Positions 1 to 64,000 of a stretch of 64,000 nucleotides of DNA are shown piece after piece. The notes below the pieces were generated by a model, which saw nothing but the letters and a program-made list of their open reading frames with translations, was not told where the DNA came from and searched no databases. Source of the stretch: an uncultured archaeon (GTDB taxonomy: Archaea > Aenigmatarchaeota > Aenigmatarchaeia > CG10238-14 > SCSR01); assembly GCA_964373665.1 (NCBI GenBank), contig CAYJVM010000001.1, positions 93,325 to 157,324 of the forward strand. Direction: 5' to 3'. Each line of letters starts with the position of its first letter. The stretch's first letter is position 1. Both the position numbers and the translations under genes were made by a program.

Positions 1-16
1 TTGGCGAGCTGGAAAA

Positions 17-568
17 ATGACGGGATTCAATCCAATAAGCAGGATATTGTCAATTTTCGGCTACCAAAACAATTGGAAAAGCGGTGCAGAAGGGGAGGAA
101 ATTGTCGCTGGTCGCCTTAACGAGCTCGGAGAAGGCTTTCGCACATTCAATGATGTAATGCTGCCTGGCGAGCAGGAAAATATAGACCACATAGTTGTGG
201 GACAAAACGGCATTTTTGCGATCGAGACGAAAAACATCAAAGGCAGAGTGCTTTGCAACGGGGATAATTGGAGCAAAGTGGTAGGACCTTCTATAGAGCC
301 GATTAAAAGCCCCAGCGTTCAAGCCAAAAGGACTGCAGCCAAGCTGACTAAATTTTTGCAAACTAAACTAGAAGATTCTGCACTTGCACAGAAGATTTAT
401 ACTACACCAATTATAGTTTTCGCCAACAAAGACGTTGAATTGGCCGTTAATAGGCAGGAAGTTCCAGTGCTAAGGCCCTTTGAACTGACGCGGTCTATTA
501 TGTTCAAGTACACGGAAAACGTTTTCGCTGAATCTGACATCGAATCAATAAGCTCTTTAATCAAATAG
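17..568 (+). CDS. NERD (nuclease-related domain) protein
   Basis: The motif HIVVGQNGIFAIETKN and the overall ~180-aa layout are typical of NERD proteins. The C-terminal part overlaps a minus-strand ORF. Confidence 0.55.
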   Translation: MTGFNPISRILSIFGYQNNWKSGAEGEEIVAGRLNELGEGFRTFNDVMLPGEQENIDHIVVGQNGIFAIETKNIKGRVLCNGDNWSKVVGPSIEPIKSPSVQAKRTAAKLTKFLQTKLEDSALAQKIYTTPIIVFANKDVELAVNRQEVPVLRPFELTRSIMFKYTENVFAESDIESISSLIK

Positions 569-753
569 CGAAGAAAATCTTTCACGATGGAGATGTATGA
601 CTTGCCTGTTTGGTAGGAATACCTTTTGAGTTTTACTTCCTCGATCAGTTTGCCAATTAGGCGGCATCTTTCTTCTGGCAAATAATTTTTACTCTCATCT
701 GCCATACAGTCTGTTATATGGACAGAACTAACAAAATCTCGCTTTTTATCCAA
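397..753 (-). CDS. possible integrase N-terminal (SAM-like core-binding) fragment
   Basis: The segment KSYISIVKDFLRYL resembles the phage-integrase N-terminal SAM-like domain. No catalytic domain follows, and the ORF overlaps the NERD ORF. Confidence 0.25.
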   Translation of the reverse strand: MDKKRDFVSSVHITDCMADESKNYLPEERCRLIGKLIEEVKLKRYSYQTGKSYISIVKDFLRYLIKELIDSMSDSAKTFSVYLNIIDRVSSKGLSTGTSCLLTANSTSLLAKTIIGVV

Positions 754-854
754 AATACTCCTATTAAACGAATATTTATCTCGCTTAATAGTTGTTCAAC
801 GCAATCCACCTCCGCCCGCCTTAAAAAGAACATTTATAAAGATGTTCAGTATAG

Positions 855-1283
855 TTGTTTAATATGAGATCAAATCTTATTCCATTATTAATATTCTCAT
901 TAGTTGCTATAGTTTTTGTAAGTGGTTGTACGCAGTATGGTGGACAACAAACCCAACCTGCATCACCAACGCAACCAACATCAACGACTGTGAGTAGTGT
1001 TGAAATTACATCTTCAGGATTCAGTCCAAACACATTAACAATTAAGACTGGTGAAACTGTTACATTTGTAAACAAAGATTCTCGCCCTCATTGGCCAGCA
1101 TCAGCCGTACACCCAACACATACAGTATACCCCGAAACTGGTGGCTGTATAGGAAGCAAGTTCGATGCATGCAAAGGTTTGGCACAAGGCGAGACTTTCT
1201 CATTCAAATTTAATCAAAAAGGAACTTGGAATTACCATGATCACTTGAACCCAAGTTTAACTGGAACAATAATTGTTCAGTGA
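855..1283 (+). CDS. secreted cupredoxin-like (blue copper) lipoprotein
   Basis: It has a signal peptide with the lipobox-like sequence VSGC, a Thr/Pro-rich linker, and His/Cys residues (HWPASAVHP, GGCIGS, YHDH) arranged as in cupredoxins. Confidence 0.55.
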   Translation: MFNMRSNLIPLLIFSLVAIVFVSGCTQYGGQQTQPASPTQPTSTTVSSVEITSSGFSPNTLTIKTGETVTFVNKDSRPHWPASAVHPTHTVYPETGGCIGSKFDACKGLAQGETFSFKFNQKGTWNYHDHLNPSLTGTIIVQ

Positions 1284-1626
1284 AAATTTAATGAGCGGTA
1301 TAAAGGAAGCATTAAAAAAAGTTTTTTTGGGAAACATATATAACTGGATGATTTTGATTCTAGTTATAATAGCTGCCATAAGCGCTTACCAGTTAGGCTA
1401 CCTAATAGGTGTCCTGCAAATTATAGTGGCGGTAGTTGTGGCTGGTGTGCTTGATACTGCAATAAAGTCTTACAATAAAGGAAGCTTCTATCTTTCCAAA
1501 AGTGGCATAATTTCTGGCATATTCATAGGAGCTTTGATTACACCGAATTTACTTGCCACTGTGATTGCAGCGGCAGTCGCGATATTATCAAAACACATAA
1601 TAAAAATCAGAGGCAGCCCCTTTTAA
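1273..1626 (+). CDS. small membrane protein
   Basis: Three predicted transmembrane helices and no recognisable domain. Confidence 0.35.
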   Translation: MFSENLMSGIKEALKKVFLGNIYNWMILILVIIAAISAYQLGYLIGVLQIIVAVVVAGVLDTAIKSYNKGSFYLSKSGIISGIFIGALITPNLLATVIAAAVAILSKHIIKIRGSPF

Positions 1627-2139
1627 TGTGGCAACTCGGAAACTTCTTCGTTCGCGCACTCCGACCACGCTGCGCTCTCACTTCGTTCTGGGAGCATAAC
1701 AAGTGATATACGGTTCAGCCCTCGGCTCGGGTTTCACCCAAATTTTGCTCCGTTTCACTCCGCAAAACTTCGTATATCCTTAACGTTGGGCGTAATTCAG
1801 AATTCGGCATTCCCCCGACCACCCACCCCTAATTTGAGAGGGGTTGCTTACGAAACGGAAAAATCCTTCGCTTAACCTTCACAACGAAAAACGAAAACCC
1901 AATTTGCTTCGCAAACAAAGCCTAACATTGGTTAAGCGGTTTCACTATCGCTACACCCAAAGATTTTTCTGACGAAACGGGCCGAGGCTTTTAGCCCTTC
2001 GGGCATATAGTCTGCTACGCAGAAATAATTAACAGAAAGAGGGGTCATCTTAAATTACGAAGATATAATATGTAGCAAAGAATAACATATGATAGAATTT
2101 ACCATAAGATTTAAATAGTACTAACTTTAACTAGAATAT

Positions 2140-2466
2140 ATGTCAAAGAATCTTTTGAAAGAATCAGGGTTAATGCAAAATGCTTATGATAGATTTCTTA
2201 GAACATTATGTAATAGGACAAGATTGTCAATTATTCAATCATTAAGGGACAAGCCTAAAAATGTGACTCAACTCACAAATGAGCTCGGCATACACCAAAC
2301 ATCTGTTTCTCACGGACTAAAGAGACTACTTGACTGCGGTTTTGTTCATGTAACGCAGAATGGTAGGGAGAGAGTTTATTCTGTCAATAAAAAAACAATC
2401 AAACCTTTGTTAGGGCTAATGGAGTCGCATATTGAAAACTACTGTAAAAAGAAATGTTGTGAGTAA
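2140..2466 (+). CDS. ArsR/SmtB-family winged-helix transcriptional regulator
   Basis: The stretch RLSIIQSLRDKPKNVTQLTNELGIHQTSVSHGLKRL is a typical ArsR helix-turn-helix. Confidence 0.7.
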   Translation: MSKNLLKESGLMQNAYDRFLRTLCNRTRLSIIQSLRDKPKNVTQLTNELGIHQTSVSHGLKRLLDCGFVHVTQNGRERVYSVNKKTIKPLLGLMESHIENYCKKKCCE

Positions 2467-2467
2467 T

Positions 2468-3031
2468 ATGGATAAGAAAAAATTTCCAATAGCGAATATT
2501 GTAATATTTATTTTAGTTATAACTCTTTTTATCTCTCTTTTCTATGTCGCTTCTTATTTTCGTGAGCAGGAAGAAGAAATAAGATCAGAAAATCCCATAA
2601 CTTTTTGCCAGCCTCCAAAAGCTCCTCCAGAAGAACAAAAATGTTATTTCACAACTCATATTCACTTTTTCCCAACCATGAAGATATTTGGAGAAGAAAA
2701 AACTCTTCCTTTTGAGCATGGTACTTTAGAAAAATTTCATACCCATTATGAGGAAAACAAGGTTCATTGGCATGCACTTATCCCAATTAATCCAATAACG
2801 AAACAACCCTTAGAAAATCTTACTTTAGGAGAGCTGTTTGATGATTTAGGGATACCTTTTGACGATGGTAGAATCTATGAGTTTGAGTCAGGCATGTTAA
2901 ATCCTGCAACAAGTCAGCCTGCAAAATTGGTAGTTTTCATAGAAGGTGAAGAGAAAGAGATAGAGAATCCACGAGATTACGTATTAAACCTAAAACTTGC
3001 GCATAGAAAAATTGAGATAATATTTGAATAG
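2468..3031 (+). CDS. membrane-anchored His-rich protein, possibly metal-binding
   Basis: It has an N-terminal transmembrane anchor and the His clusters HIHFFP and FHTHYEENKVHWH. The start was placed at the ATG just after the ArsR stop codon. Confidence 0.4.
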   Translation: MDKKKFPIANIVIFILVITLFISLFYVASYFREQEEEIRSENPITFCQPPKAPPEEQKCYFTTHIHFFPTMKIFGEEKTLPFEHGTLEKFHTHYEENKVHWHALIPINPITKQPLENLTLGELFDDLGIPFDDGRIYEFESGMLNPATSQPAKLVVFIEGEEKEIENPRDYVLNLKLAHRKIEIIFE

Positions 3032-3039
3032 GTGAAAAG

Positions 3040-3915
3040 ATGATAGAAGAAAAACAAAAAATAATTTTGGTTGCGCTTTCAATAATTCTATTTGTAATTA
3101 TAGGTCTTAGTCTGGCATGGATTTCTCAACAAACAGTACTTTCAGAAGAGCCAGGATTCCTGTTTATCGCTTTCTTAGCATTCGCTGCAGGCATTACTAT
3201 GATAGTTCTACCCTGTACTCTCCCATTAGTATTCGTAATTATTCCATTATGTGCTGGCAAAGGATACAAAAAAGGTTTTACAATGGCGCTTTTGTTTGGT
3301 TTAGGTTTGACAATAACCATAACCATTTATGGCGTAATCTTAGCTTCACTTGGAAGCTATTTTGGGTTAAGCAGAGGTTCTTTTATACTGTTTTTGATTA
3401 TAGGATCCTTAGCTTACCTCTTCGGTTTATCAGAACTTAGATTGCTAAACTTAAGATTACCTCACGCGAGATTACCGAGTTTTATACAAAAAGGCAGTGA
3501 TTATTGGAAGAGTTTCGGAACTGGCTTGGTTCTTGGAAATGTGGGCATTGCATGCCCTAATCCTTTGTTTTATGTCCTTCTTATCTACATAGCAGCACTT
3601 CCTGACCCATTCACAGGAGGCTTTGTTGCACTTCTGAATGGAATAGGAAGAGCCACTCCATTAATTTTGATGGCGGTCCTTGCTATTTTAGGAATACAGA
3701 CAACTCGGTTTATTGTTGAAAAGCGAATAGCTATAGAAAAGCTAACAGGTTATGGATTGGTAATATTTGGTGCATTTGTATTAACTGCTTGGATTTTCAA
3801 AACTCCGGGCTTATGGATAGCTCAACTACCGCCAAACTTGTGGGTATGGGCAACCTTTATTTTGCTCTCTGTGTTGCCTGCATTAATTAAACGTTTTGTA
3901 AAGGTGAAAGAATGA
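3040..3915 (+). CDS. CcdA/DsbD-family thiol-disulfide transporter-like membrane protein
   Basis: A polytopic membrane protein with conserved Cys in two transmembrane helices (LPCTLPL and IACPNPL). Confidence 0.55.
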   Translation: MIEEKQKIILVALSIILFVIIGLSLAWISQQTVLSEEPGFLFIAFLAFAAGITMIVLPCTLPLVFVIIPLCAGKGYKKGFTMALLFGLGLTITITIYGVILASLGSYFGLSRGSFILFLIIGSLAYLFGLSELRLLNLRLPHARLPSFIQKGSDYWKSFGTGLVLGNVGIACPNPLFYVLLIYIAALPDPFTGGFVALLNGIGRATPLILMAVLAILGIQTTRFIVEKRIAIEKLTGYGLVIFGAFVLTAWIFKTPGLWIAQLPPNLWVWATFILLSVLPALIKRFVKVKE

Positions 3916-4742
3916 AAGTAAAGAAAACATACCTCATTGCTGTGGCGTTGATTTTTATAGTCTTAGCAGTGGCTCTTAGTGGTTTTGCCTTATGGAATAA
4001 TTTTATTATCCCAAGTTTAGGAAATCTTAGTAATCTTTCACTGATTTTAATAATTGGTATTGCATTTCTTGCAGGAGTTGTTTCCTTTTTCTCGCCTTGT
4101 GGTTTAGCTTTATTGCCTACTGTATTCAGTTATAACTTAAGGAATTTTTCATCAGGGGAGGTTACAAAAACCAAAGTGCTTTCTGTAGGTTTGTATTCAT
4201 CAATAGGAATTTTATCATTCTACGCATTGATTGGGCTTATTTTTTCTCTTTTAGGATCTGTTTTCTTTCCATATCTCAAGACTTTGCAGTATGTGTTTGC
4301 TGCAATAATCATAGCATTGGGGATTGTTATGGTTAAGAACATCTCAATAAGATTCCCTTTCCAAAAGACAATCAGCTCCGCATTTGCTGGCAAAGTCTAT
4401 GAATCAGTTGGATTCAAAAATTATTATTTGTTTGGATTTGGATATGGTCTTGCAATTATGGGGTGTGTTGCCCCTATAGTTTCTGCCCTTTTGATATTCC
4501 CCTTTATCGTTGGCAATTTCTCATTGGGTATATCGGCATTTGTTTCTTATGGAATTGCACAAGCTGTGATGCTGACAATATTTGCATGGACTACTGTCTT
4601 CTCAGAGAAGAATGTTTTTGAAAAAGCATTAAGATCCAGTGTAAAAATTAAAAAACTTGCAGGTATCGGTCTTATCATAGGAGGGATAATATTATTAACT
4701 TACTACATATTTTTTGGGATGGGATTAGTATTAGGTGGATAA
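3912..4742 (+). CDS. CcdA/DsbD-family membrane protein (paralog)
   Basis: The motifs SPCGLALLP and GCVAPIV sit in transmembrane helices. The gene overlaps its upstream neighbour by 4 nt. Confidence 0.55.
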   Translation: MKVKKTYLIAVALIFIVLAVALSGFALWNNFIIPSLGNLSNLSLILIIGIAFLAGVVSFFSPCGLALLPTVFSYNLRNFSSGEVTKTKVLSVGLYSSIGILSFYALIGLIFSLLGSVFFPYLKTLQYVFAAIIIALGIVMVKNISIRFPFQKTISSAFAGKVYESVGFKNYYLFGFGYGLAIMGCVAPIVSALLIFPFIVGNFSLGISAFVSYGIAQAVMLTIFAWTTVFSEKNVFEKALRSSVKIKKLAGIGLIIGGIILLTYYIFFGMGLVLGG

Positions 4743-5334
4743 AATGGCAAAAGAAATAGAAATAAACATAAAAGCACTAATTGGCGGGATTGTAGGAGGA
4801 CTCACAGCATCATTTTTTGCATTTGGCCCATTGATTATGAGCTTGCTTGGGTTTGATGCTGTTACATCATTAACGGTCGTAAAATATTGGATGTATCTGA
4901 TAATTACTGGTGTAATAGTTGCTTTAGCCTTTCCTTTTTCTACACGCAAAAAGAGTATTTCTTTATCAAAATCAGGAATCTTAACTTCTCTTGTAAGTTT
5001 TGGGCTTATATTTATTATAGGGGTTTATGGACTCACACCAATTTTAGCTCCGTTAGTATCTGGGAATACGCGACAAGAAATTACAAATGGTAATTACAAA
5101 GTGCTTACGTTGTCAATTCCCGGAATGGTTTGTTCAGGTTGTGCAGCAAGCATACAAGGAGCGCTAAAGAATACGAATGGTGTGATTGATGCAAGCGTTA
5201 CTCTTTCAAATAAGCAAGCAATTGTCATTTATGATCCATCAATTACTACAAAAGAAAAAATTGTTAATTTAGAAATTTTCACTAGCATTTATCCTGCCAC
5301 TATAATAAAGGATGGGGATTGGAAGCGTGAGTAA
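4735..5334 (+). CDS. membrane protein with C-terminal heavy-metal-associated (HMA) domain
   Basis: The motif GMVCSGCAASIQ (GMxCxxC) lies in a ~70-aa ferredoxin-like C-terminal domain, preceded by transmembrane helices at the N-terminus. Confidence 0.6.
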   Translation: MDKMAKEIEINIKALIGGIVGGLTASFFAFGPLIMSLLGFDAVTSLTVVKYWMYLIITGVIVALAFPFSTRKKSISLSKSGILTSLVSFGLIFIIGVYGLTPILAPLVSGNTRQEITNGNYKVLTLSIPGMVCSGCAASIQGALKNTNGVIDASVTLSNKQAIVIYDPSITTKEKIVNLEIFTSIYPATIIKDGDWKRE

Positions 5335-5581
5335 AATGGCAAAAGAAGTTTTAGTTTTAAAGACTCCTGGATGTGCCTCATGTGCACAAGCAACCATATT
5401 AATCAATAAACTCAAGAAAGAAGAGAAACTTAAAATTACTGTTAAAGAAGTTGATATAACAAAAAATCCAGACACTCTCAGAAAATACCCTATTATGAGT
5501 TCTCCTGGAATTGTAATCAATGGTAAGTTAGAGTTTGTTGGAGTGCCAAGAGAGAAAGAATTGAGAGAAAAACTTAGATAA
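5312..5581 (+). CDS. thioredoxin/glutaredoxin-like small protein
   Basis: It carries a CASC active-site motif in a thioredoxin-like context and is ~80 aa long. Confidence 0.55.
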   Translation: MGIGSVSKMAKEVLVLKTPGCASCAQATILINKLKKEEKLKITVKEVDITKNPDTLRKYPIMSSPGIVINGKLEFVGVPREKELREKLR

Positions 5582-5954
5582 TTCTTTTGAAAGATGCCCA
5601 CCTTCAAAACCTTCTTTTTCAGAAAAAGAAGCAAAAACAAAAGCTCCTGCACTGTCCTTCGGATATACAGTCGCCTTCGGCAGATTATATTAAAAGGAAC
5701 CCCCTTTATTTTATTGGAAAATCGTGGCGTCCCGCCACCGCCGAATTCTGAACTCAAAATTTCTGCGAAATTTTGCCGTGCCTTGCAGGCTCTCACTTCG
5801 TTCGGGACGCCTAACAGCGATTATCTGTGATTTTCCTGCGAAAAATCCCCAAATTCTCTAAAGAGAACTTCAGATAATCGCGATGTTAGGTGACGTTTAC
5901 TTTACAGCTCAATATGATTCAATTTTATAAGCTCATCTAAACTATCTTTAATGA

Positions 5955-7502
5955 ATGAAGTGGAAATCCTTCAAGCACAACGGCGTCTACTTCCCTCCTG
6001 AATACCAGTGGAAAAAGCTGTCAGTCAAAATCAAAGCCGAGAAAGTGCAGCTGAATCAGGAGCAGGAGGAAATGCTCTATGCTTGGACGAAAAAAATCAA
6101 CACACCATACGTTCAAGACTCTGTTTTCCAGCAGAATTTTTTATCAGACCTAAAGAAAGTCCTTCCCAAGTTCCAGCATATCACAATGGATGACATTGAC
6201 CTCTCCGAAATTATCAAGTACCAGGAGAATGAAAAGAACCTGACTAGAGAAGAAAAGAAGATGCTGGCCGCAGAAAGAAAGAAGCAGAAAGAAGCGCTAA
6301 AGGAAAAATACGGCTATGTTGAGATAGACGGGAACAAGGCAGAAGCGGCAAACTGGATGGCAGAGCCTCCCGGAATTTTCATGGGTCGTGGCCAGCACCC
6401 GTTGAGAGGAAAATGGAAGAGAAGGATTATATCCGAGGATATAATATTAAATCTGAGCAAGGACGCGGCGGTTCCTGAAGGCAAGTGGAAAAAAGTCATC
6501 CATGGAAACGATTTCATGTGGATGGCATCGTGGCATGACGAGCTCACCGACAAGATGAAATATGTGTGGCCTAGCGAAGGCTCTGTTCTAAGGCAGAAGA
6601 GGGAGAAGGAAAAGTACGACAAGGCAATGTCCATCGACGACAACTTGGAGAAGATAAGAAAGCATATCCATGACGGTCTAAACTCAAAAGACGAAAAAAC
6701 AAGAAAAGTAGCTACAGTATGCTTCCTGATAGACAGGCTTGTAATGAGAGTGGGTGACGAAAAGGATGAGGACGAGGCTGACACTGTAGGAGCTTCGACG
6801 CTAAGGGTGGAGCATATAAAATTCAATCCCGATTCCATAGAATTCGATTTCCTTGGCAAGGACAGCGTCAGATGGGAGAAGAAACTGTTGTTCTCGGACG
6901 TTGACCCGACATTCGTGAAGAACATGAAAGAGTTTACCAACGGGAAAAAACCGGACAGCCTGATATTCGACGGCATAAGCTCGCGTGATGTCAACCAATT
7001 TTTCGGCAAGTGCATCAAAGGCCTGACGGCGAAAACATTCAGGACATACCACGCCACAAACACTCTGGTATCCTACCTGACATCTGTGAAAGTCAAATCT
7101 AGCGACACCGCGCAGCAGAAACTGTACCACGCAAAGATGGGCAACCTAGAGGTGGCGATAGCCTGCAATCACAAGAAGACGCCGCCGAAAACATGGGAGG
7201 AAACTTTCGCAAGGAAGCAGGAGAAACTAACAAAATGGATGAACACTAGTCCGAAGACAGAAAAGCAGGCGGAGAAGCTCAAGGAAAGGATAGAAAAATT
7301 GAAGATGGACATAGAGCTGTCGAAGAAAACTAAGGAATACAACCTGGGGACTTCGTTAAAGAACTATGTAGATCCGCGCGTTTACAAGTCATGGCTTGAC
7401 AAGATGGGGATAGACTGGACAAAACTATACACTTCAGCGTTGCAGAAAAAGTTTTCATGGGTCACCCGCTCAAAAGTCAAATGGGAAGACGTCGTGAGAT
7501 AG
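5955..7502 (+). CDS. DNA topoisomerase IB (eukaryote-type)
   Basis: FRTYHATNT and LGTSLKNYVDPRVY match the topoisomerase IB catalytic region (the active-site Tyr lies within LGTS.KNY.DPR). The lysine-rich N-terminal region is also typical. Confidence 0.85.
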   Translation: MKWKSFKHNGVYFPPEYQWKKLSVKIKAEKVQLNQEQEEMLYAWTKKINTPYVQDSVFQQNFLSDLKKVLPKFQHITMDDIDLSEIIKYQENEKNLTREEKKMLAAERKKQKEALKEKYGYVEIDGNKAEAANWMAEPPGIFMGRGQHPLRGKWKRRIISEDIILNLSKDAAVPEGKWKKVIHGNDFMWMASWHDELTDKMKYVWPSEGSVLRQKREKEKYDKAMSIDDNLEKIRKHIHDGLNSKDEKTRKVATVCFLIDRLVMRVGDEKDEDEADTVGASTLRVEHIKFNPDSIEFDFLGKDSVRWEKKLLFSDVDPTFVKNMKEFTNGKKPDSLIFDGISSRDVNQFFGKCIKGLTAKTFRTYHATNTLVSYLTSVKVKSSDTAQQKLYHAKMGNLEVAIACNHKKTPPKTWEETFARKQEKLTKWMNTSPKTEKQAEKLKERIEKLKMDIELSKKTKEYNLGTSLKNYVDPRVYKSWLDKMGIDWTKLYTSALQKKFSWVTRSKVKWEDVVR

Positions 7503-7543
7503 CAACTTTATAAGGCACTCATACCAAAAGTAAGTTAGGTAAA

Positions 7544-7960
7544 ATGTTCTTCACGAATGTCGACTGGCTGGCAGTCCTTATAGCTGCAATAGCCAACATG
7601 GTGATTGGCGCCTTGTGGTATTCTCCAATGCTTTTCGGCAAGTCATGGATGAAGCTTACGGGAATGTCTGAAGCTAAGATTAAAGCTGCGAAGAAGAGCG
7701 GCATGATGCAGTCTTATACAATTGCTTTCATAGGCTCTTTATTGATGGCATACGTTTTTGCCGTAATTCTCACATTGACAGCATCAGCAACCTTGGCTGC
7801 GGCAAGCAAGATGGCAGTCTGGGTCTGGCTAGGCTTTATAGCTCCTGTAATGCTAGGTATGGTACTGTGGGAAGGTAAATCTGTCACACTGTATCTGATG
7901 AACATTCTTTATTATCTTGTCGCGCTTTTGGCAATGGGCGTAGTTCTAATTCTAGTTTAA
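7544..7960 (+). CDS. DUF1761-like membrane protein
   Basis: Four predicted transmembrane helices, and the motif WYSPMLFGKSWMK is typical of DUF1761. Confidence 0.45.
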   Translation: MFFTNVDWLAVLIAAIANMVIGALWYSPMLFGKSWMKLTGMSEAKIKAAKKSGMMQSYTIAFIGSLLMAYVFAVILTLTASATLAAASKMAVWVWLGFIAPVMLGMVLWEGKSVTLYLMNILYYLVALLAMGVVLILV

Positions 7961-7966
7961 GGCGGT

Positions 7967-8350
7967 TTGATGGACAAGGTTGTCCACTTCGAAGTTCCTG
8001 CTGACGATTTGGATCGCGCGCAAAAGTTCTATAGCGATGTTTTCGGCTGGAAGATAGACAAGGTTCCTGGGCAAGATATTGAATACCGCATGGCCTACAC
8101 TGTGCCAGTCGATGAAAAGTTCATGCCCAAAGAAACTGGTGCAATAAACGGCGGCATGGTGAAGAGGTCTAACAAAGAGTCGGTCGTGATTGTCATCAAT
8201 GTCTCTTCCGTCGACGAGTACGCGAAGAAAGTGGAGGATGCGAGAGGGAAGGTTGTGATGCCCGCGCAGAAAGTAATGAACATGGGCCTTTATGCGAGAG
8301 TTGAGGACACCGAGGGCAATGTAATTGGCATCTGGCAGGATTTGAGATGA
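7967..8350 (+). CDS. VOC/glyoxalase-family protein
   Basis: VHFEVPADDLDRAQKFYSDVFGW matches the glyoxalase/bleomycin-resistance fold signature. Confidence 0.6.
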   Translation: MMDKVVHFEVPADDLDRAQKFYSDVFGWKIDKVPGQDIEYRMAYTVPVDEKFMPKETGAINGGMVKRSNKESVVIVINVSSVDEYAKKVEDARGKVVMPAQKVMNMGLYARVEDTEGNVIGIWQDLR

Positions 8351-8739
8351 AAACGAAAACTATACGGCAGACAGCTAATTTCAACGCCAGCACTCATGAT
8401 GTTTACGAGGCATTGATGAACTCGAAAAAGCACGCTAAATTCACCCAGTCCAAAGCCAGCATAAGCAGAAATATTGGCGGGCTAGTTTCCGCATATGATG
8501 GATGGATAAGCGGCGTTAACGAAAAGCTGGTTCCGGGCAAACTAATCGTGCAAAAGTGGCGAGGCACTGACTGGCCAGAAGGGCATTATTCGAAAGTTGC
8601 TTTCAAACTTGATAAAACCAAGAACGGCACGAAACTTACTTTTATACAAACAGGCGTACCTGTAGAGCATTATCAGGAAATTAATCAAGGCTGGCATGAA
8701 CATTATTGGGACAAGATGAAAAGAGTTTTCGGCTGGTAA
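8347..8739 (+). CDS. SRPBCC (AHSA1/polyketide-cyclase-like) domain protein
   Basis: Length and pattern match the Activator-of-Hsp90-ATPase homolog family. The gene is translationally coupled to the upstream ORF. Confidence 0.55.
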   Translation: MKTKTIRQTANFNASTHDVYEALMNSKKHAKFTQSKASISRNIGGLVSAYDGWISGVNEKLVPGKLIVQKWRGTDWPEGHYSKVAFKLDKTKNGTKLTFIQTGVPVEHYQEINQGWHEHYWDKMKRVFGW

Positions 8740-8775
8740 AAAAAGCTTAAATATATCATACACGACCTTATCACT

Positions 8776-8991
8776 ATGTCGCTTGGTTATCGAATTGGAA
8801 GAGGGGTAACTTTAGGGGTCTTGGTAGCAGCGCTTTATACACAACCAGTTTATGCGCAAGGACCTGTGAAGGAGCAACCTTTAACACCGCTACCCATACA
8901 GCCTGTTATCAGAGACGAGCCGACAGATTTGATAATCAAAAACGACGAGTTTGCCCCGATCAATCCATTGCCTACAGGATACAGAAGATAA
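8776..8991 (+). CDS. small secreted hypothetical protein
   Basis: A signal peptide followed by a Pro-rich tail. Confidence 0.3.
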   Translation: MSLGYRIGRGVTLGVLVAALYTQPVYAQGPVKEQPLTPLPIQPVIRDEPTDLIIKNDEFAPINPLPTGYRR

Positions 8992-9076
8992 TGGACCAGC
9001 TGGGATTTGAACCCAGAGCCTCTTCCTTGCGAAGGAAGCGTTATAGGTTAACTATCTACCGTTGATCTACTGGCCC
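8992..9076 (-). tRNA. tRNA, probably Ala(CGC), with a ~12-nt insertion in the D region
   Basis: On the reverse complement the acceptor stem is GGGCCAG/CTGGTCC with a G3:U70 pair, the T-arm is CTGGG-TTCAAAT-CCCAG, and the anticodon arm is CTTCC-TTCGCAA-GGAAG. The 5' half is 12 nt too long for a standard D-arm. Confidence 0.6.
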
Positions 9077-9354
9077 AAGTCATGAAAGTATTTTTGCAGC
9101 AGAGCTTTTATCTCTTGTGAAAATCTCGGATTCAAGCTTATTTCCAAACCGTAGCTTGTAGGTTTTGACAAAATCAAACCTTTTCTAATCATCTCTTTGG
9201 TCGATTTGTCGACCTTCTTTAAACCTTCTTTATCCAAGTCTCGAATGTTCCAGCCTTTCTTTATATTGTCTAGTGAAGTATGTGCTGCGCCCCATTTACC
9301 CCTTTTATGCAATTTCAAAAGTATTCTAACTTCGACATCTTCGTCTGAAAACAT
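9067..9354 (-). CDS. hypothetical small basic protein
   Basis: An ORF with no recognised motif. Confidence 0.3.
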   Translation of the reverse strand: MFSDEDVEVRILLKLHKRGKWGAAHTSLDNIKKGWNIRDLDKEGLKKVDKSTKEMIRKGLILSKPTSYGLEISLNPRFSQEIKALLQKYFHDLGQ

Positions 9355-9413
9355 AAGTACACTTATAATACTTCGTAAGTAACATTTAAATACTTCTATG
9401 ATATACTATATTC

Positions 9414-9758
9414 ATGAAAGCCGAACCAACTTTACTCGTCGAATTTCTTGGCGACAATCCAACAATTAGGATAATCGATTTTTTTCTTGACAATAGAACA
9501 GATTACTCAAAAAATGAGATAGTGAAAGGTACTGATATGTCAAAAACAACTTTCTATAAAGTTTGGGGTAAATTGGAAAAGTTCAGAGTAGTTGTTCCAA
9601 CAAGACGATATGGAAAAGCTCAATTGTTTAAAATCAACGAGCAGAATGAGCTTGTGAAAAAATTGATTTCCTTAGAGTTTACTCTGGGTATTCAAGCAAT
9701 GAACGAAGCACTAGTAAAAGTTCCTATTAGAGCAAATCCAAGACGTAAATATAAATGA
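9414..9758 (+). CDS. winged-helix DNA-binding protein (putative regulator)
   Basis: Its wHTH-like pattern of hydrophobic and basic residues resembles TrmB/ArsR-like archaeal regulators. Confidence 0.4.
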   Translation: MKAEPTLLVEFLGDNPTIRIIDFFLDNRTDYSKNEIVKGTDMSKTTFYKVWGKLEKFRVVVPTRRYGKAQLFKINEQNELVKKLISLEFTLGIQAMNEALVKVPIRANPRRKYK

Positions 9759-9912
9759 CAAGCATTCTCAGTTTAAACTATAGCTTAGAGTGGGTTGAAA
9801 GTTGTCGAATGCAATTTTAACGGAAGTTGGTGAATGACGACAATGATTATTGTTAACTATTAATAAGTGGTAAAAGAGAAAGATTTAAGTACTTTATCAA
9901 ATAACTTGTTGT

Positions 9913-10212
9913 ATGCAATATTCAGAAGGTACAGCTACGGGGCGAGTAAGAGTAATGCAGTTGGAGGATCCGGGAATCTTCCGCTATCTGCTTAACCTCA
10001 GTTCTAAAGGTGGGAAAGATGAATACAGATGGTTTGCCCGTACAAATAGAGACGACTCGGGGAGGGAACTAAGAGATGGTGATTATGCTAGAATTAATTT
10101 TAAGCAAGATTGGCCATATATTACAATTACGGGTTCTCCGATTTCTGATGAAGAAGAGAAAGTTGTAACAGATCTCGTATATCAGGATATCAAAGTCGAC
10201 AAATTTGGATAA
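9913..10212 (+). CDS. hypothetical protein
   Basis: ORF only. Confidence 0.3.
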   Translation: MQYSEGTATGRVRVMQLEDPGIFRYLLNLSSKGGKDEYRWFARTNRDDSGRELRDGDYARINFKQDWPYITITGSPISDEEEKVVTDLVYQDIKVDKFG

Positions 10213-10219
10213 CGTATAA

Positions 10220-10501
10220 CTAAATTCCCCCTTTCTTTCTGGTGTACTTACGCGGTAGTTCCAAAATACCCAAATCTCTCGAACCTCTTGCCTTTTCCAG
10301 ATAATCCCCTACCGTTAATTCGAGATTACTTTCTCTCAAGAAATCTATATCCCCTTTTCTCAAAACTTGAAGCTGGAGAAACCTTTCTTTGCAATAGCCC
10401 ATTAAAATTCTAAGGTCATGTTGATCCTGACGCTTCCTATAGTTAACAACTTTATCCACATCCCATACTATAGCATCATAAAGTTTCGACATCATACGCA
10501 T
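10220..10501 (-). CDS. hypothetical protein
   Basis: ORF only. Confidence 0.3.
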   Translation of the reverse strand: MRMMSKLYDAIVWDVDKVVNYRKRQDQHDLRILMGYCKERFLQLQVLRKGDIDFLRESNLELTVGDYLEKARGSRDLGILELPRKYTRKKGGI

Positions 10502-10532
10502 TTAAGTGATTAACTTTAAATTTATTCAAAAT

Positions 10533-10652
10533 GGGCGAGTAGCTTAGCCTGGTTGGAGCACTCGAACTTAGGTGAAGCTGATAGCAATCAGGCAGACACC
10601 GAGAAAGAGTAAACTTCGGGAGCGGTCAAGAGTTCAAATCTCTTCTCGCCCA
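10533..10652 (+). tRNA. tRNA with ~45-nt intron (isotype unresolved)
   Basis: The acceptor stem is GGGCGAG/CTCGCCC, the D-arm is GCTT-AGCCTGGTTG-GAGC, and the T-arm is AAGAG-TTCAAAT-CTCTT. A long insertion interrupts the anticodon region. Confidence 0.6.
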
Positions 10653-10807
10653 CTTTTATGACCAAACAAGACGAATTAGTTTCCAAAGATGATCTAGAAG
10701 CTATAATTCAAGGAAGAAAATATTTTAGAGACAGGAGAACAAAATCTTTATCCGCGATAAAGAGAAGGTTAAAACTATAGTGCTTGACATAAAAATTCTA
10801 AAAATGC

Positions 10808-11185
10808 TTGATTACAATGATAAAGTACTACAAGGCGCCTGACATAGAAATGACGGTAAGAGAAGTCTTTGCCAAGCTCGGCATGGACCATGACATCTCG
10901 CGGGTAGCATGCATACGGAGCAGGGGCTCGCAAAGCAGAAGGACGTTGGCAAGGTGCCATACTATTTCCAAGGCTGTCCAGACAGGGCTAGACATCAAGG
11001 CTCATTATGTCATTGAAGTGATTTCTGAGAATTTCGACAAGCTCAGCGACGAGGAGAAGGTGAAGACCATAATCCATGAGCTCATGCACATACCTAAGGC
11101 ATTTGGCGGCGGTTTCAAAGGACATGGTTATGTGAACAGGAGAACAGTCGATGGCATGTACAGTAAATTCAAGTCCCGCCTCTAA
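10808..11185 (+). CDS. putative HExxH zinc metallopeptidase
   Basis: It contains the motif HELMHIPKAFGGGFKGH. Confidence 0.4.
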   Translation: MITMIKYYKAPDIEMTVREVFAKLGMDHDISRVACIRSRGSQSRRTLARCHTISKAVQTGLDIKAHYVIEVISENFDKLSDEEKVKTIIHELMHIPKAFGGGFKGHGYVNRRTVDGMYSKFKSRL

Positions 11186-11454
11186 TCCCTTCTTTTCAAC
11201 CACCAATTCTTCAGCACGTTGTATGTCTCGGTCGATATCCAGTATCCCGTCACCGCAAAAATTGCATTTAACAGAGCCATATCGCCTCCAGAGATGACAG
11301 TAAAGAAATAAACCAGAGTAAACGTGACAAAAGCGATGAAAGCAGTTCTGGTCTTGCTTGTTTCCCAAGCCTTATCGGCTTCCACCTTCTTGTTCCTTAA
11401 CTTTATCTTGTTTATCTCCTCTTCCAATTCCTTCCGAGTCGCCATAAGTAACAA
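11182..11454 (-). CDS. small membrane protein
   Basis: A coiled-coil N-terminus followed by two transmembrane helices. Confidence 0.3.
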   Translation of the reverse strand: MLLMATRKELEEEINKIKLRNKKVEADKAWETSKTRTAFIAFVTFTLVYFFTVISGGDMALLNAIFAVTGYWISTETYNVLKNWWLKRRD

Positions 11455-11496
11455 GTATCTGATTTAATATTTATAACACAACTCTAATAGAATATT

Positions 11497-11709
11497 ATGA
11501 CGCACATCAAACTCCAAGACATTTACAAAGAGCTTAGGAAAATCGAGAGCAGAATGGCTACGAAAGAAGAAGTACATGCCCTAGCCGACACTTTCGAAAT
11601 CCTCGCCAGCAAAAGAACAGTACATGCTATAAGAAAGAGTGAACAGGACATAAAGAAGGGCAGGGTAAAGAAGGTCGATTCTGTCAAAGACCTGATGAAA
11701 GAGATGTAA
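11497..11709 (+). CDS. type II antitoxin (partner of RelE/ParE toxin)
   Basis: A 70-aa ORF 1 nt upstream of the RelE-like toxin. It is a small, charged, helical protein. Confidence 0.5.
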   Translation: MTHIKLQDIYKELRKIESRMATKEEVHALADTFEILASKRTVHAIRKSEQDIKKGRVKKVDSVKDLMKEM

Positions 11710-11710
11710 A

Positions 11711-11974
11711 ATGTATGAAGTCCTCAGAACAGATACTTTTCTGGAAGAGCTAAAGAGGTTCAAGAGAAACAAACAATTACTTGTAGAGTTGGATAAGAAA
11801 ATCCAAAGGTTAAAGGAAGACCCGCACAACGTAGGCGGTAACTTGTCAAGAAGTTTGAAAGGTCACAAGTCGACAAGGTTGGCTAAAAAGTTTCGGCTTG
11901 TGTTTAGAATTGATGAACATTCAAGGAAGATCTATCTAGAAGCCATCGATCATCGAGAATACATATATGAGTAA
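11711..11974 (+). CDS. RelE/ParE-family toxin
   Basis: The motif KFRLVFRIDEHSRKIYLEAIDHR matches the RelE/StbE C-terminal signature. Confidence 0.65.
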   Translation: MYEVLRTDTFLEELKRFKRNKQLLVELDKKIQRLKEDPHNVGGNLSRSLKGHKSTRLAKKFRLVFRIDEHSRKIYLEAIDHREYIYE

Positions 11975-13058
11975 TGATTTTATGAAGGATAGAATAAAGA
12001 GGGTATTTTCAAACCTGGACGATAAAGTGGATGCAGTCCTGATTTCCAACGCGGAGCATCCCAGCATAGACCTAAACTTCTTTTACATAACTGGCATACG
12101 TTCCGGAAGCTTCGCACATGCTTATGCCCTAGTAAAGCGGAACGGTGACAAAATCCTGATTACAAACCAATTGGAGGAGCAGATAGCCAGGGAAGAAAGC
12201 GATTTCCAAGTCGTTATTGTCAAGTCTAAGGACGACATGAAGAAATTGCTGTCAGGTATCAAAGTTCTCGGGATAAACTTTGAAGGCATAACCCACGCCA
12301 AGTTCTCCAAGGCGAAAGGATATACAAAGGCCAAGATTGTGGATGTTTCAAGTGCCTTGTGTGAGGCACGCTCGATAAAGGATAAGAAGGAGATAGAGAA
12401 CATCTCAAAGGCATGCGAGATATCAGTTTATGTGGCAGGTATGATACCATCGTTGGTTACAAAAGGCATGACCGAGAGGGAACTTGCAGGAAGAATGAAT
12501 TCTGTTATGATGGAAAAGGCAACCGGGCTTGCATTCCCAACAATCGTCGCATTCGGCACAAACTCTTCCAAACCACACTATCTTCCATCTGATAGTAGGC
12601 TTGGCAAGAATCAGTTTGTATTGGCGGACTTTGGGGCGGAGGTTGACAGATATGCGTCGGACATAACTAGGACTTTTATCTTTCGAAAGGCGTCCAAGGA
12701 AATGAGAGAGATGTACGAGACTGTGCTTGACGCCCAGATGCAGGCTATCGACATGGTAAAGGACGGCGTGAATGGGAGGGAAATCGACAAGTTTGCACGC
12801 GATATCGTGGAGAGAAATTACAAGGGGATGTTCATACACAATCTTGGGCATGAGGTTGGAATGTCTGTGCACGATGGAAGGAGCCTGGGCCCAAATTCGG
12901 ACTTTATGCTGAAGGAAAACATGGTGGTGACAGTCGAGCCTGGGGTCTACATTCCGTCAATAGGCGGTGTTAGGATAGAGGACACAGTGGTTGTAAGGAA
13001 AGGCAAGGCCAAGGTATTGACAAACTCTACAAAAGACTTGATACAACTGCAAACATGA
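11967..13058 (+). CDS. M24-family Xaa-Pro aminopeptidase/prolidase
   Basis: Metal-ligand blocks DFGAEVDRYASDITRT, HNLGHEVG and VEPGVY, plus the typical creatinase-like N-terminal domain. Confidence 0.8.
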   Translation: MSNDFMKDRIKRVFSNLDDKVDAVLISNAEHPSIDLNFFYITGIRSGSFAHAYALVKRNGDKILITNQLEEQIAREESDFQVVIVKSKDDMKKLLSGIKVLGINFEGITHAKFSKAKGYTKAKIVDVSSALCEARSIKDKKEIENISKACEISVYVAGMIPSLVTKGMTERELAGRMNSVMMEKATGLAFPTIVAFGTNSSKPHYLPSDSRLGKNQFVLADFGAEVDRYASDITRTFIFRKASKEMREMYETVLDAQMQAIDMVKDGVNGREIDKFARDIVERNYKGMFIHNLGHEVGMSVHDGRSLGPNSDFMLKENMVVTVEPGVYIPSIGGVRIEDTVVVRKGKAKVLTNSTKDLIQLQT

Positions 13059-13061
13059 TAG

Positions 13062-13451
13062 CTATCGACGAATTTGGGTTGGAGTGTAGTGTTGCAAAAT
13101 TCGAGACAACTCTTTCATTTCTTCATGCAACTTTTCTCTATTTTTTGTAACTCTATTTACATTAATGTAGGGCACATCAATTTGGTCTGGTGTGCCTTCA
13201 TCGAGAATAATGATACCTACACCTCCTAATGATTGCCATCCATTGTTTTCCAAATATCGTGATAGAGCAATAGTATCTGCTGCTCTCCATTCAGGATTAG
13301 CGAGCAGGAGTGACATATGATATTCGAGCACAGTAAATCCGCGGAACGAGCCGATATAGTTTGGTCCTCCTCTCCACAAAGCTTCCATAGAAGCGTCGAT
13401 TAGACCAGGTATATTATGAGTAAAATCTCTCTTGCAGCGATACATATACAA
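13062..13451 (-). CDS. hypothetical protein
   Basis: ORF only. Confidence 0.3.
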   Translation of the reverse strand: MYMYRCKRDFTHNIPGLIDASMEALWRGGPNYIGSFRGFTVLEYHMSLLLANPEWRAADTIALSRYLENNGWQSLGGVGIIILDEGTPDQIDVPYINVNRVTKNREKLHEEMKELSRILQHYTPTQIRR

Positions 13452-13507
13452 ACTCTCTTGTTAAGACATTTAAAACTTTTAAAACAACAAATGTAAACTA
13501 GATTTAG

Positions 13508-13620
13508 GCTCCCTTCGTCTAGCCCGGTCAAGGATACAGCCCTTTCGAGTTGTCTCAGAAAGGTTTGATGCAAGATGATAAAGCAAGGCTGTAACGCGGG
13601 TTCAAATCCCGCAGGGAGCA
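13508..13620 (+). tRNA. tRNA-Glu(TTC) with ~38-nt intron
   Basis: The acceptor stem is GCTCCCT/AGGGAGC, the D-loop is AGCCCGGTCAA, the anticodon stem is CAGCC/GGCTG with loop CTTTCG, and the T-arm is GCGGG-TTCAAAT-CCCGC. The intron sits next to the anticodon loop. Confidence 0.75.
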
Positions 13621-13855
13621 TTCCTAATTTGGGATATTAGGATTGCTGAAAAATTGAACGCTTTTAAATCGTAATGTCAGATGTAGTTCCCTTCTTGCCG
13701 AACTGGGCAGCAATAGACTCGTCGCCAAGAAATGTGAAATTTATGGACTTTATGAAAGAATTATCGTTGGATTTAATATATTGATTGATAAGCAAGCAGT
13801 TGAATTTTATTTACAGTTGTTTATCGTGTACTGTACGACGTGTTTCTGACTATGA

Positions 13856-14524
13856 TCACTCAGACTTTCCGCGGGGTTTTCTTGTCGTCCAAAACTCTGC
13901 CATACCATTTAAATCAATAGAAAGTATTTGTTCATAAATCTCTCCAAGTCCAGATGAGTCAAACAAATCACTTTTCCTTTTCCATTTATTCAGCTCACCC
14001 TCAGTAGCTGTATCCCTATAAGGAAAAACATCTTTGTAAACCGATTCTATACCTTCGGTTTCATAACCTGCAGGCAATTGTATTAACTCCTCTGCTACCG
14101 CTTGCAAAATGGCTTTCGCGTTAGCTCGTCCTCTCCCCCTAAGTGCCAATTGGGATTCCAATTCAGACAGCACCTTACCAACATATACCTGACGAACATC
14201 GGGCTGGAGCTTGGCAATTCTTTGACGCGGACCTTCGTACTCATTTCCATATCCAGGATTAGCGAAACCACTATACCAGTTGGCCTCCAAAACTGATGCA
14301 GGAATTATAGTGTCATTAACTGTATATTTCGGAGGATCTCGTGCACCAACACCAAATCCCCTATTGGCAACTAGCAACCCTTCTGGAGACAATCCCATCG
14401 TTTCCAATGTCCTTACAGTTACGTAACCACCCCTTGAGAACAATATGTCCATTTCTCTCAGCGCCTGTACAGCATCCATATTTAGACAATAGAAAGCTAA
14501 ATATAAAACATTTATGAAATCCAA
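13856..14524 (-). CDS. conserved hypothetical protein
   Basis: A 222-aa ORF with no motif I recognise. Confidence 0.35.
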   Translation of the reverse strand: MDFINVLYLAFYCLNMDAVQALREMDILFSRGGYVTVRTLETMGLSPEGLLVANRGFGVGARDPPKYTVNDTIIPASVLEANWYSGFANPGYGNEYEGPRQRIAKLQPDVRQVYVGKVLSELESQLALRGRGRANAKAILQAVAEELIQLPAGYETEGIESVYKDVFPYRDTATEGELNKWKRKSDLFDSSGLGEIYEQILSIDLNGMAEFWTTRKPRGKSE

Positions 14525-14912
14525 AATGCCAAAAACGGAAAAGGAGTGGAAGAAAACATTGAAGCCGGAAGAATACTATGTCCTCCGTGAAAAGGGTACT
14601 GAAACACCGTTCACCGGAAAGCTCCTGCACAACAAGAAGAAAGGCTCCTACATGTGCGCAGGCTGCGGCACCGAACTATTCACTTCAGATAAAAAATACG
14701 ATTCCGGCACAGGTTGGCCAAGCTTTTGGGACGCGAACAATAAGAACATAAAACTCAGGGAGGACAACAGCCACTTTATAAAGCGGATACAAGTCGTATG
14801 CAAGAAATGCGGCGGCCACCTGGGGCATGTCTTTGATGACGGCCCGAAGCAAAGCGGCAAAAGGTTCTGCATCAATTCATGTTCGCTTAACTTCAAGGAG
14901 AAAAAATCCTAA
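14514..14912 (+). CDS. msrB: peptide-methionine (R)-S-oxide reductase MsrB
   Basis: Two CxxC pairs (CAGCG and CKKCGGHLGHVF) plus the SelR signature GTGWPSF. Confidence 0.85.
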   Translation: MKSKMPKTEKEWKKTLKPEEYYVLREKGTETPFTGKLLHNKKKGSYMCAGCGTELFTSDKKYDSGTGWPSFWDANNKNIKLREDNSHFIKRIQVVCKKCGGHLGHVFDDGPKQSGKRFCINSCSLNFKEKKS

Positions 14913-15044
14913 CGCTCTGGCATAGTATTTCACATATACGATTATCTTCCTAATGACTCTGACTGAAGTATGATATTTTGGAACGCGTACTGGGGATTGG
15001 CATTTCTTCTAATGATGCTTTACATCCTCATGTGAGATTATGCA

Positions 15045-15065
15045 ATACAAAGTCTTATAAAATCT
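15045..15065 (+). promoter_or_regulatory. putative archaeal TATA/BRE promoter of ATP synthase operon
   Basis: A cttataaaat element lies ~55 nt upstream of the atpH start. Confidence 0.3.
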
Positions 15066-15111
15066 GCAAACCAGCTTAACTTTAGGTCGATCGAAGGAGT
15101 CCAAGGGTTGT

Positions 15112-15444
15112 ATGGCGATGGGTCTGGAAACCATCCAAAAGGTAAAAGAATTGGAAGATAGGTCAGACCAACTTATACAGCAGGCGGAGATTAAAAAAAA
15201 AGAACTGATTGAAAAGGCCAACGCCAATGCGCTGGAGATTTCTACCAAGTCCTATGAACAGGCCGTAGCTGACAGGCAGAAAAGGCTGCAGGAGCTCGAG
15301 GCAAAGATTTCTAAAGAGAAGGAGAAAATATCCAAGGACACCGAAAGGCACATAGAGGGCATCCTTTCCAAGTCCGAAGAATTCGTCAAAAGCATAGACA
15401 GGATCGTGTCCCAGTTCCTCGCGAAAGTGAAAGAGGGGAACTGA
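15112..15444 (+). CDS. atpH: A-type ATP synthase subunit H
   Basis: A 110-aa coiled-coil protein at the head of the A-ATPase operon. Confidence 0.6.
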   Translation: MAMGLETIQKVKELEDRSDQLIQQAEIKKKELIEKANANALEISTKSYEQAVADRQKRLQELEAKISKEKEKISKDTERHIEGILSKSEEFVKSIDRIVSQFLAKVKEGN

Positions 15445-17232
15445 ATGTTGGCTCCCGAGCATATGGTAAAGGTGAGAATACTCGGAAGCAGGAACCAGAT
15501 GAAGAAGGTCGTAAGCGAGCTTTACGGCATGAAGCTGCTGCATATAACAGAGTTCCCGCAGGCAGGAAAGTTTGAGACGGGAAAACCGTTCAAGGAAGCT
15601 GAATTCTACTCCAAGCATCTCATCAAGCTGCGCTCGATGATATCGTTTTTGGGACTAAATGGCGACGGCAAGAAAGTCTACGTCAAGGCCAACTTGAAGA
15701 AGCTCCTCAAGGCCGAGAAGGAGTTTGAAAAGCTGAGCATGAGCTTGGAAAAACTGAAGGAGAGAAAGGCCATGCTTGAGCAGGCGATAGGAAATCCAAT
15801 CTCGATGATAGCGACACAGTCAGACAAGATTTCAAAACCCAGATCGCTGAGGACGTTCGTCGGAGTTGCCGACAAGGCATTAATTGAAAGTATTGAAGAA
15901 TCAAGCTTGAGCCACGAGTTGGTCCATAAGCAGATCGGCAATAAAATCGCATTAATATTCACAGTCCCGGCGAAAGACGAAGCCAAGGCGGTCGACTTGC
16001 TGAACGAATTCAATTTCGAGGAAAAGCAGCTTCCTGAGATGAGGCATGAAGATGCCGCCAAGGAGCTTGGCGAAGCAAATGTAAAAATATCCGATATAGA
16101 ATCAAAGTTCAAGCATTTTTCAAAAGAGAATGAAACCCTCGTGCTGAATATGGAGCACAGCTTCACCGAACTTATCGAGAAAAGCGAGGCGCCTCTGAGC
16201 TTTATGGTGTCGAAAAGGACGTTCGTCGTCGAGGGCTGGGTGCCGAAGGAAAGTTATGAAATGCTTGAAAGGAAAATATCATCTGCCGCCCTGAATAAGG
16301 TTAGCTTGGAAACGCTGGAGACTGTAGAGTCGCCTCCGATAAAATTGAACAACCCCAAGCCGGCGCAGCCGTTTGAGGAGCTGTTGAAGATGTATGCGTA
16401 TCCAAAGATACACGAATTCGATCCTACAGTAATACTTCTTTTCACGTTCTCAGCTTTTTTCGGCTTTATGCTAGGCGACATCGGCTACGGGCTTTTCCTT
16501 CTTGCATTATCGTCCTTTTTATTCGTCAAGCTCAAGGGCGCTATGAAGTCAATATCGTACGTCATGATTTTCTGCTCCTTGTCCGCCATAGTTTTCGGCG
16601 CCGTATTCGGCGAGTTCTTCGGCATCGAGATCATACATCCGCTAATACAGAGGGCACATAATGTGCAGACCATGATATTGATATCGGTTATACTAGGCAT
16701 GATCCACATAACCGCGGGATTCGCATTGGGCTTTATCACAAAGATGAAAGATCACGGTTTCATGCACGCTCTATTCGAGAAGGGCTCATGGATACTTGTC
16801 GAGGTTGCGGCTGTGGCACTGGCGCTAGGAATAATGATGCCTATGCAGCCTCTTGTGTATGCAGGAGGTGCTCTTATGGCAGTGTCTGTCCTTATGCTGC
16901 TGAAGGGTGAAGGCATAAAGGGCGTGATAGAACTTCCCGGGCTACTCGCCAATGTGCTCTCCTACATAAGATTGTTCGCCGTCGGACTGGCTTCAGTCTC
17001 CCTGGCGATGGTCGTCAATAAATTGGGAGGCTCTATGATGCAGAACGGAGGCCTGTGGATTTTTGCAGCGGCTATGGTCTTCACACTGGGCCATGCAATC
17101 AACATCGCTCTTGGAGCCATCGGTCCGTTCCTTCAGACGCTCCGTCTTCACTATTTCGAGTTCTTCGCCAAGTTCATCGAGGGTGGAGGCAGTCCTTATA
17201 TCCCTTTTGGGAAAATAAAGAAATGGAGGTAG
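15445..17232 (+). CDS. atpI: A-type ATP synthase subunit I (a subunit)
   Basis: A soluble N-terminal domain followed by a C-terminal polytopic membrane domain containing the conserved Arg, in operon context. Confidence 0.85.
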   Translation: MLAPEHMVKVRILGSRNQMKKVVSELYGMKLLHITEFPQAGKFETGKPFKEAEFYSKHLIKLRSMISFLGLNGDGKKVYVKANLKKLLKAEKEFEKLSMSLEKLKERKAMLEQAIGNPISMIATQSDKISKPRSLRTFVGVADKALIESIEESSLSHELVHKQIGNKIALIFTVPAKDEAKAVDLLNEFNFEEKQLPEMRHEDAAKELGEANVKISDIESKFKHFSKENETLVLNMEHSFTELIEKSEAPLSFMVSKRTFVVEGWVPKESYEMLERKISSAALNKVSLETLETVESPPIKLNNPKPAQPFEELLKMYAYPKIHEFDPTVILLFTFSAFFGFMLGDIGYGLFLLALSSFLFVKLKGAMKSISYVMIFCSLSAIVFGAVFGEFFGIEIIHPLIQRAHNVQTMILISVILGMIHITAGFALGFITKMKDHGFMHALFEKGSWILVEVAAVALALGIMMPMQPLVYAGGALMAVSVLMLLKGEGIKGVIELPGLLANVLSYIRLFAVGLASVSLAMVVNKLGGSMMQNGGLWIFAAAMVFTLGHAINIALGAIGPFLQTLRLHYFEFFAKFIEGGGSPYIPFGKIKKWR

Positions 17233-17239
17233 ATAGCAA

Positions 17240-17467
17240 ATGGTTGAAGTAAACACAGGCCTTATAGCAATTGGGGCTGGCCTAGCCATAGGACTATCGG
17301 CGCTCGGTGCAGGCATCGCAGAAAAGGATATAGGCGCGGCTGCAGTGGGGGCAAGTGCAGAGAAGGAGGGCTTTTTCGCAAAGGGCCTTATCATGACTGT
17401 GCTTCCAGAGACGCTGGTAATCTTCGGGCTGGTAGTTGCCATACTCATACTGGGAATGGCCGAGTAA
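17240..17467 (+). CDS. atpK: A-type ATP synthase subunit K (proteolipid c)
   Basis: A 75-aa hairpin of two Gly/Ala-rich transmembrane helices with the ion-binding Glu in helix 2 (VLPETL). Confidence 0.85.
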   Translation: MVEVNTGLIAIGAGLAIGLSALGAGIAEKDIGAAAVGASAEKEGFFAKGLIMTVLPETLVIFGLVVAILILGMAE

Positions 17468-17471
17468 ATTC

Positions 17472-18041
17472 ATGCAAGGTGGAAGATTGGCACTGGAAGA
17501 CGTGATAGAAGAGATAGAAAGGCAGACTAGATCCAGTGTGGAGAATGTAATGAAAGAAGCGGAGAAGGAATCAGAAAGAATAAAATCCCAAGCGCAAAAG
17601 GAATCAGAAAAGCGTGCGTCTGAATTCAAGGAGGAAACAAAGCGGATGCTGGAAGAGAGGAACAGCTCCGAGACGCTTGCCGCCAAGGTCAAGCAGAAGA
17701 GGATGATACTTGCTGCGAAGAAGATGGCCGCCGACAGCATCTTCGAAAGCATAAAGCAGAAACTTTCCGCAGTGAGCGAGAAGGAGAAGGAATCTATCAT
17801 CGGACTGCTTGTGGAAAGGGCTAGGAAAGAGTTGCCGGATGCAAAGTACATATACTCCAACCAAGCAGACAAAAAGTCCGCGGAAAAGTCTGGATTGGAA
17901 TTCGCAGGTATCATTGACTGCATGGGCGGCGTTATAGTTGAAGACGGCACCAAGTCGGTAAGAGTGAACATGACGTTCGACAGGCTGTTCGAAGAATTCA
18001 AGGAGGGTATAAATGCAGAGATTACAAAGGTTCTCCAGTAG
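17472..18041 (+). CDS. atpE: A-type ATP synthase subunit E
   Basis: A ~190-aa charged helical protein in the E position of the operon. The start was set at the ATG just after the atpK stop. Confidence 0.7.
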   Translation: MQGGRLALEDVIEEIERQTRSSVENVMKEAEKESERIKSQAQKESEKRASEFKEETKRMLEERNSSETLAAKVKQKRMILAAKKMAADSIFESIKQKLSAVSEKEKESIIGLLVERARKELPDAKYIYSNQADKKSAEKSGLEFAGIIDCMGGVIVEDGTKSVRVNMTFDRLFEEFKEGINAEITKVLQ

Positions 18042-18933
18042 CGGAACAGGATACGTGTACACTAACACGCGCGTACGCGTGCTCAAGTCCAAGCTTCTTT
18101 CAAGGGACGACATGGAAAAGATAATGAAGATGTCAATCTCCGAAATAGCAAGGTTCCTGCAGGAGAGGGAATACAAAAAAGAGTTCGACGACCTGGGAAG
18201 GGTTCTCTCAGGCACGAATTTGATCGAGTATGCCTTGAACAGGAACATGGAAAACCAGTTCTCTTCAATTCTGAGATTCTCTGTCAGAGGCGCAAGAATG
18301 GAATTGCATTCATATCTCAAGAGGTTCGATGTCATGAACATCAAGACGGTTTTGCGGGGAAAGATGTCGGGCATAAAGAACGACGCGATACTGAACGAGC
18401 TTATAGTCGCTGGCGAATTGAACAGGCAATTCTTTAGGGAAATTTTAGAAAAGTCAAAGACGTTTGAGGATGCTGTGGAAAGCTTCAAAGGGACGAAATA
18501 TTATCCTGTTTTGAAATCGAACCAAAGCAGCATGCCTAACTTGGAGGATGGGCTGGACAGGCTCTATTACGGAAAGCTTCTGCAGAATGTAAGCAAGCCA
18601 CTCGCGGAATTTATAAAATACGAGATAACGGCGAAGAACATTGCTTTGGGAGCAAGGGCGAGAAGGCATGGCGTGGAGTTCAAGCCGTTGAAAGGCGGGA
18701 GAAAGATAGCTGAAGAATCAATTGACTCGGTAGAACTGCGCACGAGACTCAGGAAGGATTTCATCCAAAGGGCGTTGAAAATTGTCAGCATGTTTTCTCG
18801 CGACATCATGCCGGTTGTCGCATATTTCATAGCAAAGGAGAACGAGATCAGCAACATCAGGATTGTCGTAAGGGGGAAGAAGGCTGGTTTGGAAGAGTTT
18901 GCGATAAGGCGGCAATTGGTGGTGGGTGGTTGA
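18013..18933 (+). CDS. atpC: A-type ATP synthase subunit C
   Basis: A ~300-aa helical protein at the C position of the operon. Confidence 0.7.
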   Translation: MQRLQRFSSSGTGYVYTNTRVRVLKSKLLSRDDMEKIMKMSISEIARFLQEREYKKEFDDLGRVLSGTNLIEYALNRNMENQFSSILRFSVRGARMELHSYLKRFDVMNIKTVLRGKMSGIKNDAILNELIVAGELNRQFFREILEKSKTFEDAVESFKGTKYYPVLKSNQSSMPNLEDGLDRLYYGKLLQNVSKPLAEFIKYEITAKNIALGARARRHGVEFKPLKGGRKIAEESIDSVELRTRLRKDFIQRALKIVSMFSRDIMPVVAYFIAKENEISNIRIVVRGKKAGLEEFAIRRQLVVGG

Positions 18934-19249
18934 GATGGAGATAGCTGTTGTTGGGGACGACGATTTCACAGCCGGCTTTATGTTAGCCGGCGTCAGGCGC
19001 CATTACGAGCCTGGCGAAAACATAAACCAGACGATGGAGGAGATTATGAAAACCAAGGAAATAGGAATCGTCATCATGGAAGAAAAAGATTATAATATCA
19101 TCAATCCCAAGTTAAAAGAGGTCTTGGAAAACAAGGCGCAGCCGGTCATTGTGCCTTTGGCAAAAGAAGGAAAGGGGGACGACTTGAGGAAATACATCAA
19201 GAGGACTTTAGGTGTTGATCTATGGCAGAAGGAAAAATCTACAGAATAA
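18926..19249 (+). CDS. atpF: A-type ATP synthase subunit F
   Basis: A ~100-aa protein with [19 protein letters not shown], which is typical of subunit F. Confidence 0.75.
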
Positions 19250-20976
19250 GCGGGCCAGTTGTTATCGCGGAAGGACTTGATGCGAGGATGTACGAAGTTG
19301 TCAAAGTAGGCGACATAGGATTGATAGGCGAGGTGGTGCAGATAAACGACAACCGCTATACGATCCAAGTTTATGAGGACACGACTGGGCTAAAGCCGGG
19401 CGAGAAGGTCGTGTCGACTGGAGCGCCACTGTCGGTTGAGCTGGGCCCAGGAATTTTAACAACAATTTATGACGGTATACAAAGACCGCTGTCAAAAATA
19501 AGGGACGCTTCCGGAGATTTCATTCAAAGAGGCATTCAAATATCTCGTTTGGACGAGAAGAAGAAATGGAAATTCACGCCTAAAGTCAAGACCGGCATGG
19601 AAGCCAACGGCGGGGATGTCCTAGGCACTGTGCAGGAAACGAAAACGATCGAGCACAAGATACTGGTGCCACCGAACACTAAAGGAAAAATAAAGAACAT
19701 AAATGCAGGCAGTTATACGATACGCGAACCGATTGGAGAGCTTGACGACGGGACCAAGCTTTATCTGTCGCACAAATGGCCGGTGAGAATTCCAAGGCCT
19801 TACACGGAAAAATTAAAGCCGGAGATACCATTGACGACAGGTCAGAGGATAATCGACACATTCTTCCCCATAATTAAAGGAGGAACGGCGGCGGTTCCGG
19901 GACCGTTCGGTTCAGGAAAGTCTGTAATACAACATCAAATTGCTAAATGGAGCGATGCCGAGATTGTTGTTTACATTGGCTGTGGTGAAAGGGGGAATGA
20001 AATGACCGACGTGCTGGACGAGTTCCCGCATTTGATTGATGTAAGGACAGGAATGCCGTTGATGGAAAGAACAGTATTGATTGCGAACACATCCAACATG
20101 CCTGTCGCAGCGCGCGAGGCGTCTGTTTACACAGGCATGACGATTGCAGAATATTTCAGAGACCAGGGGTTCGACGTCTCTCTTATGGCGGATTCGACAA
20201 GCAGGTGGGCAGAGGCGATGAGGGAGATTTCCAGCAGGCTGGAGGAAATGCCGGGAGAAGAGGGATATCCAGCATATCTAGCATCTAGATTATCAGAATT
20301 TTATGAACGGTCAGGCAGAGTGAGTTGCCTTGGATCTGATTCCGAAAGGACAGGATCTGTGACAGCAATCGGCGCAGTCTCACCGCCAGGCGGGGATTTC
20401 TCCGAGCCTGTAACGCAGAACACACTAAGGCTTGTAAAAGTTTTCTGGGCACTTGACGCCAAGCTTGCGCAGAGGCGACACTTCCCGTCAATCAACTGGC
20501 TGGAATCATACAGCCTTTATGTCGAAAGTATCTCTCCATGGGCATCAAAGAACATAGCCAGCGATTGGATGGAGTTGAGGGCAAAGGCGTTGGACATTCT
20601 ATACAGGGAAGCGTCATTGCAGGAAGTCGTCCAACTCGTAGGCGCAGATGCGTTGCCTGAGAAGGAGAGGATAATTTTGGAAGTCGCGCGCGTGATTAGG
20701 GAAGGCTTTCTACAGCAGAGCGCTTTTCACGAAATCGACAGTTATTGCAGCATGAAAAAGCAGCACGAGATGCTCAAGGCGATAATAAAGTTTTACGAGA
20801 CAGCGCAGCAGGCTACTGACAAGGGCGTTCCTGCGAATTCGATAGTTAACATGAACAGCAAAACAAATATCTCCAAGCTCGGATTCATACACGAGGAACA
20901 TTTCGATGAGGACATGAAGAAAATAATCAAGGGCATGGACCAGGAGTTTGAAAGGCTGGTAGGTGGAGTGGGATGA
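19222..20976 (+). CDS. atpA: A-type ATP synthase catalytic subunit A
   Basis: Walker A motif GPFGSGKS and a non-homologous-region insert typical of A/V-type A subunits. Confidence 0.95.
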
Positions 20977-22355
20977 AGGAATACAGGACAATAAGGCAGG
21001 TCGCGGGACCATTGCTGTTTGTTGAAAAGACACATGAAGTCGGTTATGGGGAGCTCGTGGAGATAGAGACAGGCCACGGCCAGATGAAGACAGGACAGGT
21101 GATAGACACGTCGAATGATGTTGTTGTCGTGCAGGTCTTCGAAGGCACCAGCAACATCGATAGGAAGAGCGTCGTAAGGTTCAGCGGAAAGACAATAAAG
21201 CTTAAATGCAGTCCCGACATGCTCGGCAGGATATTCAACAGCCTCGGCAAACCATTGGACGGCGGCACTGAAATAATTCCGGAAAAGTACATTGACATCA
21301 ATGGCGAGTCGATCAATCCTTATTCGCGCGACGTTCCGAAGAAATTTTTGCAGGTCGGAATATCGTCGATAGACGGCATGAACACTTTGGTCGTAGGACA
21401 AAAGCTCCCGATATTCTCCCTTGCAGGCCTGCCGCACAATGAGATAGCGCTGCAGGTGGCTAGGCAGGCAAAGATAGGGAAAAACTTTGCAGTGGTTTTC
21501 GCCGCAATCGGGATCACGAACGAAGAGTCGCGCCAGTTCATGGAAGAGTTTGAGAGGACTGGAGCATTGGAAAGATCTGCAGTATTCCTGAATCTTGCAA
21601 GCGACCCGGCGATTGAGAGGCTGATAACGCCACGATCTGCATTGACTGCGGCGGAGTATCTTGCGTTCGAGAAAGGATATGACGTCCTTGTAATCATGAC
21701 TGACATGACAAATTATGCGGAAGCCCTGCGTGAGATAGGCGCAGCTAGGGAGGAAGTTCCTGGCAGAAGAGGGTATCCAGGATATATGTATACGGATCTT
21801 GCGCAGCTGTTCGAAAGGGCGGGAGTAATTAAAGGAAAGAAAGGCTCATTGACGCAGTTCTCCATCTTGTCTATGCCGAGCGGCGACATTACTCATCCAG
21901 TGCCCGACCTCACAGGATATATCACGGAAGGGCAAATAGTCCTGTCGAAGGAACTGCATGCAATGGGAATATATCCGCCTATAGACGTATTGCCGAGCCT
22001 CAGCAGGCTCATGCACAAAGGCATAGGAAAGGACAACACAAGGGACGACCACAGAGCAGTGAGCAACCAGCTTTATGCAGGATATGCTGAGGGCAGGAGC
22101 CTGAGAAGCCTTGCGGCAATCGTCGGCAAGGAGGCGCTGACAGACAGGGACAGGATGTATCTGAAATTCGCGGACGAGTTTGAGAATAATTTTATTAGGC
22201 AAGGTAAGTTCGACGACAGGAACATAAAGTATACGCTGGATCTGGCATGGAAATTACTATCCATACTTCCGAAGAGCGAGCTCACAAAGATAGATGATGA
22301 GTTGATCGAGAAATATGAGAAGGAACTCGGCCTAAAGTTCGCTGTATTAAGTTGA
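20973..22355 (+). CDS. atpB: A-type ATP synthase subunit B
   Basis: The conserved regulatory-subunit core lacks a canonical P-loop. The gene overlaps atpA by 4 nt. Confidence 0.95.
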
Positions 22356-22359
22356 TATA

Positions 22360-22995
22360 ATGCCTGCAGTAAAGCCGTCAAGGTCGGAATTGCTGAATCT
22401 GAAGAACAGGCTCAAGCTCGCATTCTCAGGCTACAATGTCCTGAAGAAAAAGCGCGACAGCTTGATTCGAGAGTTTTTTGTTCTTCTGCGCGGCGCAAGC
22501 TTTTCCAGTACTGAATTGGAGTCAGAGTATGTCAAGGCGCTTGAAGCAATCAACATGGCCCGCGCGATAGATGGAACGCAGACGATAAGGGCGGTGTCAT
22601 TCGCGCCGAAGAAGCCGATTAATCTACAAGTTGAATCGAAGAGGATAATGAACGTCGCAGTGCCGAAAATAAGCTTTGACAGATCCGCGCAACAGTTCTA
22701 TGACAGGGGCTATGGCATCATAGGCACTTCCGGATACATAGATGATGCGTACGAATCTTATGAGAATGTTATCAGGAAAGTGTTGCAGGTGGCTGAGACG
22801 GAGATAGCCATGAGGAAGCTGCTTGTGGAGATTGACAGGACTAAGAGGAAGGTTAATTCTCTGGAGTTCAAGATCATACCGGATATAGAGGAAGGGATAA
22901 AAGAAGTAAGGCAGAGGCTGGAAGAGATGGAGAGGGAGAATATTTTCAGGCTCAAAAGGTTCAAGTCGAAGAAGGAAAGGCAAGCCCAGAATTAA
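22360..22995 (+). CDS. atpD: A-type ATP synthase subunit D
   Basis: A ~210-aa coiled-coil central-stalk protein with LLNLKNRLKLAFSGYNVLKKKRD. Confidence 0.85.
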   Translation: MPAVKPSRSELLNLKNRLKLAFSGYNVLKKKRDSLIREFFVLLRGASFSSTELESEYVKALEAINMARAIDGTQTIRAVSFAPKKPINLQVESKRIMNVAVPKISFDRSAQQFYDRGYGIIGTSGYIDDAYESYENVIRKVLQVAETEIAMRKLLVEIDRTKRKVNSLEFKIIPDIEEGIKEVRQRLEEMERENIFRLKRFKSKKERQAQN

Positions 22996-23045
22996 GACCA
23001 AACTTTATAATCCAGCAAGCCTAAATAAACACAGGAGGTATTGAT

Positions 23046-23108
23046 ATGTGCACTTCATGCGCAACTCATGCAGGCAAGATGGGAAAGAGAGACAAGAAGA
23101 AGATGTAA
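23046..23108 (+). CDS. 20-aa CxxC peptide (MCTSCATHAGKMGKRDKKKM) with a strong Shine-Dalgarno sequence
   Basis: GGAGGT lies 7 nt upstream of the ATG. The ORF is too short for the supplied track. Confidence 0.25.
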   Translation: MCTSCATHAGKMGKRDKKKM

Positions 23109-23248
23109 TTTTTTTGCATACGCAGGAAATTTTATGCCATAAATAAGGGCTTGAATTATTGTAAAATATCCAGCAAGTCCATACAATGAAACCGTCATTA
23201 CAAGCCAGATTAGTTTTAATAAAACAGACTACCTAATTCAATCAACCA

Positions 23249-23334
23249 TGCAGGGGTCGGATAGCCTGGTCAATTCCGCCAGCTTGAGGTGCTGGTCTCT
23301 TAGTGAGTACGAGAGTTCGAATCTCTCCCTCTGC
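23249..23334 (+). tRNA. tRNA-Leu(GAG)
   Basis: The acceptor stem is GCAGGGG/CCTCTGC, the anticodon stem is CCAGC/GCTGG with loop TTGAGGT, the T-arm is GAGAG-TTCGAAT-CTCTC, and there is a 15-nt variable arm. No intron. Confidence 0.85.
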
Positions 23335-23366
23335 ACAGCTTTCTTAACAGTTAACCAAAGAATAAT

Positions 23367-23723
23367 ATGCTCAAAACGGAAGAATTAGTAGAAGCGCATG
23401 ATAAAATAATTGAAGAAAGTGGGGGTCATAGTGGAGTTTTGAATTTAGGAAATTTAGATTTTATAGTATCACAAATTAATACAACTAAAGACATTTATAC
23501 AAAAACTGCAAGAGCTTTGTACGGAATAATAAAAACGCATCCTTTTGTTGATGGTAATAAAAGAACAGCAATTGCTGTATCAGAATCCCTCTTACGAGAG
23601 AACGGTCTGAAGTATAAAGCAAGCGATGAAGATTTATGGGACATCGTGCACAATATTAATAAAGAAGAAATGACATTTGTTAAAGTGTTGAATTGGGTTA
23701 AAAGTAAGGCAGACAAAATATGA
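23367..23723 (+). CDS. Doc/Fic-family toxin (death-on-curing)
   Basis: It carries the Fic motif HPFVDGNKRTA. No Phd antitoxin lies upstream; the tRNA-Leu does. Confidence 0.8.
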   Translation: MLKTEELVEAHDKIIEESGGHSGVLNLGNLDFIVSQINTTKDIYTKTARALYGIIKTHPFVDGNKRTAIAVSESLLRENGLKYKASDEDLWDIVHNINKEEMTFVKVLNWVKSKADKI

Positions 23724-23818
23724 CAACATTAGATTATGTTAAGCAAACGTTGAAGGAAAGAAAGGAGTTGTTTAGAAAACTTGCTAATGAAGACAAATAC
23801 CTATTTAAGAAGGGCTAA
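23720..23818 (+). CDS. 32-aa ORF overlapping the doc stop codon (ATGA); possible cognate antitoxin or leader
   Basis: The overlap with doc suggests translational coupling. The peptide MTTLDYVKQTLKERKELFRKLANEDKYLFKKG is charged and helical. Confidence 0.25.
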   Translation: MTTLDYVKQTLKERKELFRKLANEDKYLFKKG

Positions 23819-23858
23819 TTTAGTTCGAATCTCTTCACCCGCTCCATGACATTCAAGC

Positions 23859-24479
23859 TTATTTCTTTGGTAGCCATGGCCAGGGAAGTTTATGAGCACG
23901 CAACTCCACACCACCTGGTTTTGGTGCCCGTAATCCTTTAATATCAAATTCATGCACTAGGTTGTAGCGGATATATAATTCATTAGCGTCCGTTAAATTC
24001 TCAAAACCTCCAATATCATCGATTTCTTCTTTCCATCTTTTTCGATATATATTTCTATCTACGTAAGTATTAATTTCTGTCTCGGTGTCTTTCTTTCTAG
24101 GGATCTAAGTTATTGCATCAAATTCCCATTCACGCATAGTTTTTCCTAAAAACTTCCAAACTTCCCATCGATTTAACTCTTCCATCATGACCCGAAGCTC
24201 ATTTTGTACCCGAGGATATGAGTAGTTAGCGAGATATTCTAGTAGATTAAAAATACGTTGCAGTTCTTTCTTGTTTTTGGCATTAATAAGCTCCTTAATA
24301 TGAGGCTCTAAAACATAGGCAAACATAGCATAATTGCTGACATCAATTTCTCCGGGTTCTAAATCTCTTTGGAGATTTTCCTTATACCTTTTCTTAATTG
24401 CAGGAATTCGTTGAAGGAACCATTTTGACAAGGTTTGTTGGTGACTAATGTTTTCATATCTACTACCCAGATGGTGCAC
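23859..24479 (-). pseudogene. hypothetical ~206-aa protein interrupted by an in-frame TAG (amber) codon at 24105-24107
   Basis: The annotated 124-aa ORF continues in the same frame for a further 82 codons after a single TAG. Confidence 0.4.
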
Positions 24480-24482
24480 AAA

Positions 24483-24887
24483 CTACTGAAAAGATTTACG
24501 CCCTTTCCTAGTCCTTCCAGTATCTTCCATATTCATCCTCTTCGTATACAATCCATAGGCAAATATCGCAAAAGACCAAAACCCGACAGAGAATATCCCT
24601 ATTGAAAATATGCCGATGGAGAAGATGCCTATCGAGAACAGTCCTATGGCAAAAGTGCCTGTCGCAAAAATACCGATGCTAAAGTTGCCCGCTGCAAAGT
24701 ATCCCACAGCAAAATTGTCAGCGCTGAGGACATCCGGAAAGTCTATGAACTTTAGGTATAACCCGAACAAAATCACCAGCACCAATAAAGGAAAGACGAA
24801 CCAGCCTGGATTGAGCGATTTCAGCATAATAGTATTTCGCAAGCCTTCCTTATAACTCTGACGCAGGCTTTTAACTGATGGTACCAA
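24483..24887 (-). CDS. membrane protein with pentapeptide (xGxFx)n repeat tract
   Basis: An N-terminal transmembrane helix precedes FAVGYFAAGNFSIGIFATGTFAIGLFSIGIFSIGIFSIGIFSVGF, which is encoded by 15-bp tandem repeats. Confidence 0.5.
   Translation of the reverse strand: MVPSVKSLRQSYKEGLRNTIMLKSLNPGWFVFPLLVLVILFGLYLKFIDFPDVLSADNFAVGYFAAGNFSIGIFATGTFAIGLFSIGIFSIGIFSIGIFSVGFWSFAIFAYGLYTKRMNMEDTGRTRKGRKSFQ
24610..24729. repeat. eight imperfect 15-bp tandem repeats (coding, inside the pentapeptide-repeat gene)
   Basis: The units are atgccgatggagaag, atgcctatcgagaac, agtcctatggcaaaa, gtgcctgtcgcaaaa, ataccgatgctaaag, ttgcccgctgcaaag, tatcccacagcaaaa and ttgtcagcgctgagg. Confidence 0.7.
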
Positions 24888-24895
24888 ATTAAATT

Positions 24896-25153
24896 ATGGA
24901 AGATAAGCAATTGGTGGGAAAAGTCACTCACTATTACAGCAAGATAGCGGTCGCCATCGTGGAGCTTGAAGGCGATTTAGAGTACGGCGACAGGATTTCA
25001 ATCGAAGGGCCGTCAACCAATATAGAGCAGACGGTTGACTCGATGCAGATAGAGCATGTGGCTGTGAAGACTGCGCACAAGGGAGATGCCGTAGGCTTGA
25101 AGGTGCCGGACAAGGTAAGGCCTGGAGACAATGTCTACAAGATAGTCGAGTGA
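24896..25153 (+). CDS. small beta-barrel protein, EF-Tu domain-2-like
   Basis: An 85-aa protein with GDAVGLKVPDKVRPGDNVYKI, which resembles the translation-factor domain-2 fold. Confidence 0.35.
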   Translation: MEDKQLVGKVTHYYSKIAVAIVELEGDLEYGDRISIEGPSTNIEQTVDSMQIEHVAVKTAHKGDAVGLKVPDKVRPGDNVYKIVE

Positions 25154-25186
25154 AACAATTTGAATTAAACTCGACAAGTAAAATAT

Positions 25187-25465
25187 ATGCAAAATAGATC
25201 CAAATATATACTAGAAACGGCTTTACAGCTTTTAGGAGAATATGATGGAGGACTAACTACGCCCCAAATTGTAGATCAAATAAGCTATAATGGCAGACGA
25301 TATTCAAGTAATGAAGTTTACTCCGCCCTTTCCCTTTTAGGTTCTGATAATGGAATTACGGGCGTGCCTGTAAAGGAAACTAGGTATACAGAAAGAAGGG
25401 GTAAAACCGCAAAGCGCATATATAAAACTATTCTGTGGGAATTGAAAATGAATAAAAATAAGTAA
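25187..25465 (+). CDS. hypothetical protein
   Basis: ORF only. Confidence 0.3.
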   Translation: MQNRSKYILETALQLLGEYDGGLTTPQIVDQISYNGRRYSSNEVYSALSLLGSDNGITGVPVKETRYTERRGKTAKRIYKTILWELKMNKNK

Positions 25466-25485
25466 ACGTAAAAACAATAAACTTC

Positions 25486-26166
25486 ATGAAGATCGTAATT
25501 TCTCTCGGGGGTTCTCTGCTTACTAGAGAGCTTACAGCGGAGCATTTCAGAAAGTATGTCGATGTTGTCAGGGAACTGTCGAAAAGGCACAAATTGATTG
25601 TAATTATCGGTGGCGGGAAAGTATGCAGGGAATACCAGAAAATAGGAAGGGAACTTGGAGCCGATAGTGATGAGCAGGACTTTATCGGAATAATGGCTAC
25701 CCATCTTAATGCTTCCACCTTTGTGACAGGTCTAGGCAAGAAGGCGCATCTGGTAAAGTGGAAGTCTGTAAATGATACTGTAAATGAGATTAAAAGGAAC
25801 TTTGGGAAGAAGATATTGGTCGCGGCTGGATTGGAGCCTGGATGCTCGACTGACCATGACGCTGCCCTTTTCGCTGGCGCTGTTAAAGCAGACTTGTTCA
25901 TCAACGCTTCTAACGTGTCCGGAGTATATTCAGACGATCCAAAGTCGAATCCGAACGCAAAGAAATACGATACGCTGTCATACGACGAGTTTTTGAGAAT
26001 TATAAACAAAAACAAACAAACTCCGGGAGAGTATAGGCTGTTCGATTTAAAGGCGGTAAAAATTATTAAAAAACGTAAGATAAAAACTATCCTAGTAGAC
26101 GGCAGTGACCCTAGAGAGATAATAAATGCGGTCGAAGGGCATCATAACGGAACAATTATCAAATGA
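25486..26166 (+). CDS. pyrH: uridylate (UMP) kinase, archaeal type
   Basis: The motifs KIVISLGGS, VIIGGG and ILVAAGLEPGCSTD are typical of the amino-acid-kinase fold of PyrH. Confidence 0.85.
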   Translation: MKIVISLGGSLLTRELTAEHFRKYVDVVRELSKRHKLIVIIGGGKVCREYQKIGRELGADSDEQDFIGIMATHLNASTFVTGLGKKAHLVKWKSVNDTVNEIKRNFGKKILVAAGLEPGCSTDHDAALFAGAVKADLFINASNVSGVYSDDPKSNPNAKKYDTLSYDEFLRIINKNKQTPGEYRLFDLKAVKIIKKRKIKTILVDGSDPREIINAVEGHHNGTIIK

Positions 26167-26175
26167 AAACAAGAA

Positions 26176-26517
26176 TTACATTTCTATGTAATTTTTGGTA
26201 AGCTTAACTTCTCCTGTTTCCTCATTGATAATAGCTTTCGATAATTGTAGAAAATCATGTCCTATAATATTCTTCTTACCGCCAAGTACCACAAGTCCAA
26301 AACCACATCCATCTATTTCGACGTCCACCCCATACTGCGGTTTTCTGTCCTTAAACTCGCCCATCGATTTCACATATCTATTGTCTAAATGAGGAGCGCC
26401 TATTTTCAAGAGAACTTCCTCATCTATCATTGTTCTGTCGGCACCCGTATCTACAACAGCTTCTACGTCTTCGAAGCTGCCGTTAACCGAAACCTTTGTC
26501 TTTTTAGTTATTTCCAT
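26176..26517 (-). CDS. retropepsin-like aspartic protease
   Basis: It has the VDTGADRTMI (D-T/S-G-A) active-site motif in a ~110-aa protein. Confidence 0.6.
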   Translation of the reverse strand: MEITKKTKVSVNGSFEDVEAVVDTGADRTMIDEEVLLKIGAPHLDNRYVKSMGEFKDRKPQYGVDVEIDGCGFGLVVLGGKKNIIGHDFLQLSKAIINEETGEVKLTKNYIEM

Positions 26518-26550
26518 ATTAATATGTTACATCCGGTAAATAAAAACTAT

Positions 26551-26654
26551 GCCCCAGTAGCTCAGTCAGTAGAGCGTGTACGTTCTAACGGCGCAAGCAT
26601 GGTAAGCAAACCTTTTTACAAACAAGGTCCGGAGTGCAATTCTCCGCTGGGGCT
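26551..26654 (+). tRNA. tRNA with intron, possibly Arg(TCT); irregular
   Basis: The acceptor stem is GCCCCAG/CTGGGGC, the D-arm is GCTC-AGTCAGTA-GAGC, and the T-arm is CGGAG-TGCAATT-CTCCG. The anticodon loop is probably GTTCTAA, followed by a ~30-nt insertion. The 3' anticodon stem pairs imperfectly. Confidence 0.5.
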
Positions 26655-26657
26655 TTC

Positions 26658-27515
26658 CTATTCAAGTCTGACAGAAACATTTCTCTTTCGCTGGCTGCCA
26701 TTAATGTAATCCCACTGATCGACCATATACGTGGCGCAGATGTCTGAAAACGCAGGCGCAGGTCTATCATTCGGAGTCTTTACGCAGATGTTGTGCGGTT
26801 TGTCCATCATCCCAATAAGCTCATCTGCGAACACATCTTTCAATCCATAATGCTCTAAGAAAGTATATGCAGGATTGGCTTGGAATTCTGGAGTATGAAG
26901 TCCATATTGGAAAAATCTGAATCTGTCTACATTAATACCATTCGCACAACGTCTTGCAGATCTCTTCGCAATATCAACCAATTCACTACGGGCATCTATA
27001 GAATGTCTTGCGGCGTCAAGCAACTTTTCCATAACAATTCCACATAGCAACTCATCCGGTCGGATATCGTGCCGGTCTGGCGGGTAAAGATAGTATTCCT
27101 CCAACTCTATAAATGCATTCTGCTGTCCATTGTCCTTGAAATAACCAAGAAAAAGCTTTTCCTCAAGTTCCATGGAACGTTTATTGGCGTTCTTTCTTCG
27201 GAAATACTCTGGGAACGCATTTTGTATGCGACGGCTGTAAGCCCTTTGCGGATAATGTCGTGGTATACCAAATACGACTGGAAGCGGAACGTATATAGTT
27301 TTGTCGCCTACTTGGTACATCTGCGCATCCTGGCGGCATACTTCATCAAGTACGTATGTTAGTGCGTTGCGCATATTTTCTCTCGGCTCAACTTCCATTT
27401 TCCGGGTTCCAACTATGTAAATATCGTCAGGTCCTGTGCTGTCCAGAGTAGTCAAAGAAACTACAGTCTTTCCCATCTTTTCGTATAATGCTGTCGCTAC
27501 GCCTCTGAGTTGCAT
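26658..27515 (-). CDS. conserved hypothetical protein
   Basis: A 285-aa ORF of archaeal-like composition with no motif I recognise. Confidence 0.35.
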   Translation of the reverse strand: MQLRGVATALYEKMGKTVVSLTTLDSTGPDDIYIVGTRKMEVEPRENMRNALTYVLDEVCRQDAQMYQVGDKTIYVPLPVVFGIPRHYPQRAYSRRIQNAFPEYFRRKNANKRSMELEEKLFLGYFKDNGQQNAFIELEEYYLYPPDRHDIRPDELLCGIVMEKLLDAARHSIDARSELVDIAKRSARRCANGINVDRFRFFQYGLHTPEFQANPAYTFLEHYGLKDVFADELIGMMDKPHNICVKTPNDRPAPAFSDICATYMVDQWDYINGSQRKRNVSVRLE

Positions 27516-27559
27516 GACATGATATAAAAAGTAAGATTTAAAAATCCGTGAAATCGACT

Positions 27560-27892
27560 TTAAACTTCGGCAAAAACTTCCTCGCCTTTGACACTAATCT
27601 TGAACGTCGGCTCTGGTTCAATGTTGGCTCCAGTGGCAGGCTTTTGAACGACAGCACCTGTCTTTACATTAAACTGCGCCAGATGGCATGGGCATGTGAC
27701 AATATCTCCTCTTAGGAAACCGTCAGCCAGCGAGCACTCCTCGTGCGTGCATATGCCATCTATAGAATAAATATTCCCGCCTATGTTCGCAACCAATATC
27801 TCCTTGTTCCCGGTAAAAATCTTCTTCATCTTTCCTTCAGGAAAGTCTGATAACACACCTATTTTCACTTGTGCCATGCTACTCTTTAACAA
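27560..27892 (-). CDS. Rieske [2Fe-2S] ferredoxin
   Basis: It has the Rieske ligand boxes CTHEEC and CPCH. The likely start is the internal Met (MAQVK). Confidence 0.7.
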   Translation of the reverse strand: MLKSSMAQVKIGVLSDFPEGKMKKIFTGNKEILVANIGGNIYSIDGICTHEECSLADGFLRGDIVTCPCHLAQFNVKTGAVVQKPATGANIEPEPTFKISVKGEEVFAEV

Positions 27893-28397
27893 TAATCCTA
27901 GTTGGTGTAGAAAGCTTCTTTGCAGCCCTATCCAGACCCTGTTTGGCTATTGGTATGTTGGACTTGAAGGTTCTGAGCCTGAATATAGTCTGCCCCATCT
28001 TTACCTGTGCCGCCAGCCTATTTGGCTTGCCAAATGAAAGCTTCATACCTGTTGAATACCTGTCCGCACCAGCACCTTGCGCAAGCGGCTTTTCCCTTAT
28101 GACTTGGTGCGGATACAGCAAGACCTTCATGAAATATCCCTTTAATAATAATTTTGTTTCAAGGAACTTTTGAGAGACTATCCTTGCCGCTTCCAAAGCA
28201 TTGTCCCTTACCTGCGCAGGTCTCTCAGCTACCAGGTCAAGTGTGGCGTCAAAATCAGGATTGTTCTCTCCCATGTTGAACACGTGTATCTTCGATGTGG
28301 GCATGCTGGGTATGTAGCTCTTTGTCTTATTGGAAGAGTATCTCGTCCACGGCCTTTCTATCGCCCTTACTGATCTTCCCGGTCTCAACGCAGCCAT
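27879..28397 (-). CDS. rpl10e: 50S ribosomal protein L10e (uL16)
   Basis: The stretches KIHVFNMGE, LYPHQVIREKP, GAGADR and FGKP are diagnostic of L10e. Confidence 0.85.
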   Translation of the reverse strand: MAALRPGRSVRAIERPWTRYSSNKTKSYIPSMPTSKIHVFNMGENNPDFDATLDLVAERPAQVRDNALEAARIVSQKFLETKLLLKGYFMKVLLYPHQVIREKPLAQGAGADRYSTGMKLSFGKPNRLAAQVKMGQTIFRLRTFKSNIPIAKQGLDRAAKKLSTPTRIIVKE

Positions 28398-28481
28398 AAA
28401 ATCACTTGAATTGTATGTTTAAAAAGTCTCCAAGTATATATCCCCGCTTTGATTTAAGTATTTTATCATTAGTTATAAATC

Positions 28482-28787
28482 ATGGTCGGCACACCTCACA
28501 AATATGAAATATGGTTTTCGTACGACAGCGGGAAGGTTCATGAGACTGGAGCTTTGCATGTGCAGTCAAAGTCCGATGCTCCAGTAGACACGACCCAGAT
28601 AATCAGGAATGTCGAGAGATCGTTTAGGCCAGATATGCCGGCAGACGAGGTGACGGGCTTGCTATATAGTATGCTGGAAAACTATGGGCTTTACAGATGC
28701 AATGCACGCAAAGACAAGCCTTCATCATGCTGGCAAATGTGCGCAGATATTATCATTTACACAAAGGGAAAGACGGCATGGTTCTAG
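28482..28787 (+). CDS. hypothetical protein
   Basis: ORF only. Confidence 0.3.
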   Translation: MVGTPHKYEIWFSYDSGKVHETGALHVQSKSDAPVDTTQIIRNVERSFRPDMPADEVTGLLYSMLENYGLYRCNARKDKPSSCWQMCADIIIYTKGKTAWF

Positions 28788-28789
28788 TG

Positions 28790-29149
28790 TTAAAACTGCC
28801 ATGAGTGGTGTTCGATTTTTAACTCGCTTCTGTATTTTCCGTTCGTTTCCCTATACTCTAGTTCCATCCCCCTCAGAGCGTGCAGATCAGCCAAAGGAAG
28901 TTTGTACATTTGAGAAAGTTTATTGAGTTGGACGTCGTCAAAATCAGACAGTCTTTTAGGTTTGAGAGACGAATCGTGCAGAAGTAATACAAGTTCTCTT
29001 GATGGTTCACGAATTGTTGCACTAGACACATGGATCACAGATTGGTCAGCATACATTGCAACATATTTTATTTCACCCTTCTCACCAGGAGCCAGCTCTA
29101 TCACTGGAATGACAGAATCTCTGTGCCTTGTGTTGACCTGATATCTCAT
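28790..29149 (-). CDS. hypothetical protein
   Basis: ORF only. Confidence 0.3.
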   Translation of the reverse strand: MRYQVNTRHRDSVIPVIELAPGEKGEIKYVAMYADQSVIHVSSATIREPSRELVLLLHDSSLKPKRLSDFDDVQLNKLSQMYKLPLADLHALRGMELEYRETNGKYRSELKIEHHSWQF

Positions 29150-29222
29150 AGGAAACTATACCTAATGCTAAATTAATATAGCTTATTTTTATCTTTTATT
29201 CACCAAATTAAGGTGTCAGATT

Positions 29223-29789
29223 ATGAGAGTCATCGGTTTGACAGGGACGATAGGTGCGGGGAAGGACATTGTCAGGGATATGCTTGAAAAAAAGTTCAGC
29301 ATCAAGGCTGTCAGGCTGTCCGATCTGCTTGATACCAGCATCTTGAAGAAGAACAGGATTAAAATCACCCGCAGTATCCAGCAGGATTTAGGGGACGAGC
29401 TACGAGAAAAGTACGGAGAACATGTATTGGCGAAGATTGCCGTAGATTTCATGAAGCCTAATGACGCAATTAAAGTTATAGACGGTATAAGGAATCCGGG
29501 CGAGGTGGAGTTCCTGAAGAAACAGTTCGGGGAGAGTTTTATCCTTATTGCAGTCGACGCGTCGCGCGAAGTTAGGTTCCAGAGGGTTGTAGGAAGGGGT
29601 CGCGACAGTGATCCTATGCAATATGAGAAATTTGTGGCCATAGACGAACGGGATCATGGAGTGGACCAGCCAGGGTATGGTCAGCAAGTAGGCAGATGCA
29701 TCGAAATGGCCGACATTGTACTGAAGAACGAAGGCAGTATGGAAGAGTTTGTGAAGACTGTGGATGAGTTCATTAAACAAATCTCATAA
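29223..29789 (+). CDS. P-loop nucleotide/nucleoside kinase (dephospho-CoA-kinase/dNMP-kinase-like)
   Basis: Walker A motif GLTGTIGAGKD and an NMP-kinase-like LID region RGRDSDP. Confidence 0.55.
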   Translation: MRVIGLTGTIGAGKDIVRDMLEKKFSIKAVRLSDLLDTSILKKNRIKITRSIQQDLGDELREKYGEHVLAKIAVDFMKPNDAIKVIDGIRNPGEVEFLKKQFGESFILIAVDASREVRFQRVVGRGRDSDPMQYEKFVAIDERDHGVDQPGYGQQVGRCIEMADIVLKNEGSMEEFVKTVDEFIKQIS

Positions 29790-29829
29790 CTGATGAAGGT
29801 TTATATAGAAAAATCTTGATATTAGAATC

Positions 29830-30369
29830 ATGATTCTTGGGACAGATGTTCTGCTAAAGCTTGTGAAGGAACAAAATCTCGTGGAAAATCTTTCTGAAAG
29901 GGAGCTGACGAATCCTGAAGGCGCCGGCTTTGATTTAAGGTTAGGCGAGCTTTACATGATAACAGGAAAGGCACTGCTCGGTATCAGTGAGAGAGAGACA
30001 CCTGAGATAGAAAGCGTGGCCAAGTTCGATGACGGAAATAAAGTATTCCATACTATTAATCCGGGAGAGTTTTACCTTGCCAAGACGATTGAGAAGGTAA
30101 ACACACCGCAGGACATTACAATAAACTTCAAACCTAGGACGACAACTTTCAGGTCAGGTCTGCATATAAGGACGGGGAATGTCGCGCCCGGCTACAAAGG
30201 CGAGCTTACTTTTGCGATAAAGAACGACGGGCCGGTGCCTGTCACACTTGAGATGGGCGCGAGGATTGTTCATGCGCAGTTCCATCTTGTCGAAGGTAAT
30301 GTTAATTCTTATCGCGGCCAATGGCAAGGCGGGAGAGTAACGAGCGAGGGGAAAGAAAGGCAACTCTAA
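29830..30369 (+). CDS. dCTP deaminase/dUTPase-superfamily protein (divergent paralog)
   Basis: NPEGAGFDLRLGE and the following beta-rich core align motif-for-motif with the bona fide Dcd at 33925-34497. Confidence 0.6.
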   Translation: MILGTDVLLKLVKEQNLVENLSERELTNPEGAGFDLRLGELYMITGKALLGISERETPEIESVAKFDDGNKVFHTINPGEFYLAKTIEKVNTPQDITINFKPRTTTFRSGLHIRTGNVAPGYKGELTFAIKNDGPVPVTLEMGARIVHAQFHLVEGNVNSYRGQWQGGRVTSEGKERQL

Positions 30370-30554
30370 TAGGAAGTTCACTTCTTCAGGTATTTGTGCT
30401 CTTCGGCAAGTTTTCTAAGCAATTTTCTATCTTCCTTTATGAACTTTCTCGCAATTCTTATCACATTGTCTCTTACCATATTATTTCCCATGAAAATATT
30501 TAGCGGGGATAAAGAAAACTGTTATAAAGTTTCAAACATACCATTTCTAGTACT

Positions 30555-32315
30555 ATGAGCTACACAACTGTAATAAATGGGCTGGAGCTTTACAAGCATT
30601 CGGAATTCCCTGTAGTCATCGGCAATCCTAAGAGTAACCTGGCTCTGTGTGTCGTATGGCAGGATGCTGATAGAATACTCAATTTCCACCCCGAGTTCAA
30701 GGAAAAGTTCGCATTAATAGGCAATCTACGCTCTCCTTTCGGCGTCAACATCATCCTTTACAATCTCGCTCTTAATCCCCAGATAAGACACGTCGTCATA
30801 TGGGGCCCGGACAAGCTGAGCAACACGAACATAGGCCTTGCAGGAAAGAACGCCCTCATCAGCCTGTGGAGGAATGGTATTGACAGTGAGAAGCAGATAA
30901 TAGATACTCCATTCAAAATTGTCGAGGAAATAGACAGCACGGTTGTCCCGATAATTTTAAAGAACGTGCAGGTTCACGAGTCAAGCTCCCAGCAGCAGCT
31001 GGATTTGAACTCATTGCCAACTTTGCCAGATGATAGATATATGGATGCGATCATGTTTCCGGAATTCGTTGTGAAGGCGCCTGAGACGTTCCCTTCTGAA
31101 GGCTATACGTATCCGATAAGGGAGAAGAAAGGCGCGGATGCATTCTTGTCACTGCTCCACACGGTATGGAAGTACGGGCAAAAGTCGCCGATAGACAAGG
31201 ACGGGGAGGAATTGAAGGAGATAAGGGGCGCGATTGTCGTGATTGAAGGAGAAGACCCGGAGAATGTTCACTTGCCTGACTGGCTGCTTAATGCGAAAGC
31301 ACTTGGAATTTCCAAGGAAAGCTTGGACAACTACTATCAGACGCAGTTTTCGCCGGAATTATACAGGAAGGAAATTTTCAACGGGATAACTAAATTCGAG
31401 AGGCCTCGAGACTATTCATATCTTTATGCCGAACTGATGTATGCATTCCCGCGTCCGGAGGAACTGGACAACACTGTGAAGAAGCTTTTCAAGAAAGGAG
31501 GTTATGATGCTGCAAAAAGCTTCATCGTGATCAATTCAAAGCTCGACGGAGATGCGACGCAGGATGTCGTGGACAAAGTCGACCTCATTGAAATGCCGGA
31601 TGAGAAGAAAGTTGAAGTATTATTGGAAGGGCTGATTCCGGCTACTGACCAGATACAGAACGTCATCGACAGGATAAAGCGCAAGGATGTGGACTTGGAC
31701 AAGGAAGTAGTCCTTTGGGATGTCCGATACCACAGCAGGCTGGAAAGCGGAAGGCCGTGCCTGCTCAAGTTCTCCTTCACCGTTAGGAACGGCAAGGTTG
31801 ACGTGCATGTTTTTGTCAGGAGCCATGACATCGCGCAGGCATGGTTTTTCAATTTCTATGGGATAGCGAAATTGCTTGGCAGTGTTGCAAAGGAGACTGG
31901 ACATATGCCAGGGTATGTTATCATGGAATCGGAATCGGCGCACTTTTATCAGAGGGACTGGGAAACTGTTAAGAAGCTGTTGGAGGAACAAATTGATAAT
32001 AAGCAAATTAGGATGTACTTTGATCCTGAACTTGATTCGGATCCGCGCGGCGTTGTTAATATAGCAGTGGTTGATGGCAGCATAAAGATGAAGCTGCAGG
32101 ATTTGAAGACAGGTGATCTCTTGTTCGAAACTGAAGGAAAGACTGCAAAGGAACTAATGTACAAAATCAAGCACTTTCAGTTGATTTCTCGTACAGACCA
32201 CGCTGCTTTCGTAGGTTCGGAATTAGCCAAGGCGGAGATGTGTATGAAACTTGGGATAGAATACAAGTATGACAATCCTATCGAATTGCCTAGCGGAGAA
32301 AGGGTTGTAAGCTAG
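30555..32315 (+). CDS. 586-aa fusion of an unknown N-terminal domain with a thymidylate synthase (ThyA)-fold C-terminal domain
   Basis: RPCLLKFSFTVRNGKVDVHVFVRSHDIAQAWFFNFYGIAKLL...ESESAHFY matches the ThyA active-site region (PCH..QFYV...LSCQLYQRS.D..LG.PFNI.SY.LL........HIY), including the nucleophile Cys. Confidence 0.6.
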   Translation: MSYTTVINGLELYKHSEFPVVIGNPKSNLALCVVWQDADRILNFHPEFKEKFALIGNLRSPFGVNIILYNLALNPQIRHVVIWGPDKLSNTNIGLAGKNALISLWRNGIDSEKQIIDTPFKIVEEIDSTVVPIILKNVQVHESSSQQQLDLNSLPTLPDDRYMDAIMFPEFVVKAPETFPSEGYTYPIREKKGADAFLSLLHTVWKYGQKSPIDKDGEELKEIRGAIVVIEGEDPENVHLPDWLLNAKALGISKESLDNYYQTQFSPELYRKEIFNGITKFERPRDYSYLYAELMYAFPRPEELDNTVKKLFKKGGYDAAKSFIVINSKLDGDATQDVVDKVDLIEMPDEKKVEVLLEGLIPATDQIQNVIDRIKRKDVDLDKEVVLWDVRYHSRLESGRPCLLKFSFTVRNGKVDVHVFVRSHDIAQAWFFNFYGIAKLLGSVAKETGHMPGYVIMESESAHFYQRDWETVKKLLEEQIDNKQIRMYFDPELDSDPRGVVNIAVVDGSIKMKLQDLKTGDLLFETEGKTAKELMYKIKHFQLISRTDHAAFVGSELAKAEMCMKLGIEYKYDNPIELPSGERVVS

Positions 32316-32360
32316 TTTTCGATAAAAACATTTAAATGCAAACATTAACATCATATTAAT

Positions 32361-32597
32361 ATGGTAAAAGCGATCATAGACATAAATAATGAGACAAATA
32401 AATTGTTGAATGTTCTCAAGGCCGAGTACGGGCTTAAAGACAAGTCCGAGGCTATCAACAAGATGGCTCATGAGTTCAAGAGATTTGTAAGGGTTGAGCC
32501 GGAAGTCAGACCAGAATACATAAGAAAATTGAAGAGGATTCAAAAACAAAAAAGAATAAGGGTAGACGATTTCGCCAAAGAATTCGGATTGAAATAG
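32361..32597 (+). CDS. type II antitoxin (RHH/CopG-like)
   Basis: A 78-aa ORF 1 nt upstream of the toxin gene. It is charged and helical. Confidence 0.45.
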   Translation: MVKAIIDINNETNKLLNVLKAEYGLKDKSEAINKMAHEFKRFVRVEPEVRPEYIRKLKRIQKQKRIRVDDFAKEFGLK

Positions 32598-32858
32598 ATG
32601 TATTTACTAGACTTGAGGGACAAAGTAAAAGAAAAATTCCATAAAATGGAGAAGAAAGAAAAGAAACAACTGGCTATAATAAATAAGAAGGTCCTACAGA
32701 TAAGAGAGGATCCACACAGATTCAAACCGTTAAGCAACGTGATGAAAAGGATAAGAAGGGTTCATATAGACAAGAGCTTTGTGCTCACATATTCAATCGA
32801 TGAGGCAAACAAAACTGTAATTCTTGAAGACTATGACCACCATGATAATATATATTGA
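32598..32858 (+). CDS. RelE/ParE (YoeB-like) family toxin
   Basis: REDPHRFKPL...IDKSFVLTYSIDEANKTVILEDYDHHDNIY matches the RelE-fold C-terminal pattern. Confidence 0.55.
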   Translation: MYLLDLRDKVKEKFHKMEKKEKKQLAIINKKVLQIREDPHRFKPLSNVMKRIRRVHIDKSFVLTYSIDEANKTVILEDYDHHDNIY

Positions 32859-32876
32859 AAGCAAGACAAAATTCGT

Positions 32877-33869
32877 ATGTTGTTTATGATAGTAAATGAT
32901 ATCACATATGGGAAGTTTGAAATTGACGGTGTCTTGGAAGAGCTGGTGAAATCCAAACCCCTACAAAGGCTCAAGAAAGTTCAGCAGTATGGAATACCTC
33001 CGGAATTCTACACATTTCCAGGATTTTCCCGATATGACCATTCAATAGGCGTCATGCTTCTGCTGAAGAAGCTGAATGCAAGTGTCGAAGAGCAAGCCAC
33101 TGGTCTGTTGCATGACGTCTCACACACGGCGTTTTCGCATGTTGTGGATTGGGTGTTAAACAATAGGCTTAAAGAAGATTACCATGATTCGATACAAAAG
33201 GACGTTGTCATGACATCTGGAATAGGGGACATTCTTGTAGAATTTGGTTTGAAAGTAGATAGGATAACTGACAAAATGAATTTCTCCCTTCTTGAGAGGG
33301 ACGAACCTGATTTGTGCGCTGACAGAGTTGATTATGCCCTGAAAGAGTTCCACTATTGGGCCGATCCGATGAACGTAAAGACTTTCGTAGATAATCTAAC
33401 ATCAGTTGGAAACAAGATAGTGTTCAAATCCAAAAATGTCGCAGAAATGTTTGGCAAGAGCTTCATGAAGTGCCAAAATGAGCATTGGGGAGGAGCGCAA
33501 GCCACAGTTAGATATCAATTGTTTTCAAAAGTATTGCTCATAGCACTGGAAAACGGCATAATAAAAATGGAAGATTTGAATAACGATGACGATTTTGTGA
33601 TGAAAAAATTAGTCAAATCTAACGAGGTGCGAATCAAGAGAATATTTAAGATTCTATCAAGCGACCTTAAGATCGAAATTGATGAAAAGACACCCCAATT
33701 GAAATTAAGGAAAAAGTTTAGATATGTTGATCCGTGGTACATGGAAAACAATGAAGTTTATAGGTTGAGCGAACAAGACGAAGAATATGAAAATTTCTTG
33801 GAGATGAATAGAGAATTAAATAAAAGGGGGATTAACGTTAGGCTGTCTGTTTCCATAGAAAATCTTTGA
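32877..33869 (+). CDS. HD-domain phosphohydrolase (dNTP triphosphohydrolase-like)
   Basis: The HD-domain metal ligands are present: YDHSIGV, LLHDVSHTAFSH and DRVDY. Confidence 0.65.
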   Translation: MLFMIVNDITYGKFEIDGVLEELVKSKPLQRLKKVQQYGIPPEFYTFPGFSRYDHSIGVMLLLKKLNASVEEQATGLLHDVSHTAFSHVVDWVLNNRLKEDYHDSIQKDVVMTSGIGDILVEFGLKVDRITDKMNFSLLERDEPDLCADRVDYALKEFHYWADPMNVKTFVDNLTSVGNKIVFKSKNVAEMFGKSFMKCQNEHWGGAQATVRYQLFSKVLLIALENGIIKMEDLNNDDDFVMKKLVKSNEVRIKRIFKILSSDLKIEIDEKTPQLKLRKKFRYVDPWYMENNEVYRLSEQDEEYENFLEMNRELNKRGINVRLSVSIENL

Positions 33870-33924
33870 ATTTGTCGTGGTGTTTAACGCCTGTAATTGT
33901 CATTTAACTAATTATCCAATCAAT

Positions 33925-34497
33925 TCATTTCCATCGAAAATCTTTGAAGATCTTACTCTCGTCCGACCCTTCCTGATTCTGATATTTCTCATCACCTCTT
34001 TTTCCATACGCCCTTTCCGGTGCGGATGTCAGTTTCGCAAGAGTAAGCTTTGCCACCCTCATTCCGGGATAAAGGGCAACAGGCATCTTTCCTATGTTGG
34101 CGATCTCCAAAACCAATATGCCTTCCCAACCAGGATTTATCCCTGCGGATGTTGTGTGCACGCTTATTCCCAATCTACCCAAGCTCGACCGCCCGTCAAT
34201 CAACCCCACCAGCTCCTCCGGTATTTTTATGTATTCCTTTACTGACGCAAGCACGAACTCGTCAGGGTGTATGATGAACGGCTTGTTGTCGTCTATAGTG
34301 ACAAGCTCCGTATAATTCTCCAGGGGCTGCTTAGGGTCTATGTACGGCACTGAGATGACTTTGAATATTCGGAACTCGTTTCCAAGGCGCAGATCTATAC
34401 CAGAAGGCTGTATCTGCGTGTCAGCGTCTTCCATGTTGTCTATCCTAAGCTTTCCGGAAGAAATGCATTCCTTGATGTCCCTGTCCGAAAGAATCAT
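33925..34497 (-). CDS. dcd: dCTP deaminase
   Basis: MILSDRDI, GIDLRLG, GRSSLGRLGISVH and PGWEG form the textbook Dcd pattern. Confidence 0.85.
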   Translation of the reverse strand: MILSDRDIKECISSGKLRIDNMEDADTQIQPSGIDLRLGNEFRIFKVISVPYIDPKQPLENYTELVTIDDNKPFIIHPDEFVLASVKEYIKIPEELVGLIDGRSSLGRLGISVHTTSAGINPGWEGILVLEIANIGKMPVALYPGMRVAKLTLAKLTSAPERAYGKRGDEKYQNQEGSDESKIFKDFRWK

Positions 34498-34527
34498 TCG
34501 AATCTAATTATAGTTAAACAATAATGC

Positions 34528-35187
34528 TTAAATTCTATCCTCGAATGCATTGTTCACAAAGTCCGGAGTAATTTCCCTTACAGAGTTCACAACGAAATCA
34601 GCATTCTCCATAGGTTTTCCATCGCGGGAAATTGCGACCACCTTTATTCCAGCATTCTTCGCAGACAAAATTCCAGTTGCAGAATCTTCCACCGCTATAG
34701 CATGATCATTTGAGACACCTAGACCCTCCAGGCACTTGACATACAAACCCGGATCAGGCTTTTTGTAGTCAAAGTCTGTTATCGATGAAATGAAATCGAA
34801 AAACTTGTAGAGACCATAGTATTCCAATGTCTTTTGGATTATGTCTTTCTGGCTGCCGGAGCATATTGCCAGTGAGAATCCCGCATTTTTAAGGGAAGCT
34901 ATAACATCTCTTACGCCGTCGAAGGGTTTTGAATACTTGGGTATATCCGCAAGAAAAGCACCACGCCTCTTCTTCACAAGTCCTTTGATGTCAAGCGACT
35001 GCAATTTATACTCATCCCGAATGGATTCGAGGAATTGAGTTGTTGTCCTGCCTATCTTGAACTTGATGTCGCCATCCTTCAAGTAAATGTTTTGCCCGGC
35101 CATCTCTTCCCTGAAGAACTCGAACATCGCCACTTCCGTGTTCACAATAGTGCCGTCAAAGTCGAAAATCACAGCTCGCTGCATCAT
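34528..35187 (-). CDS. HAD-superfamily hydrolase (beta-phosphoglucomutase/phosphatase-like)
   Basis: HAD motif I is AVIFDFDGTIVNTE, and the motif II and III patterns are also present. Confidence 0.7.
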   Translation of the reverse strand: MMQRAVIFDFDGTIVNTEVAMFEFFREEMAGQNIYLKDGDIKFKIGRTTTQFLESIRDEYKLQSLDIKGLVKKRRGAFLADIPKYSKPFDGVRDVIASLKNAGFSLAICSGSQKDIIQKTLEYYGLYKFFDFISSITDFDYKKPDPGLYVKCLEGLGVSNDHAIAVEDSATGILSAKNAGIKVVAISRDGKPMENADFVVNSVREITPDFVNNAFEDRI

Positions 35188-35209
35188 ATCATATTAAAGA
35201 GGAATGGTT

Positions 35210-36163
35210 TTAAAGTTCGACCAACTTCTCATAGTTGGATGCAAGGGCCAAGGCGCCTAGAGGGACTACGTCTTCTCCTAAATTTGTTATCTCGACGCGA
35301 GGACTTCGATTGTATGCAATATGCTGCATGTGCTTTTTAATCGGGTTCAAAATAAAGTCCTTGTTGTTCACTGCGACGCTGCCACCAATAGAGATTAAAG
35401 AAACGTCGAAGGCATTGTTGACGGTGGCTATCCCTATAGCGTTCATTATGCCTATCTTCTCCAGTATATGAAGGGCCGTAGTATCCTTTCTGCCGGCGGC
35501 CTCGAATATGATTTCCGACGTAAGGTTATCCACTGAGTTCTTTGTTAGAGAAGATATAATGCTTTTCTTATACAAGTTAGTCCCGAGCAAAAACTTGGCG
35601 TAGTTCGGAATGTTTCTCCCGGAGCAGTATCCTTCCCAGTGGCCAAATCCGCCGCAGCCGCACTGGATATTACCCTCTGAGCTTACCACGACATGGCCCA
35701 TTTCTGTGGCATTTCCGTCCTTGCCGAGAATCAGCTTGTTGTTCAAAAGAACTCCGCACCCTATGCCGCTGCTGATTGTCACATAGGCAAGGTCTTTCTC
35801 GTTTTTACCATGGCCATAGAACTTTTCAGCTATAACGCCCGCATCACAATCGTTCACTATATAGACTGGGACTTTGAATTCCTTTTCCAATGGCTTGGCC
35901 AGGTCAAAGTTGTTGTATGGCAGATTAGGAGTGTTCAGAATCCTGCCTTTCTTAACGTCTAATGGACCAACAGCGCCAATGCCTATCGCGGTAAAGTTCT
36001 TTGCTTTCAACGAATTTACCATCTGTATCAGCTGGTCTATAAGCGCTTTCGAGTCTTCGCCAATTATAACCTTCTGCGTAGCCTTTTTCTTTATTTGGCT
36101 GTCGTCCCCATAACATACGCGCAAATTAGTTGCGCCCAAATCGATTCCGATCACAGATTTCAT
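35210..36163 (-). CDS. ROK-family sugar kinase (glucokinase-like)
   Basis: An IGIDLGATN N-terminus together with the CxCGxxGCxE zinc motif (CGCGGFGHWE). Confidence 0.7.
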   Translation of the reverse strand: MKSVIGIDLGATNLRVCYGDDSQIKKKATQKVIIGEDSKALIDQLIQMVNSLKAKNFTAIGIGAVGPLDVKKGRILNTPNLPYNNFDLAKPLEKEFKVPVYIVNDCDAGVIAEKFYGHGKNEKDLAYVTISSGIGCGVLLNNKLILGKDGNATEMGHVVVSSEGNIQCGCGGFGHWEGYCSGRNIPNYAKFLLGTNLYKKSIISSLTKNSVDNLTSEIIFEAAGRKDTTALHILEKIGIMNAIGIATVNNAFDVSLISIGGSVAVNNKDFILNPIKKHMQHIAYNRSPRVEITNLGEDVVPLGALALASNYEKLVEL

Positions 36164-36175
36164 ATAAACACCAAA

Positions 36176-37342
36176 TTAAGACACTATGCTAAAAGGATTT
36201 CTTTTATTAATGGCATCCTCAAGCATATTTTCAACAAGAATATTCCACGATGCAAAATTAGGAGCGGCGAGGGACTCTCCTGTCTCAGCATCATAGTTCT
36301 CATGCATACCCCCCGTACTTTCGATATCTTTCAATACTAGATTTGTTATGTTTTCAGCTAACAGAATCGCCTCCTTTTGGAGGCCGTAGTTTATCAGGCC
36401 TTGCATGTAGATGTAGTTTGAAATAATCCATATAGGACCTTGCCAATTCGAAAAGGGCTTTATAATGTTCCTGTTGTTATAGGCAGGATCATTCTTAGCT
36501 AGTGTTCTTATACCGTATTTTGCCCACATAAAATCCTCGGACAGTAGATACCTTCTGATGGTTTCTTTGCCTTCTTCCTCTCCGAGCAGTTTTCCCCACA
36601 AAGGAACGAACGAAGAATAACCAATCCTTTTAATATGACTCCCATTTTTAGTATCCAAGTTATAGAAAATTTTCTCCTTCCCATCCCACAAATGCTTTAA
36701 CATACCATTTCTTACAGATTCGGCAAGTTCCCCGAAAAGCACCTCATCGTCATCCCCTAGAGCAGATGCTATTAATTTCATCGACAGGAATTCCAAATAC
36801 ATGAATGTGTTCAAATCAGCGCCGGCTACAGAAGAATTAGGATAATCCAGGACAGCCACATTGTTGTCCGCACCAGATTCCATACTATCATACCAAACTC
36901 CCAAGTTATACTTTTTGTTCCACAAATATCTCCTTCTGTACAATACAATTTTTTTAACAGTTGCCCAATGCGGTTTTATCCATGAAAAGTCTTTAAGGAA
37001 CTTTGAAGCCAGAAATACACCTTGTGATAAAAAGGGCTTTATATGATTTAATCTCGGGTCATAGCCATTTGGAGTTAAACAACCTGCCACTTTACCATCC
37101 GCTCCGGCATTTTCTATATAGTTCAGTGCCCAGTTTTTAAGGTAAATGGAATTTCTTGGGTCTCCGACTGAAAGAGCAATCCCCATGAAAAAGCCGTCCC
37201 AATCCCACTGCTCATCATAAGGGCCACCAGGAACAAGGTAGTCGTGTTTTATTTTTCCGCTAGCGGAACGTTTAATTTTGGCTTTCATAGGTTCGATTAT
37301 TAGCTTCATGTTCTTTATCAATTCCACATTCTTAGACTTCAT
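36176..37342 (-). CDS. GH63-like (alpha/alpha)6-barrel glycoside hydrolase (mannosylglycerate/glucosylglycerate-hydrolase-like)
   Basis: Length and conserved acidic/aromatic blocks match GH63/MG-hydrolase-type enzymes. It sits next to the MpgS-like gene. Confidence 0.5.
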   Translation of the reverse strand: MKSKNVELIKNMKLIIEPMKAKIKRSASGKIKHDYLVPGGPYDEQWDWDGFFMGIALSVGDPRNSIYLKNWALNYIENAGADGKVAGCLTPNGYDPRLNHIKPFLSQGVFLASKFLKDFSWIKPHWATVKKIVLYRRRYLWNKKYNLGVWYDSMESGADNNVAVLDYPNSSVAGADLNTFMYLEFLSMKLIASALGDDDEVLFGELAESVRNGMLKHLWDGKEKIFYNLDTKNGSHIKRIGYSSFVPLWGKLLGEEEGKETIRRYLLSEDFMWAKYGIRTLAKNDPAYNNRNIIKPFSNWQGPIWIISNYIYMQGLINYGLQKEAILLAENITNLVLKDIESTGGMHENYDAETGESLAAPNFASWNILVENMLEDAINKRNPFSIVS

Positions 37343-37354
37343 TACTACTGCCTC

Positions 37355-38815
37355 TCAACTTTTGACGGAATGTCTTACGCTTTCCCAATCTACGACATCC
37401 AGTGCTCTCAGCATTTCCATGCTTGGAAGAACATAGTCAGATGTGACATCAACTAGGACATTTCCGTGGTGGTCATTCGGATTCGGGACTGAAATGCTTC
37501 TTATTCTGCCACCATATCGGCCGTTAAAATCGCTAATATCATCCTCTTTCCATTCGTGGAATAGTCGTCCTCTCCTTTCAATCTGCCTTGATATATCGGT
37601 CAGAAATAGTGCGCAGTTGGTTATTAGCGCATACTCTCTGTCTCTTGGGCTGTAATAGTTTTCTATCTTTGGATTCGGATTGGCCGTTTGCATGAAGTAT
37701 CTTGCACCACCTCGGACATCTACGCCTGTCAAGTAAACATCTATGCCAGTTTCAACCCCCATTCCAGTGGCCAAATGCATATGTCGAGTCAAATCTACAA
37801 CACCATCCCCAACTGTTAACTTACCCGATAACAAACGCTCACCGCTTAAAGGCCAACCAAGTGTTCCCAAAAGGGTCGTAAGTTTAACCATATCATCGTC
37901 TTCCGAGCTGGCGCATATCAGGTTATTTGCGGCGAACCAAGGCTCGTTGTTCCTGCCTTCACCAGTTTTCAACAAATTAACACCATGAACGTCTCCTACT
38001 GGATATGCTAGTGGTATCGCCAAATGCTCCAATGCATGATATTCGGGATGTTGGCCGTTTCTTCGCGAGTGACCTGGATTTACTATGTCAGTATCATGCA
38101 TAACCAAGGATGTGTCATATAGATTCATTGTGGATTCGAGTGCAACAAGACCTGCGTATACAGTCATGCCTTTCGAGCCTCTTGGAGGTACGGGAAACTT
38201 TGGAGGTACAATCTCCAACCTTTTCAACTGTGCCCAATCAACATACCTCAAAACTTCTTTCTGGTCCGCGACTCTTGCACCTGTTCTTCTAGCCTCATAA
38301 GTGGCGGCTTCTTGTGTTCCAGCGTCAATTGCCAAGACATTTTCGATGCCTACAAGTTCTCCAGCGTATCTTATTACATCGGCGATCGTATTTGACTCCC
38401 CCGCAAAAGGCAGAAGCACTCTTACAGAACGCGATCTAAGCGTGTCTCTCGCCCTTTCAATAATGAAATCGTTGTTTCCGTCAAAAATGTCCACATTATA
38501 TCTCCCACCATTATCAGATACAGGGGAATTATAAATTCCACAAGAAGCCAAGGATTCCCTAACGGAGACCAATTCCTCCGGACCTGTGGTGTGGTAGACT
38601 GGTCTTCCCTCTTGACTCGTATCTATGTAAATGCCGCCTTGGTGATTTCCTCTTCTATAGTCTACCAAAGCTTGCAACCATCTGCCTAGTTCAGAAGGAG
38701 GATTTTCATAAGGCGCAAAACCTTTATGAGAATCAAAGAAGCGCCTTTCGCTAGATGTCATAAGAGGGACACCCGAATAAGATTTATTTACCATGTAATT
38801 TTGTTTACTCAACAT
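37355..38815 (-). CDS. mannosyl-3-phosphoglycerate synthase-like glycosyltransferase (GT55-like)
   Basis: The blocks VLLPFAGESNT, GSKGMTVYAGLVALE and MHDTDIVNPG parallel the MpgS motifs (IVPMKNE, GKGEGMLVGLLLAK, FVDADNYIPG). Confidence 0.5.
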   Translation of the reverse strand: MLSKQNYMVNKSYSGVPLMTSSERRFFDSHKGFAPYENPPSELGRWLQALVDYRRGNHQGGIYIDTSQEGRPVYHTTGPEELVSVRESLASCGIYNSPVSDNGGRYNVDIFDGNNDFIIERARDTLRSRSVRVLLPFAGESNTIADVIRYAGELVGIENVLAIDAGTQEAATYEARRTGARVADQKEVLRYVDWAQLKRLEIVPPKFPVPPRGSKGMTVYAGLVALESTMNLYDTSLVMHDTDIVNPGHSRRNGQHPEYHALEHLAIPLAYPVGDVHGVNLLKTGEGRNNEPWFAANNLICASSEDDDMVKLTTLLGTLGWPLSGERLLSGKLTVGDGVVDLTRHMHLATGMGVETGIDVYLTGVDVRGGARYFMQTANPNPKIENYYSPRDREYALITNCALFLTDISRQIERRGRLFHEWKEDDISDFNGRYGGRIRSISVPNPNDHHGNVLVDVTSDYVLPSMEMLRALDVVDWESVRHSVKS

Positions 38816-38934
38816 TCAATAAAAATCCGACCTAAAGACAGTTTTATATAGTGGCATAAGTACGACTGAAACACGGCTTAGAACAGCCTAATACAGAAAA
38901 AATAGGTTTTAATCCTAAAAGATGAATTTTAGCA

Positions 38935-39582
38935 TCATGGATTAATTTCCCGCAAAACTGTCCTGGCGGCTTCAAGAAAATTGTTCACTATGTAAGCCCT
39001 TCCTGCATTTTCATGAATTCTAAACGTCCTTGCATAGTCTCTTCTATTTCTACCATTGTAAATCAAAATGCCGCTACCGTTGGCATTTAACCCAGTCTCA
39101 ACATCTGTAGACCTATCGCCTATAAAGTAGACTTGCAACTCATCCAACGGATAGCCCAAATCTTTTGCGGCTTGTTCAAGCATGCTATTCCGTGGTTTTC
39201 GTGTGTGATTCTCTGTTACATAATCCTCATTGTATGGAACACCCCTCCTTCGCCATCTTTCAGCATATCTATGGCTTACTTGCGGTGCATAGTACCAGCC
39301 ATCAATTTGCACTCCATTTTCTCTGAGCATAGAATCCAGATGTGCGTTTACTTTTCTAACCCGTTCCTCTGTAAGAACGCCTCTTGCGACGCCCGACTGG
39401 TTCGTAGCCACAACAAGTCTTATCCTTTCATCCCCTTTCAATACTTTTAATCCATCAACAACTCCATCGCACAGTGCTAAATTATCCCGCCAGTCGTCAT
39501 CCTTTCCAAAAAAGCCGTTAGTATCGTCGTAATGCAGTGTATTGTCTCTGTCCAGGCCAACTAAAATTATAGGACTGTCCAT
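38935..39582 (-). CDS. HAD-IIIA phosphatase (GmhB/histidinol-phosphatase-like)
   Basis: VGLDRDNTL (DxD), VVATNQSG, and a downstream K...GDRSTD motif. Confidence 0.6.
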   Translation of the reverse strand: MDSPIILVGLDRDNTLHYDDTNGFFGKDDDWRDNLALCDGVVDGLKVLKGDERIRLVVATNQSGVARGVLTEERVRKVNAHLDSMLRENGVQIDGWYYAPQVSHRYAERWRRRGVPYNEDYVTENHTRKPRNSMLEQAAKDLGYPLDELQVYFIGDRSTDVETGLNANGSGILIYNGRNRRDYARTFRIHENAGRAYIVNNFLEAARTVLREINP

Positions 39583-39590
39583 ACAAACAC

Positions 39591-42500
39591 TTATGCCGCA
39601 TCTATGTCAGGTGCTCTTCCCCTATTCTGCTCAAGATACTTCATCAGTGCAGGTATGTGCTCAGGGGATATGCCTATGCCCGTCTGCCTTCCCATCTGGC
39701 TGTAAGCTTGCCTAACTTCAGTCTCAAGTCTATTCAAATATCTCACGCCATATTTGTCAAAGCCGAAATCGAATTGAATTATCTTTCCGCTGTCGTCGAA
39801 ATAGGCAGGAGTGTGTTCAAACCTTCCTTCATGCTTCTCCTTGATTTCGGATGGTATCTGGCTGTCCAGTACGCCTACATTGCAGTAAATCATTGTAGGT
39901 CCATCAATGCTGTATGCAGAGAATGGCCACACCTTGCCGCTTCTAGTTCTGTCGCCTCTTATTATAAGCGGCATTAGAGCAGTGTTCCATAGTTGGAAGG
40001 AATAAGGAACCTTTTGCTCTCCTTCCTTCAAAGTAGATCTGTAAACGTCAACGGTTCTTTGGAACTCCTTGTTTCCTCTTAATTTTGCCATGTCTTCTTC
40101 TGTCTTTCCTGCATGAGAATAATCCACATCAGTGAATCCTAAAGCGTCGTTAATCGCGACTACTTGATTCAAGTAGCCTTGGTATGCATCAGGATATCTT
40201 GCGGCTCTGTCCGTAGAGTCTCTTGCAACCAGATTCTTGGTTCCGTCTACAACTAGTATAACAGGTTGGTCGTTTGCTATTCTTGTTCTGTAACCTTTGA
40301 AAAGCCCGCTGTTTAAGACCTCTTTGTTGTTATGGCTTTCGGTCGACCCGACTTTAACTCCGATTATATAATCGACCCCCAGTGTATCATCGTCTGTTAG
40401 GGGCGCCACTGGAAGATACCCATAGCTTAGGTTCGGTGCGATAACTACATCCATACCAAGTTCTTGCGCTCTTACCTTTACACTTCTAACATAATCTTCA
40501 AGCAGCCGCACCTCGTATGCTGCACATTCGACTTCGAACTTGGAAAGCGCGTCGAAAGGTTCGACATCCGAATCTATGCTGAAAATCGTTTCGTACGCGG
40601 TGTATGTGATGTGGTTTTTCAAAAATCTTTTCACTTTCTCGTGGTCTACTATGTCCCTGAATCTCGTGTATTCAAGGTTCCTATGTAGCTCGTTTTCCGG
40701 ATCGAAGTTTCCTTCTCCAAATCCATTTAGTTCAGTTTTCCAGTCGGCAACAATTTTCCTCGGACTTTCTGCAGCCGACAAGCTGTGCATCAAATAAGTC
40801 GTGGGGATAATACCTTTTCTTTCCATTGATACAAAATATCTATGCAAGTCTCTGAATGTAGAGGCGCCAGTTTCCACTTCCCCGAACAGCTCTTCCCATC
40901 CGTCCAATGTGGAAAGTTCGTATGCTGTCCTGATGGCAGTTTTTGGCCTCTCGGACATATAGCCTTGGTAATGCTCGAATGCTGCCTCATGGACGCGCAG
41001 ACTTGAAACAAACTTGCCGAGAACATTAGTTTCATACGGATCCAAACCGTTTCTTAGAGCCTCTCTCACAAAAAGGTTGGTTGTCTGCTGACTAGCACCT
41101 TCAGTTGCGGCTACCAAGTTGCGAATGCTGGACGTTGCTGGATAGTTATCGAATGGGAAAATCCTCGCTACTTCCTCGTCACCAAGCGCCCTTAAATACG
41201 GCAACATATAACTTCTCGCTGAAGGTTTTTCCATCACCGCATGTATAACTTTCTGCTGCTCCTTTCTAACTTGTTCTTCAAACCTTTCTGGGTACGCAAT
41301 ATCTCCGACATCCGTTAGAAACGCTTCAAATTCTCTGAGCTCCTGTAGAAATGTCGGAAATCTATAGCTATGGTCTGTGATTAGCTTGTATCTGCGGTTT
41401 CCTATCATACCTCTGACATTAAAGCCGAACTGACCATTCCAATATTCTTGAACTCTCTCAGATCCTATTTCCCTTAAATAATCGAACGCCCACTCGCTGA
41501 TCGGCTCCATGCTCCCGCCGAAATGTAAAATGCTATTGGCCTCGTCCATTACGGCCTCTGGATTTCTAGACCCTTGCGCTATACTTTCAACTTCTTCCAT
41601 ATACTCTGCAATACCTCGCAAGTGGTTAGCAACAGCTTCAACTCCAGAAAACCCTTCAATGCCGTAAGCAATTTTTTGATCAAACATATCGCCATATTTT
41701 CTTATGACAGGCAGTTTGTCTTCCAACCCGAGTGAAGATGCAATTGCAGTCACTACACGGTCTCTGGTTGAATCCTTCTCTTCATCTGGAACATAAGTTG
41801 CATACGGCAGCAAATTCACTGCCAGCCCCAATGCAAAATACCTTTCCCTATCACTGCCATGAGTCATATAGTGCGATGCCATATTGAAAAGCGCCTCTCT
41901 GAATCCTGGGTTGTAACTGGGGTAATCCCAGTGGCTATCGTCGCGAATTACAGCACCTTCCTTAACCATTCGGACAGCATCCATCATGCCAGGCACCTTC
42001 AAGCCTTCAAGATATTTCAACTCTTCTCCATTCAACGAACCGATGAATTCTTCTGCCTTGCCTGAAAACGGCGCCCTAGTCCACTGCCACCTCCCTCTCC
42101 AGAGATTCATCACCGCATAAGGCAGATGCTCGCCTTGTTTGAATCGGTAAACTTTGTAACCTAACCTGCCGAATTCATCCCCTATGTGCTCACCTGATGC
42201 GGGTGGTACAACAAGCAGTCTGCTCCAAAGCTCTTCAAGTACATACCTATCGAATCCGGCAAGAGCATCTTCGCCGAACAATGCCTTCATTTGATCGTCA
42301 GATCTAGCAACTTCCCAGCTGTCAATGTCAAGAGAATTCACATCGACAGGTGTACCTACCCTTTGTTTAAGTTTGTCGTATCGGCTGGTAAATTCTACAC
42401 CAGGATCATATCTGGACATCTTATAGGTTTGCCTTAGCAAACTTACAACATCTGCGAGGCTTTCCGGTATTTCTACCCTATGTGAAAATCTGTATAACGA

Positions 42501-43538
42501 GTCTACAATATCTTGGAATATTTCGTCATGCCTTCTTCCATCATGACTAACATTCGGTAGATAACGAGTTACAAAATCTCGCAATCCATAAGGCAGCGCT
42601 TGAACTCTTTCATTCAAGCTGTCCAGCTGTTCGATTTCTTGTGGATACTTAAATCTAAAACTCAGCCAGTCAGCCTTTGGCAACTGGAAATGCATACCGG
42701 CAAAGACGAGTCTTACAGCTTCATCTACATCTTCTTTCTCATATCTTCTATCTTCTCTTTCATAGTTCCCATTTTTTATAACATCTGCAAAATCAGGTAA
42801 AACTTTCTTTTCGATATAACCATTCAACAGGGAACTTCTCTGAGAATCAGTCAACTTTGGCGATTCTCCTGTATTTTCCAATACACTCAATTGCGCATCA
42901 TATTCCGTCACCAGCCGCGATACAAGAATTGTGTAAAGTTCACGCTCCAGACTTTGGATATCAAAGCTTCTGTCTGAATAATAAGAACTGTACCAGCCCA
43001 TTTTTCCTGCTCTGCGAGTCGCAGCAAACAGCGCGTCTATTTTGACATTAAGAGAATCGACTTGCATCTGGTAACCTGCGGGGCGCGTGCGCCCAAGTTC
43101 TCTTGTTTCGTTGATCAAACGCTCAACCCTTTCATATACATCCCATTCGGCAGCGACCCCCACTTCTTCATAAATTCTGCGAACAGCAACTTCTTTTGCG
43201 TGCTTACCTCGGCTGGCTTTCGCCTTTGCAACAGCATTCATCCGCTTCAAGTATTCTAGCTTTTGCCGCATAGCTCCCGCTCCATCTGCTAAATCATCAA
43301 TACCTATAGTAGGATCAAACATGCGTCTTAGTGCCATCCTATCTTTCAAATAGGCCAACTCGAAGCATATGTATTTGTCAGCGCCATTGATTTCATCATT
43401 CCACGACTTTAGTACTTCAGCTATCTCATCGGGACTCGTTGATTCTGGATTAAAATCGGCCTGTAGTTCCGGCTCGGAAAATAATGCATTCGCTTCCTGG
43501 TATAATCTCTTTAAAATTTCATCACTCATCATTCCCAC
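39591..43538 (-). CDS. very large (1315 aa) protein of unknown function
   Basis: An uninterrupted 3.9-kb ORF with ~50% GC and codon usage consistent with its neighbours. No motif I recognise. Confidence 0.6.
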   Translation of the reverse strand: MGMMSDEILKRLYQEANALFSEPELQADFNPESTSPDEIAEVLKSWNDEINGADKYICFELAYLKDRMALRRMFDPTIGIDDLADGAGAMRQKLEYLKRMNAVAKAKASRGKHAKEVAVRRIYEEVGVAAEWDVYERVERLINETRELGRTRPAGYQMQVDSLNVKIDALFAATRRAGKMGWYSSYYSDRSFDIQSLERELYTILVSRLVTEYDAQLSVLENTGESPKLTDSQRSSLLNGYIEKKVLPDFADVIKNGNYEREDRRYEKEDVDEAVRLVFAGMHFQLPKADWLSFRFKYPQEIEQLDSLNERVQALPYGLRDFVTRYLPNVSHDGRRHDEIFQDIVDSLYRFSHRVEIPESLADVVSLLRQTYKMSRYDPGVEFTSRYDKLKQRVGTPVDVNSLDIDSWEVARSDDQMKALFGEDALAGFDRYVLEELWSRLLVVPPASGEHIGDEFGRLGYKVYRFKQGEHLPYAVMNLWRGRWQWTRAPFSGKAEEFIGSLNGEELKYLEGLKVPGMMDAVRMVKEGAVIRDDSHWDYPSYNPGFREALFNMASHYMTHGSDRERYFALGLAVNLLPYATYVPDEEKDSTRDRVVTAIASSLGLEDKLPVIRKYGDMFDQKIAYGIEGFSGVEAVANHLRGIAEYMEEVESIAQGSRNPEAVMDEANSILHFGGSMEPISEWAFDYLREIGSERVQEYWNGQFGFNVRGMIGNRRYKLITDHSYRFPTFLQELREFEAFLTDVGDIAYPERFEEQVRKEQQKVIHAVMEKPSARSYMLPYLRALGDEEVARIFPFDNYPATSSIRNLVAATEGASQQTTNLFVREALRNGLDPYETNVLGKFVSSLRVHEAAFEHYQGYMSERPKTAIRTAYELSTLDGWEELFGEVETGASTFRDLHRYFVSMERKGIIPTTYLMHSLSAAESPRKIVADWKTELNGFGEGNFDPENELHRNLEYTRFRDIVDHEKVKRFLKNHITYTAYETIFSIDSDVEPFDALSKFEVECAAYEVRLLEDYVRSVKVRAQELGMDVVIAPNLSYGYLPVAPLTDDDTLGVDYIIGVKVGSTESHNNKEVLNSGLFKGYRTRIANDQPVILVVDGTKNLVARDSTDRAARYPDAYQGYLNQVVAINDALGFTDVDYSHAGKTEEDMAKLRGNKEFQRTVDVYRSTLKEGEQKVPYSFQLWNTALMPLIIRGDRTRSGKVWPFSAYSIDGPTMIYCNVGVLDSQIPSEIKEKHEGRFEHTPAYFDDSGKIIQFDFGFDKYGVRYLNRLETEVRQAYSQMGRQTGIGISPEHIPALMKYLEQNRGRAPDIDAA

Positions 43539-43674
43539 CCTTCAAATACGATTTTACTGCATATTCAATCAAATGGCTTTTATTCCTAAATAAGCCTTCT
43601 GCTACTTTAGCTTCTATGTCCTTTATGGTCTTCCCGTCTATGGATATGCTTACTTTCTGTTTCATGTCACCATC

Positions 43675-44694
43675 TCAACCTTCATAGAATCTGTTGTAAA
43701 GCTGCCTATATTCTTGGGACGGAATCACCAATCTACCATTATCGACAATCAGCCTTCCATTGTGTACAAATCTGTAAGGACGGCTATACGGTGGGTTGAA
43801 ACCAAAGTGTCTAGTTTCACCATCAACTTCAATAACAGCTTCTCCTGTTGGAATAAAATATGCCATCCCTACACCACAATCTCCTATTATGTGAAGATAT
43901 GCATCACCCATTCCGTAAGCAGGTCGCCATCCAGTCGATCCGTTCAATGTCACCCTACCACCTTCCAAATTCTTTGCAAAAAAATCCCCAACATTGCCGT
44001 TGATAACTAACTCGCCGCTTTGTCTACCGCTGGCCAGATTGTCAAGCAGATGGGCTTTCCTTCGATAGTCATCATAAGTACCGCCTATACCCCACACTTT
44101 ATTCCAAGAATCCCCTACTCTGGGGAACATTGATTCCCTAGTAACCCCATATCTCTTGAATAAATTTCCCGCCGCGCGATCAGCATAAAACGACGCACCT
44201 AAAAACTGGGGATGCCGAAGTGCAAGTCTGCTCAATGATTCTAATCCACGCTCAACCGCCTCATATACGATCTGAGGTACATTGCGTGTAGGCTCCCAAA
44301 AGTGATGGGGAAAAAATGAGGGGTTTTTCGTAGTCTCAAGCTCAATTTTCTCCGTACCTCGGTCAAAAAGGCGACAAGTGAGTCCAGATACATACCAACC
44401 AAGTGCTGGAAGATTTTCGTGATTTTCAAATCTTCCCAGCTCAGATACAAGCCTATTTACATCGTCTTGAGTGTAGACTTCCAAATTGTCTATCATGCTT
44501 CTCGCCAATAAAGATGGAGTTACTGAAACTAGCATATCGCGTTCATGAATTTCCCTACGCCCTACATTAAAATCATTCATCATCTGAATGTTTTGGTTTT
44601 CGGTATGTCTATCTTGTGCAAACTTTCGGGTTAAAAATGCAATTGCATAGTCCTGTATCATTGAATAAGACATTTTCTCACCAACTCCTATCAC
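43675..44694 (-). CDS. protein with GXGXG beta-helix domain (glutamate-synthase C-terminal/FwdC-like)
   Basis: GELVINGNVGDFFAKNLEGGRVTLNGSTGWRPAYGMGDAYLHIIGDCGVGMAY is a typical GXGXG-repeat region. Confidence 0.5.
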   Translation of the reverse strand: MIGVGEKMSYSMIQDYAIAFLTRKFAQDRHTENQNIQMMNDFNVGRREIHERDMLVSVTPSLLARSMIDNLEVYTQDDVNRLVSELGRFENHENLPALGWYVSGLTCRLFDRGTEKIELETTKNPSFFPHHFWEPTRNVPQIVYEAVERGLESLSRLALRHPQFLGASFYADRAAGNLFKRYGVTRESMFPRVGDSWNKVWGIGGTYDDYRRKAHLLDNLASGRQSGELVINGNVGDFFAKNLEGGRVTLNGSTGWRPAYGMGDAYLHIIGDCGVGMAYFIPTGEAVIEVDGETRHFGFNPPYSRPYRFVHNGRLIVDNGRLVIPSQEYRQLYNRFYEG

Positions 44695-45377
44695 GGGCTG
44701 TTCCTATACCTGATATTCACATCTCTAATCTCCGGCTGCGTCCCGACCATCTCGTCTGGATTTTTCTTCAAATAACGCCCAAAAAGCTTATGCCCTATCC
44801 TCCTCTGCACTCCATCATACCAAGTTCCCTGGCCAAGAGTGCCTGCAAATCTGGATGCTTTTCCAAGGCCGTTAAATGCAAGATAAGTTGTAAGAGCCGC
44901 TGCAGCAGTTTCTACAGGCATATCTGAAACATTGTTTGAGAGATTAACCATCGCATTCCATATGGCGTTTGTATCAAGCTGTTTGACGACATCATAAAGC
45001 TCCATCATGCCTTGTCCAGCCACCTTTGCCGAATCAACAGCCTTGTTGAAATAATCCAAAGCTTCTGCAATTCTAGGAGGGAATGTATTGATAGATTCTT
45101 TAGCCTTACCAAGATAATCTGTCCCAACATTAGCGCCAGCTGACACCTTGTCAAGACCATCGTCTATCTTCGCAACATTTTCCAAGTTCCTCAAGGTCCT
45201 TGCATAATTGTTAATAAAATCAGGAGCTGCTCTTAATCCGTCTCCTACCTTTTCAAAATAGTTCCGGCCATCACCCAGAAGAACCCCAGGAATGCTAGCG
45301 CTCCCTAAAGCGCCGAAAAGATGCGGGCCTGCAAATCCTGCAGTTTTCCTAATGCTTCTTCCTAATCCATATAGCAT
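44691..45377 (-). CDS. hypothetical protein
   Basis: An ORF in the operon that overlaps its upstream gene by 4 nt. Confidence 0.4.
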   Translation of the reverse strand: MLYGLGRSIRKTAGFAGPHLFGALGSASIPGVLLGDGRNYFEKVGDGLRAAPDFINNYARTLRNLENVAKIDDGLDKVSAGANVGTDYLGKAKESINTFPPRIAEALDYFNKAVDSAKVAGQGMMELYDVVKQLDTNAIWNAMVNLSNNVSDMPVETAAAALTTYLAFNGLGKASRFAGTLGQGTWYDGVQRRIGHKLFGRYLKKNPDEMVGTQPEIRDVNIRYRNSP

Positions 45378-45383
45378 AATATA

Positions 45384-46025
45384 TCACCTAGGCCTAGGAA
45401 ACGCTTGATTGCTTGCGGCTGCATAAAAGTCCTTAAATTCTCTGCTACTCAAAAGATCCACATAAGGACCGCGATCCGTATATCTTCCCTGTCGTCTTGC
45501 ATTGCTGTCTATCTCGCAAACGACATCCCATGCTTCACGTCCCAAACCTCTTTCTAGCAAGCGATAACCAAGACCTGTTTTAACATCCATATAATTTTCG
45601 AATTCTTCGGGGCTTAGGCGCAGACCAGTAGCGCTTTTCCTCAAGGTCATTCGACCCTCAGGTTCTGGATTAAAATCAAGTTCTCTGCTATAACCCGCGT
45701 CTCTCAAATAACCAGCGACCTCTTCCATTCTATCTTCGGGTATAGGGTTAACGTAAACTAGCCGGTTGGTACATTCCGCCGCTAGCTGGTTGGTAAATGC
45801 CGCCGGGCGGTTTGGCAGCAAAGTGTATCCCGCAGGCTCCAACTCACCTACATAGAACCCGCCTACCAATGTATAGCTTGGATAGTTTTTTAGAGCAATG
45901 TCCCCAAGTCTTGTTGGGGCAACTGTAATGCCAGTGAAAGAGTCACTTTGAAACAGATGTGGCCAGCCATCTTCCAACAGCGCTTCTCTAAGCACTTCAA
46001 CTGCATTTCCGGTTTCATAACCCAT
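45384..46025 (-). CDS. hypothetical protein
   Basis: The first gene of the GC-enriched minus-strand operon. Confidence 0.4.
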   Translation of the reverse strand: MGYETGNAVEVLREALLEDGWPHLFQSDSFTGITVAPTRLGDIALKNYPSYTLVGGFYVGELEPAGYTLLPNRPAAFTNQLAAECTNRLVYVNPIPEDRMEEVAGYLRDAGYSRELDFNPEPEGRMTLRKSATGLRLSPEEFENYMDVKTGLGYRLLERGLGREAWDVVCEIDSNARRQGRYTDRGPYVDLLSSREFKDFYAAASNQAFPRPR

Positions 46026-46108
46026 ACCATATCACTTATTACTACCTAGTAGTATTTACTAGTATTTAAGCATTTCGGTACTTTAGTACATATTAGTAGT
46101 TACAATTT

Positions 46109-46456
46109 TTAAAATAACTTCAAAAGTTCTTCTTTGACTTTTCTAAAGGTAGCTTCGTTTATCTTACCCAAGTTTTTAATAGCGGACGTTTTCTTTAATG
46201 TGAATATTGCATTGGTTTTTATTCGACTAGGTTGAGGTAAGAAACCATATTCAAGGTCATTTTGATCTATTAGAACGGAATAATCTACATTACGAATGTT
46301 AGAAGTTAATCCGCAAGATATGAAATCTTCTAATTTTCGATTAATTCCGCTTTTTGATAATACAACTACTGGCCTTTTTTTACTTGCTTTCAAATCTGTA
46401 AACGGAAAAGATATAAGAATTATTTCTCCTTGTTCAAAGTTTATTCCAGATTTCAT
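46109..46456 (-). CDS. mazF: MazF/PemK-family endoribonuclease toxin
   Basis: GEIILISFPFTDLKASKKRPVVVLS is the PemK/MazF signature. Confidence 0.7.
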   Translation of the reverse strand: MKSGINFEQGEIILISFPFTDLKASKKRPVVVLSKSGINRKLEDFISCGLTSNIRNVDYSVLIDQNDLEYGFLPQPSRIKTNAIFTLKKTSAIKNLGKINEATFRKVKEELLKLF

Positions 46457-46700
46457 CTTCTTTGTTCTCCCATAAGTCTTTAGCTACTTTCTCAGCATGT
46501 TTAAGCATATAATCAAACTCTCGAGCAAATCTTTTAGATGCTTTAGCAGATTTTTCAATTAGTAACTTATCACCTTTCTTCACTATGAGTAATTCTTCAC
46601 CCTTTCTAATTTTCATTTCCCTTCTGATATCAGATGGGATGGCGATTTGTCCTTTTTGTGAAACTCGTATCGTTTTAAACTTCAATTCATCTTTCAACAT
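46434..46700 (-). CDS. mazE: AbrB/MazE (SpoVT-AbrB domain) antitoxin
   Basis: RVSQKGQIAIPSDIRREMKIRKGEEL is a swapped-hairpin AbrB motif. The gene overlaps the toxin gene. Confidence 0.6.
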   Translation of the reverse strand: MLKDELKFKTIRVSQKGQIAIPSDIRREMKIRKGEELLIVKKGDKLLIEKSAKASKRFAREFDYMLKHAEKVAKDLWENKEDEIWNKL

Positions 46701-46746
46701 TAATGTTGTAAGAATGTTGTAAGAATTTTCTTACTTGTAAAGATTC

Positions 46747-47856
46747 TCAGTTCAAATATTTCTTTAACTCCTCAACCTTGTCGGTCATCTCCCAAGTGAA
46801 CTCAGGTTCATTCCTTCCAAAGTGCCCGTAAGCCGCAGTCTTTTCATAAATAGGCCTTTTCAATTTCAAATGCTCAATAATAGCTTTAGGCCTCATGTCG
46901 AACGTTTTCATAATAATTTCTTCAATTTTATGGTCAGGGATTTTCCCAGTCCCGAAAGTATTGACATAGACAGAAACAGGTCTTGCGATTCCGATTGCGT
47001 AAGCAATTTGCAATTCACACCTATCAGCAAGACCAGCTGCAACGATGTTCTTGGCTATATATCTACCCATATAAGCGGCAGACCTGTCGACCTTGCTTGC
47101 GTCCTTGCCGGAAAAACAGCCTCCTCCGTGCCTTCCCCAACCTCCATAAGTGTCGACTATGATTTTCCTTCCTGTAAGTCCAGTGTCAGCAGGGGGTCCT
47201 CCTTTCACAAACTTTCCAGTCGGGTTTATGTGAATGATTGTGCCATCGTCTATCCAGTCTTTGCAGACAGGCTTGATAACATTCTCCAGTATCTCCTTCC
47301 TAAGCTGCTCCATTGGTATGTCTGCGTGGTGTGCAGATACAACGACAGTATGCAGTCTCTTCGGTTTTCCATTTTCATATTCTATGGTCACCTGAGACTT
47401 GCCATCCGGCCTCAACCATTTAATTTCTCCGGAACGCCTTACTTCAGAAAGCTTCATCACAAGCTTGTGCGCAAGAACGATAGGGAGCGGCATGAATTCT
47501 GACGTCTCGTTTGTAGCATACGCCATCATTAATCCTTGATCACCAGCACCCTGTTCCTTGTCATCGCCTTGACCCTCAGTGACACCCTGTGAAATATCTG
47601 GACTTTGCTCATGCAACGACACCAGGACAGAGCAGTCGTCATAATTAAAACCGTATTCAGGGTTGTCATAGCCAATCCTCTTTAAGACTTTCCTCGCGAC
47701 TCCCTGCGCGTCGATATAGCCTTTCGTTGTAACCTCACCCGCTATCATTATTAGGCCTGTTGTCGTCAAAGTTTCTACAGCAACTCTAGAATTAGGATCC
47801 TGCTTGATCAATTCGTCTAATATAGCGTCGGAGATTTGGTCACAAATTTTGGACAC
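46747..47856 (-). CDS. metK: S-adenosylmethionine synthetase (bacterial/eukaryal MetK type)
   Basis: [22 protein letters not shown] and [20 protein letters not shown] are the MetK signature blocks. Confidence 0.9.
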
Positions 47857-47998
47857 TTACTAACGATAGCTAGTATGTTTTATCCGGGTGACCTTCTGTT
47901 ACTGACTCTGATGTAAACAAAAATTTTCCGTCCCTCATTTTTATTAACCCTTATTTTAGCGATTTAATTTTAAATAGTTTAAGGAAGCAGGTAGTTAC

Positions 47999-48496
47999 AT
48001 GAGATTATCTTACATGTCAAATAATGCTAAGAAGGCGGTAGGGTATGGCTTGTTAGCCTTAGACGTTATTCTATCAGCATGCAGTGGGCCCGGTAATTTT
48101 GGACCGCCACCTGCAGCAACATATACAGCTACACCTGCAGCAATACAGCAGCTTGATGTTAATGCATGCAAGGCGCAGCTGCATAGAAATATACAGAACC
48201 AACGCGGTCGCGGGCAGACAAATTCTGAAAGGCTGTATAATCTGGTTCTATGGTTTCAAATATCATCGGGGGGTGGACTGTCAAGGTATTCTCCTTCAGA
48301 AAGAGATGACATGCTATATAGAGATGTAATGAACTTTAAAGACGCCAATCCTGATTTATCGTACGCGCAAAACGGGAATACTCATACATTCTCCAACCCA
48401 GATCCTGCGGGTGCCGTTGAAAAGGTGGATGTGACAATCGGCGGTTTGCCAATATACTGGAGAGCAACGTATAACCCCAATGGCAAATGTGAATAA
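47999..48496 (+). CDS. secreted lipoprotein, hypothetical
   Basis: A signal peptide with an LSACSG lipobox. Confidence 0.4.
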   Translation: MRLSYMSNNAKKAVGYGLLALDVILSACSGPGNFGPPPAATYTATPAAIQQLDVNACKAQLHRNIQNQRGRGQTNSERLYNLVLWFQISSGGGLSRYSPSERDDMLYRDVMNFKDANPDLSYAQNGNTHTFSNPDPAGAVEKVDVTIGGLPIYWRATYNPNGKCE

Positions 48497-48691
48497 ATAC
48501 TTGTTACCTGAATAGTTTGTTTACGGAACAATGTATTGGTCTGATTTTACAGAGTGATAATGAATTAAGAGAAAACCCTATACATGTCCCTACTCCTAGA
48601 GTAGTTGTTTCTGTACAAAGTTAGAGATTATAATAAACAACTTCAGCGAACTGATCGAATGCTTAAATACTTTACTATTCAGCAATAAATT

Positions 48692-49027
48692 ATGGTATAT
48701 AAAAGTAATACAGGTATGACAACTCAAGCTTACCAAGGAAATGTCCATTCTTTCAATCTTGTTGAACAAATGAAAGCACATGGGTTGCCATTTCTTGAAG
48801 AGGTAGATGGGATTAAATTCCAAATTCGTTTTGATGGAGCACAACCACATTATGACGAGGTTGGAAGAACTGAAGATGGATATCTTATTTTAAGACCGAG
48901 GCAAGAAATAGGCAGATTACGGTTTTATAACCAACAAACCAATAGATGGGAAGTTGCAGATGGTGGCGGCCATCAAGCTTATTTTGATGCCGTAAAACGA
49001 CAACATCAAATGGTTACTACCTCATAA
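48692..49027 (+). CDS. hypothetical protein
   Basis: ORF only. Confidence 0.3.
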   Translation: MVYKSNTGMTTQAYQGNVHSFNLVEQMKAHGLPFLEEVDGIKFQIRFDGAQPHYDEVGRTEDGYLILRPRQEIGRLRFYNQQTNRWEVADGGGHQAYFDAVKRQHQMVTTS

Positions 49028-49044
49028 ACTTTAACCGAGAGTCA

Positions 49045-49392
49045 ATGCATAGAAGCATTAAAAACTTTTTAAATCTGAAGATGCAATATTGTTTTATGCC
49101 TACTTTTTCTAAAAGAGGAGTTCTTAGCCATCCCAATGGCAACTATTTACGGGAAGGTGGGCGCTTTGACGGCAAACCATATCATGTGGAAAAGGGGCAA
49201 TTCAAAAGATTGAGAACAGAGATTGAGCAAGAAGGAGGCATTGAGAGAATGTATGAAAATTATCAAACGTGGTATGCATATGATAGCATACCTGTCTTTT
49301 TTGATCCATCCGGAAGAACAGACAGGTCAGGCATTTCCTATGCAACAAACTTGAGGCTGGATAAAGAAAGGATTCCTGTAAAGACAGCTTAA
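49045..49392 (+). CDS. hypothetical protein
   Basis: ORF only. Confidence 0.3.
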   Translation: MHRSIKNFLNLKMQYCFMPTFSKRGVLSHPNGNYLREGGRFDGKPYHVEKGQFKRLRTEIEQEGGIERMYENYQTWYAYDSIPVFFDPSGRTDRSGISYATNLRLDKERIPVKTA

Positions 49393-49455
49393 CCACAAAG
49401 GAATTATCAGGCATTTAAATAATACCGCCCAATTAATTTTATTGGAGGTTTGAAC

Positions 49456-49626
49456 ATGGCATCATCTTTGGTAGTAAAATCTGCTGTGAGATCGCATCTC
49501 AAGGGAATGCGTGCAGGCGGAGACTTTTTCAAGGCTTTGGACGCAGCTGTAGCACATAAGGTAAAGACTGCAATGTCAAGGGCCAAGGAAAATGGAAGAA
49601 AGACCTGCCGCGGTTGTGACGTTTAA
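49456..49626 (+). CDS. 56-aa small protein (DUF1931/histone-fold-like?)
   Basis: GGAGGT lies 7 nt upstream of the ATG. The protein MASSLVVKSAVRSHLKGMRAGGDFFKALDAAVAHKVKTAMSRAKENGRKT... is followed by a hairpin and a T-run. Confidence 0.35.
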   Translation: MASSLVVKSAVRSHLKGMRAGGDFFKALDAAVAHKVKTAMSRAKENGRKTCRGCDV

Positions 49627-49650
49627 GGGTCACGCGACCCGGTTTTTTGT
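49627..49650 (+). terminator. hairpin gggtcacgcgaccc followed by a T6 run
   Basis: A GC stem with an oligo-T tract immediately after the stop codon. Confidence 0.4.
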
Positions 49651-49662
49651 TTATGGTGAATT

Positions 49663-49920
49663 ATGGCGCTCATTGTTGGTGAACAGACGATTGCATTCCT
49701 ATTAGTAGGGGTTATTTTCTCAATTGTGGGACTTTTTGCGTTTCTCAAAGCGAGAACTGTATTGAAAGTGCAGATATGGGTGCAGAAAACCTGGTTTGGC
49801 GCCAAATATGTCCCCAGTGAAAGAACCCGAGTCATAGTCCAGATTATGGGCGCCTTGTACCTCATCTTCGGCGTTGCTTTGATGTTGTTTTATTTCGTCA
49901 ATACATCCGGCTATATTTAG
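49663..49920 (+). CDS. small two-helix membrane protein
   Basis: Two transmembrane helices in 85 aa. Confidence 0.35.
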   Translation: MALIVGEQTIAFLLVGVIFSIVGLFAFLKARTVLKVQIWVQKTWFGAKYVPSERTRVIVQIMGALYLIFGVALMLFYFVNTSGYI

Positions 49921-51107
49921 AATCCAAAGTCCCACCATCTACTTGGCGACTTTTCCTCTTCGTCCCTCTTCTTCATCATGGCCGCGACTTTCTTTATGCC
50001 ACCTTCCGCCGCGTCTACTGACTTGCTGTTGTTGCCTATGCCGACTGTGTTTCCCACACCCACGACAATTATGATGCCCTTTTCTGCAGTGTCTGCAACA
50101 TTTTCCTCAACCATGCTCGCTACCTTGTTCGCGCTCTTGAGCACATCAACAGTCATCGGTGATATCGCCTCCTCTTGGCTCATCTTGACGACAAAAGTAT
50201 CCAATGGTATGTCCTTCTCTGTGGCTATGTTCTCAATATAGGCCCTGTCAACTCCCAAGCCGCCTATGGCAACACCCACCCCTTCGGCGATGCTCCCGGT
50301 CTTCTCACCCTCCAGCTTTGCAGCTGCGTCAACTGTTATTATCTTCGCCACCTTTTGCTTCTTGGTAAGATTTTCAACAGCCTTCCCAAGTCTTCCCAAT
50401 CTGCTGCCCGGGCCTTTCGCCTTGACGAAAATCACATTCTTTCTTTTGATCTTCTTCCTCATGACGACCGTGTCTTCTTCTATCACCCTTGTCTTGGAGT
50501 TTCCAACCATTCGTGCCACAACCAGGCCTCCGATAGAATCCCCAACCGGCCAGCCGTTGGCAAACGCCTCAGTGCCCCTCATCAAAGCTTTTGATATCCT
50601 TTCTATAAGCGGCAGCTGCATCTGCAGTATAAGGCCAAGCTGCCAGCTCTTGGTCTTCTTGATCAATTCTATAAAGTGCTTGACCACTTTTGATATCTGG
50701 TTCAATGACATCGCGCCTGCCAATGTCATCATCGTATTGGCCTGGCTTTCAGCATCCATATTTGGGGCGACCCTCTTCACAAAGTGCTTGAATCTCCTCT
50801 CGGACTGGATTTCTATGTGCTCCACTTTTTTCACTAGCCCATACGGGTCAATGCTCACAGGCTGGATGGAGAAAAATTCCATAAAGTTGCTAACCTTCTC
50901 ACTGACATCCTTGGACGGTTTTTTGGAAACCTTCTTGACTGCTATACCCTTCGCCTTTTTGGTGAATCCTTCAAGCATCGTCAATGTATGGTCAAGTTTC
51001 CAGAGCATCTGGGTCACCATCAGGCGCGGATAAAGGAACATCATCGCGAAAAACATGACTATCCATATTATGTTCGCTATCGATCCCAGATCATCGAAGA
51101 GAGCCAT
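49917..51107 (-). CDS. membrane-anchored protein, DUF1512-like
   Basis: An N-terminal transmembrane helix and a ~380-aa soluble domain with a Gly-rich C-terminal region (GVGVAIGGLGV) of the kind seen in archaeal DUF1512 proteins. Confidence 0.4.
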   Translation of the reverse strand: MALFDDLGSIANIIWIVMFFAMMFLYPRLMVTQMLWKLDHTLTMLEGFTKKAKGIAVKKVSKKPSKDVSEKVSNFMEFFSIQPVSIDPYGLVKKVEHIEIQSERRFKHFVKRVAPNMDAESQANTMMTLAGAMSLNQISKVVKHFIELIKKTKSWQLGLILQMQLPLIERISKALMRGTEAFANGWPVGDSIGGLVVARMVGNSKTRVIEEDTVVMRKKIKRKNVIFVKAKGPGSRLGRLGKAVENLTKKQKVAKIITVDAAAKLEGEKTGSIAEGVGVAIGGLGVDRAYIENIATEKDIPLDTFVVKMSQEEAISPMTVDVLKSANKVASMVEENVADTAEKGIIIVVGVGNTVGIGNNSKSVDAAEGGIKKVAAMMKKRDEEEKSPSRWWDFGF

Positions 51108-51343
51108 TTAATCACTGTTTTTAATCTACCGAATACTAACTTTAGATTCCCTATTTAAATTAGTTGCAGTTTATAGCTTTGAATAAATAAGTGCCACTTT
51201 TCAACATGGTTAATTTAAGGAAAAGGTTTATCTATAGCCTTTCCCAAATATTTTTAAATGTCTTTAGGAACCATTCACCCTAAGTTATCTAAAACTTATT
51301 TAAGTTTAGCAGTTCTTACTAACTATCCCTCAAGGTAGTTAAA

Positions 51344-51643
51344 ATGCGAACTCGGATTAATTTCAATATAAAACATGGTGTAAGAATAAATCTACCTATT
51401 ATTATAATTAAAGAGGACAATTGGTTTGTAGCTCTGGTTCCAACATTGGGTGTTGCGGCACAAGGTAAAACTTTAGATGAAGTTAAAGAAAACATGTCCG
51501 ATTTGCTTGGAATGTATTTTACAAACCCGCATACACCAAAACCAAAAATCAAAACTCTGGTCAATGCCAATATAATATTCTCAACAATTTCTGTCAATGT
51601 GCCAAAAGGTGTTGAAAATACCCAAAGCAATACCGCTGTCTAG
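51344..51643 (+). CDS. hicB: HicB-family antitoxin
   Basis: DNWFVALVPTLGVAAQGKTLDEVKENMSDLL matches the HicB/UPF0150 pattern. Confidence 0.55.
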   Translation: MRTRINFNIKHGVRINLPIIIIKEDNWFVALVPTLGVAAQGKTLDEVKENMSDLLGMYFTNPHTPKPKIKTLVNANIIFSTISVNVPKGVENTQSNTAV

Positions 51644-51839
51644 ACGCAAAGTTGTTCAAATATTACATGGTAATGGATTTGTACTTTCACGGGAAGGTGG
51701 AAGACATACTGAATTTGAGAAGTTGGATGATAAAGGCAAATGGTGGGTAACATATGTCCCTAGACATGCTGAAATCTCTGTAGGTGTTATTCAAGAAATT
51801 ATAAAACAGGCTGGAAAGGAGCGGAGCGAGTTTTGGTAA
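51597..51839 (+). CDS. hicA: HicA-family mRNA interferase toxin
   Basis: KVVQILHGNGFVLSREGGRHTEFEK...VPRHAEISVGVIQEIIKQAG matches the HicA/YcfA fold. The true start is probably internal. Confidence 0.6.
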   Translation: MCQKVLKIPKAIPLSRRKVVQILHGNGFVLSREGGRHTEFEKLDDKGKWWVTYVPRHAEISVGVIQEIIKQAGKERSEFW

Positions 51840-52345
51840 AGAATAAGGCAACCTATTCTTTCGTGTCTACATTATAGTCTTCTTTGTTCATGACACCTTG
51901 AGATTAATCACGATGTTGTTATGTTCTGGCGAAAGATTATCAATTCAGAGATTTGCACAATGCAGAAGTTTTATAAAATATTGTTATTAAAGATGAAGGT
52001 AATACCATAGTTCGTGGCACCAAAATTTGCACAGATTTTGAGCAATGTACACCATCTATAAAAATTCTACTTAAATTCGATTTTTGAGGCTAATAGACTT
52101 GATTTTTAGAGGGTGTTAATGGGCATATCAAATCACTTAAATATAGCATGCACAAAAAATACCTTACTTTTTGTCACATACGAAGTATTCAGAAACAGGC
52201 TCTGTTGGACTGTTAGATGCTATAAAAGTGAAAATTGGTATTTTTGATTGGTCCCTTATTCTGGGGTATTACCAAGATGAATATTTCATATGTTCAACTA
52301 GCACCACTCTTCATACTTAAATAGCTTACTGACTAGTAATTACTA

Positions 52346-52627
52346 ATGGTTCAAAAATATAACCAAAGATTGGAAGAAGCGCGATTGGAACTGGCAGGAA
52401 ACATAAGGGAACGGGTGGCGTATTCTCTGAGAGAGGAAGTTTCTGAATTAGATATTATATCGGCAAGCGATGCCTATTTTAATATTCGAAACGGCATGTT
52501 ATACACGCTCCGCCAAGTTAACGCTAGACAATCGGAAACGGTAGGAATAACACCCGATGAAATACCTCTTGAAGGGTATGATGCTTCTCGACTTCTTGAA
52601 ATAGCCAAAAGAATCGGAGCCGGATAG
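52346..52627 (+). CDS. hypothetical protein
   Basis: ORF only. Confidence 0.3.
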   Translation: MVQKYNQRLEEARLELAGNIRERVAYSLREEVSELDIISASDAYFNIRNGMLYTLRQVNARQSETVGITPDEIPLEGYDASRLLEIAKRIGAG

Positions 52628-52667
52628 AAGCAATTCGCGTTCTTATTTATTTATAAAATCCGAAATA

Positions 52668-53357
52668 ATGTTATCGATATTTATGGCGGAGAGCTCTGGC
52701 GAGAAAAAGCGCAGTAATTTCAAGATGTTCCTTGCATTGTTTCTGATCGCAGGCATAGTTGGTCTGCTTGCCTACGGCAACAAGGGGGACAATGCCGTCA
52801 GCAGCGTTCTAGGCAGGTTCACCAATATAGGCGCAGGGGGCGATGCCTTTGACTTGAGGCTATCGACAGACGCCACTGTGCTTTACGGCAACAGCTTCGC
52901 TCTATCCGGTTCGGACATTACTATTTCAGGCGTCTGCAATGTTGTCAATATAGGTGAGCTTACTATAGAAAGGGAGAACACAAGGTGCACAATTCAGACA
53001 AGCGGCTATTCCGGCAAGTTTGATTACACGCCATTCGGAAGCATAGTTCTGGCAGGCCAGTCTTCAGCGGTAAAGCTTGATACTTATACCTACAGCTCTG
53101 GCAAGCCCGTCAACTTTGAGGTGGAAATAATTCCGATGGGCATGTTTGTGACAGGCATTTCCAAGAGCAAGCTCTCCATGGTGGCGCCTTTCGGAGAGAT
53201 AGCCAAGTTCTCCAACGGCGAGCTGAAGGGAGTGTCCTACCTGAGCGGAACCCCCCTAGACATAAACAATTTAAATGGCAATATCGAATTAAAAGATGGT
53301 GTTCTGACCATTACAGGAGCGGCAACTGCCGTCAAGAGCACCGAATTCACTTGGTGA
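52668..53357 (+). CDS. membrane-anchored beta-rich extracellular protein
   Basis: An N-terminal transmembrane helix followed by a Gly/Ser/Thr-rich domain. Confidence 0.35.
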   Translation: MLSIFMAESSGEKKRSNFKMFLALFLIAGIVGLLAYGNKGDNAVSSVLGRFTNIGAGGDAFDLRLSTDATVLYGNSFALSGSDITISGVCNVVNIGELTIERENTRCTIQTSGYSGKFDYTPFGSIVLAGQSSAVKLDTYTYSSGKPVNFEVEIIPMGMFVTGISKSKLSMVAPFGEIAKFSNGELKGVSYLSGTPLDINNLNGNIELKDGVLTITGAATAVKSTEFTW

Positions 53358-53827
53358 CATTTTTGTATCAAAGAAGGCAAGGAAGAGGAGACTATAACTA
53401 CAATGTGGCCATATTCGTAGACGGGCCGAACATGCTCAGGAAGGAGTTCATGATAGACCTGGCCGAGGTCAGGAGAGTTGCGCGCAAGTTCGGCAGAGTG
53501 ACGATTTCCAAGGTCTTTATCAACCAGTACGCGCCGGAAAAGCTCATAGAGGCCGTCATCAACGAAGGGTTTGAATGTATAATGGTTCTGGGCGAGAAGA
53601 GTTCTGACAACACTTCCGCGGACGTTGACGTCTCAATGACTGTGGCGGCGATGGAGGCTATAATCACGAATGACATTGACGCTGTTGTAATTGTCACTAG
53701 GGACGCCGATTTCCTTCCTGTGATGCAAAAGGCGAAGGAATATGGGAAGAGGGTCATTGTCATAGGCGCCGAGGCCGGATTTTCAGCTTCCTTGCAGAAT
53801 GCTGCTGATCATCTTGAAGTTCTATAA
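53351..53827 (+). CDS. NYN/LabA-like (PIN-fold) domain protein
   Basis: VAIFVDGPNM, DVDVSM and VVIVTRDADFLPVMQKAKEYGKRVIVIG form the NYN signature. Confidence 0.65.
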   Translation: MVTFLYQRRQGRGDYNYNVAIFVDGPNMLRKEFMIDLAEVRRVARKFGRVTISKVFINQYAPEKLIEAVINEGFECIMVLGEKSSDNTSADVDVSMTVAAMEAIITNDIDAVVIVTRDADFLPVMQKAKEYGKRVIVIGAEAGFSASLQNAADHLEVL

Positions 53828-53859
53828 GATTTATATACTCTAAGGCCTTCTAGAAGATT

Positions 53860-54261
53860 ATGACAAACCCAGTTGTGGAAAGTTATACTATACCACATAC
53901 AAGAAATTTTCAGATAATGAATTTAGACACGGCAGGGAGAATAGCTTTACCCTACGGTAGAAGCATTCCTTATTCAAACTTGGATTTTGAACTTGGAAGA
54001 GCGCACCTTGAAGTTGACGTAGCTGGAACTCGAGAAACACACGATTTTGACTATTTGGTTTTGTACACTAACTATGAAGGACGTGTAAAGGTGGATAATC
54101 AGAGCCGAATTTTAATACCAAGAGGTGTTAGAGATCTTCTTAAATTGAGCGATAAGGTTGCTTTAGTTGTTGGCGGCGATGGTGTTCTTGAAATTTGGGA
54201 TTACAATAATTGGAAACAATATAAAGACTTGTATTCAAAGTATAAACGAAAAGGCGAGTAG
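53860..54261 (+). CDS. MraZ-like duplicated SpoVT/AbrB-fold protein
   Basis: Two D-x-x-G/S-R-I-x-(L/I)-P repeats are present ([13 protein letters not shown] and [12 protein letters not shown]). Confidence 0.45.
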
Positions 54262-54269
54262 TAAAGTCT

Positions 54270-54455
54270 ATGACTAAAGGAACGCCCTCCATGGGCAAAA
54301 GAGTTGGATTAAAGCATACAAGATGCAGACGATGCGGCAGGACATCCTTCCATATTCAGAAAGGAGAATGCTCTGCATGCGGATTTGGTAAGAGCCCTAA
54401 AATAAAGACTTATTCTTGGAAGACTCATGACATCAGAAGAATGAGAAAATTATAA
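54270..54455 (+). CDS. rpl37e: 50S ribosomal protein L37e
   Basis: [11 protein letters not shown]...[24 protein letters not shown] is the L37e zinc-ribbon signature. Confidence 0.85.
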
Positions 54456-54509
54456 AATGCTAATACAAGCCACGAACTTAATAATTCTTTCAAATCAATT
54501 ACATTTAGG

Positions 54510-54635
54510 GGGCCCGTAGCTCAGCATGGTAGAGCAGCTGATGCCAAGTTGAAGCTTTTAACCATGTGTGAAAAAGCATTGATTCCCAGATGAAAGGAAA
54601 CCAGTTGGTCGAGGGTTCAAATCCCTCCGGGCCCA
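54510..54635 (+). tRNA. tRNA-Gly(GCC) with ~50-nt intron (Trp not fully excluded)
   Basis: The acceptor stem is GGGCCCG/CGGGCCC, the D-arm is GCTC-AGCATGGTA-GAGC, the anticodon loop is ATGCCAA with U33, the T-arm is GAGGG-TTCAAAT-CCCTC, and the discriminator is A. Confidence 0.65.
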
Positions 54636-54807
54636 TAAAGACTCGTACTTAGTTGTATGCGAGTCTTCTTTATCGCCTTCTCGGCCTCATGCGTCTAAGT
54701 CACTTTTAATGCATCGGTAATGTAGTGAGGTTAGTGAAGCATAAGGAATGTGCATGGGTCTTGCCGTCCATGTAGCGTTTATATGAAGCATCTACTAATT
54801 ACTTTCT

Positions 54808-55176
54808 GTGTTCTCAACAGGTCTCCTCCGTCGTGTGACGGTTAAAAGGCTGGAGCTAGGGAAATCGAAGGAAGAGTTACGTATCGCATTACACATCTAC
54901 GAATGGCAAATCGCTTATCTCCAAAATCTTAATTCGTCAGAGATACGGCAGATGGTGTCTACAAGAAAGAGGATACGATATCTGTCTAGGTCTCTACCAC
55001 ATCAAGTAGGGAAGGCGACAGAATCGCTGGTCAATGATTTGGACGTTAATCTTATCAGCCGACTGAGAAATGAGAAACTTAATGGCCGTGTCAAGAAGAT
55101 ATTGGGTAATAACAGTTATCTTAAACTGGCCAGAATGATTAACAGTGGCAAAGCAAAGTCAAGTAAAGTAAACTAA
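54808..55176 (+). CDS. hypothetical protein (inside putative integrated segment)
   Basis: ORF only. Confidence 0.3.
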   Translation: MFSTGLLRRVTVKRLELGKSKEELRIALHIYEWQIAYLQNLNSSEIRQMVSTRKRIRYLSRSLPHQVGKATESLVNDLDVNLISRLRNEKLNGRVKKILGNNSYLKLARMINSGKAKSSKVN

Positions 55177-55182
55177 TCGCCC

Positions 55183-55461
55183 TTATCTTCTTTGTCTATT
55201 CTGTTCTTCAAGACATGAGCCGTGGGCGTAGCCGGAGTACCAACCGTACTTGCGGGTGTATATCTTGACGGCGTCAAACATCCTGTTGCCTTTTCCACAG
55301 AATGTACATACACGATCTTCGAATCTTGTTGAAAATGATGCTGTCCCTTTCCTCGAACCTCCTTTACCCATTTGACTGATGAGCCATATACCGCCGCCGA
55401 CGATCGCAACCCCTATGATGAAGTAGACTGTTCCCATGTGCCCTCCGCGAACCTCCACCAT
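55183..55461 (-). CDS. small membrane protein with a C-x-x-C...H/C zinc-ribbon-like tail
   Basis: An N-terminal transmembrane helix and the motif CTFCGKG...HGSC. Confidence 0.3.
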   Translation of the reverse strand: MVEVRGGHMGTVYFIIGVAIVGGGIWLISQMGKGGSRKGTASFSTRFEDRVCTFCGKGNRMFDAVKIYTRKYGWYSGYAHGSCLEEQNRQRR

Positions 55462-55684
55462 CTCTGGGGATGATACGCAAGGCGAGACACGCAGTCAAGA
55501 CCACAGGCTCAAGTTTTTTCATGATCAATCATGATAGAAGAGATAAGTGGCAAGCTGAGTACATTGACCCATGCGACTGCGATTCAGGGTGGGTGAGCCT
55601 TCGGGCAATCAGACCTGAAGGCGAAATCTCGGCCGATGCCAGCCGAAGCGGCGAGCACGAGACCTGAACCGCTTAGCGTGCCGG

Positions 55685-55700
55685 TCCCTCCGGGCCCATA
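55685..55700 (+). repeat. direct repeat identical to the 3' end of tRNA-Gly (tccctccgggcccata)
   Basis: A 16/16 match to positions 54622-54637. It is preceded by gtgccgg. Confidence 0.7.
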
Positions 55701-55776
55701 CCTAAATGGGTAAATCCCAGTTCATTCTGCCGTCAACTTTATATGTTCCAAAGACCCACTAATTAGTGGGTATAGT

Positions 55777-56031
55777 ATGCCTGTAGTGAAGTTAGACGAA
55801 AAGGGAAGGATACAGCTCCCGAAAACATTCAGAAAGGAACTGCATCTAAGACCGCGCCAACCTCTTGTTGTCAAAAAGCAAGGGGAACTTCTCACCGTGA
55901 GCAAAGTGACCAAAGTCAGTCCTAATGAGGATCCTCTGCTCAGGGACATTATTCTGAATCCTCTCAAGAGCAAGAAAAAGGTCACCAAAGAACTTCTCGA
56001 AGAATTGAAAGACGAAATGTGGTCCGAGTGA
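55777..56031 (+). CDS. vapB: VapB-type antitoxin (SpoVT/AbrB domain)
   Basis: VKLDEKGRIQLPKTFRKELHL is a swapped-hairpin motif. Confidence 0.6.
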   Translation: MPVVKLDEKGRIQLPKTFRKELHLRPRQPLVVKKQGELLTVSKVTKVSPNEDPLLRDIILNPLKSKKKVTKELLEELKDEMWSE

Positions 56032-56423
56032 TCCTAGTCGATTCGAATATCTGGATTTTTGCTGAAGTCAAAGGCGGCGACGAGCATTATCTGGCAGTTG
56101 AAAAGTTGCGGCACCAACTTGGGCGGGGTGTTGTAACCAACGTAATAGTATGTTCGGATGTATTTCATTTGCTTAGCAGGATGTTCGGCTCTGCCGTCGC
56201 GAGGGCTAGACTGGATACGATACTTAATCATCCGGCTGTCGAATGGCACGAGTTCACCCGGACGCAGATGCTAGAAGCCGTGAGATTGTCTCATGCGAAG
56301 CTGTTGCGCATCAATGACGCACTGATTGCTCAACAAGCCAGTGAATTGAACGTTCCAATCCTCACCGACAACGTGAAGGATTTCAGGAAAGTCAAGGGCA
56401 TTGAAATTATCCCGTTAAGATAA
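56019..56423 (+). CDS. vapC: VapC PIN-domain toxin
   Basis: ILVDSNIWIF, ...ND and ...TDN are the PIN acidic residues. Confidence 0.75.
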   Translation: MVRVILVDSNIWIFAEVKGGDEHYLAVEKLRHQLGRGVVTNVIVCSDVFHLLSRMFGSAVARARLDTILNHPAVEWHEFTRTQMLEAVRLSHAKLLRINDALIAQQASELNVPILTDNVKDFRKVKGIEIIPLR

Positions 56424-56476
56424 TTGCCCACGTTTAAGAGGGATAGCCACATGGACCTGAACCATTTGAGCCTTGG

Positions 56477-56489
56477 TCCCTCCGGGCCA
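56477..56489 (+). repeat. second direct repeat of the tRNA-Gly 3' end (tccctccgggcca)
   Basis: A 12-nt exact match to the tRNA 3' strand. The upstream context gacctgaacc...ggtccct parallels repeat 1. Confidence 0.6.
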
Positions 56490-56497
56490 TCCTAAAA

Positions 56498-57118
56498 TTA
56501 CTTCCTCAAAACTCCAAACGCTTGATTTGTTCCCATTTTTTGGAAGAAGCCTAATACTATGTTAAGCATACCAAGATGCTCTACTAAATACGCGCGATTC
56601 AGCGGACCGACATCAATCGGTTCATATCCTAGATCACTAGCCAGTTGTGAAACCTTCTCTTTGGCTGTTTGGTCATCGCTACAGATGAAAACGTTCGCTT
56701 TTCCTTCTTTAAAACTGAGTGACGATTCAAGAACTTGGGCGAAAAGTGTATTAAAGGCTTTGACTATTTTCGCATCTGGAACAATCTTTGCAATCTCTTC
56801 TGATGCAGATGTTGTAACATCCAAACCACTGAAATCCTGTTTAAGCGGATTTGAAATATCGACCAGCACTTTTCCTTTCAAATTTCCTGCAGTCTTTAGA
56901 ACATCATTCATTGCACTCCACGGCACTGCCAATATCAAAACATCGCCAAACTCAACGGCCTCCTTTATAGAACCTCCCATGAACTTTCCTACAGACGCAG
57001 ACAAATTTCTTGCCTTCTCAGGTTCCCTGGAACCGATAAAGACTTCATGTGATGTCTTCGCCAAGCTCTTTGCGAAAGCGGTTCCCATATGACCGGTTCC
57101 TATTATTCCTATCCTCAT
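56498..57118 (-). CDS. NADP oxidoreductase, coenzyme-F420-dependent family (Fno/Npd-like)
   Basis: A Rossmann N-terminus (MRIGIIGTGHMGTAFA) with a P5CR-like fold. Confidence 0.55.
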   Translation of the reverse strand: MRIGIIGTGHMGTAFAKSLAKTSHEVFIGSREPEKARNLSASVGKFMGGSIKEAVEFGDVLILAVPWSAMNDVLKTAGNLKGKVLVDISNPLKQDFSGLDVTTSASEEIAKIVPDAKIVKAFNTLFAQVLESSLSFKEGKANVFICSDDQTAKEKVSQLASDLGYEPIDVGPLNRAYLVEHLGMLNIVLGFFQKMGTNQAFGVLRK

Positions 57119-57127
57119 ACTCTACAC

Positions 57128-57625
57128 TTATCCGATGTAACTTAAATTAGTTTCGTCGAAACCCTTCACGATTTCGATATGCGGCATTCTATTCGGCTTC
57201 CATCCCATGCTTGCATAAATGACCTCAGGGAACAGTCTTGTCATGTCCTTGGAGATTATTGCAACAGGATGGTTCCTCCCAAAGGCCTTCTCGCTAACCA
57301 TAGTCGTCGCAACACGATTATAATTCTCATCAAGTATTCCTATTGTGTGCAGGTATTCGTGAAGCAGCAGGTGAAAAATATAATGCTTATAGTATTCCGG
57401 CTTGGTCTGCTCGATAACATTCATTGGGGCCTTGTTTAGAACAATAAGATTCGACCCGACAGGATGGAATGCGCCTATGAATGTTCCAGGTTTCCCTCCC
57501 AAGTCGGATAGCCCCAGCATTAGGCCGGCGCGCCGCCTGCCTAAGAACTCTTTTACAACTAACTTGACGATTTCAAAAAGTTCTGAGACACCTTGCGCTT
57601 CTTCGAGCATTTCCGTGTAATTCAT
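57128..57625 (-). CDS. putative HExxH metalloprotease
   Basis: It contains the motif LLLHEYLHTIG. Confidence 0.4.
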   Translation of the reverse strand: MNYTEMLEEAQGVSELFEIVKLVVKEFLGRRRAGLMLGLSDLGGKPGTFIGAFHPVGSNLIVLNKAPMNVIEQTKPEYYKHYIFHLLLHEYLHTIGILDENYNRVATTMVSEKAFGRNHPVAIISKDMTRLFPEVIYASMGWKPNRMPHIEIVKGFDETNLSYIG

Positions 57626-57632
57626 AAAATCA

Positions 57633-58253
57633 CTAAAATCCTACATTTTCCTTGATTAAAATCATGGTAATTCTTCCCGGCCTTTCTTTGTTTATCACCA
57701 GCAGCTTGCTGACAAAACTTCCCGGAACTCCGTACGCTTTCTTGGCGCGTTCGCTTTCTAGAGGCAATGAATGTTCGTAAATTCTCTCAAGCCCTTCTTC
57801 AAAAGTCTTAACTATCTTGTTCGTGCCTACAATCCAAATTACATTTCCCGCACAGTAGGCATAAGCCGGCAACTGACTTCCAGAATTGGATGCAACCAGT
57901 ACTTTGCCATCTTGTGTAACTGCGTGCACGCTCCCAATAACCCATTGAGGTGCAGCACCTAACTGATTCATTTCCTGCCATTGCTTGCTTCTATCCATTT
58001 TCATTAATTTCTTACGAACAGGATTGAATCTATCTGAATTGTTTATCTCGTTAGTTATACCTGTCTCATCCAGAGTAACGGAAGTCATGTTCATTACCTC
58101 AGCGCCTTTGGGCATCATTTCCAAGACTTTCTTCCTTGCATCTTCCCTGCTGTTAACAACTACAGCCTCTATTCCATTACTTTTCAATGCATTGATCGTC
58201 TTTTCAATTTCCTTATCAGTTGCTAATTTCTCCCATTTTGTCATAACAAACAC
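57633..58253 (-). CDS. LUD-domain (LutC/YkgG-like) protein
   Basis: Length and conserved Gly/Ser blocks match lactate-utilisation LUD-domain proteins. Confidence 0.45.
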   Translation of the reverse strand: MFVMTKWEKLATDKEIEKTINALKSNGIEAVVVNSREDARKKVLEMMPKGAEVMNMTSVTLDETGITNEINNSDRFNPVRKKLMKMDRSKQWQEMNQLGAAPQWVIGSVHAVTQDGKVLVASNSGSQLPAYAYCAGNVIWIVGTNKIVKTFEEGLERIYEHSLPLESERAKKAYGVPGSFVSKLLVINKERPGRITMILIKENVGF

Positions 58254-58274
58254 GTGATAAAAGGAAAGAAGAGT

Positions 58275-58463
58275 TTAGTTGCTCTTCAATTCTTTCAATC
58301 TTTCAGCAACGCCTTTGGCTTGCTTTTCCAAATAATCATTGTATTCTTCAAGCATCTCTATCTTCTCACCTTTAGTAAGGAAACCTCGCGCCCCGAATCC
58401 ACCAAATCCGCACATCACATTGCCACCTCCTTTATATCGCATACCCGATATTTGGAAATTCAA
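58275..58463 (-). CDS. small protein divergent from PadR (DUF5320-like)
   Basis: A 62-aa protein with a Gly-rich N-terminus and a coiled-coil C-terminus, transcribed divergently from the PadR regulator. Confidence 0.3.
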   Translation of the reverse strand: MNFQISGMRYKGGGNVMCGFGGFGARGFLTKGEKIEMLEEYNDYLEKQAKGVAERLKELKSN

Positions 58464-58526
58464 GTATTTAAATATATCGGATGTCCAATATTTAGTATGG
58501 GAAAGAAATACGACTATGACTGCGAC

Positions 58527-58805
58527 ATGAGGGGTATGCTGTCGTTCTTGATACTTTTCCTATTGTCGAAAAAACATATGCACGGGCAGCAATTAGCGGT
58601 TGAAATAGGGCGAAGGAAGGGGGACAAGCCGAGTCCTGGGACAATATATCCGGCCCTGAAAAGCTTGAAAGAGGCGGGATTGATCGAAGAAAACAAATCT
58701 GGAAAGACTATAACCTACAGGCTGACCGTAAGGGGAAAAGGTTCTCTAGGCATCGCAAAGAAAAGATTCTGCCAGACTTTTGTCGGGGTTTTCGAGTCGC
58801 GCTAA
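58527..58805 (+). CDS. PadR-family transcriptional regulator
   Basis: MRGMLSFLILFLLSKKHMHGQQLAVEI...GTIYPALKSLKEAGLIEE is a classic PadR sequence. The start was set at an internal ATG. Confidence 0.7.
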   Translation: MRGMLSFLILFLLSKKHMHGQQLAVEIGRRKGDKPSPGTIYPALKSLKEAGLIEENKSGKTITYRLTVRGKGSLGIAKKRFCQTFVGVFESR

Positions 58806-58806
58806 T

Positions 58807-59097
58807 TCAGCTTATTTCCAGCTTGACTCCGCCGAACCGCTTTGCTATCAAATTGTAGCTTAGTGCTGACACCAAGCCGAACAAAAATCCTAACGCCCCA
58901 TAGAATACAGGCAGGAACAACAACGCCGCAGGGCCGAAGAACAGTGATGGCGTATAACCGTAAGACCCGAAACCAGCTAGTACAAGTAGATTGAATAAAA
59001 TCCCTAAAATCAGCCCAAGAATTGCATATGTGATGCCCATGATTTTGGCAGTGGAAAGCGGGTCAATCTTCTTCAGCATCTTCATCTTCGCTTTCAT
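58807..59097 (-). CDS. small membrane protein
   Basis: Three transmembrane helices in 96 aa. Confidence 0.35.
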   Translation of the reverse strand: MKAKMKMLKKIDPLSTAKIMGITYAILGLILGILFNLLVLAGFGSYGYTPSLFFGPAALLFLPVFYGALGFLFGLVSALSYNLIAKRFGGVKLEIS

Positions 59098-59135
59098 CTA
59101 ATCTATAATAATTTGAAAAAGTTGCTTTATATGCG

Positions 59136-60125
59136 TTATTCTTCTACGATGGACAAATCCGCGACATTATTCCTTTCATCCATTTCATCTATGGAATTTT
59201 CGGGATCCAGAATTATTTGCAGCGTTGTAAAGTCTTCCTCGGCATAAAGGTTGCCGTAAATGATGCTGAGCTTGGCTCCAGGATCAATCGACAACGCTTC
59301 CTCGGTTTTCACAATCTTGTCGCCTGCTTTAATCTGCAAAATTGGGGGCTGTGAAGTCAAAAGACCGTCATTCTCTATTATGATGCTTATGTTCAGCAGA
59401 TAGTATGTCTGGACGAGCCTTTTCACGGTTGATTTGGTCGCATTGACTTGCACTATCCTGAGATCTGGCTTGGCCTCCATGCTATAAACATCATCCAATA
59501 TACTCGCTTCCCTTTCGGAGACCTCTATCGCTTTGCTTGAAGGCACTGTAAGAACAGGGTACATGATGCTGCTGCTATCCTGGGTATGCCTCAATCCAAG
59601 CGCGTGTCCAAGCTCATGCAGAGCCAGGTTTGTCATATCATTGTCATTTAATGCATTCCCTTCGGATCTTAGCAAGAGTTCTATATGCGCATGCCTGATA
59701 ATGCTACCATAGCTTGTGTTGACGAACTCCAGCTCGGTGTCCCCTATGTTGTCCAAAGAATTTTCTTTCAGTATTGTGACCCATTCGACAGTTATGTCTG
59801 CGTTCTTGTCATTGACCTCTGTAAGCTTTACCAATCCACCTGTTGCGTCCTCCCAGTTTTTCATGGCCCGTCTAAAGTCTTGCAGATAACTTGCATCAGA
59901 CCCGTCCAGGGATTCCGCATTTATGTAAACTGTCAGTGGAAAACCCGTCCACCTGGTTGCCGTCGCATTGCCTTCATCGATTTCAGGCAACGTGAAATTC
60001 GCAGGTCGGCTGACCTGCGGAGTCTGTGGAGTGTTCAGATCGACCACAAGTTCCCCTGCCCTATAGCCTATCGCAATTACTATAGCCAATGCAAGGACGC
60101 CAATTAAGGTATTGACAATGCTCAT
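59136..60125 (-). CDS. matrixin-like (M10) zinc metalloprotease with C-terminal CARDB-like domain
   Basis: ALHELGHALGLRH and a Met-turn SIMYP, preceded by an N-terminal transmembrane/signal anchor. Confidence 0.7.
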   Translation of the reverse strand: MSIVNTLIGVLALAIVIAIGYRAGELVVDLNTPQTPQVSRPANFTLPEIDEGNATATRWTGFPLTVYINAESLDGSDASYLQDFRRAMKNWEDATGGLVKLTEVNDKNADITVEWVTILKENSLDNIGDTELEFVNTSYGSIIRHAHIELLLRSEGNALNDNDMTNLALHELGHALGLRHTQDSSSIMYPVLTVPSSKAIEVSEREASILDDVYSMEAKPDLRIVQVNATKSTVKRLVQTYYLLNISIIIENDGLLTSQPPILQIKAGDKIVKTEEALSIDPGAKLSIIYGNLYAEEDFTTLQIILDPENSIDEMDERNNVADLSIVEE

Positions 60126-60158
60126 ACAGATAAATTACGCAAACCCTATAGATATAAT

Positions 60159-60536
60159 ATGGTCAAGCTTCCAGAGCTTAGGAAGGCAAGGGAGGAATTA
60201 AGAAAAAGGGCAGATGATCTCAGGAAGGCAGGGGAAGAAATGGCCAAAAGAAGCCAGGAGCTGCGAAGGCTGGGGGATGAGTTGAGGAAAAGCGCGAGAG
60301 TTAGAGAAGAGATTGTCACATTTAGGAAGGAGTTCCAGAGGAACATGGTTACGTTTTTGACAGGCGCGCTTGCCTTCGTTTTCGCCCTTACATGGAACGA
60401 TTTGATAAAGGAAACTATTATATTTTTCGTGCCGCCGTCCAAGGAATTGTTTTATAGGTATGCGACAGCTATCATCGTGACATTTGTCGTCATATTCGTG
60501 CTTTACATTTTGTCAAAGTTTAAAAGCAAGGATTGA
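60159..60536 (+). CDS. coiled-coil plus transmembrane hypothetical protein
   Basis: A charged helical N-terminus followed by two transmembrane helices. Confidence 0.35.
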   Translation: MVKLPELRKAREELRKRADDLRKAGEEMAKRSQELRRLGDELRKSARVREEIVTFRKEFQRNMVTFLTGALAFVFALTWNDLIKETIIFFVPPSKELFYRYATAIIVTFVVIFVLYILSKFKSKD

Positions 60537-60548
60537 TACTATTTCTTA

Positions 60549-60633
60549 GGGCCCATAGCTCAGCATGGTAGAGCAGCTCGCTCTTAATTTTGGGGTTACG
60601 AGACGGTCAAGGGTTCGAATCCCTTTGGGCCCA
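60549..60633 (+). tRNA. tRNA-Lys(CTT) with ~11-nt intron
   Basis: The acceptor stem is GGGCCCA/TGGGCCC, the D-arm is GCTC-AGCATGGTA-GAGC, the anticodon loop is CTCTTAA, and the T-arm is AAGGG-TTCGAAT-CCCTT. Confidence 0.7.
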
Positions 60634-60752
60634 CTGCCGTTTGGGTTTGAAACCCCTTTAAGGACACTGAATCCGTACTTCGATGGGTCCGGAGACGGAC
60701 CGGCGTCGACAGGGCCAGCATTGGACTCTTCGGTTTCAGCGGAGGGTCTGCC

Positions 60753-61217
60753 GTGTCGGTGCTGGTAGCGGGTACACGTCCAAGCTGGGTGAAGTCTCTG
60801 GTCGTATACACGCTGCCATGCGACCTCTCCGGCTACCTGTGGTATTTCGAAAGGTTCGCTCCTCGCTCGCTGGATCGTTTCTATACGGACGGGAAGGCTT
60901 GGCTCCCTGGTTTGGGGGACTATCTGAAGAGGTCGTTTCTAGACGACCTCTTCAACCACAATATCAAGCGAGAGATTGCGCGCCTAAGGATACCGATGCT
61001 GCTGATTCAGCCAGACAACGATGACGAGGTGCCAAAATGGTGCAGCGACCAAGCGTATGAGCTAAAACCAGAACCGAAGAACTATTTTCTCATCAAAGGG
61101 ACTCATACTATGCATTTGCGTGACGCCTCAGGTGGGCCAACTGGTTGGAACTTTGAACAGGAGGAAGAAGTGACCGGAAAGACGTTGGAGTGGTTCAAGA
61201 CAACGCTCTCAACGTGA
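60753..61217 (+). pseudogene. C-terminal fragment of an alpha/beta-hydrolase (dienelactone-hydrolase/peptidase-like)
   Basis: IPMLLIQPDNDDEVP and KGTHTMHL resemble the catalytic Asp and His blocks. No N-terminal nucleophile-elbow region is present. Confidence 0.4.
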
Positions 61218-61706
61218 GAGATAGACCGACCGTTGAAACTCGAGGACGTCAGACAAACATAGTGAGAATGGGCCGAGGATGGTGTCTACCTCCGTTTCAC
61301 CCAAGGCCATTCTATAGCCGCGCGAGTCATCGATCACGTGTATCCACTCGATGTACGGTACGTAACGAGGCAGGGCTGATCCTACAGCCTGGTACCCGGC
61401 CAATTGGCCACGGATGGTTAGGAGTTTGAGCGGGTTGGACAAGGTGAACTGGATGGCACTCTTAAATTCCCCGGGACGGCCGCCGAGCCGTGTCTGGTCA
61501 CGATATCCCTTTAGGTGGCCGAACAGGAAGTCCTCTCCGGGGAGAAGCGGGTGGGTTGATCCAAGCTGAATTTGGCGTCGATAACCCTCCTCGCTCATAA
61601 CATGCGTGGTTAGCAGCACCGGCTCGCCGTACTTAAACGGGTGCTTCATGAACATGTCGTCCACTGGGGAATAAAACGTCTGTAACAACCCTTCCATAAT
61701 AATCAA
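61209..61706 (-). CDS. hypothetical protein in GC-rich insert
   Basis: An ORF with ~58% GC. Confidence 0.3.
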   Translation of the reverse strand: MIIMEGLLQTFYSPVDDMFMKHPFKYGEPVLLTTHVMSEEGYRRQIQLGSTHPLLPGEDFLFGHLKGYRDQTRLGGRPGEFKSAIQFTLSNPLKLLTIRGQLAGYQAVGSALPRYVPYIEWIHVIDDSRGYRMALGETEVDTILGPFSLCLSDVLEFQRSVYLSR

Positions 61707-61724
61707 ATTATATTGTGCACTTGA

Positions 61725-62045
61725 CTATAAATACATTCCCTCGATAGGAATTACCTCGGTCGCGGGCGGAACGGAGCAATAGCTAACTGCCAAGACATCG
61801 CCAGCGGGCGTTCCGGCGACGAGAGATCGGACTAGATCGACCCGCTCTCCAAACGACCCATTGCCAGAGCAGCGTTCAGGTTCAGCCCCCTCCGTGCAGC
61901 TACCCAGACCACCGATGACGATGACCTTGCGGTCTTGCGCAGGGGCCTGAGTAAGACGTGCTTCCGAAACAAGGGGGAGGTGGAATGAGGATGCTGCCAA
62001 GAATGCTATGAAAAAAAGGGCCGCTCGAACACCGCGCTTCTCCAT
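61725..62045 (-). CDS. signal-peptide-bearing fragment, possibly the 5' part of a disrupted gene
   Basis: A signal peptide and a Cys-rich segment. It is on the same strand as the downstream ORF and in a different frame. Confidence 0.25.
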   Translation of the reverse strand: MEKRGVRAALFFIAFLAASSFHLPLVSEARLTQAPAQDRKVIVIGGLGSCTEGAEPERCSGNGSFGERVDLVRSLVAGTPAGDVLAVSYCSVPPATEVIPIEGMYL

Positions 62046-62090
62046 AGCCTTCCTCCCTGGTGAAATGATGAGATTCCGGGGCTCGATGTA

Positions 62091-62705
62091 CTATAAACCG
62101 AGGGTGAGTATGAAAAAGACCACGTGCGTGGGAAAAATGGGTACCAAGAGTGACAGAAGTGCGACAAGAGTAGCTTGTGGAGCACTTAGGCGGTCCATGA
62201 TAGCAAAACCGCGGTAGCTCAGGCGGAAGGACCACACGAGAGACCCTAGCTGAGCAAGTAACAGAGTCCCCTGAACAATCTCTATGGAAAGTGGACCGCT
62301 AACGGTATTCTCGGACAATGAGAACATGAGAACCGTTATGAAGACCCAATGAAAGACGACGAAGGGGGCTAGGCCGAAAATGACCGCTTGTGCTGTATTT
62401 GCAACCTCAAGTCTGCCCATTGCAAACTTCACGACAAAAGCGACGAGCGTTGCAGTAGCGTAGAGGAACAGTCCGCTGCCCAGCGGGATTAGGGGTACGG
62501 GGGCCCAAGTCTCGTGATGTGCCAAGAACGAGGGACCCGCAATGAGCGTGAACAGTAGAGAGGTTGCGAGCAGCATGCCTGCCAAGTAGATAAATGCGGA
62601 CCTAGTCGATCGGCGCTGTTCAGAGCCTGGGAAAAACCGGGAAAACGCAGCTAAGAGGCGGCCGATATAAGGAGTTTGTTTGGAGGCTAAGGAGGTGGTG
62701 GACAT
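62091..62705 (-). CDS. polytopic membrane protein
   Basis: Five to six transmembrane helices; GC-rich. Confidence 0.35.
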   Translation of the reverse strand: MSTTSLASKQTPYIGRLLAAFSRFFPGSEQRRSTRSAFIYLAGMLLATSLLFTLIAGPSFLAHHETWAPVPLIPLGSGLFLYATATLVAFVVKFAMGRLEVANTAQAVIFGLAPFVVFHWVFITVLMFSLSENTVSGPLSIEIVQGTLLLAQLGSLVWSFRLSYRGFAIMDRLSAPQATLVALLSLLVPIFPTHVVFFILTLGL

Positions 62706-63789
62706 AATACAAGTAGGGTTTCGACAAGCTTAAAGATAAGGGTAGGTTAGCACTATCGGACGTTTGCTGCGGATGTCACCGTGACCAGGAAGGCTCTTCG
62801 TCCTTCGCTTGGTTGATCGTGAGGTTCTGAAGGTTGGCCGCAGCAGCCTGAGCCACACCCCACACTTGATTGCGAATTCCTCTGCGGGGCAAGCGTCCGG
62901 CTCAGACAGGATCAGGCGGCGGGCGAACGGATAGCGATGCAGCCGCTGGCGAGAAAGGGTATTCAGGTGGTAGGCGGCGGGTAAGCACGCATGGTTAAGT
63001 TTCGGGGCTTCTTATAGGGGATAAACGTCGACTAGCCGTCTAGGCCAAGCGAATAGACCAACCCTCGCCTACTGGGGAAACGAATCGCCTGTCTTTGCTC
63101 ACTGAGGCAGCAAGGCAGGCGATCCTCTTCGTGGTTGTGAGAATGCCGCGAGCAATGTTTCGGGCCTGCCGACGAGTGACCGGGTGCCCTATTCGACAAT
63201 TGTAAGCCAGAATCAGGCCAGCCAACTGGTCACTTAGATGTTGATGACAAGTCATAAAAGTACTATGGCTTCCATGATATATATACTTTTCAGGGCCTGT
63301 ACAACGCTCCTGCCTGACTGCAGGATACTTCAATGGTGATCCGTCCAGGCGCAAGAAGAATTGCCCGCTATGGAGGACAGCCCCACTCCTGTCGCGTTCC
63401 CGCTCATCGGTTGAGATTGGCGACCGATAGTGCTTGCCTGGAAGGAAGAAACGTGGGATTCATGGTTCTCGTTCCTTTGCGGTCTCGGGGCGCCGTCGAG
63501 TACGTAGGCCGACAAGAGATGCCGCTGGGAATCAGGCGCTGCCGCGGGTGGGCTGGCTGGCTCTCTATGCCCACTGGGACTTCTGCCGATTATCGACCAA
63601 GAAAGCACTCACCATCTCTGGCTGGCGGCCTCTCGGTTACTTGGTCATCGTCTTCGCGGAGGTCGGACCCATCATAGTCCGATCGGATCGGATGTCAACC
63701 CATCTTCGGTGGGTCGACTGGCCCTTCTCCACGCCGAAGCGGGTCAGATGTGGCGCCGAGCGCGAGATTCAAACCTGTTCCTGTGCCGG

Positions 63790-63803
63790 TCCCTTTGGGC
63801 CCA
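63790..63803 (+). repeat. direct repeat identical to the 3' end of tRNA-Lys (tccctttgggccca)
   Basis: A 14/14 match to 60620-60633. It is preceded by gtgccgg and marks the return to AT-rich sequence. Confidence 0.7.
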
Positions 63804-64000
63804 TCGACCTGGATAATCAAATATCTTTATACAATCTAAATTACTATACATGAGAATTCCTATAAGCATTTTATTTATAATATCCTTTTTGATAATACCC
63901 GTGGCACATGCTGAAGTTGATAGCATACCTTTAACATTCGTTTCCGAAAACTCCAATGGCACACTCTTCAACCTTGGTGAATTAAAAAATTATGAAGTTG

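Follow-up and report, generated by a model that had tools for sequence, protein, structure and literature searches.

Positions 60634-63803 of the 64,000-nucleotide stretch of DNA analysed here (the window) are probably the remnant of a mobile element, which would have been integrated by a tyrosine-type site-specific integrase at the 3' end of a tRNA-Lys(CTT) gene in an uncultured DPANN-like archaeon. That integrated elements of archaea are flanked by partial tRNA copies as a scar is well documented (PMC9897764, PMC8371274). Two hallmarks of genomic islands, a stretch of a tRNA gene repeated directly at the two borders and a base composition or oligonucleotide usage unlike that of the host, are found in this segment. 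The first-pass annotation had proposed an integrated element remnant at this place, which is supported by the direct repeat of the tRNA 3' end, the foreign composition and the lack of an integrase of its own. Since no integrase lies within the insert, it is classed as a remnant and not as an intact member of the tRNA-integrated elements.

The target gene, on the attB side of attL, is located at 60549-60633 of the forward strand and is left intact beside the insert. It scores 56.5 bits with the Rfam model RF00005, has an anticodon-loop intron of 11-13 nt, and is read by ARAGORN with introns allowed (-i) as Lys(ctt) with an 11-nt intron. Its last 14 nt, TCCCTTTGGGCCCA (60620-60633, forward strand), form the attL core and comprise the last base of the T loop, the 3' strands of the T stem and of the acceptor stem, and the discriminator base. 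The attR core, a displaced copy of this tRNA 3' end, is located at 63790-63803 on the same strand; as had been noticed at first sight of the DNA, the insert ends in exactly these 14 nt. TCCCTTTGGGCCCA occurs twice in the window, at these two sites only, and dinucleotide shuffles give a mean of 0.49 matches even with two mismatches allowed. The attR core is preceded by GG, while the tRNA has AA at the same place.

The DNA between the repeats is 3,155 nt long and has a GC content of 54.8%, and windows of the same length elsewhere in the 64,000 nt have 42.8 ± 2.7% with a maximum of 49.1% (z = 4.4 for the insert). The tetranucleotide signature of the insert is the most deviant of the window, with an L1 distance to the rest of 0.453 against 0.193 ± 0.043 elsewhere (maximum 0.342). 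AT-rich sequence is back to the right of 63803, with 31.5% GC at 63804-64000 and 38% over the next 1 kb. The segment is thus supported as foreign GC-rich DNA by its composition, and the discontinuity described in the first-pass annotation is present, its figures of about 37% and 58% being rough ones: GC is 42.8% in the 400 nt ahead of the tRNA, and 300-nt windows within the insert range from 49 to 61%.

It is extremely improbable that no integration took place, that is, that the GC-rich genes are native or were otherwise acquired and that the 14-nt match is a coincidence or an assembly artefact. The GC3 of host genes has a wide range (0.29-0.61), and therefore base composition by itself cannot decide the case of a single gene, but the exact copies of the repeat sit precisely at the compositional boundaries on both sides. 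An assembly artefact is ruled out as the source of the insert, because the junction-spanning sequence recurs unchanged in an NCBI contig and in assemblies made independently from three sequencing runs; moreover, 14 nt is shorter than the k-mers used by assemblers.

The insert holds one pseudogene, three apparently intact genes and about 1 kb of DNA without a recognisable gene. The pseudogene (60651-61217, forward strand), recognised by its translation and by a profile match, is the C-terminal two thirds of an alpha/beta-hydrolase, which keeps the nucleophile elbow GFSGGS as well as the regions of the Asp and the His. In agreement with the earlier reading of a fragment without an N-terminus, the profile is matched at positions 91-275 of 275 only, with the N-terminal 90 residues missing; there is no start codon, an in-frame TGA is found at 60648-60650, and the fragment begins at most 17 nt from the att core. 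Uninterrupted forms of this hydrolase are found as seven full-length homologues of 268-279 amino acids that are 51-62% identical to it. Their contexts are unrelated, with 47-62% GC and both archaeal-like and bacterial-like neighbourhoods, and point to no single donor lineage. The missing N-terminus is found neither in the whole window nor in the circular junction, reconstructed as ...GTGCCGGTCCCTTTGGGCCCA joined to CTGCCGTTTGGG, and a hydrolase split by the integration itself, with its N-terminus at the right end, is rejected on these grounds.

The other three genes lie on the reverse strand. ORF165 (61209-61706, with a probable ATG at 61697) belongs to a very rare family, with 4 matches in 1.84 billion representatives, and has an AT-rich TATA-like spacer upstream. 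It matches no Pfam, PHROG, NCBIfam or PADLOC entry, and its predicted model (pLDDT 67.5) has no fold match in the PDB. ORF106 (61725-62045), which encodes a small protein with a signal-peptide-like N-terminus and matches no family, is in frame with ORF165 and separated from it by one TAG and an AT-rich spacer. These two ORFs had been taken for one disrupted gene, which is not supported: the ORF165 homologues P0131 (188 amino acids) and P0133 (205 amino acids) span ORF165 end to end, matching over nearly the full length (aligned residues 13-159 and 19-161), and have no ORF106-like N-terminal extension. ORF165 is read as an intact gene. ORF204 (62091-62705) encodes a multi-pass membrane protein, an orphan with weak similarity to Yip1 of Pfam (E = 2e-4, which does not reach the curated cut-off) that finds only itself among 5.8 billion clusters. 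None of the insert proteins matches viral contigs.

A GC-rich stretch of about 1.05-1.1 kb (62706-63751, no strand assigned) contains only short Arg-rich ORFs in several frames and shows weak periodicity in a frame plot. A six-frame Pfam scan at E <= 10, integrase domains included, and a search of Rfam give nothing in this stretch, which could be decayed coding sequence or non-coding DNA of the element. The description of the content as old and decaying is borne out only in part, by the truncated gene and by this stretch without a recognisable gene; three ORFs look intact, and the two copies of the 14-nt repeat are still identical.

A profile search of its ORFs and the six-frame Pfam scan of the 1.1 kb without ORFs find no integrase gene or vestige in the insert. 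The suggestion that an integrase might lie shortly past the edge of the window is not supported; the DNA that follows attR is that of the host. In 63804-64000 (forward strand), an AT-rich spacer of 47 nt, which has a TTTATA box, is followed at 63851 by the start of the gene for an S8 peptidase of 2,369 amino acids, and the next genes, for an Rce1-like protein and a Band_7 protein, are host-like as well. The first integrase, which is the only one in about 80 kb of the genome read, is located about 10.4 kb past attR beside a different tRNA, in a separate AT-rich element. The core of that tRNA differs from the insert core, and no similarity is found between the inserts described here and that element or the rest of the window. 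The arrangement of tRNA, integrase and element indicates that tRNA-targeting tyrosine integrases operate in this organism.

A second target tRNA gene, with similar inserts, is located at 54510-54635 (forward strand, 51.8 bits with Rfam) and shares 97% identity with tRNA-Lys(CTT) over its first 30 nt. ARAGORN with the -i option reads it as Phe(gaa) with a 54-nt intron. In our reading of its sequence, a contiguous GCUUUUAAC lies between the strands of the anticodon stem, and the gene is probably a tRNA-Lys(UUU) with two introns; the two tRNAs targeted are then probably the two tRNA-Lys isoacceptors. The gene is followed on the same strand by two inserts in tandem. Insert A (54636-55698, 1.06 kb) has two small orphan ORFs, and its final bases (55685-55698) repeat the 3' end of the second tRNA exactly, an identity of 16 nt when the next two bases are counted. 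Insert B (55699-56490, 0.79 kb) carries a VapB/VapC toxin-antitoxin pair (PIN domain with E = 1.2e-11; the antitoxin is MazE/MraZ-like); at its end is a third copy, GGTCCCTCCGGGCC-AT, which is slightly degraded. A perfect proximal pair of repeats and a degraded distal copy are as expected for successive integrations at an intact site. Logan contigs end within this tRNA (54606/54607). Contigs end at other tRNAs and at non-repeat positions too, and these breaks are uninformative as a sign of an alternative allele.

The inserts at the two tRNAs share their right, element-side attachment arm. The arm of the 3.2-kb insert (63752-63789, forward strand) together with the core forms a 52-nt repeat with insert A, which is 75% identical. 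Anchored without gaps, the arms match at 26 of 38 positions (binomial p = 2.7e-7), and their gapped score is reached by none of 2000 shuffles; the score between the arms of inserts A and B is reached by 2 of 2000. The three element-side copies all begin with GG in place of the AA of the tRNAs, and the motif GGTCCCTNNGGGCC, with zero occurrences expected by chance, is found only at these three copies. The left arms are mutually dissimilar, and in the 3.2-kb insert the left arm is replaced by the truncated gene. From the homology of the right arms, one element family appears to have used both tRNAs. The element-side motif, and the same architecture with homologous arms at a second tRNA, also argue against the absence of integration considered above.

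A conserved flank of the core at two tRNAs is also what former coding sequence would leave, as in elements of the SSV type, whose 'suicidal' integrase gene contains the core and is split by integration into int(N) and int(C), one of which would have left the arm described here. Such integration is archaeal and directed to tRNAs (PMC7253208, PMC8371274), and these elements of Sulfolobales and Thermococcales resemble the insert in these respects, in the lack of self-excision and in conserved core flanks. A scar of this type is nevertheless very unlikely. SSV-type elements are recognised by split int(N)/int(C) at the borders with PF16795, but the left junction holds a hydrolase fragment in place of an int fragment, and six frames of the right 1.1 kb give no signal of PF16795 or PF00589 at E <= 10. 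The core lies in no recognisable ORF: no frame through it is open in both copies beyond about 30 codons. When the circular junction is read, a single open frame crosses the core, the ORF at 63434-63803, which stops five codons beyond the core at the TGA of 60648-60650 and matches no family; in insert A this frame is closed. In addition, SSV-type integrases have so far been reported from hyperthermophiles (PMC8371274).

The arm can be written as CGAGA-N4-AACC-N10-GTGCCGG, and the attP of a cognate integrase would be expected to match GGTCCCTYYGGGCCCA. Patterns of arm and core have no match in viral contigs and three chance-like matches in JGI metagenomes (one region on two contigs and one other), in coding or unrelated GC-rich DNA, and an intact relative of the element is thus found in neither collection. 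All contigs that carry insert genes are identical, and no second genomic context or circular form is seen among them. As for the host, an exact pattern of the tRNA 5' half has no match in GTDB representative genomes, homologues of the neighbouring F420-oxidoreductase are only 28-41% identical and non-syntenic, and neither of the S8 peptidase orthologues (54% and 47%) is syntenic. The collections searched therefore hold no close relative of the host in which an empty site could be seen; its junction is reconstructed as ...GGTTCGAATCCCTTTGGGCCCA joined to TCGACCTGGATAATC.

Pavlovic, Bellanger and colleagues have reportedly described CIMEs and accretion arrays next to ICEs in Streptococcus, and the three inserts resemble the CIMEs as short integrase-less segments that have att copies at their borders and follow one another in tandem at a single tRNA or att site. 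It is unlikely that they are analogues of these, namely cis-mobilisable mini-elements without an integrase, which have functional att sites and are moved in trans by an integrase from elsewhere in the genome or from an incoming element, and not dead remnants. All three conserve the right arm and core, none is associated with an integrase or a fragment of one, the repeats that flank the 3.2-kb insert and insert A are still perfect, and the small size (0.8-3.2 kb) goes with compact cargo such as VapBC. A related exogenous integrase can excise archaeal elements that lack a working one (PMC8371274). On the other hand, the sole integrase seen is directed to the core of another tRNA and has no sequence in common with the inserts. 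A partner element with a matching integrase, such as CIMEs have, is not found in the roughly 80 kb read, and any mobility of the inserts is putative. The left arms are not conserved, and a truncated gene in place of one would normally destroy attL function; the identical contigs, without a second context or a circle, speak against mobility as well. That the inserts form a whole family of miniature elements with a conserved attachment arm, trans-mobilised by an unseen integrase as the archaeal counterpart of bacterial cis-mobilisable elements, is quite unlikely; if so, toxin-antitoxin pairs, membrane proteins and other small cargo would travel from one tRNA site to another on such elements.

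The remnant of an integrated element, our preferred reading, may have arisen as follows. Recombination inside the 14-bp identity block would have rebuilt the tRNA 3' end from element DNA, giving attL, and the 3' end that was there before would have come to lie at the other border, as attR. The right end retains the attachment arm of the element, related elements having used both tRNAs; the left, tRNA-proximal part, where the integrase sits in the intact element about 10 kb downstream, is missing. A hydrolase without its first 90 codons that abuts the att core suggests a secondary deletion anchored at attL, in which the left arm would have gone together with the integrase and the 5' end of the hydrolase gene. 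Its cause may have been an integrase that excised aberrantly, from attL to a secondary site. As read from its sequence, the remnant is unable to excise by itself. Repeat, composition, truncation, missing integrase and arm homology are observed directly; which recombinase acted, in what order things happened and how the deletion arose are inferred.

Among known systems, the insert is closest to the classical archaeal islands of tyrosine integrases (type II, pNOB8/PYG1/SNJ2-like), with which it shares insertion at the 3' end of a tRNA, a repeat of this end at the far border, atypical composition, orphan cargo and tandem accumulation at one tRNA. It differs from them in having no integrase gene or fragment, a size of only 3.2 kb and no left arm, and in its DPANN-like host, from a group with few such elements described. 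The identity block of 14 bp, compared with 44 bp in PYG1 (PMC9897764), is short for a tRNA-targeting integrase, which counts against the preferred reading. So do the lack of an integrase or a piece of one in all three inserts, the dissimilar left arms, and the lack of an intact relative of the element and of an empty site in the collections searched.

Both tRNA-linked islands and the scars left by their decay are textbook matter for archaeal and bacterial genomes, and for this reason little hangs on a single insert, which is best read as an element remnant of the ordinary kind. In this DPANN-like archaeon, which is sparsely sampled and whose mobile elements are poorly described, it provides a record of DNA that was acquired horizontally and integrated at a tRNA. 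Three tRNA genes with inserted DNA lie within 26 kb, two with integrase-less inserts that share an arm and one with an intact integrase-bearing element, and these form a natural series for how integrated elements get trimmed. The hydrolase gene, cut exactly at the att core, hints at aberrant integrase-mediated excision as the mechanism of this trimming.

The tRNA gene at 60549-60633, which scores 56.5 bits with the Rfam tRNA model, is real. ARAGORN cannot name its anticodon without introns; when introns are allowed, the call is tRNA-Lys(ctt), interrupted after position 38 by an intron of 11 nt. At its 3' end the gene reads TCCCTTTGGGCCCA, a 14-mer which has exactly two copies in the window, at 60620-60633 within the tRNA and at 63790-63803, so the copy that was described in the first-pass annotation as bounding an insert is an exact repeat. 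The span between the two copies has 3,155 nt and 54.8% GC, against 42.8 ± 2.7% (maximum 49.1%) for windows of the same length elsewhere (z = 4.4), and no other stretch of the window departs as far in tetranucleotide usage (L1 distance 0.453 against 0.193 ± 0.043, maximum 0.342). GC content is 42.8% in the flank immediately upstream, 31.5% at 63804-64000 and 38% across the next kilobase; the compositional discontinuity noted earlier is real on both sides, although its figures, a jump from 37% to 58%, were rough. The junction-spanning sequence is identical in contigs of three sequencing runs and in the 173.7 kb NCBI contig, and a 14-nt repeat is too short to mislead an assembler, so an assembly artefact is ruled out. 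The tRNA-Lys(CTT) insert is a real, foreign and tRNA-bounded segment.

In classical tRNA integration, the tRNA is rebuilt by the element and the displaced 3' end is repeated at the far border, and the evidence agrees with this model. Site-specific recombination between the attP of an element and the 3' end of the tRNA gene would here have rebuilt the tRNA from element DNA, leaving the displaced 3' end as the direct repeat at 63790-63803. Archaeal examples of such tRNA-directed integration are available (PMC9897764, PMC8371274). The insert is an integrase-less remnant of an integrated element, of an ordinary kind, and adds a new case from an archaeal lineage that is under-sampled. It is called a remnant because it has no integrase, no left arm (the tRNA-proximal element side) and a truncated gene abutting the core, in line with the integrated element proposed at first pass.

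The truncated gene is an alpha/beta-hydrolase fragment (60651-61217), an open frame that keeps the C-terminal two thirds of the protein and the GFSGGS nucleophile elbow. The family is very small: 5.8 billion clusters yield seven full-length members (268-279 aa), which are 51-62% identical to the fragment. A profile built from these seven members matches the window only at positions 91-275 of 275, as expected from the fragment lacking an N-terminus that had been seen at first pass. The missing 90 residues are absent by profile search from the right end of the insert, from the rebuilt circular junction and from the rest of the window, so the gene is truncated and was not split by integration. 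Homology starts no more than about 17 nt from the att core, and an in-frame TGA (60648-60650) precedes the hydrolase frame. Since it would be a coincidence for a random deletion to stop no more than 17 nt from the core, two routes for the loss of the left end are favoured: an aberrant excision mediated by the integrase, which would have joined attL to a secondary site, or a deletion that selection for the tRNA would have kept from extending further left. The neighbourhoods of the hydrolase homologues, which have 47-62% GC, are unrelated, so the donor lineage is not derivable from these seven proteins. PHROGs, NCBIfam and PADLOC add nothing on the insert beyond weak hydrolase matches.

ORF165 (61209-61706, minus strand) is complete and belongs to a very rare gene family, with three other proteins among 1.84 billion representatives in an exhaustive HMMER search. 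Two of them, of 188 and 205 aa, align to ORF165 residues 13-159 and 19-161, and the third, a 982-aa protein, matches residues 77-104 only. The structure model of ORF165 (pLDDT 67.5) has no fold match in the PDB. In its C-terminal region (61275-61343, minus strand), IHVIDDSRGYRMALGETEVDTIL aligns with positions 68-90 of the hydrolase profile, the segment just before the truncation point, at an insignificant E = 5.7, and this match is probably spurious. ORF106 (61725-62045, minus strand), which has a signal-peptide-like start and no family match, shares the frame of ORF165, and the two are separated by one TAG and six codons (61706-61727). In this AT-rich spacer a TTTATA box precedes the probable ORF165 ATG by about 27 nt, and no ORF165 homologue has an N-terminal extension matching ORF106, so the proposal that the two ORFs are one disrupted gene is unsupported. 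The membrane protein reported in the insert is ORF204 (62091-62705, minus strand), a multi-pass protein with a sub-threshold Yip1 match and no homologues besides itself. The remaining 1.05 kb before the right arm (62706-63751) has no recognisable gene: all its ORFs are short and rich in arginine, and they are spread over several frames. Six-frame Pfam scanning of this stretch at E <= 10 finds nothing, including no integrase domain, and Rfam has no match.

A second tRNA gene, about 6 kb upstream at 54510-54635, is found by Rfam and overlooked by default ARAGORN. Over its first 30 nt it shares 97% identity with tRNA-Lys(CTT), and in the Rfam alignment its anticodon stem is GCUG/CAGU with 61 nt between the strands. 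Because these 61 nt contain a contiguous GCUUUUAAC, the gene is probably a tRNA-Lys(UUU) with putative introns of 13 and 39 nt; ARAGORN instead assigns Phe(GAA), which would place a G at position 33, where U is nearly invariant. At its 3' end the tRNA reads TCCCTCCGGGCCCA; an exact copy lies at 55685-55698 and a slightly degraded one at 56477-56490, and each of these copies ends a small insert. Insert A (54636-55698, 1.06 kb) has two small orphan ORFs, and insert B (55699-56490, 0.79 kb) has a VapB/VapC pair (PIN domain, E = 1.2e-11). The two repeats nearest the tRNA agree without a mismatch across 16 nt, and one base is missing from the distal copy; this fits successive integrations into the intact tRNA-proximal site, B being older than A. 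The sequence just upstream of this tRNA (51344-54261, GC 35 to 47%) has clustered small genes of the sort usual in mobile or defence islands, which encode a HicA toxin and the partner upstream of it, an NYN-domain protein and a MraZ/AbrB-like protein. Within a F420-dependent oxidoreductase-like gene (56498-57118, minus strand), 34 nt at 56847-56880 are 79% complementary to the 3' half of the tRNA (54591-54624), and this inverted fragment may be chance or an old scar.

The right arms, which are the element-side sequences just before the distal core copies, are related. That of the tRNA-Lys(CTT) insert (63752-63789) matches that of insert A at 26 of 38 positions upstream of the core in an anchored, ungapped comparison (binomial p 2.7e-7), and none of 2000 shuffles reaches the gapped score. 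The arms of A and B are also alike, with GACCTGAACC common to both and a score reached by 2 of 2000 shuffles. All three element-side core copies open with GG, where the tRNAs have AA, and the motif GGTCCCTNNGGGCC occurs only at these three copies, with none expected by chance. Since every frame that runs through the core is closed in at least one of the two copies, this conservation is best read as a DNA-level attachment arm. SSV-type "suicidal" integration would also leave conserved flanks beside the core, but it is rejected, as neither a split integrase nor a PF16795 signal is present. Alternatively, the three inserts could be integrase-less elements mobilised in trans, against which stand the absence of a cognate integrase, of a second context and of conserved left arms: the left arms of the three inserts have no mutual similarity. 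The recurrence of a related att arm at a neighbouring tRNA with two stacked mini-inserts is the useful addition of this analysis.

The first-pass annotation suggested looking for an integrase past the window edge, and the genes found directly there are host-like: an S8 peptidase of 2,369 aa directly after the insert (starting at 63851; 1747-8856 of contig L002), a Rce1-like protein and a Band_7 protein. At about 74.0 kb window-equivalent (13917-14003 of contig L039), reading by eye gives a tRNA-Glu-like gene with an intron, which neither ARAGORN nor Rfam at the gathering threshold reports. After a gap of 62 nt comes a tyrosine integrase, intact and 403 aa long (PF00589, E = 1.3e-19), and then a block of 26-34% GC with orphan genes and a MarR-like regulator, which continues to the contig end. 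This element (L039 13917-20242, about 74.0-80.4 kb window-equivalent) is probably an intact integrated plasmid or provirus. It is separate, with a different tRNA, a different core and no sequence similarity to the three inserts. It demonstrates that tyrosine integrases directed at tRNAs are at work in this genome, and its integrase occupies the tRNA-proximal end, the very portion that the tRNA-Lys(CTT) insert lacks.

Arm-based pattern searches find no intact relative of the inserted element, and the tRNA 5' half has no exact match in GTDB representatives. For the neighbouring gene, no homologue exceeds 41% identity, and the closest S8 peptidase orthologues share no synteny with this locus. Full-length relatives of the peptidase, 42-54% identical, are confined to a few contigs of uncultured archaea, including one labelled Candidatus Aenigmarchaeota. 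The host is an archaeon, as indicated by its intron-bearing tRNAs and A-type ATP synthase operon, and it is probably DPANN-like, since, among S8 peptidase homologues with a named source, the best belong to Candidatus Aenigmarchaeota and Woesearchaeota.

Two other tRNA genes, Leu-tag (10533-10653) and Glu-ttc (13508-13620), have introns of 38-41 nt and surface only when introns are allowed, and a partial tRNA match (model positions 8-63) lies on the minus strand at 9000-9054. Logan contigs of two runs start within the 3' part of the 54510 tRNA (54606/54607), and another starts at the 10533 tRNA (10532). A further contig break lies at 60132-60136, and some breaks are at non-repeat positions. The contig starts at tRNAs could reflect strain heterogeneity at the junctions or shared tRNA k-mers.
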